DNA from: Erysipelotrichaceae bacterium MTC7
GTDB lineage: Bacteria > Bacillota_I > Bacilli_A > Erysipelotrichales > Erysipelotrichaceae
Reading direction: 5' to 3'
DNA length: 32,000 nt
Assembly (NCBI GenBank): GCA_001695645.1
Contig: LVZN01000056.1
Coordinates: 75,333-107,332 of the forward strand
Position 1 is the first letter of the stretch. Every line of letters begins with the position of its first letter. Below are positions 1 through 32,000 of the stretch, piece after piece. Position numbers and translations under genes: made by a program. Under the pieces are notes generated by a model. That model was given only the letters and a program-made list of their open reading frames with translations. It searched no databases and was not told where the DNA came from.

Positions 1-323
1 GCATCCACGGTGCAAAGTGTTTCATCCATGACCATTCGCATACTTCCATAACGAGCAATTCCACGTTTGTCTCCCAAAGCCAATTGGAATAGTTCTCCAA
101 GTAGAATTCCACAATCTTCAATCATGTGGTGATCATCTACATATAAATCTCCTTTCGCTTTACACACAAGATCAAAGCCTGAATGAAAAGCAAACAAGGT
201 TAACATATGATCAAAGAAACCAATTCCTGTATCAATATCACTGGTTCCAGAACCATCTAAATTTAATGACATTTCTATTTGTGTTTCTTTAGTATCACGT
301 CTTTTACTAGCAAATCGTCCCAT
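1..323 (-). CDS. hisB: Imidazoleglycerol-phosphate dehydratase, 5' part only (gene runs off the left edge)
   Basis: Absent from the ORF track because it is truncated. My translation from the ATG at 323..321 gives [52 protein letters not shown]...[12 protein letters not shown], which carries HisB-type [13 protein letters not shown] and DDHH motifs. A GGAGAA Shine-Dalgarno (SD) lies at 328..333 in minus sense. The gene starts 11 nt after the hisC stop. Confidence 0.85.
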
Positions 324-334
324 TTGGTTCTCCT

Positions 335-1351
335 TTACACTTGGCGTAGTATATCTAATACTCGCTTGTTATCTTGTGTATTTCCCACGGTAATGCGGAA
401 ATACATATCGTTAAAATTACGAATTACAATACTTGCTTCTTCCATCAAAGCCAACAATCTTTCTTTTTGGTTTGTCTTTCCATAAAAGTAGTTTGCACAC
501 GATGGATAAAGCGTTACGTTTTTTGGTGTGTCTGCCAAATATGCTTCATACATTGCATCCCTTGCTTGCGTAATGGCTTCAATATCCGCCAATACTTTAT
601 CCTTTTGTTCGAGCACACGAGTTGCAACGACTTGTGTCAACACATTGACGTTATAAGGTACTTTGTATACTTCGAGTTCTTTGATGGTTTCTTTGTTTGC
701 GACCATCATACCACAACGAATTCCAGCCAACCCAAACGCCTTTGATAAGGTACGTGTGACTAGTAAATTCTTGTAGTTTTGAATTTGATCAAGCATGCTG
801 CTCTCTGCAAACTCTGCATAAGCTTCATCTACGATGACATATGTATCTGCAAAGGCTTCAACAATTGCAATGAGATCTTGTTTATCAATACAACGTCCAG
901 TTGGATTGTTTGGATTGGAAAAACAAATCAAATCTGGTTTCGCTTGTTTCCCTTCCGCAATAAAACGATCAACATCAAAAACCTCATCAACCTTTAATGG
1001 AAAACGAACGACGTTTGCATCTTGTAAGGTTGCATAATAATCGTACATCGAAAAATCATACTCCATCGTATACAATGTTTTGTCTTTCCCTAGGCGCAAA
1101 TGAATCATTAACCCTAGTAACTCATCACTTCCATTGCCAACCATGATTTCACTAGGTTGTAAATTCATGTACTTTCCGTATGCTTGGCGGACCATCATAA
1201 CATCATTGTCCGGATAGCGATGAAAATCAATAGTTACCATGCTATCCACGATTGTTTGTATGACTTCATCATCCAAATTGTTTGGATTTTCATTTGCATT
1301 CAACAAGAGACCTTCTTGTTGGTTAGCTTCATATGCTTCAATTTTTTTCAT
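335..1351 (-). CDS. hisC: Histidinol-phosphate aminotransferase
   Basis: 338-aa ORF with class-II aminotransferase features: NANENP, NPNNPTG and the PLP-lysine motif [14 protein letters not shown]. It overlaps hisD by 14 nt and sits in his operon context. Confidence 0.9.
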
Positions 1352-2630
1352 TTTCTAATCTAACCTCAACTGCGTTTGCGTGCGCAAATAATTCCTCTTG
1401 CTTTGCAAATTTTGCAATTTTCTTTCCTTCTTCTAAAAGTACTTCTTTTGGATAGTACAAGTACGAACTTGTTTTCACAAAACTGTTCACGCCCAGTGGC
1501 GAGTAAAAACGTGCAGTCCCATTGGTTGGCAATACGTGATTGGTTCCACCAAAGTAATCTCCAATGCTCTCGCAACTGTAGTAACCAAGGAAAACACTTC
1601 CTGCATTACGTACTTGTGATAAATATGTTTTTGCATCTGCGACCATAAGTTCCAAATGCTCTGGAGCAATTTTGTTTGATAATTCAATTGCTTCTGCAAT
1701 TGTATCAACAACAAGTGCATATCCATATGCTTGAAATGACTGTTCGATGATGTCTTTTCTTGGCATTGTTTCCACTTGTTTTGCCAATTCTTTTTCTACA
1801 GCTTTAACTATCGTTTCATCAGTAGCAATCAAGATACTACTAGCCATCGGATCGTGTTCTGCTTGACTCATTAGATCGGCTGCAATATATGCAGGATCTG
1901 CACCTGTATCAGCAATAACTAGAATTTCACTTGGTCCGGCAATCATATCAATGTCAACTTGTCCATAGACCAGTTTTTTTGCTTCAGCCACAAAAATATT
2001 ACCCGGACCAACAATTTTATCGACTTGTGGGATACTTTCTGTTCCATATGCTAAAGCAGCGATGGCTTGCGCACCTCCAACTTTATATATGGTATCAACC
2101 CCTGCAATTTTAGCGGTAGCCAAAATCACCGGATTGATGTTACCATCCTTGTCTGGTGGCGAAACCATGATGACTTCATCCACACCGGCAATTTTTGCAG
2201 GTATGACATCCATCAACACCGTACTTGGATAGGGTGAACGTCCTCCTGGCACATAGATACCGACACGTTGTAAGGGAATCACGCGTTGTCCCATATACAC
2301 GCCATTATCCTTAGTTAGTTCGTAACCTTCACGCTTTTGGGCTTCATGGTAGAACTCAATATTTGCTTTCGCTTCTTCCAAAATAGAAATCAACTCAGGA
2401 TCACATGTTGCATAAGCTTGATCAATTTCTTTTTGACTTACTTTGAATTGATCCAGACTGACTCCATCAAATTTCTTTGTATATGCTTTTAAAGCAGCAT
2501 CTTTGTTGGTCTTGACTTTACGAAGTATATCCATAACCGTTATGGTAATTCCTGGATCAATTTCCATCGAGCGTGCTTGCAACAATTCAAGAATAGCCGC
2601 TTCACTTTGAACATCAACTCTTTTCAACAT
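1338..2630 (-). CDS. hisD: Histidinol dehydrogenase
   Basis: 430-aa ORF with typical HisD blocks: IYVPGG...YPSTVLM, GPGNIFVAEAK, AGPSEILVIAD, SQAEHD and HLELM. It overlaps hisG by 17 nt. Confidence 0.95.
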   Translation of the reverse strand: MLKRVDVQSEAAILELLQARSMEIDPGITITVMDILRKVKTNKDAALKAYTKKFDGVSLDQFKVSQKEIDQAYATCDPELISILEEAKANIEFYHEAQKREGYELTKDNGVYMGQRVIPLQRVGIYVPGGRSPYPSTVLMDVIPAKIAGVDEVIMVSPPDKDGNINPVILATAKIAGVDTIYKVGGAQAIAALAYGTESIPQVDKIVGPGNIFVAEAKKLVYGQVDIDMIAGPSEILVIADTGADPAYIAADLMSQAEHDPMASSILIATDETIVKAVEKELAKQVETMPRKDIIEQSFQAYGYALVVDTIAEAIELSNKIAPEHLELMVADAKTYLSQVRNAGSVFLGYYSCESIGDYFGGTNHVLPTNGTARFYSPLGVNSFVKTSSYLYYPKEVLLEEGKKIAKFAKQEELFAHANAVEVRLENEKN

Positions 2631-3258
2631 TTCGTTTATTTACCTCCTGTTGCAAATCCTCAAGAACTTGCATAATTTCTTTTCGTTTTAAACGAAAACT
2701 AGCTTTATTGACAATGACTCTAGCACTGATATCACAAATGCGATCAAGTACCACAAGACCATTTTCTTTTAAGGTTGTTCCGGTTTCCATAATATCAACA
2801 ATCGCATCGCATAGTCCTAGGATTGGAGCAAGTTCAACCGAACCTTCAATTTTGATAATTTCAACATCCAAACCACGATTTTTAAAATACGTTTTGGCAA
2901 CCGTAGGATATTTCGTTCCAATCTTGATATGTCCATTTTTTGTAAACGGATCTTTCCCAGGTAAACTAGCTACGATAAAACCACATTTCCCAAGTTCTAA
3001 ATCAAGTAGCTCATAGAAGCGATTTCGTGATTCCAATAATGTATCTTTACCAACAAATCCCATATCAGCAACCCCTTGTTCAACATAAGTTACACAATCC
3101 GCTGCTTTTACCAAAAAGTAAGAAATGTCTTTCTTTGTATCTTGAATCACCAATTGTCTTGTATCCTTTTGTAAGTTTTCAACACCATAGTCACATGCTT
3201 CAAGCATTTTTACACTTTGCTTTTGCAATCGTCCTTTTGTTAATGCAATTGAAATCAT
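2614..3258 (-). CDS. hisG: ATP phosphoribosyltransferase, short (HisZ-dependent) form
   Basis: 214 aa, starting MISIALTKGRL, with VDIMETGTTLKENGL. This is the short form, which lacks the C-terminal regulatory domain, consistent with hisZ lying immediately upstream. It overlaps hisZ by 4 nt. Confidence 0.9.
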   Translation of the reverse strand: MISIALTKGRLQKQSVKMLEACDYGVENLQKDTRQLVIQDTKKDISYFLVKAADCVTYVEQGVADMGFVGKDTLLESRNRFYELLDLELGKCGFIVASLPGKDPFTKNGHIKIGTKYPTVAKTYFKNRGLDVEIIKIEGSVELAPILGLCDAIVDIMETGTTLKENGLVVLDRICDISARVIVNKASFRLKRKEIMQVLEDLQQEVNKRNVEKS

Positions 3259-4379
3259 AAACTTTCTCCTTTAATTTTAACACCTTTTATCGCCGGATTC
3301 GGTGCTAACACTACAATTGTATCTTCTGTGAATTCCTTACGTTTTGTAATAGCTTCAACCAAGGCACCTTCCCCATATTCAATTTCTACTTTTGTATCTG
3401 TATTTTCATACGCATAGGCTTCCATCAATTGGTCAAGTTTAATCGAGAAACCAACTGCTGGACTACTTTTTCCAAAGCGTGCAAGCAAGTCATCGTAACG
3501 ACCTCCTGATAACACACGCAAACCAACACCTTCAACAAATGCATCAAAGATGATTCCTGTGTAATAATTTAAATTTCCAATCTTACTTAGATCAAAACTA
3601 ACCATATCTTCATAACCAAGACTTTGCAGGGTTTCATATACTTTTTCTAAATTATCGATAACCGCATGCAACGCATCATTACATGCATAACTTCTAGCTT
3701 TTGCTAAAACATCAACTGGACCACTCCACCAAATCATCTCAGTAAAGAAGGTTGCATACATATCATCAACTTTAAGTGCTTTGACATAGTCTTTTAGTTC
3801 GACTAGCGCTTTACGATCAATTAACATGGCAAGTGTTTCCATTTGTTCATCATTCAACTTAGCAGCTTTACAAGCTTCTTTAAAGAAACGAACATCACCA
3901 ATTTCAAATGTAAAATCTTGTTTCTCAACAACCTTCAATGCATCCAAAGCTGTAACTAAAATTTCAATATCACCTTCTGGTTCTTTTAAACCAATGAGTT
4001 CCACACCACAGTCCGTAATTTCATTTTTATTCCCAGATAACATTTCGTGTGCCTTGAATACATTTGCACTGTATGAGAATCGTAAAGGTCCTTCAATTTC
4101 CTTAAATTTTGTCGCGCAGACACGAGCGATTGGAATTGTCATATCCGCCTTTAAAGTCACAATACGACCATGGTCATCCATGGATTTATAGAAATCTTCT
4201 TCCTTCACATTTTGGAAACCTACTTCATAAGTTTCATAGTATTCAATACCTGGTGTAATGACTTCATCATATCCCCAACGTTTGAATGTTTTTTCAATTT
4301 CTTGTTGCAGTTGTCTTTTTTTCTTTGCATCAGTTAAAACTAAATCGCGCATTCCCGACGGTACACTAAATGTATTCAT
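3255..4379 (-). CDS. hisZ: ATP phosphoribosyltransferase regulatory subunit (HisRS paralogue)
   Basis: 374 aa with a histidyl-tRNA-synthetase-like N-terminus (PSGMRDL...WGYDEVITPGIEYYETY, LRFSY, GGRYD) and no anticodon-binding tail. It is the first gene after the T-box leader. SD GGAGGAA precedes the ATG at 4379. Confidence 0.85.
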   Translation of the reverse strand: MNTFSVPSGMRDLVLTDAKKKRQLQQEIEKTFKRWGYDEVITPGIEYYETYEVGFQNVKEEDFYKSMDDHGRIVTLKADMTIPIARVCATKFKEIEGPLRFSYSANVFKAHEMLSGNKNEITDCGVELIGLKEPEGDIEILVTALDALKVVEKQDFTFEIGDVRFFKEACKAAKLNDEQMETLAMLIDRKALVELKDYVKALKVDDMYATFFTEMIWWSGPVDVLAKARSYACNDALHAVIDNLEKVYETLQSLGYEDMVSFDLSKIGNLNYYTGIIFDAFVEGVGLRVLSGGRYDDLLARFGKSSPAVGFSIKLDQLMEAYAYENTDTKVEIEYGEGALVEAITKRKEFTEDTIVVLAPNPAIKGVKIKGESL

Positions 4380-4399
4380 GTTTTGTTCCTCCTATATAA

Positions 4400-4655
4400 A
4401 CAAAAAAAACCTTCATCCAAAGGACGAAAGTTTACCTTACGTGGTTCCACCTTTTTTTATTGGTACTTCGCAGCACCAACCTCTTCGAGTACTATCATAC
4501 TCTAGCAAGATAACGGTTGCAGGGACACCGATGAAGACTACTTACGTTCACCTTCATAACTCCAAGACGTGTTCACAGTTTTGCCAATCTTCTTTTTCAC
4601 CAACCAAGAAGTCTCTACGTTTATTAAAACCGTTACTATTTCTTATCATCGTTTA
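4400..4655 (-). promoter_or_regulatory. T-box riboswitch leader, histidine-specific (specifier CAC)
   Basis: Read on the minus strand. Stem I base and K-turn-like CGATGATAAGAAATAGTAACGG, an AGAGA element, and a GGTGAAAAAG distal region. The helix ACGGTTTT/AAAACTGT closes onto the specifier loop GAA-CAC-G (CAC = 4571..4569). F-box CCGTTA is present. The T-box sequence AAAGGTGGAACCACGTAAG lies at 4440..4451. It is followed by the terminator hairpin TTCGTCC-TT-GGATGAA plus U8 at 4402..4430. Confidence 0.8.
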
Positions 4656-4666
4656 TTGTTAGCATC

Positions 4667-4695
4667 ATTATAAGATTTCTTTTTATGATTGTCAA
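4667..4695 (-). promoter_or_regulatory. Sigma-A type promoter of the his operon (TTGACA-17-TATAAT)
   Basis: Minus-strand TTGACA at 4695..4690, an exact 17-nt spacer, and TATAAT at 4672..4667. Both hexamers match the consensus, and the promoter sits directly upstream of the T-box leader. Confidence 0.75.
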
Positions 4696-4728
4696 CACAT
4701 TTTCATTTTCTTTCATGTAAATTGTTTC

Positions 4729-4758
4729 ATAAAATAGAAAACCAGATTTCTCTGGTTT
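4729..4758 (-). terminator. Rho-independent terminator after the 111-aa gene
   Basis: Minus strand AAACCAGA-GAAA-TCTGGTTT (perfect 8-bp stem, 4758..4739) followed by TCTATTTTAT. It begins 8 nt after the TAG stop at 4766..4768. Confidence 0.7.
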
Positions 4759-4765
4759 CTTTGAA

Positions 4766-5101
4766 CTAAAGATAACTAGCCCAACGTGGGGTTCTGCCCC
4801 ATGGCATGGTATGGAAATATACGCGAATTCCATTTCCATTAGCTCCATTCTTGAAGACTTTTGCCGCTCCTCCAAGAACGGTCGCAATGGCTGTTGCATA
4901 AGGTGCAGCTGCAGCACAGAAGTAAGCAATGGCACTAGAAACAGTTGATCCAACACTCAACCACCAAGAGATGTTTTTACAATCCGTTTTTGTCATTGTA
5001 TACGTCCATTGTGCATGGCCAACATTTGTCCAATACCCTTGTCCATAACGTTCTTGTTGTAAGGATAAAGCAGCATAATGTTTAGGTAAAATAAGTTCCA
5101 T
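4766..5101 (-). CDS. Hypothetical 111-aa Trp/Ala/Gly-rich hydrophobic protein; candidate secreted or membrane-active peptide (possible bacteriocin-like cargo)
   Basis: Strong SD (AAAGGAGGAACC-ATG). Sequence MELILPKHYAALSLQQERYGQGYWTNVGHAQW...ISWWLSVGSTVSSAIAYFCAAAAPYATAIATVLGGAAKVF...PWGRTPRWASYL. It has a central Ala/Gly-rich hydrophobic stretch of about 40 aa, 7 Trp and 2 Cys. It lies directly downstream of the peptidase-ABC/HlyD genes. I recognise no family. Confidence 0.75.
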   Translation of the reverse strand: MELILPKHYAALSLQQERYGQGYWTNVGHAQWTYTMTKTDCKNISWWLSVGSTVSSAIAYFCAAAAPYATAIATVLGGAAKVFKNGANGNGIRVYFHTMPWGRTPRWASYL

Positions 5102-5143
5102 GGTTCCTCCTTTCTAAGCGAGGTGCTCACCTTATATTCACCT

Positions 5144-5171
5144 GATAAAAAAAGAATCCTAAGATTCTTTT
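5144..5171 (-). terminator. Rho-independent terminator between the HlyD-like gene and the 111-aa gene
   Basis: Minus strand AAAAGAATC-TTAG-GATTCTTTT followed by TTTATC. The stem and its A/U flanks begin right at the TAA stop (5172..5174) of the upstream gene. Confidence 0.65.
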
Positions 5172-6392
5172 TTAGTAAGTAGTTTCCTTCAGTTGCAAAA
5201 GTGTAAGTAGATAATCCACATAGGTTTCTTCTTCATAGATGATTTTACAAGTCACGGGCATCCCTTTTTTTAATTGTTGAAAACTCTTGGTATCCTTAAC
5301 TTTTGGATAATTCATCATCACCAGCATACGATACACAAGTTGCCTACCTTCAGCACTATCTTGAGATAAGCTTCCTTGATCAATTGAGGTTACCATACCA
5401 GGAATACTTGGATATACATTGGAGTTCAAGCCATTCAATTCAATCAAGACTGGTTGACCAACTTTGACTTTGGCAATTTCATTGGCATCAATATACGTTT
5501 CGACAACCCATTTTTTTGGTTCGTTTTCACTTATTTGGGCAATGACTCCATTGCTTTGAATGCTAAGTCCTTCATACATTGGGTTTAGATAATGCACATA
5601 CCCTTCATTGCTAGCACGTATGACATAGGTCGATGCACTAGTTGATGCTAAAAGTGTATTGCTTTCCAGTTCTTGTTTTTGCGTTTCTACTTGCGTTCTT
5701 TGCGTCCCCAATTCACTAACAAATTGATAAAATAGTTTCTCGCTTTGCGGTACGTTTTGCAGTTCTTGTTGCAACTGTTTGATTTCTTCTTGAATATTTT
5801 CTAAACTTGCTTGTTTTGCTTCTTGTTCCAAGGAATCTGTAGTTTTCGACAGGGCTTGTTGTTCCTTGTGAAGCTTTTCTTTTTTCAGTGCTAAATTTTC
5901 CTGAACACGTTGCTTGGTTACTTGCTCTTCAGCTAACTGCAATAAGTAGTATTCCACTTTCCCATAATATTCTTGTTGTAGTCCTTTGTTTTGTAAGTGG
6001 TTTGTTTTTTCACGTAACGACTGTTCATACAAATCCATAATGGATAATTTCTCTTTGGTCTGTGCGTACTGGTCATGTAATGCTTCTACTTCGCTTCCAT
6101 TTTTTCCATCACTTAATACCAATAAGATTTCACCCGTCTTGATATAATCACCCTCATTTGCTTCAATGGAAACAACCACACCTTGTGCATTACTGCTCAC
6201 ATAATGATTCTCTTTAGAAACAATACTTCCTTGACCGTAAACCACATAGGGTTTTGTAAAACGTGTAATCGCGATTCCAAAACCAATCATAAATAGTAAT
6301 GTGATTAGGAGGGTATATATGGCGTATTTGGGTGGCTTACGATCAAAGAAAAATCGTGTATAGGTTAAATCATGAATGTTGAATAATTTCAC
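5172..6392 (-). CDS. HlyD/LcnD-type ABC-exporter accessory (membrane fusion-like) protein
   Basis: 406 aa with an N-terminal TM helix (YAIYTLLITLLFMIGFGIAI). It has a lipoyl-like IKTGEILLVL, a long Q/E/K-rich coiled coil (about residues 95-250) and a C-terminal VKVGQPVLIEL beta region. GTG start at 6392 with GAAGGGG SD. It overlaps the upstream gene by 23 nt. Confidence 0.8.
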   Translation of the reverse strand: MKLFNIHDLTYTRFFFDRKPPKYAIYTLLITLLFMIGFGIAITRFTKPYVVYGQGSIVSKENHYVSSNAQGVVVSIEANEGDYIKTGEILLVLSDGKNGSEVEALHDQYAQTKEKLSIMDLYEQSLREKTNHLQNKGLQQEYYGKVEYYLLQLAEEQVTKQRVQENLALKKEKLHKEQQALSKTTDSLEQEAKQASLENIQEEIKQLQQELQNVPQSEKLFYQFVSELGTQRTQVETQKQELESNTLLASTSASTYVIRASNEGYVHYLNPMYEGLSIQSNGVIAQISENEPKKWVVETYIDANEIAKVKVGQPVLIELNGLNSNVYPSIPGMVTSIDQGSLSQDSAEGRQLVYRMLVMMNYPKVKDTKSFQQLKKGMPVTCKIIYEEETYVDYLLTLLQLKETTY

Positions 6393-6852
6393 GACTTGCC
6401 CCTTCTAATGGAACATACATAACTGCGTGTATACACGTTTCTGAGTTTTCATAAAATAAAGTATACAATTCGCCTGTACTGACATACTCATGCTCATACA
6501 AGTACACACTGAGTTTTTGGTGCGATAGATCAAAAAACCTTGGATGATCACAAAACTCGACACGTAAACAGTTCTCTAGTGAAATTGAGGCTATTGTTTC
6601 AAACCCAGGTGTATCGTGTTCGCTTTGCACCATCAGGATGTAATCCAGTAATAAATCACCTTGTCCAGTAAACGTGCTACCACAGAGTTTATGTATCAAC
6701 GGTCCTGTAGTTTGAACCTTTTGTAGCTGGATGCGATTGATAAATTGTTGTAAATAACGTTCAAATTCGTATACTTGAATTTGTTTGATGTTTTCTATTG
6801 CAAGCTGGGTAAACACGATGGATTCATGTTCAGTAATTTTTATTTGTTTCAT
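6370..6852 (-). CDS. Hypothetical 160-aa soluble protein (pattern reminiscent of a GyrI-like/effector-binding fold)
   Basis: I trimmed the track ORF (6370..6945) to the ATG at 6852. That ATG is preceded by AAAGGAGGATT and lies 10 nt after the ABC stop codon. Sequence MKQIKITEHESIVFTQ...MYVPLEGASREIIQHS has no TM segment. Its alternating beta/alpha pattern in two halves resembles the SbmC/GyrI-like architecture. This is a by-eye impression only. Confidence 0.6.
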   Translation of the reverse strand: MKQIKITEHESIVFTQLAIENIKQIQVYEFERYLQQFINRIQLQKVQTTGPLIHKLCGSTFTGQGDLLLDYILMVQSEHDTPGFETIASISLENCLRVEFCDHPRFFDLSHQKLSVYLYEHEYVSTGELYTLFYENSETCIHAVMYVPLEGASREIIQHS

Positions 6853-6862
6853 AATCCTCCTT

Positions 6863-9025
6863 TTATTGTCTTTCAAGCATTCGATAGTAATATCCTTTGC
6901 GAAGATACAATTCATCATGATTTCCTGACTCCAATACACGTCCACTGGTTAATACATGAATCACATCACACTTACGAACCGTGGAAAGTCGATGCGCAAT
7001 CACAATACGTGTATAACCGGCAAGTTGATTGAAGATGACATCACTGATCAATGCTTCGCTTTGGCTATCTAAGTTACTTGTTACTTCATCAAAGACGTAG
7101 ATATCTGGTTTCTTCAATAATGCACGTGCAATCCCAATGCGTTGTTTTTGTCCACCAGATATATTGCTTGCACCTTCTTGTAAGATACTTAAATAGCGAT
7201 GTTCAAGCCCATCAATCCATTCATGAATTCCGACTTGCTTACATACACGAACAATTTCTTCAAAACTTACATCAGGGTTCGCAAGTTTTAGATTGTCCAA
7301 AATGGTACCAGAAAATAGTTGAACTTCTTGTGGAACATAGGCAATCTTGTTTCGCAGCGTTTGTAAGTTTAGATCTTTAATGTTGTAATTACCAATGGTA
7401 ATATGCCCATCTCCTACTTCATAGTAGCGCAGCAACAAGCGAACCAATGTCGTTTTCCCACCACCACTATCACCAACCAAACCAACGACTTCTCCCGGTT
7501 TGAAACTAAGATTTAAACTTTGAAATAACGGTTTGTGTTTTTGATAGCCAAATTGTACCTGGGTAAAATGAATCATTTTATCCAATGTAAAAGTATCAAT
7601 ACTTGCTTCTTGGTGTTCCTCACTTTCTAATTCCATAAGTTCACGTAGTCGTGAAATAGATATGCTAACTTCTTGAAAACGCAACTGTAAGGACACGAGA
7701 CTTTGAATCGGTTCCATAAAATATTGAGACAACGTTTGAAAAACTAGCAAGTCACCAATGCTCATTTTTTGTTGCATAATAAAGTACGCTCCGACCCCTA
7801 AAAACAAATAGTTGCACAAACCATTAATGGAATTTGCTAGAAAGGATTGCAAGATGGATAGTTTTCCCTCCTGATAACCAATCGTCAATGTTTTAATAAA
7901 ATTTTGTTCAATTTGCATCAAACGAAGTTGTTCATTGTTTTGCGACTTGACCGTATCCATGTTTTGCAAGGTTTCCACCAATGTTGCATTCATTTGTGAA
8001 TTGGTTTCCATTTGTTTCACGTTGATTGCTTTGTATGGCTTTTTAAAAACATAGATTAAGACAATGTTAATACAAACAATAACTAACAAGATTAGAAACA
8101 ACGTTTGATTCAAGCGGAATAAAATCAGTGATGAACACAAAGCTAACACGATGTCCATCAACAAAGAAATAGCAACATTAGAAAAAACTTCTTTAATTGT
8201 GATGGCATCTTGAAAACGTGTCAAAATATCTCCTACTTTGCGATTTTTAAAGTACCCGTAAGGTAGATACAAAACGTGTTTAAAATAACCTAGTAACAAT
8301 GGAATATCAATTTTTCTAGAGAAAAATAACAAGACATGTTCACGTGCTGCACTCAAAAGATTTTGAAGCAACAAGATAAAACAGAAAAATACCAAATACA
8401 TGATGAGTAATTGACCTCGGTTGTATGGAATAATTTCATCCATCACAATTTTTGAAAACAGAGAAGATAATAACCCCAATACAGTCAAGAGTATCGACAT
8501 GACTATGACTTGTATGACCAGTTTCTTATGTGGCAAAATCAGTGATGAAAACAAGGTTAGCAACGAATGACTTTTCATGGCATCTCTTGTCACTTCTTGA
8601 TTTTTCACCAACACAATCACAATTCCACCAAACATTGTCTCGAGTTCCATTTTACTCACTTTGCAAACACCTTTGAGTGGATCAGCTAGTATGTATTGAT
8701 CATTCTTACAAATCTTATAAAGCAAAACATAATGCCACTGTCCACTTTCATTACTTACTTGTAAGATGATTGGAAAATTCATCTTTTCATGTAAGTCATT
8801 GATACTTGTTCGCACTGCCTGTGCTAAATATCCATGTCCCTGTAAGGTTTCCACCATACCTTCGATGTTGGTTCCACGCAATTGAACACCAACTTCTTCA
8901 CGTAAGGTTTCATAACTATACGCGACACCATCGTGTTGAAATACACTTGCGATAACTGCAACACCACAATCGTAATCATCCCTTTGATAAACACAAGTGT
9001 ATCGTTTTTTACGAATCAGGTTCAT
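6863..9025 (-). CDS. Peptidase-containing ABC transporter (C39 cysteine peptidase + 6 TM + ATPase; bacteriocin/peptide exporter type)
   Basis: 720 aa. The N-terminal C39 has catalytic-type residues in YQRDDYDCGVAVIASVF and WHYVLLYK...ILADPLKG. Multiple TM helices follow. ATPase motifs: Walker A GDSGGGKTT, Q-loop VPQEVQLF, signature ISGGQKQRIGIARAL, Walker B IYVFDEVTS and H-loop VIAHRLST. Confidence 0.9.
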   Translation of the reverse strand: MNLIRKKRYTCVYQRDDYDCGVAVIASVFQHDGVAYSYETLREEVGVQLRGTNIEGMVETLQGHGYLAQAVRTSINDLHEKMNFPIILQVSNESGQWHYVLLYKICKNDQYILADPLKGVCKVSKMELETMFGGIVIVLVKNQEVTRDAMKSHSLLTLFSSLILPHKKLVIQVIVMSILLTVLGLLSSLFSKIVMDEIIPYNRGQLLIMYLVFFCFILLLQNLLSAAREHVLLFFSRKIDIPLLLGYFKHVLYLPYGYFKNRKVGDILTRFQDAITIKEVFSNVAISLLMDIVLALCSSLILFRLNQTLFLILLVIVCINIVLIYVFKKPYKAINVKQMETNSQMNATLVETLQNMDTVKSQNNEQLRLMQIEQNFIKTLTIGYQEGKLSILQSFLANSINGLCNYLFLGVGAYFIMQQKMSIGDLLVFQTLSQYFMEPIQSLVSLQLRFQEVSISISRLRELMELESEEHQEASIDTFTLDKMIHFTQVQFGYQKHKPLFQSLNLSFKPGEVVGLVGDSGGGKTTLVRLLLRYYEVGDGHITIGNYNIKDLNLQTLRNKIAYVPQEVQLFSGTILDNLKLANPDVSFEEIVRVCKQVGIHEWIDGLEHRYLSILQEGASNISGGQKQRIGIARALLKKPDIYVFDEVTSNLDSQSEALISDVIFNQLAGYTRIVIAHRLSTVRKCDVIHVLTSGRVLESGNHDELYLRKGYYYRMLERQ

Positions 9026-9182
9026 CGTATTTTCGTATAAGCATCAAGGAAATAAACATGATAAGCGTAAAAAGAAAAATAAGATTTGTGTATTGTAAAG
9101 GAATGATTTGAAAGGTCACTAACAATCCTGTTCCAATTGCCAGCCAACTGCTCATTTGATAAACGATATGTATGTATTTCAT
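9009..9182 (-). CDS. Hypothetical 57-aa protein with two predicted TM helices
   Basis: I trimmed the track ORF (9009..9284) to the ATG at 9182, which is preceded by AACGGAGGTTTTCT. Sequence MKYIHIVYQMSSWLAIGTGLLVTFQIIPLQYTNLIFLFTLIMFISLMLIRKYDEPDS. Its 3' end overlaps the ABC start codon by 17 nt, which suggests translational coupling. Confidence 0.55.
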   Translation of the reverse strand: MKYIHIVYQMSSWLAIGTGLLVTFQIIPLQYTNLIFLFTLIMFISLMLIRKYDEPDS

Positions 9183-9230
9183 AGAAAACCTCCGTTCACT
9201 TATGTATTGGTAAAAACACGTAGATTTCCT

Positions 9231-9262
9231 AAAAAAAAGAAGCCACTCTACTGAGTAGCTTC
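9231..9262 (-). terminator. Rho-independent terminator after the GntR gene
   Basis: Minus strand GAAGCTACTC-AGTA-GAGTGGCTTC (10-bp stem with one G-U) followed by U8. It begins 6 nt after the TAA stop at 9268..9270. Confidence 0.85.
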
Positions 9263-9267
9263 CATGT

Positions 9268-9936
9268 TTATGTAACAATTTCAATCACTTTTTCAACTGG
9301 GTTATTGTAGACCTTCATAAAAATCACTGGTTCTCCACTGATGCGATTCACAATGTTTTCAACCAAAATAAGTGGTTCATTCACGCGCACGTTTAACATA
9401 TGTGCATACTGTGGCGGAACCATCACCGGTTTAAACCGCGAAGTTAAACTTCCTTCACTGTAAAGTTTGTTGAAATCTTTCCAGTTTGGTAGATTTCTAA
9501 GTTCTTCATCACTTAAATTCAAGCGACGAATATAGATTTCTTCAATACACTGTGGTCTTCCTTCTTTACTAACAAGTCGAATCATTCGTACCACAGGTTC
9601 ATCATCATTGATCCGCAAAGCGGTTTGGACATCATCTCCACTACTCGCTTTCACATCAAAGTAAATAATCTTATAGGTAAGTTGTTCAATATCATCAGTT
9701 GCTGTTAACGTATTCTTCTTGTGAAGGGTACTATCTGCGACGAAAGTTCCACGATTACTTTCACGATAAAGATATCCCTCATCCACCAACGCTTCTACTG
9801 CTTTTCGCACAGTCATTCGACTTGCATCAAACCGTTTTGTAAGGTCTCTTTCACTTGGTATTGGTGAATTGGGTGGTAGATCTTTAATCATTTCAAGCAT
9901 TTCTTGTTGGATTTTCTTATATACTGGAACATCCAT
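9268..9936 (-). CDS. GntR-family transcriptional regulator, HutC/UTRA subfamily
   Basis: 222 aa. The N-terminal winged HTH is PIPSERDLTKRFDASRMTVRKAVEALVDEGYLYRESNRGTFVA. The C-terminal domain of about 140 aa has UTRA-like size. It is the last gene of the PTS/DUF871 cluster. Confidence 0.85.
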   Translation of the reverse strand: MDVPVYKKIQQEMLEMIKDLPPNSPIPSERDLTKRFDASRMTVRKAVEALVDEGYLYRESNRGTFVADSTLHKKNTLTATDDIEQLTYKIIYFDVKASSGDDVQTALRINDDEPVVRMIRLVSKEGRPQCIEEIYIRRLNLSDEELRNLPNWKDFNKLYSEGSLTSRFKPVMVPPQYAHMLNVRVNEPLILVENIVNRISGEPVIFMKVYNNPVEKVIEIVT

Positions 9937-9965
9937 GCCTGTCCCCCCCTTTCATTGAAAAATTG

Positions 9966-11054
9966 CTATTCCATGAAACCGAATGGTCTCCAAGGTTCAA
10001 TGTAATCCAATAACATCATTTCATTGTCTGGAATGCGCCCGATGACGTTTTTACGTCCATCGTTTGGCATATCCTTTAATACAATGTGAAGTTCGCCTTT
10101 GTAGCGTGAATAGTTGTCATTTACCACAATCACATCACCACGACGTAAGTCGCGTGTGTTTTCTGGTGGAACACTTTCACTTGCATAAGTCACACGTGGG
10201 AACGTTGAACGTGCCATGTATTCACTCATATCTCCACGAACATAGTGTTCGTGTTCAAAGATTACTTTTCTCTCCGTTGGATGCAATTCTTTTTCATAAT
10301 CAATTTTAAACGTTAATAAACCCGGATTGATTTTAGCACATGTTTCTAACTCTTCACGTGTTGCAAATTGGTTTCCAATGATCACATCATCAATCATACC
10401 TGTTGCAACCAAATGACGCATTTGTACATCAATTGGTAAATCACGGTGAAGTTCTAATGTACATAGACCTTCATTTACCGGCCATGGACCAAAGCTATCT
10501 TCTGCTTGACTAGAAACAAAAGCTGCGATTTTAAGTCCGTGTTTCTTTATCATATTATTACATAAATCAAAGTGTTTTTCACTTAAACCTGTATATCTTT
10601 GTGGATAAAAATTGTGACAAGTAATCATTTTATCCTTGTCTGGATAATGCGAGATAATATTGTCAATGTAACCATTTCCAAAACTTGCATTAATTTCAAT
10701 TTTTAGACCTTCTTTATTATAGGTCATCAAGCTTTCTTTTTGCCCACCAAATCCTTCATCTAAACGAATTCCATCAGCGTGCATATCTTTGAAAAATGAT
10801 AAATCATCATAACTCACACCCAATTTGTCAAAGACAAATGGAGCTACATCTAAGATCACTTCCATATGTAAGGTATGTGCATAATCAATCATTTCTCTAA
10901 ATTCTTCTAAGATTTCTTGTTTTGTTCTTCCTTCAACACTTAGTAAACAAGTGAAGATTCTTGTAAACCCACACTCTGCTGCTTCTTTAATGTAGGCTTT
11001 ATTTTTCTCTAATGGTGCATGTTCTGGATAAACCGATATTCCTAATCTTGCCAT
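9966..11054 (-). CDS. DUF871 family protein (MupG-like 6-phospho-sugar glycosidase)
   Basis: 362 aa starting MARLGISVYPEH, with an N-terminal TIM-barrel-like half (FTRIFTCL, DGIRLDEGF) and a C-terminal beta domain. It matches my memory of the DUF871/MupG family, which typically accompanies cellobiose-type PTS genes. Confidence 0.7.
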   Translation of the reverse strand: MARLGISVYPEHAPLEKNKAYIKEAAECGFTRIFTCLLSVEGRTKQEILEEFREMIDYAHTLHMEVILDVAPFVFDKLGVSYDDLSFFKDMHADGIRLDEGFGGQKESLMTYNKEGLKIEINASFGNGYIDNIISHYPDKDKMITCHNFYPQRYTGLSEKHFDLCNNMIKKHGLKIAAFVSSQAEDSFGPWPVNEGLCTLELHRDLPIDVQMRHLVATGMIDDVIIGNQFATREELETCAKINPGLLTFKIDYEKELHPTERKVIFEHEHYVRGDMSEYMARSTFPRVTYASESVPPENTRDLRRGDVIVVNDNYSRYKGELHIVLKDMPNDGRKNVIGRIPDNEMMLLDYIEPWRPFGFME

Positions 11055-11072
11055 TTGTTTTCCCTTTCTCTT

Positions 11073-11100
11073 AAAAAAAGAATAGTGTTAACCACTATTC
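11073..11100 (-). terminator. Intrinsic-terminator-like hairpin inside the PTS cluster
   Basis: Minus strand GAATAGTG-GTTAA-CACTATTC (perfect 8-bp stem) followed by C+U7. The TAG stop of the upstream gene (11095..11097) lies in the 5' arm of the stem (11093..11100). The U-tract ends 18 nt before the DUF871 ATG. Confidence 0.6.
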
Positions 11101-11541
11101 TTGACTATCAACTAAGGCTTGAAGTTGGTTTAACATAAGATTCATCTTCTTTTTACTTGAACGTGCGTATAACTTACTCATTAAACTAAAGTTCAAGTTT
11201 TTACTGGTTTTGTCTGAAACAAAATCTTCTGAATATGTAATGCCAAAAAGATCGTCATCTTCATCTTCTAGATGATAAGAAACCGTATTGACTCCTTGTG
11301 CACTATAAAACTTTGCAACGTACACTTCATTTGGTACAAGCTGGGCAAGTTCTACTTTCACGCGTCCTGCTTTCCCCATCTTTGTTTGCAGTTTTTTATA
11401 GTATGTAAAACCCGGATGCAAATCTGTTTCTGTGTATACCTTGCCATCTTCACTATTTGCATTGATATCTGCTAAAACAGACTCAATAAAAATATGATAG
11501 CAAGTTTCTTTTTTTCCCCGTAGTAATTTAGTTATTTCCAT
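11095..11541 (-). CDS. Hypothetical 148-aa protein (probably DUF3284-like, PTS-associated)
   Basis: ORF MEITKLLRGKKETCYHIFIESVLADI...; soluble. Its size and its position between PTS genes and DUF871 match what I recall for DUF3284 proteins in Firmicutes cellobiose-PTS operons. I could not verify the family assignment. Confidence 0.6.
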   Translation of the reverse strand: MEITKLLRGKKETCYHIFIESVLADINANSEDGKVYTETDLHPGFTYYKKLQTKMGKAGRVKVELAQLVPNEVYVAKFYSAQGVNTVSYHLEDEDDDLFGITYSEDFVSDKTSKNLNFSLMSKLYARSSKKKMNLMLNQLQALVDSQE

Positions 11542-11699
11542 TATTTGTCCTTCTTTCTATTACGAAACAATTGAAAGGCACCAAATGCTGTTACCGTCAA
11601 TCCGCTAACTAACATTGGAATACTATTCCCCATCAATGGATAAAAACAAATAAGTAAGCAACCAAACCCCATGAGTACTAATGCATTTTCTTTCTTCAT
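11541..11699 (-). CDS. Unannotated 52-aa small membrane protein (micro-ORF)
   Basis: Below the ORF-track size cutoff. My translation is MKKENALVLMGFGCLLICFYPLMGNSIPMLVSGLTVTAFGAFQLFRNRKKDK. An AGGTGG SD lies 5 nt upstream. The protein has two hydrophobic segments and a basic tail. Its TAA stop shares one base with the next gene's ATG (TAATG at 11543..11539). Confidence 0.5.
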   Translation of the reverse strand: MKKENALVLMGFGCLLICFYPLMGNSIPMLVSGLTVTAFGAFQLFRNRKKDK

Positions 11700-11728
11700 G
11701 TTTACCACCTAACTTCTTCCATTATATA

Positions 11729-11944
11729 CTATGCAACGGTAACTGAAAAGTATAAAACTGCTCCAATCTCTGTAGCTTTAATTGCAGCTTTCGCTGTTGC
11801 AATTGCATCATCCATGTCATCTGTATCTACTGAGAAGAATAAGTTAATACCTTCTTTTTTTTCAAATTTATAGTTGTATTTATCAATTCCTTCAACAATT
11901 TCTGTAACATAGTCTTGTTTCATCGGACACGAAATTTTAATCAT
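11729..11944 (-). CDS. Hypothetical 71-aa protein
   Basis: I trimmed the track ORF (11729..11992) to the ATG at 11944, which is preceded by AAGGAG. Sequence MIKISCPMKQDYVTEIVEGIDKYNYKFEKKEGINLFFSVDTDDMDDAIATAKAAIKATEIGAVLYFSVTVA. It lies 10 nt after the IIA stop codon. I recognise no family. Confidence 0.55.
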   Translation of the reverse strand: MIKISCPMKQDYVTEIVEGIDKYNYKFEKKEGINLFFSVDTDDMDDAIATAKAAIKATEIGAVLYFSVTVA

Positions 11945-11954
11945 AAAAAACTCC

Positions 11955-12266
11955 TTATTTATCAAATCTTTTGTAAACATCGATGAACTCATTTGCTAAG
12001 ATCTTGAATGCTTCTGCACTCATCAGTTGATCTTCAGCATGAAGCAATAACAAAGTAACTTTGTCTAGTTCACCACTTGCTTCTTGTTGAATCAATTTTG
12101 CATGTGCATGGTGTCCCTCTGTAAAGAATTTTTCCCCTTCACTAATTGATTCCTGTGCTTTTTCATAATCTCCAGCTTTGGCGTGTTGAATCGCTTCAAT
12201 GAAGCAACTTCTTGCGCCTCCAACATTAGAGATAATTTGAAAACAAACTAATTCTAAACCTTCCAT
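11955..12266 (-). CDS. PTS lactose/cellobiose-family EIIA component
   Basis: 103 aa with the typical three-helix IIA(Lac/Cel) signature: ISNVGGARSCFIEAIQHAKAGDYEKA...HHAHAKLIQQEA...LLLLHAEDQLM. SD AGGAGG at 12278..12273. Confidence 0.85.
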   Translation of the reverse strand: MEGLELVCFQIISNVGGARSCFIEAIQHAKAGDYEKAQESISEGEKFFTEGHHAHAKLIQQEASGELDKVTLLLLHAEDQLMSAEAFKILANEFIDVYKRFDK

Positions 12267-12292
12267 GTCTAACCTCCTAAAATTAGTGCAAA

Positions 12293-12312
12293 AGGAGGAT
12301 GGTTATCCTCCT
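12293..12312 (-). promoter_or_regulatory. SD-like/anti-SD hairpin in the IIC-IIA intergenic region
   Basis: Minus strand AGGAGGAT-AACC-ATCCTCCT (perfect 8-bp stem) followed only by UUUG. It lies 14 nt upstream of the genuine IIA SD (AGGAGG, 12278..12273). Confidence 0.5.
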
Positions 12313-12326
12313 TATGTTGCAACCTA

Positions 12327-13739
12327 CTATTCTGTTTCAGTATCTGCTAGGTCAACTTTGTTACCGATCATAACAAAGACTCCCCAAAGGACAACCGCGA
12401 TTGCCAGGTTGATTGCTGCTAAGATACCAGCTGCGATACTACCACCAGTTGCAAGTACTGCATAAACTACTGGAGGCATAATCCAAGGTACTGGTACGTA
12501 TACAGGTGGAACGATTCCAGCTGCTGTTGCTGCATAAGCAATAATTGTTAAGACAATTGGTACTAATAACCAAGGAATAAAGTAAATTGGGTTAAGTACA
12601 ATTGGCATACCAAACACAACAGGTTCGTTAATGTTGAAAACTCCCATTGGTGCTGATAATGCAGCGATTGTTTTCGATTCTTGTTTTTTAGAGAAGATGA
12701 AGATTGCAATAATTAATGCGATCGTACATCCAGCTCCACCCATCCAAACGTAAGCGTCAAATGATCCACGAGTCCACATGTATTTCATTGTTTCCCCAGC
12801 TGCATAAGCTACGTTGTTTTCATTTGTTGCTGTTAAGTAAACACCATCTAATACTGGTGCAAGTACGTTAGTACCGTGGATTCCAAAGAACCAGAACAAT
12901 TGAACTGCGATTACGACAATAATAACTGCTCCAAATCCTTGAGATAATGCTAAGAATGGTGCTTGAACGTATTCAAAGATTAAGTCTCCAATTGAAGATC
13001 CAGTCCATAAGCTTACTAGGTAAGCTGCAATACCAGCTACATAAATAGCGATTAAACCAGGAATGATTGATGCGAATGCTTTTGATACAGCAGGTGGCAC
13101 TGAGTCAGGTAATTTAATTGTAATTTTAGCTAACATTAATTTACAGTAGATAACTCCTGTAATAAGTCCCACGATCAATGCTGTAAATAATCCACCAGCG
13201 TTTAGGTATGCCCAGTTAAGGTTTCCCCAAGCTCCGATTCCAGAAATAACAGTTCCACCAGAAGCACTATCACCAAGTGTTAATCCGATTGTTTTAAATG
13301 CTTCTAATGCATCAGCTCCTAAAACTGTTTCCCCTAAGTCGATTGCTGCAAATGCAGATTGTGGTGTAACGGTAATAAATGCTGCAAAAGCAACAACCCC
13401 ACCAGCTAATGCTGGAACTTTGTATACTTTCGCAAGTTGGTAACCAAGAGCAAATACGAATACCATTGATAAGATTGCTAATGTACCCCACCATACGTTT
13501 CCGTTTACTCCAATAATTCCAGACACGAATGTGCTGCTTGTGAAACTGTTTCCTGCTCCCCACCATTCGTTAGGTAGGTCACGGAAAAATACGTTTAACA
13601 ATGTTGCAAATGCTCCTGCCATGGTAATTGGCATGATTGCGATGAACGCGTCACGAATTGCAACTAAATGTTTTTGCGAACCAATTTTCGCTGCTACAGG
13701 AACAAAGTGTTGTTCCATCCAGTTTGTAAATCCTTTCAT
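12327..13739 (-). CDS. PTS lactose/cellobiose-family EIIC permease
   Basis: 470 aa, polytopic. The N-terminus MEQHFVPVAAKIGSQKHLVAIRDAFIAIMPITMAG is characteristic of CelB/ChbC-type IIC proteins. Confidence 0.9.
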   Translation of the reverse strand: MKGFTNWMEQHFVPVAAKIGSQKHLVAIRDAFIAIMPITMAGAFATLLNVFFRDLPNEWWGAGNSFTSSTFVSGIIGVNGNVWWGTLAILSMVFVFALGYQLAKVYKVPALAGGVVAFAAFITVTPQSAFAAIDLGETVLGADALEAFKTIGLTLGDSASGGTVISGIGAWGNLNWAYLNAGGLFTALIVGLITGVIYCKLMLAKITIKLPDSVPPAVSKAFASIIPGLIAIYVAGIAAYLVSLWTGSSIGDLIFEYVQAPFLALSQGFGAVIIVVIAVQLFWFFGIHGTNVLAPVLDGVYLTATNENNVAYAAGETMKYMWTRGSFDAYVWMGGAGCTIALIIAIFIFSKKQESKTIAALSAPMGVFNINEPVVFGMPIVLNPIYFIPWLLVPIVLTIIAYAATAAGIVPPVYVPVPWIMPPVVYAVLATGGSIAAGILAAINLAIAVVLWGVFVMIGNKVDLADTETE

Positions 13740-13834
13740 GTTCTCTCCTTTTTAATGAATCAAATACTATGTAATAAATCAATCTTCGTTTTTTTCTTCA
13801 CTTTATCAAGAATGATTTTATTACCAAATCTAAA

Positions 13835-14137
13835 CTACTTAAGTAAAGCTAAAGCGCTTTCAAGGACTTTTTTACCGTCCATTCTTCCATACGCTGCCAT
13901 ATCGATAACCATTACTGGTTTCTCGTTATTTACGCGTTCTTTCATTTTTGCTTCTAAGTAACGAACTTGAGGTCCTAAACAGATCACATCCGCTTTCTTA
14001 ATTGCGTCTTCACTGTCAGCATCCCCTACAGCCCAAATGTTTGCTTCCACATTCATTTCGGTTGCTGCTTCTTGCATCTTTTTCACAAGAGCACTCGTTG
14101 ACATTCCTGCCGTACAAACTAGCAAAATATTAGTCAT
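13835..14137 (-). CDS. PTS lactose/cellobiose-family EIIB component
   Basis: I trimmed the track ORF (13835..14380) to the ATG at 14137, which is preceded by AAAGGGGAAG. MTNILLVCTAGMSTSALVKKMQEAA contains the phospho-cysteine loop CxxGxSTS. Length is 100 aa. Confidence 0.85.
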   Translation of the reverse strand: MTNILLVCTAGMSTSALVKKMQEAATEMNVEANIWAVGDADSEDAIKKADVICLGPQVRYLEAKMKERVNNEKPVMVIDMAAYGRMDGKKVLESALALLK

Positions 14138-14152
14138 ATGCTTCCCCTTTCT

Positions 14153-14164
14153 TGGTATATACCA
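14153..14164. promoter_or_regulatory. Perfect 12-bp palindrome TGGTATATACCA, candidate GntR/HutC operator
   Basis: Located between the predicted -10 (14178..14183) and the IIB SD. It resembles the TGGTCTAGACCA core of DasR/NagR-type (HutC subfamily) operators. A partial copy, TGGTATAG, overlaps the -10. Confidence 0.55.
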
Positions 14165-14177
14165 CCTCTTTACACTT

Positions 14178-14205
14178 ACTATACCATACAATTCCCATAT
14201 TTCAA
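14178..14205 (-). promoter_or_regulatory. Predicted promoter of the PTS operon (TTGAAA-16-TGgTATAGT)
   Basis: Minus strand TTGAAA at 14205..14200, a 16-nt spacer, and an extended -10 TGGTATAGT ending at 14178. It is about 40 nt upstream of the IIB start. Confidence 0.5.
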
Positions 14206-14310
14206 GTATAGTTCGCATTTTTTTTACATATTCATTGTAATGCATAGGTGATTCCCTTGTCGCCTCAGACGCATAAAAAATATATGTCGTATATCTTTTA
14301 TGATATATAA

Positions 14311-14340
14311 AAATAAAAAACCCTTTATTTAAGGGCTTTT
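14311..14340 (-). terminator. Rho-independent terminator of the DUF885 gene
   Basis: Minus strand GCCCTT-AAATA-AAGGGT followed by TTTTTTATTTTT. The TAA stop (14325..14327) sits in the loop. Confidence 0.7.
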
Positions 14341-16034
14341 TCAACATAAGATTCAACAATTGAAAATGGTGCAGGACCAATATTTAAAATTGCTTCATGG
14401 AATTTTTTAGCATCAACATCATCATAAGCTTCTGCTAAATCGATAAATTTCTGTCCACCAACGTAATATTCAGCAAAGATTCCTGGTGTAACTGCTAATG
14501 TTGTATAGATTTCATTTGTATCACCAAACATCGATAGATACTGTTGCAAATCCGCTTGTGTTTGTCCATCGTAATTGATCATCAAATCAATCATCAACAA
14601 CAACGCGTAATTTAAACGCTCCATACTATCGTTCGCTTTAGCAACTTCCGGTTTTAAGGCATACTTTGTTGTATAGTATTGCACATAGTTTGCCCAACCT
14701 TCTGTATAGCCACTGTAATCCATAAGTGAACGGATTAACGGTTGTTCTTGTTCTTTGTAATATTGCTTTTGGTACATATGTCCTGGATAACCTTCATGGG
14801 CGATGGTCGAATAGTCATCTTCCGTAAAGTCGCCATTTAGAATCATCTTTTCTTTTGTATGTTCTTCATCAATCGGACTTGTAAAATACGCAGCTGCCGT
14901 ATTCCCTAAAATCTTACGCATCGACTCTGGCACGATTTCCATTTCGTAATCTAAATCGCGAACCGCTGGAAAATCATCTTTTGTATCTTTGCTTAACTCC
15001 TCCAGTACTTTATTTGGATCGGTTTGTTTTGTATACACACCTGAACTTTCCATTTCCAAAGAATTGCTATCCTGCATTTCATTCAAGTAACGTGTATACA
15101 TATCTTGCAAGTATGTTCGATACGTTTCAATATCCATACCTGTTGTTCCTTCAATTTGAATTGCGTATAATTCGCGTCCATTTGCGTATTGAGACATGCC
15201 TTCATCAACCGCTTTTACTTGAAGGTTTGCCAAACCTGTTGCCAAGTTGGTATATGCAGTTTGTAAGGCACCATCAACTAGTGCACTATTTTGCTCAATA
15301 TATGCTTCTATATCAGCTTTTGATAGGTTCTTAACATTTGCAATTCCCTTTTTGAATGAATCTTTCAGGAAACTATGATCTCCACTTACATAGGTATCAA
15401 CAACTTCTTTGGTTTTGGCAATGTGCATTGGTTGCATACCAAATCCTTTATCTTGACGTTCTTGTTCAAATGCGACCAATGATTGAAAATACGCATCTGT
15501 TGTTTCTAACAAATGGAGATAACTTTTGATGTCTTGTTCATCTCTAAATGTGTAGAAATAGAAATTAAACGGAATATTCCCCGGAGCTCCGCGATTGTAA
15601 TCCAAATCATTGTTCATCAAGTAATACAAATCTTCAACTGGAATGCTATCGTCTGGTTGATAAGCATCAAGTAATACATCGTATGTTAGTTGTTGTTTTT
15701 CACTTAACGAGTCACGATCAAAAGCTTTAATCTTGGCATAGATTTCATTTCCTTGGTTGATACTCTCTTCGAAGTCTTCATAACTTACGAGTTTTTGTTC
15801 GTAAAGAGTCTCTTTACTGTAACCAAATGCCTCCTTATCAGCAAGAAAGTAATTTAAACTGTAATCTGTTTCATCGAATACTTCACCAATTAATGAATCA
15901 ACGTAGTTTGTAAACTCTTTGTTTTCATTCTTATCTGATAGAGCTGTTGCTGGTTTGCTTTCTTTGTTGCTTGAACAAGCAACAAGACCCATTGCTAAGA
16001 CACACACCAATAATACTTTAACTAATTTTTTCAT
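14325..16034 (-). CDS. DUF885-family lipoprotein (putative metallopeptidase-like)
   Basis: 569 aa. The lipoprotein signal MKKLVKVLLVCVLAMGLVAC-SS has a lipobox. The HEGYPGHMYQ motif is typical of DUF885. Confidence 0.75.
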   Translation of the reverse strand: MKKLVKVLLVCVLAMGLVACSSNKESKPATALSDKNENKEFTNYVDSLIGEVFDETDYSLNYFLADKEAFGYSKETLYEQKLVSYEDFEESINQGNEIYAKIKAFDRDSLSEKQQLTYDVLLDAYQPDDSIPVEDLYYLMNNDLDYNRGAPGNIPFNFYFYTFRDEQDIKSYLHLLETTDAYFQSLVAFEQERQDKGFGMQPMHIAKTKEVVDTYVSGDHSFLKDSFKKGIANVKNLSKADIEAYIEQNSALVDGALQTAYTNLATGLANLQVKAVDEGMSQYANGRELYAIQIEGTTGMDIETYRTYLQDMYTRYLNEMQDSNSLEMESSGVYTKQTDPNKVLEELSKDTKDDFPAVRDLDYEMEIVPESMRKILGNTAAAYFTSPIDEEHTKEKMILNGDFTEDDYSTIAHEGYPGHMYQKQYYKEQEQPLIRSLMDYSGYTEGWANYVQYYTTKYALKPEVAKANDSMERLNYALLLMIDLMINYDGQTQADLQQYLSMFGDTNEIYTTLAVTPGIFAEYYVGGQKFIDLAEAYDDVDAKKFHEAILNIGPAPFSIVESYVEKALK

Positions 16035-16046
16035 GTTTTTTCCCTC

Positions 16047-16946
16047 TTATAAATGTTTTAAGAAATTACCACTTACACTCAATCCTTCAGAGAAGATAAT
16101 AAATGCATGGCGATCTATTTTTTTGATTTGGTGTCTTAAGAAATGCACTTCATCTTTACTAACCGCAGTCATTAAGACAAACGTTTCTTTTTCAGTATAA
16201 CCACCAATTCCTTTCCAATAAGTTACTCCACGATGCAAATCGTTGGTGATAAACTCAACAATTTCTTTGTTTCTGGTAAATATCATCGCTGTCATGTTGA
16301 TGTTTTGGTAATGTACTTTATCAATTACAAACGTGGAAACGACAAGATAAATCATTGAGTAAATCGCTGTTTCAATATTGAATAACATCGCACATACGAT
16401 AAACAAACACGTATTCACAATCAATGATAAACGCCCCACACTAAAGTTAGGATACTTTTGTGACAAATACACCCCAACAATATCAAGCCCACCACTGGAT
16501 CCGTGTGCACGTAACATAATCCCGGTTCCACAACCGGCGATAAAACCACCAGCTAAACATGATGCTAACGTATCTTGGACAACCGGGATGCTTGGTACCG
16601 GAATCAAAGATAAAAAGGTTGTTTGTACAGCAATACAAAGCAGTGTCAAAGAAAAGAAACGCTTGGACACTTTGAAATAGGCTAAGACAAACAATGGAAT
16701 ATTTAAACAGAAGTTGATAATCCCACTGATTTCAAATGGAAATACGATTCCTACATCTGCTAATAATGTACGAATGATTTGTGATACCCCTAAAATACCA
16801 CTGGAATAAATGTGTACGGGTGTTAAGAAAAACGAAATCCCACATGAAGATATAAAACAACCAACAAAGATGTACAAAATATTTTTCGCAAATTTCTTTC
16901 TGCGCTCATCACCGTTATGTTTTAGACTTTGGGTTGGCATCATCAT
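16047..16946 (-). CDS. YitT-family membrane protein (with C-terminal DUF2179-like domain)
   Basis: 299 aa. The N-terminal 5-6 TM region contains GGFIAGCGTGIMLRAHGSSGGLDIVG. The soluble C-terminal domain of about 80 aa contains GVTYWKGIGGYT. Confidence 0.75.
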   Translation of the reverse strand: MMMPTQSLKHNGDERRKKFAKNILYIFVGCFISSCGISFFLTPVHIYSSGILGVSQIIRTLLADVGIVFPFEISGIINFCLNIPLFVLAYFKVSKRFFSLTLLCIAVQTTFLSLIPVPSIPVVQDTLASCLAGGFIAGCGTGIMLRAHGSSGGLDIVGVYLSQKYPNFSVGRLSLIVNTCLFIVCAMLFNIETAIYSMIYLVVSTFVIDKVHYQNINMTAMIFTRNKEIVEFITNDLHRGVTYWKGIGGYTEKETFVLMTAVSKDEVHFLRHQIKKIDRHAFIIFSEGLSVSGNFLKHL

Positions 16947-17762
16947 CTATTCACTCATCTTTCTCGATTTTGCAGCACAGGCTGCCATCGCTTTTTCCAC
17001 GATTCCCTTCATGTTTTCTTGTTCCAAGACTTGTACAGCTTCAATTGTCGTACCACCTGGACTACACACATTTTTAACGAGTGTCTCTAAGCTCTCGTCG
17101 CTTTCTTGGACAAGTTTTGCTGCTCCCAACACACTTTGACTTGCAAGTAATCGAGCATCTTCATAACTCAACCCTTCTTGTACTGCCCCTTGAATTAAGG
17201 CATCAATAAACATAAAGACATAGGCAGGGCTCGAACCACTGACTGCCACTACACCATGCATGTTTTCTTCAGGTACTTGTACACATACACCAAGTGCCGC
17301 AAAAATTGAAGTAACCACTTGGTTTTCTTGTAAACTTACATTTGCACTAGCACAAATTCCACTCGCACCTTCATTTACCAGTGCAGGGGTGTTTGGCATA
17401 ATGCGAACCACTTTAATTGGTTGTTCAAACAATTCCTGAATTTTTGAAATCGTCATACCTGCAGCGATACTAACCACAACCTTGTTTGGTTGATAAATGT
17501 CTTTAATCTCTGCAATCACACTTGGAAAGTGTACTGGTTTTATTGCCAATATTACAAAATCACAAAGCTCCATAATTTCCTTATTGTCTTTTGCAATACG
17601 TACTTTAAATTCATTTTTTAACTTCTCGTGTTGTGTTTCATCTGCTGCATATACATAGATATTCTCACTTGCAAAAAGGTTTGCTTGCAACATCCCTTTA
17701 AGAATTGCAGAACCCATGTTTCCACAACCGATAAAACCAACTTTATAATCCATTTTACTCAT
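16947..17762 (-). CDS. proC: Pyrroline-5-carboxylate reductase
   Basis: Rossmann motif KVGFIGCGNMGSAIL and a C-terminal SPGGTTIEA motif. I trimmed the track ORF (to 17852) to the ATG at 17762, because the upstream extension runs through a terminator and a promoter. Confidence 0.85.
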   Translation of the reverse strand: MSKMDYKVGFIGCGNMGSAILKGMLQANLFASENIYVYAADETQHEKLKNEFKVRIAKDNKEIMELCDFVILAIKPVHFPSVIAEIKDIYQPNKVVVSIAAGMTISKIQELFEQPIKVVRIMPNTPALVNEGASGICASANVSLQENQVVTSIFAALGVCVQVPEENMHGVVAVSGSSPAYVFMFIDALIQGAVQEGLSYEDARLLASQSVLGAAKLVQESDESLETLVKNVCSPGGTTIEAVQVLEQENMKGIVEKAMAACAAKSRKMSE

Positions 17763-17768
17763 GCTACT

Positions 17769-17797
17769 ATCATATCCTTTTTCCAATTCATTGTCCA
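17769..17797 (-). promoter_or_regulatory. Predicted proC promoter (TGGACA-17-TATGAT) ending 6 nt before the ATG
   Basis: Minus strand TGGACA at 17797..17792, a 17-nt spacer, and TATGAT at 17774..17769. Then AGTAGC and the ATG at 17762. Confidence 0.45.
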
Positions 17798-17798
17798 C

Positions 17799-17835
17799 AA
17801 AACCAAAAGAAAACAGGTGCTTTATGCAACCTGTT
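17799..17835 (-). terminator. Rho-independent terminator of miaB
   Basis: Minus strand AACAGGT-TGCATAAAGC-ACCTGTT followed by TTCTTTTGGTTTTG. The miaB TAA stop (17822..17824) is in the loop. Confidence 0.6.
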
Positions 17836-19261
17836 CTCCGTTTAATGACCATGTTTTTGCATCTGTAATTTTTACATTTACAATATCACCTGGTTTGATT
17901 GATTGATCTGTGGTAAAGTTCACTAACTTTTGTTGTTCTGTATATCCAGAATACACATCTTTATTTTTCTTACTTGGTCCATCAACAAGCACTTTGCAAG
18001 TTTGATTTACCCACGCTTCATTTTTTAAGCGTGCATAGTGATTGGTTTTTTCCATCAAACGGTTAAGACGGTCTTGCTTTACTTCCAGCGGAACGTTATC
18101 TAGCATCTTAGCTGCTGGTGTTCCTTCGCGTGGTGAGTAAATAAACGTAAATGCATTGTCGTATTGACAGTGATCAACGATTTCTAAAGTTCGTAAAAAC
18201 TGCTCTTCGCTTTCATTAGGAAAACCGACAATGATATCCGTTGAAAATGCTACCTTATCGATCTTGCTTGCAAGCTTATCAAATAGCGTTGTATAGTCTT
18301 CAATCGTGTAGCGACGTCCCATGATTTTAAGCATATCATTATCACCAGATTGGACTGGCAAATGAATGAACGGCATAATGTTATCATAAGCCGCAATGAC
18401 ATCAATCATCGCATCACTGAAATCCCATGGATGACTTGTTGTAAAGCGAATACGCTGTATACCCGTTTTTGCCACAGCCTCAAGTAAAGAAGCAAAACCA
18501 CCTTCAATATCTAAATCTTTTCCATAGGAATTGACATTTTGACCAAGCAACGTAACTTCTTTAAATCCTTCGTCCACAAGCGTTTGAATTTCTTGCAAGA
18601 CATCTTCTAAGGTCCGACTACGTTCTTTTCCGCGTGTATATGGCACAATACAGTAGGTACAGAACTTATCACAACCATACATGATATTAACCCATGCCTT
18701 ATGCGTACCAAATCGTTTCACGGGTAAGTTTTCAATCACTTCTCCTTCTTGTGAGAAAACTTCGATGGTACGTTCTTTATTCATCATCGCCTGATAAAGC
18801 AATTTTGGTAAACGGTGAATGTTATGCGTTCCAAATACTAGGTCCACATGTGGATATTTCTTTAAGATTAAATCCACGATTTCTTCTTCTTGGGCCATAC
18901 ATCCACACATCCCCATAATTAAATCGGGATTGGTTTGTTTCAAACGCTTCAAAGAGCCAAGTTCTCCTAGTACTTTATCCTCTGCGTTTTTTCGAACCGC
19001 GCATGTATTCAACAAAATAAAGTCAGCTTCTTCTGGTGTATCCACTTGCGTAAAGTGAAGTTGTTCCAAAATGCCGGCAATGGTTTCACCATCACGTTCA
19101 TTTGCTTGACAACCATACGTTCGTAAATAGTACGTACGGTCCACCCCCAAGTTTTTGACTTCAACTGGTACTTCAAATAATTCTTTTTCAATTTTTACTT
19201 GTTGTTTGGTACGCTTTTGCGCATCTTTCAAGTTTGGTAATTTATAATCGTTCTTTTTCAT
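17822..19261 (-). CDS. miaB: tRNA-i6A37 methylthiotransferase (radical SAM)
   Basis: UPF0004 domain YLRTYGCQANERD, radical-SAM motif CDKFCTYCIVP, and a C-terminal TRAM domain. The start is set at the ATG at 19261 (MKKNDYKLPNL...). The track's GTG at 19312 abuts an upstream terminator. Confidence 0.85.
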   Translation of the reverse strand: MKKNDYKLPNLKDAQKRTKQQVKIEKELFEVPVEVKNLGVDRTYYLRTYGCQANERDGETIAGILEQLHFTQVDTPEEADFILLNTCAVRKNAEDKVLGELGSLKRLKQTNPDLIMGMCGCMAQEEEIVDLILKKYPHVDLVFGTHNIHRLPKLLYQAMMNKERTIEVFSQEGEVIENLPVKRFGTHKAWVNIMYGCDKFCTYCIVPYTRGKERSRTLEDVLQEIQTLVDEGFKEVTLLGQNVNSYGKDLDIEGGFASLLEAVAKTGIQRIRFTTSHPWDFSDAMIDVIAAYDNIMPFIHLPVQSGDNDMLKIMGRRYTIEDYTTLFDKLASKIDKVAFSTDIIVGFPNESEEQFLRTLEIVDHCQYDNAFTFIYSPREGTPAAKMLDNVPLEVKQDRLNRLMEKTNHYARLKNEAWVNQTCKVLVDGPSKKNKDVYSGYTEQQKLVNFTTDQSIKPGDIVNVKITDAKTWSLNGEQVA

Positions 19262-19270
19262 ATCGTTAGC

Positions 19271-19298
19271 ATTATAACATATCCATTCCATTTGCCAA
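19271..19298 (-). promoter_or_regulatory. Predicted miaB promoter (TTGGCA-16-TGtTATAAT) ending 9 nt before the ATG
   Basis: Minus strand TTGGCA at 19298..19293, a 16-nt spacer, and an extended -10 TGTTATAAT ending at 19271. Then GCTAACGAT and the ATG at 19261. No SD is visible. Confidence 0.45.
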
Positions 19299-19312
19299 GT
19301 CATCCCGCCCAC

Positions 19313-19340
19313 AAAAAAAGCGGATTCGAATCGAATCCAC
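19313..19340 (-). terminator. Rho-independent terminator of the ferredoxin gene
   Basis: Minus strand GTGGATTCG-ATT-CGAATCCGC (9-bp stem with one G-U) followed by U7. Confidence 0.85.
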
Positions 19341-19358
19341 TATTTTTGATTTCTTTGA

Positions 19359-19532
19359 TTATTGTGAGATTGCTTCAGTAGGGCAAGTTCCAACACAAGC
19401 ACCACAGTCGATGCATGTTGCTTCGTCACATACTGCTTTTCCCTCGTCATTCATTGAAAGTGATTCAACTGGACAAGATCCAACACAAGCACCACATCCA
19501 ATACAAGTATCTAAGTTAATTTTTACTGGCAT
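19359..19532 (-). CDS. 2x[4Fe-4S] ferredoxin
   Basis: 57 aa from the ATG at 19532, with SD AAAGGAGGA. It has two CxxCxxCxxxCP motifs: CIGCGACVGSCP and CIDCGACVGTCP. Confidence 0.85.
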   Translation of the reverse strand: MPVKINLDTCIGCGACVGSCPVESLSMNDEGKAVCDEATCIDCGACVGTCPTEAISQ

Positions 19533-19597
19533 GTAAAGTCCTCCTTTATGACATTCCCATGGTATCACTTAACTATTAAGTTAGTCAACATTAACAG

Positions 19598-20392
19598 TTA
19601 ATCAGAAAGGCACTGTCCTTTCTCTGGTAATATTTGCAAACGTTTAATTGCAATTGCACATTTATGTACTTCATCAAAATCGATGACAACAGCATTTAAC
19701 ATCCCTTCACCTTCCGCTACGGTAAAGCGTGTTTTTTCATTTGTTGTAAAGCGGGTCAGCACTTCATTCACATCACGACCAATGATGCTTTCGTACGCGC
19801 CACACATCCCTACATCACTGATGTACGCAGTATTTCCAATAATGCGATTATCTGCGGTTTGCACGTGCGTATGTGTTCCAACAACCGCATGAATATCATC
19901 TTTAAAGTAGTAAGCAAAGGCGAGTTTTTCACTGGTTGCTTCTCCATGAAAATCGCAAAAGTAAAAATCTGCTTCTACATTTCGCAAGATTTCCTTCATA
20001 CAATCAAAAGGCGAAGAATTCACCTCAATCATGAAGACTTCTCCCATCACATTACAGATACAAACTTTATACCCATTGACCTCGACAACTTTATAGTGTT
20101 GTCCACGATCATCTGGATCTAAATTCATTGGTACTACGAGTTGTTCTGCTTCATCGATAAATTGAAAAATTGGATCTTTGGAATACGTATGATTTCCCAT
20201 GGTAATCACATCCACCCCAGCATTCAACAAAGCGTGGTAGATTTTACGTGTGATTCCTTTTCCATGAGCACTATTTTCACCATTGGCGATCACTAAATCT
20301 AATTGTAGCTCGTCCTTAAGACGAGCTACATTGTTGATGACCATATTTCGACCGACCGATCCAACGATATCTCCAACAAATAAAATTCTCAT
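19598..20392 (-). CDS. ymdB: YmdB-type metallophosphoesterase (2',3'-cyclic-nucleotide phosphodiesterase family)
   Basis: 264 aa starting [11 protein letters not shown], with GENSAHGKG, GNH and GTHTHVQTAD motifs. It lies immediately downstream of rny (1-nt TAATG overlap), as in B. subtilis. Confidence 0.85.
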   Translation of the reverse strand: MRILFVGDIVGSVGRNMVINNVARLKDELQLDLVIANGENSAHGKGITRKIYHALLNAGVDVITMGNHTYSKDPIFQFIDEAEQLVVPMNLDPDDRGQHYKVVEVNGYKVCICNVMGEVFMIEVNSSPFDCMKEILRNVEADFYFCDFHGEATSEKLAFAYYFKDDIHAVVGTHTHVQTADNRIIGNTAYISDVGMCGAYESIIGRDVNEVLTRFTTNEKTRFTVAEGEGMLNAVVIDFDEVHKCAIAIKRLQILPEKGQCLSD

Positions 20393-21942
20393 TATTTTGC
20401 GACTTCGTTAGCTCTAGTTTCGCGGATAACCGTAACTTTAATTTGTCCTGGATATGTCAATTCAGCTTCAATTTTATCTCTTAATTCACGTGCAAGTTTC
20501 ACAGCTTTTAAGTCGTCAATTTTATCTGGTGCCACAAAGACACGAATTTCACGACCTGCTTGAATTGCATATGTACTTTCCACACCTTCGAATGATTTAG
20601 AAATACGTTCCAAATCTTCAAGACGTTTGATGTAGTTTTGCATTTGTTCTTTACGCGCACCTGGTCTAGCTGCACTTAACGTATCTGCAGCATATACAAG
20701 GTTACTAATTAAGTATTTAGGTTCTGCATCTCCATGGTGTGATTGAATAGCATTTAAAACAACTTCATCTTCACCATGTTTTTTGGCAAACTTGTAACCA
20801 AGTTCAACATGTGAACCGTCCACTTCATAATCAATGGCTTTTCCTAAATCGTGAAGCAATCCAGCACGTTTAGCTAACACTTGGTTTAACCCAAGTTCAG
20901 CTGCCATCATACCTGTTAATTCAGCAACTTCCATTGAATGTTGTAATGCATTTTGACCATACGAATAACGATATTTTAATTTCCCAATTAAGCGAATCAT
21001 ATCTTTATCCATTTTTCCAATTCCTAAGCGGAAAATTGCATCTTCTCCAGCTTTTAGAATGCTTTGGTCCATATCTTTGCGCACTTTACGTACGACTTCT
21101 TCAATTCTTCCTGGTTGGATACGTCCATCTTTAATTAAACTTTCAAGTGCTTGTCTTGCCACTTCACGACGAATTGGATCAAAACAAGATAAGGTAATAA
21201 CCTCTGGTGTATCATCGATGTTTAAATCAACACCGGTTGCTTGTTCAATGGCTTTAATATTACGCCCTTCACGACCAATGATACGACCCTTCATTTCTTC
21301 AGATGGAAGGTTTACAACACTAACCATACGGTCTGCTGCTTCATCTTGTGACAAACGTTGAACCGATAAAGCAATAATGTTACGCGCTTTATCATCTGCT
21401 GTACTTTTTGCATCATCTTCACGTTCTTTGATATATGATAACACTTCGTTATCCATCCGCTTTTCTACAATTGAGAACAATTCATCTTTTGCCTGTTGAC
21501 TTGTCATTGCGGCGATTCGTTCCAATTCTTCGACTTGGATGTCAATTTGTTTTTCTAATTCTGCTTCTTTCTTGTCTAATGCTGACATTCTTTCACTTAA
21601 TTGCGTATTTTTCTTTTCTAATTGTGTTTCTTTGCTCACTAAAGCCTCATCTCTAAAGTTGAGACTGTCTTCTTTACGAATTAAACTGTTTTCTTTTTCT
21701 TGTAATTTAGTTTCTTGAGCTTTAATTTCTTTTTCTGCATTAAGTTTCATTTCATGAGTCTGCGTTTTCCCCTCAAGCACCGCTTGTTTTAGCGTTGCTT
21801 CCGCTTTTGACTCTGCTTCTTGTATTGTCAATTTGGCTTGGTGCTTACTTTTTGTAAGACCCATTTTACCAGCGATTGCCATCACGGCAATTCCAATAAT
21901 TAAACCGATAACACCAGACAAGAGGATGTTTGTTGTATTCAT
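20392..21942 (-). CDS. rny: Ribonuclease Y
   Basis: 516 aa with an N-terminal TM anchor, a coiled coil, a KH domain ([13 protein letters not shown]) and an HD domain (HSMEVA...LLHDLGKA). Confidence 0.95.
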
Positions 21943-21995
21943 GTGTATCTCCTCTTTTCTTGTTGTAATTTACTGAGTAATAATACCCATATATA

Positions 21996-22024
21996 ATAAT
22001 ACATCTAATTCTGGTTTTCGGCAA
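21996..22024 (-). promoter_or_regulatory. Predicted rny promoter (TTGCCG-17-TATTAT)
   Basis: Minus strand TTGCCG at 22024..22019, a 17-nt spacer, and TATTAT at 22001..21996. It is about 50 nt upstream of the rny ATG, which has SD AGAGGAGA. Confidence 0.45.
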
Positions 22025-22046
22025 CGATTTAACGACCAACAATCCT

Positions 22047-22074
22047 AAAAAAAGAGAAAAACAAACGTTTTCCC
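22047..22074 (-). terminator. Rho-independent terminator after the DUF2200-like pair
   Basis: Minus strand GGGAAAA-CGTTTGT-TTTTCTC (7-bp stem with one G-U) followed by U7. It begins 8 nt after the stop at 22082..22084. Confidence 0.6.
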
Positions 22075-22081
22075 TTTTTAC

Positions 22082-22432
22082 TTACTTTCTTAAAATGGTC
22101 GACAATGGTTCATCCTTGTTCAGTTGTTCAAGCAACACTTCCAACTGACGAATCGTTTTTAAAGTTGATTCTTGCATGTCTTGGACAACTTCTCCATTAA
22201 CGCGCCCTTGAATCATGCTTGCATTTGGATGAATGGCTGGAGCTTCTTTGATAAAGTGTTCCATGTCAATGCGACTTTCAATCATTTGATTTAACGCTTT
22301 TTCATCATAACCAGTCAACCACATAATGATGGTGTCCACTTGTTCTTTTGTATGGTTGCGGTCTTCCGCTTCTTTTAGAACATGTGCATAATACGTTGTA
22401 AACTCTGTAGTCATAGTATTTAATTTGCTCAT
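22082..22432 (-). CDS. DUF2200-like protein, paralogue 2
   Basis: 116 aa from the ATG at 22432, with SD AAGGAGAGGTG. The GTG at 22441 in the track lies inside the SD. It shares the HxKEx(V/L)(D/E)T(I/V)xMWLTGY core and the C-terminal LxxILRK with the upstream gene. Confidence 0.65.
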   Translation of the reverse strand: MSKLNTMTTEFTTYYAHVLKEAEDRNHTKEQVDTIIMWLTGYDEKALNQMIESRIDMEHFIKEAPAIHPNASMIQGRVNGEVVQDMQESTLKTIRQLEVLLEQLNKDEPLSTILRK

Positions 22433-22501
22433 TTGTATCACCTCTCCTTATGAAACTATAATTAGTATATCACTTTATCATAAGTAAGATGTAAATAACG
22501 C

Positions 22502-22858
22502 TTACTCAGGTTTACGTAAAATCTTTTCGAGTTTTTTACCTTTCGCCAGTTCATCAACCAGTTTGTCTAAATACCTCACTTTTTGCATTAAAGGATCTTC
22601 AATTCGATCGACGTGCACACCACAAATTGAACCCTTAATGAACTTTGCATGGGGATTGATTTCTGGTGCAAATGTATAGAACTCTTCAACTGTCACATGA
22701 TTATCCAATTGTTTTTTTAGTTCCTCTTTACTATAGCCAGTCAACCACATGGTCACGGTCTCTAGTTCTTCTTTGCTATGTCCTTTACGTTCCACTTTTT
22801 GGATATACAAATCATAAATATTTGCAAAATCCATTTGGAATATTTTATCATTTGCCAT
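22502..22858 (-). CDS. DUF2200-like protein, paralogue 1
   Basis: 118 aa: MANDKIFQMDFANIYDLYIQKVERKGHSKEELETVTMWLTGY...RYLDKLVDELAKGKKLEKILRK. This matches my recollection of the DUF2200 family consensus, which I could not verify. SD AAGGAG. Confidence 0.65.
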   Translation of the reverse strand: MANDKIFQMDFANIYDLYIQKVERKGHSKEELETVTMWLTGYSKEELKKQLDNHVTVEEFYTFAPEINPHAKFIKGSICGVHVDRIEDPLMQKVRYLDKLVDELAKGKKLEKILRKPE

Positions 22859-23009
22859 AACTTGCTCCTTTACATTTCTTCTCGATGCGCAATTATTTCA
22901 TATTCATCTCTTAGAATTCTCTATATTAATGAATCTCTAGAAGTCTCTTCCTAGTTGTACACCTTACGAATTCTTCCTTTTCAATTGTATACCTACCTAT
23001 ACATTTTTC

Positions 23010-23038
23010 ACTTTATCATAGTTTTACTATAGTGTAAA
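23010..23038 (-). promoter_or_regulatory. Predicted promoter of the DUF2200-like genes (TTTACA-17-TGaTAAAGT)
   Basis: Minus strand TTTACA at 23038..23033, a 17-nt spacer, and TAAAGT at 23015..23010 preceded by TGA. It predicts a leader of about 145 nt. Confidence 0.4.
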
Positions 23039-23062
23039 AAAAATGACATTGATACATGCCAT
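23036..23062 (-). terminator. Weak rho-independent terminator after recA
   Basis: Minus strand ATGGCAT-GTATCA-ATGTCAT (7-bp stem with one G-U) followed by U8, 11 nt after the recA stop. Confidence 0.5.
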
Positions 23063-23073
23063 CTTTCTATTAT

Positions 23074-24111
23074 TTATGATGCTGCAACTTCCTCTTTTGG
23101 ACGAATTGCCTCGCGAACAAGTTGTGAGATTTCTTCCATCACATCTTTATTTTCTTTTAAATATGCTTTTGCACTTTCTTTTCCTTGTGCAATTTTATCT
23201 CCTTTATAAGAGAACCATGCTCCACTTTTTTGCACAATGTCGTGATCAACAGCTAAATCAAGAACTTCACCAACAAATGAAATTCCCTCTCCATACATGA
23301 TTTCTACTTGTGCTACTTTAAATGGCGGAGCAACTTTGTTTTTTACAACTTTGATATTCACTTTATTCCCAACAACATCTGTTCCAATTTTAATTGCTTC
23401 ACTACGACGAATATCAATACGCACAGATGAGTAGAATTTTAAAGCACGTCCCCCAGGTGTCGTTTCTGGGTTACCAAACATAATTCCTACTTTTTCACGT
23501 AGTTGGTTGATAAATAATGCGGTACATTCACTTTTGTTCATAACTCCAGCGAGTTTACGCATCGCTTTTGACATTAAACGCGCTTGTAAACCAACTTGTA
23601 AGTCACCCATTTCTCCATCAAGTTCAGCTTGTGGAACGAGTGCTGCAACCGAGTCAACAACAACTAAATCAATTGCACCCGAACGAATTAACATTTCACA
23701 AATCTCTAAGGCTTGTTCCCCAGAATCTGGTTGTGATAAAACAAGTTCATCAATATTTACCCCAAGATTTTTCGCATATAAAGGATCAATGGCATTTTCC
23801 ACATCAATAAATGCAGCACGTCCACCTTTTTTTTGTACCTCTGCAATTGCGTGTAATGCAAGTGTTGTTTTCCCACTTGATTCTGGTCCATAGATTTCAA
23901 TGATTCTTCCTTTTGGATATCCTCCGATACCCAAAGCTTCATCAAGTTTGATACTTCCAGAACTAATTGCATCAACTGAAACATTGGCACGGTCCCCAAG
24001 TTTCATAATAGAACCTTTACCAAATTGTTTCTCGATTGCGCTAATCGCATCACTTAGTAAGGCATCTTTTTTTTCTTCAGCTTTTTTATCATCTACTTTT
24101 TTTGTTGCCAT
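23074..24111 (-). CDS. recA: Recombinase A
   Basis: 345 aa with Walker [10 protein letters not shown] and conserved blocks [27 protein letters not shown]-like, [12 protein letters not shown] and [10 protein letters not shown]. Confidence 0.98.
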
Positions 24112-24127
24112 GATTTCCTCCTGTTAC

Positions 24128-24607
24128 CTATATATTCCCTGTATTCTTTGTATTTCCTAATAATGCTAAGACTTTTTCCACTAGGTAATCACAAACCGCT
24201 TGACGCACAGCATCACGATCGCCTGGAAAGATTTCTTCAAACACATACACCTTTCCACAAAAGAAGATTGCCATATCAACAAGTCCAACCGCTTTTCCTT
24301 CAAGCACATCTGGTCCCGCATTTCCGGTGCATGCAAGAACAATGTCTGCATGGATGTGGTTTGCTCCTTGGATTGCCATAGCCTTTGCACATTCTTTACT
24401 TACAACCCCATAGGTTGCAAGTAAGTTGTGTTCGATACCTAATACCTGTTCTTTCACTTCGCTCATATATGTTACAAAACCACCTTTGAGCACTTTGCTT
24501 GCACCAGGAACGGCACTCAACTTCGCACATAACAAGCCACCAGTGAGACTTTCAACGGTGGCGATGGTTAGGTTTTTTTCTTGTAGACAAGTAATCAACT
24601 TGTGCAT
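24128..24607 (-). CDS. cinA: CinA C-terminal-domain protein (nicotinamide-nucleotide amidase family)
   Basis: 159 aa with TIATVESLTGGLL and TGNAGP motifs. It contains only the PncC/CinA C-terminal domain. It lies 16 nt upstream of recA. Confidence 0.8.
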   Translation of the reverse strand: MHKLITCLQEKNLTIATVESLTGGLLCAKLSAVPGASKVLKGGFVTYMSEVKEQVLGIEHNLLATYGVVSKECAKAMAIQGANHIHADIVLACTGNAGPDVLEGKAVGLVDMAIFFCGKVYVFEEIFPGDRDAVRQAVCDYLVEKVLALLGNTKNTGNI

Positions 24608-25185
24608 TATTTACTCTCCATAATAAATTCTTTCATTTGCATGAAATATTTCACTCCACTAATCACAGAAACTAGTGTAGCTGCATAAACTAAGATTTGA
24701 TCAACTGGTAGATTCATTGCCACAAATGGCACATTTGATAATAATACAAAGATGATGGCAAACATTTGAAGCACCGTTTTCAGTTTTCCCCAAATACCAG
24801 CTGCCACGACAACACCTTTTTGTGCGGCCATCATGCGCATTCCATCTACCAATGTATCTCGCCAAATCATGATTACTACAGGCACTACGCTCACTTCACC
24901 ACTAACTGCCAACAAAATAAACAACGTATTGACGAGTAGTTTATCCGCAATCGGGTCAATGAACTTACCAAAACTTGTAATCAATTGGTATTTTCTTGCA
25001 ATATATCCATCTAAAAAATCTGTAAATGAAGCAATCGCAAAAATCACGAGTGCAATCACATTCTTTACAGGAAGAATGGTATCCATCACTTCCAGGTTTA
25101 CTAGTTGCAAATCAAGTACGTAAACACATACGATGATTGGCACTAATATCACCCGAAACAGTGATAGTTTATTTGGTACATTCAT
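24607..25185 (-). CDS. pgsA: CDP-diacylglycerol--glycerol-3-phosphate 3-phosphatidyltransferase
   Basis: 192 aa with the CDP-alcohol phosphatidyltransferase motif DFLDGYIARK...GKFIDPIADK and 4-5 TM helices. Confidence 0.9.
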   Translation of the reverse strand: MNVPNKLSLFRVILVPIIVCVYVLDLQLVNLEVMDTILPVKNVIALVIFAIASFTDFLDGYIARKYQLITSFGKFIDPIADKLLVNTLFILLAVSGEVSVVPVVIMIWRDTLVDGMRMMAAQKGVVVAAGIWGKLKTVLQMFAIIFVLLSNVPFVAMNLPVDQILVYAATLVSVISGVKYFMQMKEFIMESK

Positions 25186-25186
25186 G

Positions 25187-26146
25187 TTACTGTCCTTTCA
25201 CATTTAGCGTAAGGTCAATCACGTTGGTTGCAGATGCAACATTTGGATCAATGGTTACTTTTGTGCCATTGATAAAAATACTCACTTTTTCCGCTCCATA
25301 GTTTCCAAAGTTTAAGGTATAAACATCATTTGCCCCTACCGTTCCTGTATAAGCAACTTTACTTGTGCTGTTGTACACATCACCAGTAATGACCTCTTGT
25401 CCATTTAAATAGGCTCTAAACCATGTTTCAATCCCCGTTTCAATTTTTAACTCAAGGGTTAAAGGATCATTTAGTTTAAGACCTGTAATATCGTATGTAG
25501 AAGCATTGACTTGGCTAACCACCATGTCGCTTTTTGCTTCTTCTTCTTTTTCTTTATCATCTTCTTTATCAGAATCTGTTTCTGGTGTCGGTGTCGGTGT
25601 TACTTCAGATTGTTTATCGTTGTTTGCGTTTGTATCTTCTGGTGCAAACATATTGTTAAACATCGCAAATATGATAACACCTACGATTACCACAACAATA
25701 ACCAATAACGAAATCAGTGAAACATCGACTTTATTCTTACGAAATCTTGCCGATTGTTTTACATTTTGACGAATCGATTTTGCATCTTTTGTTGTCCCAA
25801 TAGGAGGTTCTGTATACGTCCGTGCTTTTGGCACTTCACGACGTTGTTTAATATTTTGATCAAGTTCTTCACGTTCTTGCATTGCCTTCATGGATAAAGT
25901 TTGTGTATACTCTTCTACACTTGTATCGTAAGCATCGCGAATATCATCGAAATTCACGCCCAAAACTTCAGCATACTTACGTACATAAAAACGCAGATAA
26001 CTGATATCATTTTCGAAAAAATCAAAATCCCCATTCTCAATTGCTTCAATTTGATCGGGACGCATTTTCGTCATCTTTTCAATATCTGCATATGTATATT
26101 TTTTTGCTATTCTTATATCCTTTAATTGTTGTCCAATTTCTTTCAT
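25187..26146 (-). CDS. rodZ: RodZ-like cytoskeleton-associated membrane protein (HTH + TM + C-terminal beta domain)
   Basis: The start is set at the ATG at 26146 (SD GAGGTG). It has an N-terminal XRE-type HTH (IGQQLKDIRIAKKYTYADIEKMT), a single TM (LISLLVIVVVIVGVIIFAMF), an acidic Thr/Pro/Asp/Glu/Lys linker and a C-terminal domain. Its position upstream of pgsA matches B. subtilis ymfM. Confidence 0.7.
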   Translation of the reverse strand: MKEIGQQLKDIRIAKKYTYADIEKMTKMRPDQIEAIENGDFDFFENDISYLRFYVRKYAEVLGVNFDDIRDAYDTSVEEYTQTLSMKAMQEREELDQNIKQRREVPKARTYTEPPIGTTKDAKSIRQNVKQSARFRKNKVDVSLISLLVIVVVIVGVIIFAMFNNMFAPEDTNANNDKQSEVTPTPTPETDSDKEDDKEKEEEAKSDMVVSQVNASTYDITGLKLNDPLTLELKIETGIETWFRAYLNGQEVITGDVYNSTSKVAYTGTVGANDVYTLNFGNYGAEKVSIFINGTKVTIDPNVASATNVIDLTLNVKGQ

Positions 26147-26177
26147 CTCACACCTCGAAATATGCATACTCTCCACT

Positions 26178-26206
26178 ATTATAGCAACTTCATAACCATA
26201 AGTAAA
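26178..26206 (-). promoter_or_regulatory. Predicted promoter of rodZ-pgsA-cinA-recA (TTTACT-17-TATAAT)
   Basis: Minus strand TTTACT at 26206..26201, a 17-nt spacer, and TATAAT at 26183..26178. This places the transcription start (TSS) downstream of the track's GTG (26176), which supports the ATG at 26146. Confidence 0.6.
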
Positions 26207-26208
26207 AC

Positions 26209-26232
26209 AAAAAGGAAACCGGAGTTTCCTTT
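26209..26232 (-). terminator. Rho-independent terminator of rnpB
   Basis: Minus strand AAGGAAAC-TCCG-GTTTCCTT (8-bp stem) followed by TTTGTTTT, immediately after the RNase P RNA P1 3' strand. Confidence 0.8.
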
Positions 26233-26582
26233 ATAAATAACGCATATAAGCCATGTTCTGTACTCCGAAGAGTGGTAACCATTTATCTACACTTACGTGT
26301 CCCTATTGAACTTCGTTTTGTTCGCTAGAGTTCCCCTACCAAAATTTGGGTTTCTCGCTTGTGGGGTTTACCCGTTCCAGTCTTTACGTTTCCATAAAGC
26401 ATCGTCACTGTGGCACTTTTAAAGACGCTATCCATAGTTGCCCTTAGGATCTTGTCAGCCGTTAGCTTACGCTACCTAGATTTATTTTTTCATCTAGCAC
26501 AAACACTACAGTCATCACAGACTGTGCGAGCATGGACTTTCCTCTACTTTTGCAAGCAGCGATTACCCTGCGTTATTTTTAA
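26233..26582 (-). ncRNA. rnpB: RNase P RNA, bacterial type B
   Basis: The minus strand carries the universally conserved blocks GAGGAAAGTCCATGCTCGCAC, AGTGCCACAGTGACGA, GGTAAACCCC, GAGCGAGAAACCCAAATTTTGGTAGGGGAAC and ACAGAACATGGCTTA. Order and spacing match B. subtilis RNase P RNA. P1 is formed by AAATAACGCA (26578..26569) and TGCGTTATTT (26244..26235). The ends are approximate, within about 5 nt. Confidence 0.92.
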
Positions 26583-26883
26583 AAACTTCAGCTTCTAGAT
26601 TTGAGATACGTTTTAACATATCAATATAATCTACTTGTACTTGTTTATCACATTCATAGTTTAATTGTGCTTCAAGTTCTTTGATTTTCTGTTGCAGTTT
26701 TTTGTTTTCATCTTCATATCGATGCAAATGTTGACCCAATTCTTCAACGTATGCACTATATGCTTCATAATCTTCAATAATTTTATCTAAAAAACTGTCG
26801 ACTTCACCTGTTGCATAACCTTTCATATCAATATGAAATTGCTTATCCAGTATGTCCTTAATCGTTAAATTGTATCTTTCCAT
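26563..26883 (-). CDS. gpsB: DivIVA-domain cell-cycle protein GpsB
   Basis: 106 aa from the ATG at 26883 (SD GAAGGTGA). It has the DivIVA N-terminal motif LTIKDILDKQFHIDMKGYATGEVDSFLDKIIEDYE plus a C-terminal coiled coil. It is adjacent to rnpB and divergent from recU-ponA, as in B. subtilis. Confidence 0.8.
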   Translation of the reverse strand: MERYNLTIKDILDKQFHIDMKGYATGEVDSFLDKIIEDYEAYSAYVEELGQHLHRYEDENKKLQQKIKELEAQLNYECDKQVQVDYIDMLKRISNLEAEVFKNNAG

Positions 26884-26992
26884 AATATCACCTTCTTCAG
26901 TTTCGCAAATTATGGAGGAAAAAGCAAGCACAAGCACCTTTTTTTATTATCGTACATGTCTTTTTCGTGTATAATATAGAATAGGTGAAATT

Positions 26993-27601
26993 ATGATAAA
27001 CTATCCAACCAAGAAAAAACGCGTCGTTCACGCAACGACAACAAAAAGCAACCAGCGAGGAATGAATCTAGAAAAAGACCTCAACGATTCCAATACGTAC
27101 TATCGCGAAATTGGTCGTGCCTTGATTTATAAAAAGCCAACGCCCGTACAAATTGTTCGTGTGGATTATCCCAAACGAACGGCAGCGAAGATCGTGGAAG
27201 CCTATTATAAGACACCAAGTACAACGGATTACAACGGGATTTACAAAGCAACCTACATTGACTTTGAAGCAAAAGAAACAACAAGCAAAACATCCTTTGC
27301 GTTTCGAAACATTCATGAACATCAAATCACCCATTTACAAGCAGTGCAAGATCATGGTGGTATTGCTTTTCTAGTGATTCGTTTCATTGCTTACAATGAA
27401 ACCTATTTGTTGGATGCTAGTTACATTATTGAACAAGCAAAGCACAGTAAATCCATATCCTATGAAACGATTAAGAGACATGGATATCAAATTGATGAAT
27501 CATATACCCCACGTTTAAAGTATTTGGATGTGGTGGACCTTGTATACTTTAAGGAGGACGCTCATGGCGATCAAAAAACCAAACTTGCCAAAGAAAAATA
27601 A
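26993..27601 (+). CDS. recU: Holliday junction resolvase RecU
   Basis: 202 aa with RGMNLEKDLNDSN, the DFEAKET catalytic region and HQITHL. It lies upstream of and overlapping ponA. SD AGGTGA. Confidence 0.85.
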   Translation: MINYPTKKKRVVHATTTKSNQRGMNLEKDLNDSNTYYREIGRALIYKKPTPVQIVRVDYPKRTAAKIVEAYYKTPSTTDYNGIYKATYIDFEAKETTSKTSFAFRNIHEHQITHLQAVQDHGGIAFLVIRFIAYNETYLLDASYIIEQAKHSKSISYETIKRHGYQIDESYTPRLKYLDVVDLVYFKEDAHGDQKTKLAKEK

Positions 27602-30446
27602 AGCTGCAAGTCATAAAAAAACAAAATCAAAAATATCTGGTAGACGGATTGTCAATACGATTTGTATTGTCATTCTAGCTGGGATGATGCTTGTTAGTGT
27701 TACAGGATTTGTAATGTTGCAAGACATTTTATCGAAAAAAGAAAGCGAGCGCAGCGGTTTAACTGCAGATGCCTCATCACGAATTTATGCAAGTGATGGA
27801 ACCTTAATTGCTACATTAGCACTTGAAGATGGAGTTCGTGAAAACGTAAAACTCGAAGAAATTCCTAACAACATCATTGATGCGTTTCTAGCAATTGAAG
27901 ATTCACGTTACTTTGATCATAATGGATTTGACTTGCCTCGATTCATTAAATCAGGGATGAACAACTTACGCGTTGGGGGAATTAGCCAAGGTGGATCAAC
28001 CTTAACGATGCAACTTGTTGATAACGCAAACATGCTAAAACTAACGGAAGAACAAAAAAATGAAGCGAACACCTTAACGAAAATCGAATGGAAGATTCAA
28101 GAAATCTTTAACGCGATGGAACTTGAAGGTGAAGAAAGTAAGAATGAAATCCTTGAAAATTACCTAAACAAGATCAATTTTGGAGGACCCGCTCGTGGAA
28201 TTGAAAAAGGTGCAGAATACTACTTTGGTAAATCGGTAAGTGATATTAACCTTGGAGAAGCAGCTTTCTTAGCGGGTGTCATCAATGCCCCGTCAACAAA
28301 CAACCCATACAATGGAGTTACTTCTTATCCACAAACAGATGATGCAGGAAATGCTGTCTTAAACGAAGCTGGTCAACAAGTTGGCGTTGTTAGTGTTAAT
28401 CACTACGATGCTGCAGTTGAACGTAGAAACCAAACGCTTTACCAAATGTTAAATCATGGTTACATTACAACAGACGAATACAATCTGGCTAAAGCTGAAG
28501 TACTTGCATTCCAACTAAATGGTGCCGCAAACTTCCAAGTTGATGAGTTTGAAAGTTTCATTCAATATACAACAAACGAGGCAATTGAAAAAACTGGCCT
28601 TGATCCATATACGACACCAATGGATATCTACACAACGATGGACATCGAATCACAAAAACTAGCCGATAGTATTTGTAATAGCGATGCAGTTGACTACACG
28701 GGAACTCCATTTAACCTGACGGAACAATACGATGAACGTTTTCAAACAGGATTCACCTTAATGAATAACCAAACTGGTGAAATCCTTGCCTTTGGTGGTG
28801 GACGTGGTGATATTACAAAAAACCGTGCTTGGGACCAAGATCAACAGCCAGGGTCAACCGCTAAACCAATTATGGAATATGCAGCAGCCTTTGATGTCTT
28901 AGGTTATTCAACACAACACGTACTCGAAGATGGACCAACCGACTATACAGATTCTGGCGTGCTATGGAATGCAGATCGAAAATTTAGAGGGGATGTTGAT
29001 TTAAAAGAAGCAATCAACCACTCGCTTAACGTTCCAGCCTTTAAGACGCTACAAGCACTTGTCAATGAAATTGGTATGGATGGTGTCAAAGAATACATGA
29101 GAAAACTAGGTATTTCTGAAGAAATCATTAATAATTTCGTAATGGCATATTCAATTGGTGGTGGAGACTTACGAATGACTCCACTTCAACTTGCCGATGC
29201 ATTTACGGCATTTGCCAACAAAGGTAACCGTGTAACGGCTTATGCAATTAAAGAAATCAAGTTCCAAGATACAACAATTAAAAACTACAAAGCGAAACAG
29301 GAAGAAACAAAAGTGTACTCTGAAGGAGCGGCTTGGTTAATGTCCTACATGTTAGCAGGAGCGGTTGATGAAGGTTGGGGTAATATTAATTCATTTACCA
29401 ATGCACCTTACCGCATCTATGCAAAAACAGGAACTTCATCATATGAAGAAGATGCTTACCTGTATGAATATCCTGAGGGATCCGCAAAAGATAAGTGGAT
29501 CGTTGGATACACGGATAAGTACACCGTTTCCGTTTGGGCTGGTTATGATAAAGGAGTGCTTGGTGAAGACAACTACCTTGATGACTATAAAGTCATGAAC
29601 TGGAATTTAGAAGGTCGCATTGCAAGAACAATGCTTGATCAAATTACAAACAATGGCGAAGATGCTTCCAGTGAAATGTTAGTTCAACCAAGTGATGTAT
29701 CAACAATCAGTTATACAAAAGGTACTTGGCCATATGCAACAACAGCAAACAATGATACACAAGGTTACATCCTTAAAAAGTATGCTGGAAACTTAAAAGC
29801 CATTGCACCAGATGCACTTAGTGATCCTTCAAGCATTACCGTAACATTTAAAGATGGAAAAATTGAATATTCCATGACTCCATATCCAAATGCTGATGCC
29901 TTAAAAGAAAAAAGTCATGAGAAAACCATGTCTGCAAAAGGTGAAACTGCAACTGGAAAACTATGGTTTGATAAGTCCTTTATCTTTGGTGTTGTTCAGT
30001 ACAAATACACAATTAAACTTAACGGTAATGAACTTGAGACTGTAAGTTCAGAATCGGAAAAAGGAACCTACGATAAAATCCCAGCAGAGGCAAAAACTGG
30101 AGATAAAATGGAAGTCTGCGGTTTCTATCAATACTCAAAAATTGATACGAAATCAAACCAAGTTTGTGCAACTGTCAACGTGGAAAAGAAAGCCAATCCA
30201 GTTGGATCGGACTTCTTGAATCTATTTATTGAAGGAATGTCATACGCCGATGTAAGTAAAAATATAAGAGCGTACATGAAAACTAACTTCCCAGATATCA
30301 AATATATCATACAAGAGGATAAAACAGCTAAGTTAGGAACGATGGGAGAAAAAACAGATATCACTCCTGGCATGGTCCTTGATTCTAATAAAACGTATAT
30401 AATTGCTATCGGTAGTAAATCCGATTCGACAATAACAGGACAATAA
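27564..30446 (+). CDS. ponA: Class A penicillin-binding protein (glycosyltransferase + transpeptidase) with long C-terminal extension
   Basis: The start is set at the ATG at 27564 (SD AAGGAGGA). It has an N-terminal TM. GT51 motifs: EDSRYFDHNGFD, GGSTLTMQL. Transpeptidase motifs: PGSTAKP (SxxK), HSLN (SxN) and KTGTS. About 330 aa follow the KTG motif. Confidence 0.9.
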   Translation: MAIKKPNLPKKNKAASHKKTKSKISGRRIVNTICIVILAGMMLVSVTGFVMLQDILSKKESERSGLTADASSRIYASDGTLIATLALEDGVRENVKLEEIPNNIIDAFLAIEDSRYFDHNGFDLPRFIKSGMNNLRVGGISQGGSTLTMQLVDNANMLKLTEEQKNEANTLTKIEWKIQEIFNAMELEGEESKNEILENYLNKINFGGPARGIEKGAEYYFGKSVSDINLGEAAFLAGVINAPSTNNPYNGVTSYPQTDDAGNAVLNEAGQQVGVVSVNHYDAAVERRNQTLYQMLNHGYITTDEYNLAKAEVLAFQLNGAANFQVDEFESFIQYTTNEAIEKTGLDPYTTPMDIYTTMDIESQKLADSICNSDAVDYTGTPFNLTEQYDERFQTGFTLMNNQTGEILAFGGGRGDITKNRAWDQDQQPGSTAKPIMEYAAAFDVLGYSTQHVLEDGPTDYTDSGVLWNADRKFRGDVDLKEAINHSLNVPAFKTLQALVNEIGMDGVKEYMRKLGISEEIINNFVMAYSIGGGDLRMTPLQLADAFTAFANKGNRVTAYAIKEIKFQDTTIKNYKAKQEETKVYSEGAAWLMSYMLAGAVDEGWGNINSFTNAPYRIYAKTGTSSYEEDAYLYEYPEGSAKDKWIVGYTDKYTVSVWAGYDKGVLGEDNYLDDYKVMNWNLEGRIARTMLDQITNNGEDASSEMLVQPSDVSTISYTKGTWPYATTANNDTQGYILKKYAGNLKAIAPDALSDPSSITVTFKDGKIEYSMTPYPNADALKEKSHEKTMSAKGETATGKLWFDKSFIFGVVQYKYTIKLNGNELETVSSESEKGTYDKIPAEAKTGDKMEVCGFYQYSKIDTKSNQVCATVNVEKKANPVGSDFLNLFIEGMSYADVSKNIRAYMKTNFPDIKYIIQEDKTAKLGTMGEKTDITPGMVLDSNKTYIIAIGSKSDSTITGQ

Positions 30447-30453
30447 ACAAAAG

Positions 30454-30493
30454 AAATGCTTACCCAGATGGAAGTCTATGGTAAGCATTTTTT
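30454..30493. terminator. Bidirectional rho-independent terminator between convergent ponA and GIY-YIG genes
   Basis: AAATGCTTACC-(15-nt loop)-GGTAAGCATTT (11-bp stem). It is flanked by TTTTTT on the plus strand and TTTCTTTTGTTT on the minus strand. Confidence 0.8.
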
Positions 30494-30806
30494 AATCATT
30501 AAGATATGTTTCTAAACTAACGGGATATGCTTGCTGATATATTTCATCAACAAGACTGGTTGGTGTTACAATCAATTGTTCTTTTTGTTGTTTCGATAAA
30601 TGTTTAATTTTATACTCGAGTTTACTCGCTTGACTACGATTTTGACAAGTCCATAACGCTTCTAAGGAAACCACATTACGCACCCTTGTATATTTGGCAG
30701 CTTTTTCACTTTTGAAGTAATGTTCTTTTAGTCGTTTATGAATATCCGTTGTGATACCTGTATAAATAGAATCATCATCACAACGAATCATGTAGATGTA
30801 ATACAT
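30492..30806 (-). CDS. GIY-YIG nuclease-superfamily protein (UPF0213-like)
   Basis: 104 aa starting MYYIYMIRCDDDSIYTGITTDIHKRLKEH (GIY-YIG motif), then RSQASKLEYKIK. Confidence 0.75.
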   Translation of the reverse strand: MYYIYMIRCDDDSIYTGITTDIHKRLKEHYFKSEKAAKYTRVRNVVSLEALWTCQNRSQASKLEYKIKHLSKQQKEQLIVTPTSLVDEIYQQAYPVSLETYLND

Positions 30807-30813
30807 AAATCTA

Positions 30814-31869
30814 TTACAACTCTGCTAGAGTTGGTGCATCTAGTTCTCTAATGAATTGAACTGCTAGCTTGATGGTGTTTTCCACGTCGTTTGCTGAAAT
30901 GTACCCGCAGTGCGTGTGTGCATAACGTGTTGGAATCCCCAAAACTAAACATGGAGTTCCTTCATTTGCCACATGTATCGCTGCGCCATTGGTTGAACCA
31001 GCTTTACGAACTGCGCATTGATAGGGAATGTCGTATTTTTTTGCGACTTCTTTAGCTCTTGCAATGCAAGCAGGATTGGAAATCATTCCGCTGTCGATGT
31101 ATCGAATTTGTGGCCCAGCGTGTAATTTACCTTGTGGGTGTGCAATATCACTATACACATCATCTGCTGGTGAACCTTCAAAAATAATAGCGATATCTGG
31201 TTTTATTTTATTGGTACTTATTTTTGCCCCTCGTGTTCCTACTTCTTCTTGGGCGGCAATTGCTCCAACTACCTGTACTGCCAACTTTTGATTGGTTAAT
31301 GCATGGAGTGTTTCAAGTACACAGTAACAACCAATTCGGTTATCAAATGCTTTCCCCATAAACAAACCTGTTTCCTGAATTTCTTCTAGATACACTTCAG
31401 GGGCAACAGGATCCCCCAATGAAACATGAAATACATCGATGACTTCTTGTTTACAAGTCGCACCAATATCCACAAAAATATCATCCATTTCTAAAGCTTG
31501 CTCTCTTTGTTTGGCATTCATAAAATGTGGTGGTCGTGATGTTGTCGTCCCTTTTATGTGTTTCCCATCACGTGTTTTGATGACAAGGCGGTGTGCAGGT
31601 ATCGTGTGTACAATCCAACCACCAAGTGGAATGATTGCTAGTAAACCATTTTCACAAATATCTTGTACCATAAAACCAACTTCATCACTATGTGCATCCA
31701 ACATCAAAACGGGTAAAGTGCTGTCTTGTTGATTCACATAGACATTTTTCATCGTATCCACTTCAACATCCAGTGTGGTGTTTTTTTTAATGACTTCAAT
31801 CACATCTTCTTCATGACCAGAAGGTCCAAATGCATTACTCAATGCTTCCAGTAATTGTTTGTTCATCAT
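30814..31869 (-). CDS. M42-family metallo-aminopeptidase (CelM/FrvX/YsdC-like)
   Basis: 351 aa with SNAFGPSGHEEDV, MLDAHSDEVGFMV, KAFDNRIGC and AQEEVGTRGA motifs typical of M42 glutamyl aminopeptidase/endoglucanase-like proteins. Confidence 0.85.
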   Translation of the reverse strand: MMNKQLLEALSNAFGPSGHEEDVIEVIKKNTTLDVEVDTMKNVYVNQQDSTLPVLMLDAHSDEVGFMVQDICENGLLAIIPLGGWIVHTIPAHRLVIKTRDGKHIKGTTTSRPPHFMNAKQREQALEMDDIFVDIGATCKQEVIDVFHVSLGDPVAPEVYLEEIQETGLFMGKAFDNRIGCYCVLETLHALTNQKLAVQVVGAIAAQEEVGTRGAKISTNKIKPDIAIIFEGSPADDVYSDIAHPQGKLHAGPQIRYIDSGMISNPACIARAKEVAKKYDIPYQCAVRKAGSTNGAAIHVANEGTPCLVLGIPTRYAHTHCGYISANDVENTIKLAVQFIRELDAPTLAEL

Positions 31870-31924
31870 ACATCCTCCATTACGTTGTTTCCATTATACA
31901 ACGATATCGATACGCGAAAAAGAA

Positions 31925-31979
31925 GGGGCTGTGACAGATAGGCATATTTAGCCAAATCTGGAGCACAGCTCCTTTTTTT
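31925..31979. terminator. Long imperfect hairpin with U/A tracts (probable terminator of a gene to the right of the window)
   Basis: GGGGCTGTG (31925..31933) pairs with CACAGCTCC (31964..31972), with inner pairs CAGAT/ATCTG and GGC/GCC. It is followed by T7 on the plus strand and TTCTTTTTCG on the minus strand. No plus-strand gene lies upstream of it in the window. Confidence 0.3.
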
Positions 31980-32000
31980 CTTGGTTTATTCCATATATTG

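Follow-up and report, generated by a model that had tools for sequence, protein, structure and literature searches.

The window, a stretch of 32,000 nucleotides from the genome of Erysipelotrichaceae bacterium MTC7, contains a block of five minus-strand genes (Table 1). An ORF scan recovered all five reading frames (5/5) where the earlier note had placed them, and the two overlaps described there were reproduced: 17 nt between the 57-aa and PCAT genes (9009..9025) and 23 nt between the 160-aa and HlyD-type genes (6370..6392).

Table 1. Genes and signals of the export block (positions in the window)
Feature	Position	Strand	Basis or remark
Upstream block boundary: intrinsic terminator of gntR gene	9238..9263	(-)	11-bp stem, 5 G-C pairs, T-run
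57-aa two-TM protein	9009..9182	(-)	First gene of the block; candidate membrane immunity protein
720-aa PCAT: C39 peptidase, six-helix TMD, NBD	6863..9025	(-)	Pfam, PCAT1 match
160-aa acidic soluble protein	6370..6852	(-)	Internal ATG within a 191-codon ORF
406-aa HlyD/LcnD-type accessory protein, N-terminal TM anchor	5172..6392	(-)	GTG start
A/T-rich 11-bp hairpin and U-tract, directly 3′ of HlyD stop codon	5148..5173	(-)	Fold of 5185..5102
111-aa gene, predicted cargo precursor	4766..5101	(-)	Fifth gene of the block
Predicted cargo leader, residues 1-22, MELILPKHYAALSLQQERYGQG	5036..5101	(-)	Alignment with canonical-GG relatives
Predicted cargo core, 89 aa and stop codon	4766..5035	(-)	Putative secreted membrane-active protein
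Downstream block boundary: intrinsic terminator after cargo gene	4738..4759	(-)	9-bp stem, T-rich tail

In agreement with the earlier note, terminator-like hairpins flank the block on both sides. Beyond the downstream one lie a consensus promoter (4695..4667) and then the T-box leader of the his operon; a signal scan upstream of the block yielded no clear promoter ahead of it. A further terminator had been proposed between the HlyD-type and 111-aa genes. Only an A/T-rich hairpin is present there (the whole 84-nt region folds at −19 kcal/mol, z −2.1), and it was missed by the terminator scan, which demanded at least three G-C pairs. It is predicted to attenuate or weakly terminate transcription before the 111-aa gene, which is preceded by a strong ribosome-binding site (AGGAGG). 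An ORF and domain survey found no regulator or inducer system within the block, as had been noted for two-component and quorum regulators, and no sensor kinase or receptor gene.

The 720-aa protein matches Peptidase_C39 (8e-25), ABC_membrane (1e-40) and ABC_tran (7e-29) in Pfam and scores 496 bits against TIGR01193, just under the cut-off of 524 bits. Its best solved relative is PCAT1 (4ry2, E 3e-145). The motifs DYDCG, WHYVLLY and ADP, previously assigned to a C39 domain with catalytic-type Cys, His and Asp, indeed align with the catalytic residues of PCAT1, as does the oxyanion Gln: in an alignment of six orthologues with PCAT1, Gln14, Cys20, His98 and Asp115 are invariant. The 406-aa protein matches HlyD_3 (4.6e-12) and reaches 104 bits with TIGR01843 and 61 bits with TIGR01000, each under its cut-off; its orthologues occupy the same position in all loci compared.

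The five genes are inherited together, and each is under purifying selection. They are kept together in seven Breznakia-lineage loci, and their order is unchanged in L001, L016, L017, L018, L019 and L022, the last of which differs from the other five-gene loci in its right flank. Comparison with the Breznakia orthologues yielded dN/dS values of 0.04–0.19: 0.185, 0.092, 0.064, 0.074 and 0.043 (the lowest of the block) for the 57-aa, PCAT, 160-aa, HlyD-type and 111-aa genes, respectively. The five ORFs therefore represent real genes, and the view of the block as a self-contained PCAT locus holds. In one locus, L008, the genes for the PCAT, a 152-aa protein and the HlyD-type protein have been deleted, and a 54-aa two-TM gene and an intact cargo gene are retained.

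The 57-aa protein has two hydrophobic segments (maximum KD19 2.22) and no match in Pfam or NCBIfam. ORFs of 54–60 aa with two TM segments occur at the equivalent position in L001, L016, L017, L018, L019, L022 and L008, and small TM proteins follow the cargo genes in L006, L010, L018, L023, L024, L026, L027 and L029. Since its 54-aa counterpart still accompanies the cargo gene in L008, which has lost the exporter, the protein is likely to be the immunity protein; the earlier statement that the locus has no recognisable immunity protein has to be revised in favour of this candidate.

The 160-aa protein carries a net charge of −10, contains no TM segment and likewise has no Pfam or NCBIfam match. 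Its charge is opposite to that of the predicted cargo core (+6). A family member sits at the equivalent position in every exporter-bearing locus of the Breznakia lineage. Homologues also lie between PCAT and HlyD genes on plasmids of Bacillus thuringiensis and Clostridium estertheticum, where ORFs of 157 and 165 aa show full-length homology (hhalign probabilities of 98.9 % and 98.2 %, respectively), and in seven metagenome contigs. Wherever sequence is available, precursors of 108–137 aa with LPxNY...EMEY[IV]DGG leaders are encoded downstream in these loci. A soluble gene wedged between ABC and accessory genes had been called unusual; this holds, and the gene is co-conserved with the exporter in the seven Breznakia-lineage loci and has distant homologues at this position in loci from Bacillus, Clostridium and metagenomes. 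The earlier note had also stated what would overturn its view, and here the outcome is mixed: distant exporters do adjoin standard GG-leader proteins, but the 57-, 160- and 111-aa genes are co-conserved with the exporter and not incidental. Judged by its distribution, the 160-aa protein is a conserved, undescribed third component of this PCAT subtype. Two distant family members gave full-length, sub-threshold matches to DUF5085 (E 0.01 and 0.03), a hint at a DUF5085/GyrI-like fold whose membership is not established; hhalign against the GyrI-like SbmC and profile searches of the PDB found nothing, and AlphaFold models of both small proteins, with a pLDDT of 33–36, were too poor to be used. By analogy with known systems the protein is a candidate cytoplasmic cargo binder, acting as chaperone or immunity factor. 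The loss of the 152-aa partner in L008 beside an intact cargo gene is awkward if this partner were an essential cytoplasmic antitoxin.

All start-to-stop ORFs of 25–160 aa were scanned across the 32-kb window; none that stands alone bears a canonical GG/GA/GS leader, and the matches to this pattern lie only inside reading frames of the his operon and of PTS components. To this extent the earlier note, which had found no peptide with a GG leader, was right. However, its picture of an exporter without cargo fails: by leader homology the 111-aa gene, listed there as a hydrophobic protein, is the predicted cargo gene of the locus. The protein has no Pfam or NCBIfam match, and an exhaustive HMMER search returned only four small relatives. 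It belongs to a small precursor family. Alignment shows homology of its residues 1-22 to canonical double-glycine leaders with the pattern LPxxYxEIExEEMxY[IVL]DGG. In P0005, P0007 and P0008 the sequence ...EEMxY[IVL]DGG↓ (arrow, cut site) stands exactly opposite ...ERYGQG↓ of the window, and hhalign relates the family leader to the cargo leader of B. thuringiensis at 94 %, placing GQG on DGG. Canonical ...EEMxY[IVL]DG[GS] leaders are found in the same three relatives, in a 95-aa paralogue in L018 and in the cargo proteins of B. thuringiensis and C. estertheticum. An L-P pair is invariant, at −18/−17 in the window and at −19/−18 in canonical members. The 89-aa core has small-xxx-small repeats over precursor residues 45-77, an Ala/Gly/Ser-rich, zipper-like hydrophobic centre and a conserved C-terminal motif, NGIRVYFHTMxWGRTPRW.

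Taken together, these features lead us to read the block as an export locus for a bacteriocin-like toxin, of a distinct and recurrent PCAT subtype, a functional interpretation from sequence to which we assign a probability of about 0.68. The core of this subtype would consist of the PCAT, the soluble protein of ~160 aa, the HlyD-type protein and a precursor of ~110 aa, with a variable small membrane protein alongside. Export of bacteriocin-like cargo by PCATs is known; what is new is the recurrent four-part core and the non-canonical G-x-G site.

The departure from Gly-Gly also allows an unlikely yet substantial alternative, namely a decaying or re-purposed cargo: the leader would no longer be cleaved, the 111-aa protein would either be exported uncleaved after docking to the C39 domain or be a cell-bound membrane protein independent of the PCAT, and the exporter would serve a substrate encoded elsewhere. 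All eight orthologues have G-[QEK]-G in place of GG, the window leader preserves the acidic run and the −7 hydrophobic residue poorly, and conservation is lower in the leader than in the core (mean pairwise identity 0.54 vs 0.65). In L008 the cargo gene persists without PCAT, 152-aa and HlyD genes, and in L018 the 95-aa paralogue, with a canonical ...YVDGS↓ leader and its own 56-aa two-TM gene, additionally lies downstream of the same exporter. However, the altered site of the MTC7/Breznakia lineage forms a conserved motif of its own and does not resemble random decay: E-x-hydrophobic-[GA]-[QEK]-G↓YWT is kept in eight orthologues, with Glu at −6, a hydrophobic residue at −4, G/A at −3 and Gly at −1 invariant. 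The joint retention of five genes in seven loci, one with a different flank, the invariant C39 catalytic residues at a PCAT dN/dS of 0.09 and the lack of any other GG-type ORF in the 32-kb window also argue against decay. The need for Gly-Gly is attributed to the narrow cleft of C39 domains (PMC6959990, PMC7018657). Gln, Glu or Lys at −2 conflicts with such a cleft, and cleavage at GQG is therefore an assumption.

It is quite improbable that the exported 89-aa protein is non-antagonistic, for example a signal, an adhesin or a surface-associated factor of insect-gut life, with the 57- and 160-aa proteins as helpers of assembly or export. The family is confined to one insect-gut lineage and a few metagenome relatives, and no similarity of the core to described bacteriocin cores was found. 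In the most divergent loci the cargo is 52–60 % identical and the exporter 42–48 %. Bacteriocin toxins usually do not evolve more slowly than their exporter, and the slower evolution of the core is a point against the toxin reading. On the other side, a sensor kinase, regulator or receptor gene is missing from the block, and a weak resemblance to Bacteriocin_IIc was seen for the B. thuringiensis cargo (E 0.023). Both the cationic, small-residue-zipper character of the core and its tiny TM partners match membrane-active bacteriocins and toxins of the Cdz and TelE type (PMC5380434, PMC10434224).

Least probable of all is a role of the 111-aa product in immunity or as a structural protein of the membrane, an option implied by the earlier note, with the true substrate encoded elsewhere in the genome. 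Its hydrophobic central region, the hairpin before its gene, the gene's own ribosome-binding site and the missing GG/GA/GS motif at the expected position would fit. However, its N-terminus shares homology with canonical double-glycine leaders of paralogues and distant relatives, and in B. thuringiensis, C. estertheticum, L026, L027 and L029 canonical GG precursors are encoded at the corresponding place after HlyD. Its hydrophobic segments are Ala/Gly/Ser-rich (maximum KD19 1.64) unlike classical TM helices, and immunity proteins are not known to bear export leaders.

Under the preferred reading of a toxin export locus, the precursor would be synthesised in the cytoplasm, where the acidic 160-aa protein may bind the cationic, hydrophobic, zipper-like core, keep it harmless and soluble and possibly pass it to the transporter. 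The C39 domain would dock the leader via the conserved LPxxY motif and hydrophobic positions and cut after Gly22; the ABC dimer and the HlyD-type protein would then export the 89-aa core (N-terminus YWTN...). Outside, the core would act on the membranes of competitors, and the 57-aa two-TM protein may shield the membrane of the producer from outside.

PCAT1 of Clostridium (Acetivibrio) thermocellum, which exports the 66-aa CtA cargo from a 90-aa precursor (PMC6959990, PMC8277102), as well as LcnC/LcnD, ComAB and BlpAB share the exporter architecture of active C39 peptidase, ABC TMD and NBD with the block. An HlyD/ComB-type accessory gene, as in class II bacteriocin and pheromone exporters, is also present here, and as in PCAT1–CtA the precursor is encoded in the locus and its cargo is a small protein, not a short peptide. 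In contrast to these systems, the putative cut site is G-Q-G instead of G-G/A/S, the gene of a conserved soluble ~160-aa protein, translationally coupled, separates the ABC gene from the accessory gene, the leader bears a conserved N-terminal LPxxY motif, and the TIGR01193 and TIGR01000 scores fall under the curated cut-offs.

RtgAB of Streptococcus pneumoniae recognises its substrates by a motif at −22 to −18 of the leader, distant from the cleavage site and including Pro −18, and depends less on the hydrophobic residues at −4/−7/−12/−15 (PMC7018657). The invariant L-P pair of the window family is reminiscent of this, with LPxxY as a putative recognition element; however, the leaders of Rtg substrates retain their terminal GG, and that system lacks a 160-aa partner.

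The Cdz system of Caulobacter crescentus comprises the CdzAB exporter, the glycine-zipper proteins CdzC/D and the immunity protein CdzI, and the described family spans 60–151 residues (PMC5380434). Its proteins of 84–86 aa are likewise rich in Gly/Ala and small hydrophobic residues and carry an export leader (PMC5380434), they are exported by a type I/PCAT-like ABC transporter with an adaptor, and a membrane immunity protein is encoded alongside. Cdz differs in its Gram-negative host, in using two proteins with leaders ending in G[G/A/S], in lacking a soluble 160-aa partner and in showing no sequence similarity to the window cargo, whose core repeats are of an Ala/Ser-based small-xxx-small kind and do not follow a strict GxxxGxxxG pattern.

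In the TelE/TipE (S. gallolyticus) and EsxX/ExiAB/ExiCD (S. aureus) sets of toxin and two-compartment immunity of type VII secretion systems (T7SS), TipE and ExiAB (DUF5085/GyrI-like) neutralise glycine-zipper toxins in the producer cytoplasm, and membrane proteins protect from outside (PMC10434224, PMC12744356). These systems differ in secretion via T7SSb and LXG domains instead of a PCAT and a GG-type leader; DUF5085/GyrI-like membership of the 160-aa protein is not established, and its binding of cargo is putative. They would resemble the block in that a soluble alpha/beta protein of ~150 aa is encoded with a membrane-depolarising zipper toxin and separate membrane proteins confer outside protection; their membrane immunity genes are also retained as orphans, a situation comparable to that of the 54-aa gene in L008; the sub-threshold DUF5085 matches of the two distant 160-aa family members point in the same direction.

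All five minus-strand ORFs that the earlier note had claimed for the block are present where it placed them, as are the 17-nt and 23-nt gene overlaps, and terminator-like hairpins bracket the block. A further terminator, said to separate the HlyD gene from the 111-aa gene, proved to be merely a weak A/T-rich hairpin. Profile searches of Pfam and NCBIfam gave zero matches for the 57-, 160- and 111-aa proteins; the 160-aa protein is 100 % identical to A4S06_04520 of Erysipelotrichaceae bacterium MTC7.

Coordinates of features in the window and in homologous loci (L numbers)
Feature	Sequence	Coordinates	Strand
57-aa two-TM ORF	window	9009..9182	-
720-aa ORF (PCAT)	window	6863..9025	-
160-aa ORF	window	6370..6852	-
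406-aa ORF (HlyD-type)	window	5172..6392	-
111-aa ORF (cargo)	window	4766..5101	-
Weak A/T-rich hairpin between HlyD and cargo genes	window	5148..5173	-
Terminator-like hairpins bracketing the block	window	9263..9238 and 4759..4738	
T-box leader	window	4417..4658	-
Promoter of T-box leader	window	4695..4667	
Terminator-like hairpin of T-box leader	window	4433..4407	
RNase P RNA	window	26242..26574	-
71-aa and 51-52-aa ORFs, sugar operon	L001	3154..3557	
71-aa and 51-52-aa ORFs, sugar operon	L008	945..1336	
Extra 95-aa paralogue and 56-aa two-TM ORF	L018	4367..4835	
Second small two-TM ORF	L019	11682..11828	
Second small two-TM ORF	L017	9786..9944	
Site of deletion	L008	3763..4150	
Counterpart of deletion site	L017	5623..10005	
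Bacillus version of the locus	L023	941..2635	

Three features outside the block were also recorded. Between the block and hisZ there is a T-box leader (Rfam RF00230, 124 bits) with a perfect consensus promoter (TTGACA-17-TATAAT) ahead of it and a terminator-like hairpin at its end, so that the his operon appears to be tRNA-controlled. The window further contains an RNase P RNA of bacterial class B (Rfam RF00011, 280 bits). In the Breznakia-lineage loci examined, the sugar operon (PTS/MupG) has two small conserved ORFs (71 aa and 51-52 aa), neither with a family assignment, between its IIA and DUF3284 genes; the equivalent stretch of the window is bounded by one ORF that ends at 11541 and another that starts at 11955.

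The 720-aa protein is a peptidase-containing ABC transporter (PCAT) that carries an N-terminal Peptidase_C39 domain (PF03412, 87.6 bits versus a cut-off of 22) and then TMD and NBD in one polypeptide (ABC_membrane, PF00664, 140 bits; ABC_tran, PF00005, 102 bits). Its best solved homologue is PCAT1 of C. thermocellum (E 3e-145), with a full-length alignment to 4ry2 (residues 4-718). In the alignment, Gln14, Cys20, His98 and Asp115 fall on the catalytic residues of PCAT1, and all four are unchanged in six orthologues. Against TIGR01193 (bacteriocin_ABC) the exporter scores 496.4 bits and does not reach the curated cut-off of 523.85, a near miss that points to a divergent PCAT subfamily and not to another fold. 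The 406-aa protein stays below cut-off for the LcnD/ComB-type model TIGR01000 (61 versus 259 bits) and for TIGR01843 (104 versus 209 bits), and passes for the generic Pfam model HlyD_3 alone (47 bits versus 22).

The earlier note had seen no GG cargo for this exporter. No stand-alone canonical GG/GA/GS-leader ORF was indeed found among all 25-160-aa ORFs of the 32 kb window, where GG-leader-like matches lie within housekeeping genes; a cargo is nevertheless present, namely the 111-aa product of the fifth gene, whose leader is homologous to GG leaders. A word-indexed search returned one relative (86 % identical, in Breznakia) and an exhaustive HMMER search four small ones. With a slash marking the predicted cut site, the relative P0005 (50 % identical) has MGLMLSLPKRYDEIEEEEMQYIDGG/YWTHVGHAEW..., and the leaders of the relatives P0007 and P0008 end in ...LPTNYVEIEQEEMMYLDGG/ and ...LPAHYVDVDQDEMEYVDGG/, respectively. 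These three are textbook double-glycine leaders (hydrophobic residues at -12, -7 and -4, Glu at -8, and GG) and can be aligned with the first 22 residues of the window protein (MELILPKHYAALSLQQERYGQG/YWTNVGHAQW...), with GQG opposite DGG. The leader profile of the cargo family also aligns with that of a B. thuringiensis precursor (hhalign probability 94 %), again with GQG on DGG. Given both alignments, we regard the 111-aa gene as encoding a precursor of the GG type that has lost GG at its cut site. The Gly(-2)-Gly/Ala/Ser(-1) ending is absent from the window leader (RYGQG/YWTN, Gln at -2). At the consensus positions Leu(-12), Glu(-8) and Leu(-7) the canonical relatives carry I/V, E and M, and the window leader A, Q and Q in a raw numbering whose register is blurred by a one-residue length difference.

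The cargo core has a net charge of +6 and small-xxx-small (A/S/G) repeats over its hydrophobic centre. PCAT1 exports a cargo of 66 aa, and its cavity is put at an estimated 15,000 cubic angstroms versus 9,000 for its substrate CtA (PMC6959990). Scaled linearly from CtA, the 89-aa core would need ∼12,000 cubic angstroms, so that its export as an unfolded chain is plausible. A plasmid tblastn search with the 111-aa protein returned nothing, PDB sequence/profile searches with this protein and the C. estertheticum cargo gave noise and did not match CtA, and AlphaFold2 with a two-sequence alignment reached a pLDDT of 36, too low for a usable model. An internal VLGG/AAKVF (residues 75-78) was considered as an NHLP-like long-leader cut site and rejected, because the GG is not conserved in the relative P0004 or in loci L017 and L019 (VLGYSA). 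Also rejected as a relative was P0006 (887 aa), matched through the motif GTWTYTV alone, thirteen times, which is probably a compositional or motif coincidence. P0006 is a metagenome tandem-repeat protein with ∼69-aa repeats, each containing DGTWTYTVAATAPC; the repeats matched cargo residues 17-38 (GxxxWTYTxTKxDC), and the shared motif is beta-hairpin-like.

The cut site was compared across cargo orthologues from Breznakia sp. (L001), B. blatticola (L016), B. pachnodae (L017), Breznakia sp. PF5-3 (L018) and the metagenome contigs L019-L021, L022 and L008. Their leaders end in EHFAQG, ELVGEG, EVVGEG, EITGEG, EIVGKG or EVFGKG, and YWT comes next in all. The clade motif consists of Glu(-6), a hydrophobic residue (-4), G/A (-3), Q/E/K (-2) and an invariant Gly(-1); position -4 in the Breznakia-lineage clade is Y, F, V or T. 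All exporters retain the C39 Gln/Cys/His/Asp. On this comparison, the variant cut site is conserved, not decayed. With a dN/dS of 0.043, the cargo gene is the most constrained of the block. In the most divergent loci the core keeps 52-60 % identity, versus 42-48 % for the PCAT, 27-40 % for HlyD and 29-36 % for the 160-aa protein. For the 57-aa protein, identity is 25-35 % where tblastn detects it.

Breznakia sp. PF5-3 (L018) encodes an extra 95-aa paralogue, together with a 56-aa two-TM ORF, between its HlyD and 112-aa cargo genes. The leader of this paralogue is canonical (...NEMAYVDGS/), so this exporter clade has not abandoned canonical substrates, and one exporter appears to serve canonical and G-K-G precursors. 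Published structures explain the GG requirement by the very narrow cleft of the C39 active site (PMC6959990; also PMC7018657, PMC6363468). Exporters with G-x-G cargo and those with GG cargo are separated by C39 positions 11, 29, 61, 78, 89 and 114 (window residues); in this comparison of sequences the six positions displayed no interpretable change and none could be placed at the S2 site.

Throughout the Breznakia lineage the 160-aa gene lies between the PCAT and HlyD genes, and it is lost together with both in the natural deletion variant L008. Plasmid tblastn revealed 157-172-aa ORFs in the same slot, overlapping the PCAT and HlyD genes, on three plasmids of B. thuringiensis and on C. estertheticum pCF007-D; their homology to the 160-aa family is full-length (hhalign probabilities 98.9 % and 98.2 %, respectively). 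Downstream of HlyD, B. thuringiensis encodes two 113-aa Gly/Ala-rich proteins (MSNLVLPSNYVEIENEEMEYVDGG/YYINN...) and C. estertheticum one 110-aa protein (MSEMALRLPNNYVDVDGDEMEYIDGG/SSVL...), and multi-TM proteins come after the cargo genes in both. Seven more loci with a PCAT gene directly upstream of a 157-aa gene emerged from a metagenome scan, with HlyD next in every contig reaching beyond the latter. The three of them with sequence available downstream of HlyD (L026, L027, L029) encode precursors of 125, 108 and 137 aa, respectively, with LPxxY...EY[IV]DGG leaders and variable TM proteins behind them. The plasmid and metagenome loci thus define a recurrent core of PCAT, ∼160-aa soluble protein, HlyD and ∼110-aa precursor with an LPxxY...GG leader; the putative immunity-like membrane proteins of these loci are variable. 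On B. thuringiensis pSCG364 (L023) the Bacillus version lies ∼2 kb downstream of a 564-aa helix-turn-helix regulator, and a 288-aa multi-TM protein is next; the window locus is without a regulator of its own.

A 54-60-aa two-TM ORF precedes the PCAT gene in every Breznakia-lineage locus. L008, a B. pachnodae-like contig (metagenome ERZ27245258) with identical flanks and the same gntR/hisZ slot, lacks the segment from the first 16 nt of the PCAT gene to 38 nt before the cargo gene; compared with L017, the PCAT gene, the 152-aa gene, the HlyD gene and a 52-aa ORF are missing, and remnants of the first three were undetectable. What L008 retains, side by side, is the 54-aa two-TM gene and the cargo gene, the latter intact at 111 aa, which may represent an 'orphan toxin plus immunity' state of the locus. 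In L006 and L010 the canonical family members are followed by 59-62-aa two-TM ORFs, and unrelated small TM genes lie downstream of the cargo genes in other loci. A tiny membrane protein that stays with the precursor irrespective of the exporter is what one would expect to see for immunity, and we infer the 57-aa two-TM protein to be a candidate for this role. The B. pachnodae-like loci have a second small (48-52-aa) two-TM ORF between the HlyD and cargo genes, without counterpart in the 70-bp HlyD-cargo spacer of the window.

The 160-aa protein is acidic (-10) and has no TM segment. Neither it nor its four closest relatives match PF16895 (DUF5085; gathering score 30 bits), and two distant homologues give full-length, sub-threshold DUF5085 matches of 16.7 and 15.2 bits (E 0.01 and 0.03). 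For the B. thuringiensis member there is a weak hit to a transcriptional activator model, over the C-terminal half of that model (E 0.0036). In a weak test, hhalign found no match between the family and E. coli SbmC; PDB sequence/profile searches gave noise and no match, and AlphaFold2 with a two-sequence alignment reached an unusably low pLDDT of 33. [quoted passage not shown] DUF5085 proteins are GyrI-like. In the cytoplasm of the producer, TipE and ExiA/ExiB bind to the T7SS membrane toxins TelE and EsxX at their glycine zipper; protection from outside comes from separate membrane proteins, which persist as orphans (PMC10434224, PMC12744356).

By analogy with TipE and ExiA/ExiB, we propose that the 160-aa protein may bind the hydrophobic core of the precursor ahead of export, at somewhat less than even odds. 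An indispensable antitoxin is the alternative role; the loss of the 152-aa gene with the exporter in L008, where the cargo is kept, fits better with an export-linked helper. In the most far-reaching reading, a Gram-positive PCAT subtype would need a dedicated cytosolic ∼160-aa GyrI/DUF5085-like protein that sequesters the zipper of a ∼90-aa membrane toxin before export, and the C39 domain of the Breznakia lineage would process G-[Q/E/K]-G; we give this joint reading a probability of about 0.3. If it is true, the ∼160-aa protein would correspond, on the PCAT side, to the two-compartment immunity that was recently discovered with T7SS toxins, and the Breznakia-lineage C39 would break the Gly(-2) rule that structural work ascribes to the narrow active-site cleft.

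PCAT loci are routinely mined for bacteriocins and signalling peptides via GG/GA/GS leaders. A conserved, selected cargo can escape such mining when its cut site reads G-x-G, and a recurrent Bacillota exporter subtype carries an extra soluble component. The 'no cargo' puzzle is resolved. Our literature search found no paper on Breznakia bacteriocins or on the PCAT-160aa-HlyD architecture, and the 160-aa component seems undescribed as far as searches of Pfam, NCBIfam, PDB and the literature reached. The locus is present in two culturable type strains, B. blatticola DSM 28867 and B. pachnodae DSM 16784, and a canonical-GG version resides on B. thuringiensis plasmids, so that cleavage specificity and the role of the 160-aa protein are directly testable.

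The block would work like a class II bacteriocin or PCAT1-type export system, and the cargo resembles the Cdz glycine-zipper system in size and composition (PMC5380434). Cdz-like proteins span 60-151 residues, their leaders end on G[G/A/S], and they have one glycine zipper or two and a short polar or charged C-terminus (PMC5380434). The 111-aa cargo lies within this length range; the G[G/A/S] end is absent in the window and present in relatives, and the window cargo has small-xxx-small (A/S/G) repeats alone whereas that of B. thuringiensis has a true G-xxx-G-xxx-A zipper. No sequence similarity between the window cargo and Cdz-like bacteriocins was detected. The leader also contains an invariant Leu-Pro, which occupies -18/-17 in the window protein and -19/-18 in canonical members. 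As a lead, this pair is reminiscent of the N-terminal recognition motif of the pneumococcal RtgAB substrates, which spans -22 to -18 and includes Pro -18 (PMC7018657). The window locus differs from the class II, PCAT1 and Cdz systems in its conserved soluble third component, its G-x-G cut site, a cargo family without described relatives, and exporter and accessory proteins that score under the cut-offs of the curated subfamily models. Cargo family and partner together suggest a parallel to the cytoplasmic immunity seen with T7SS glycine-zipper toxins.
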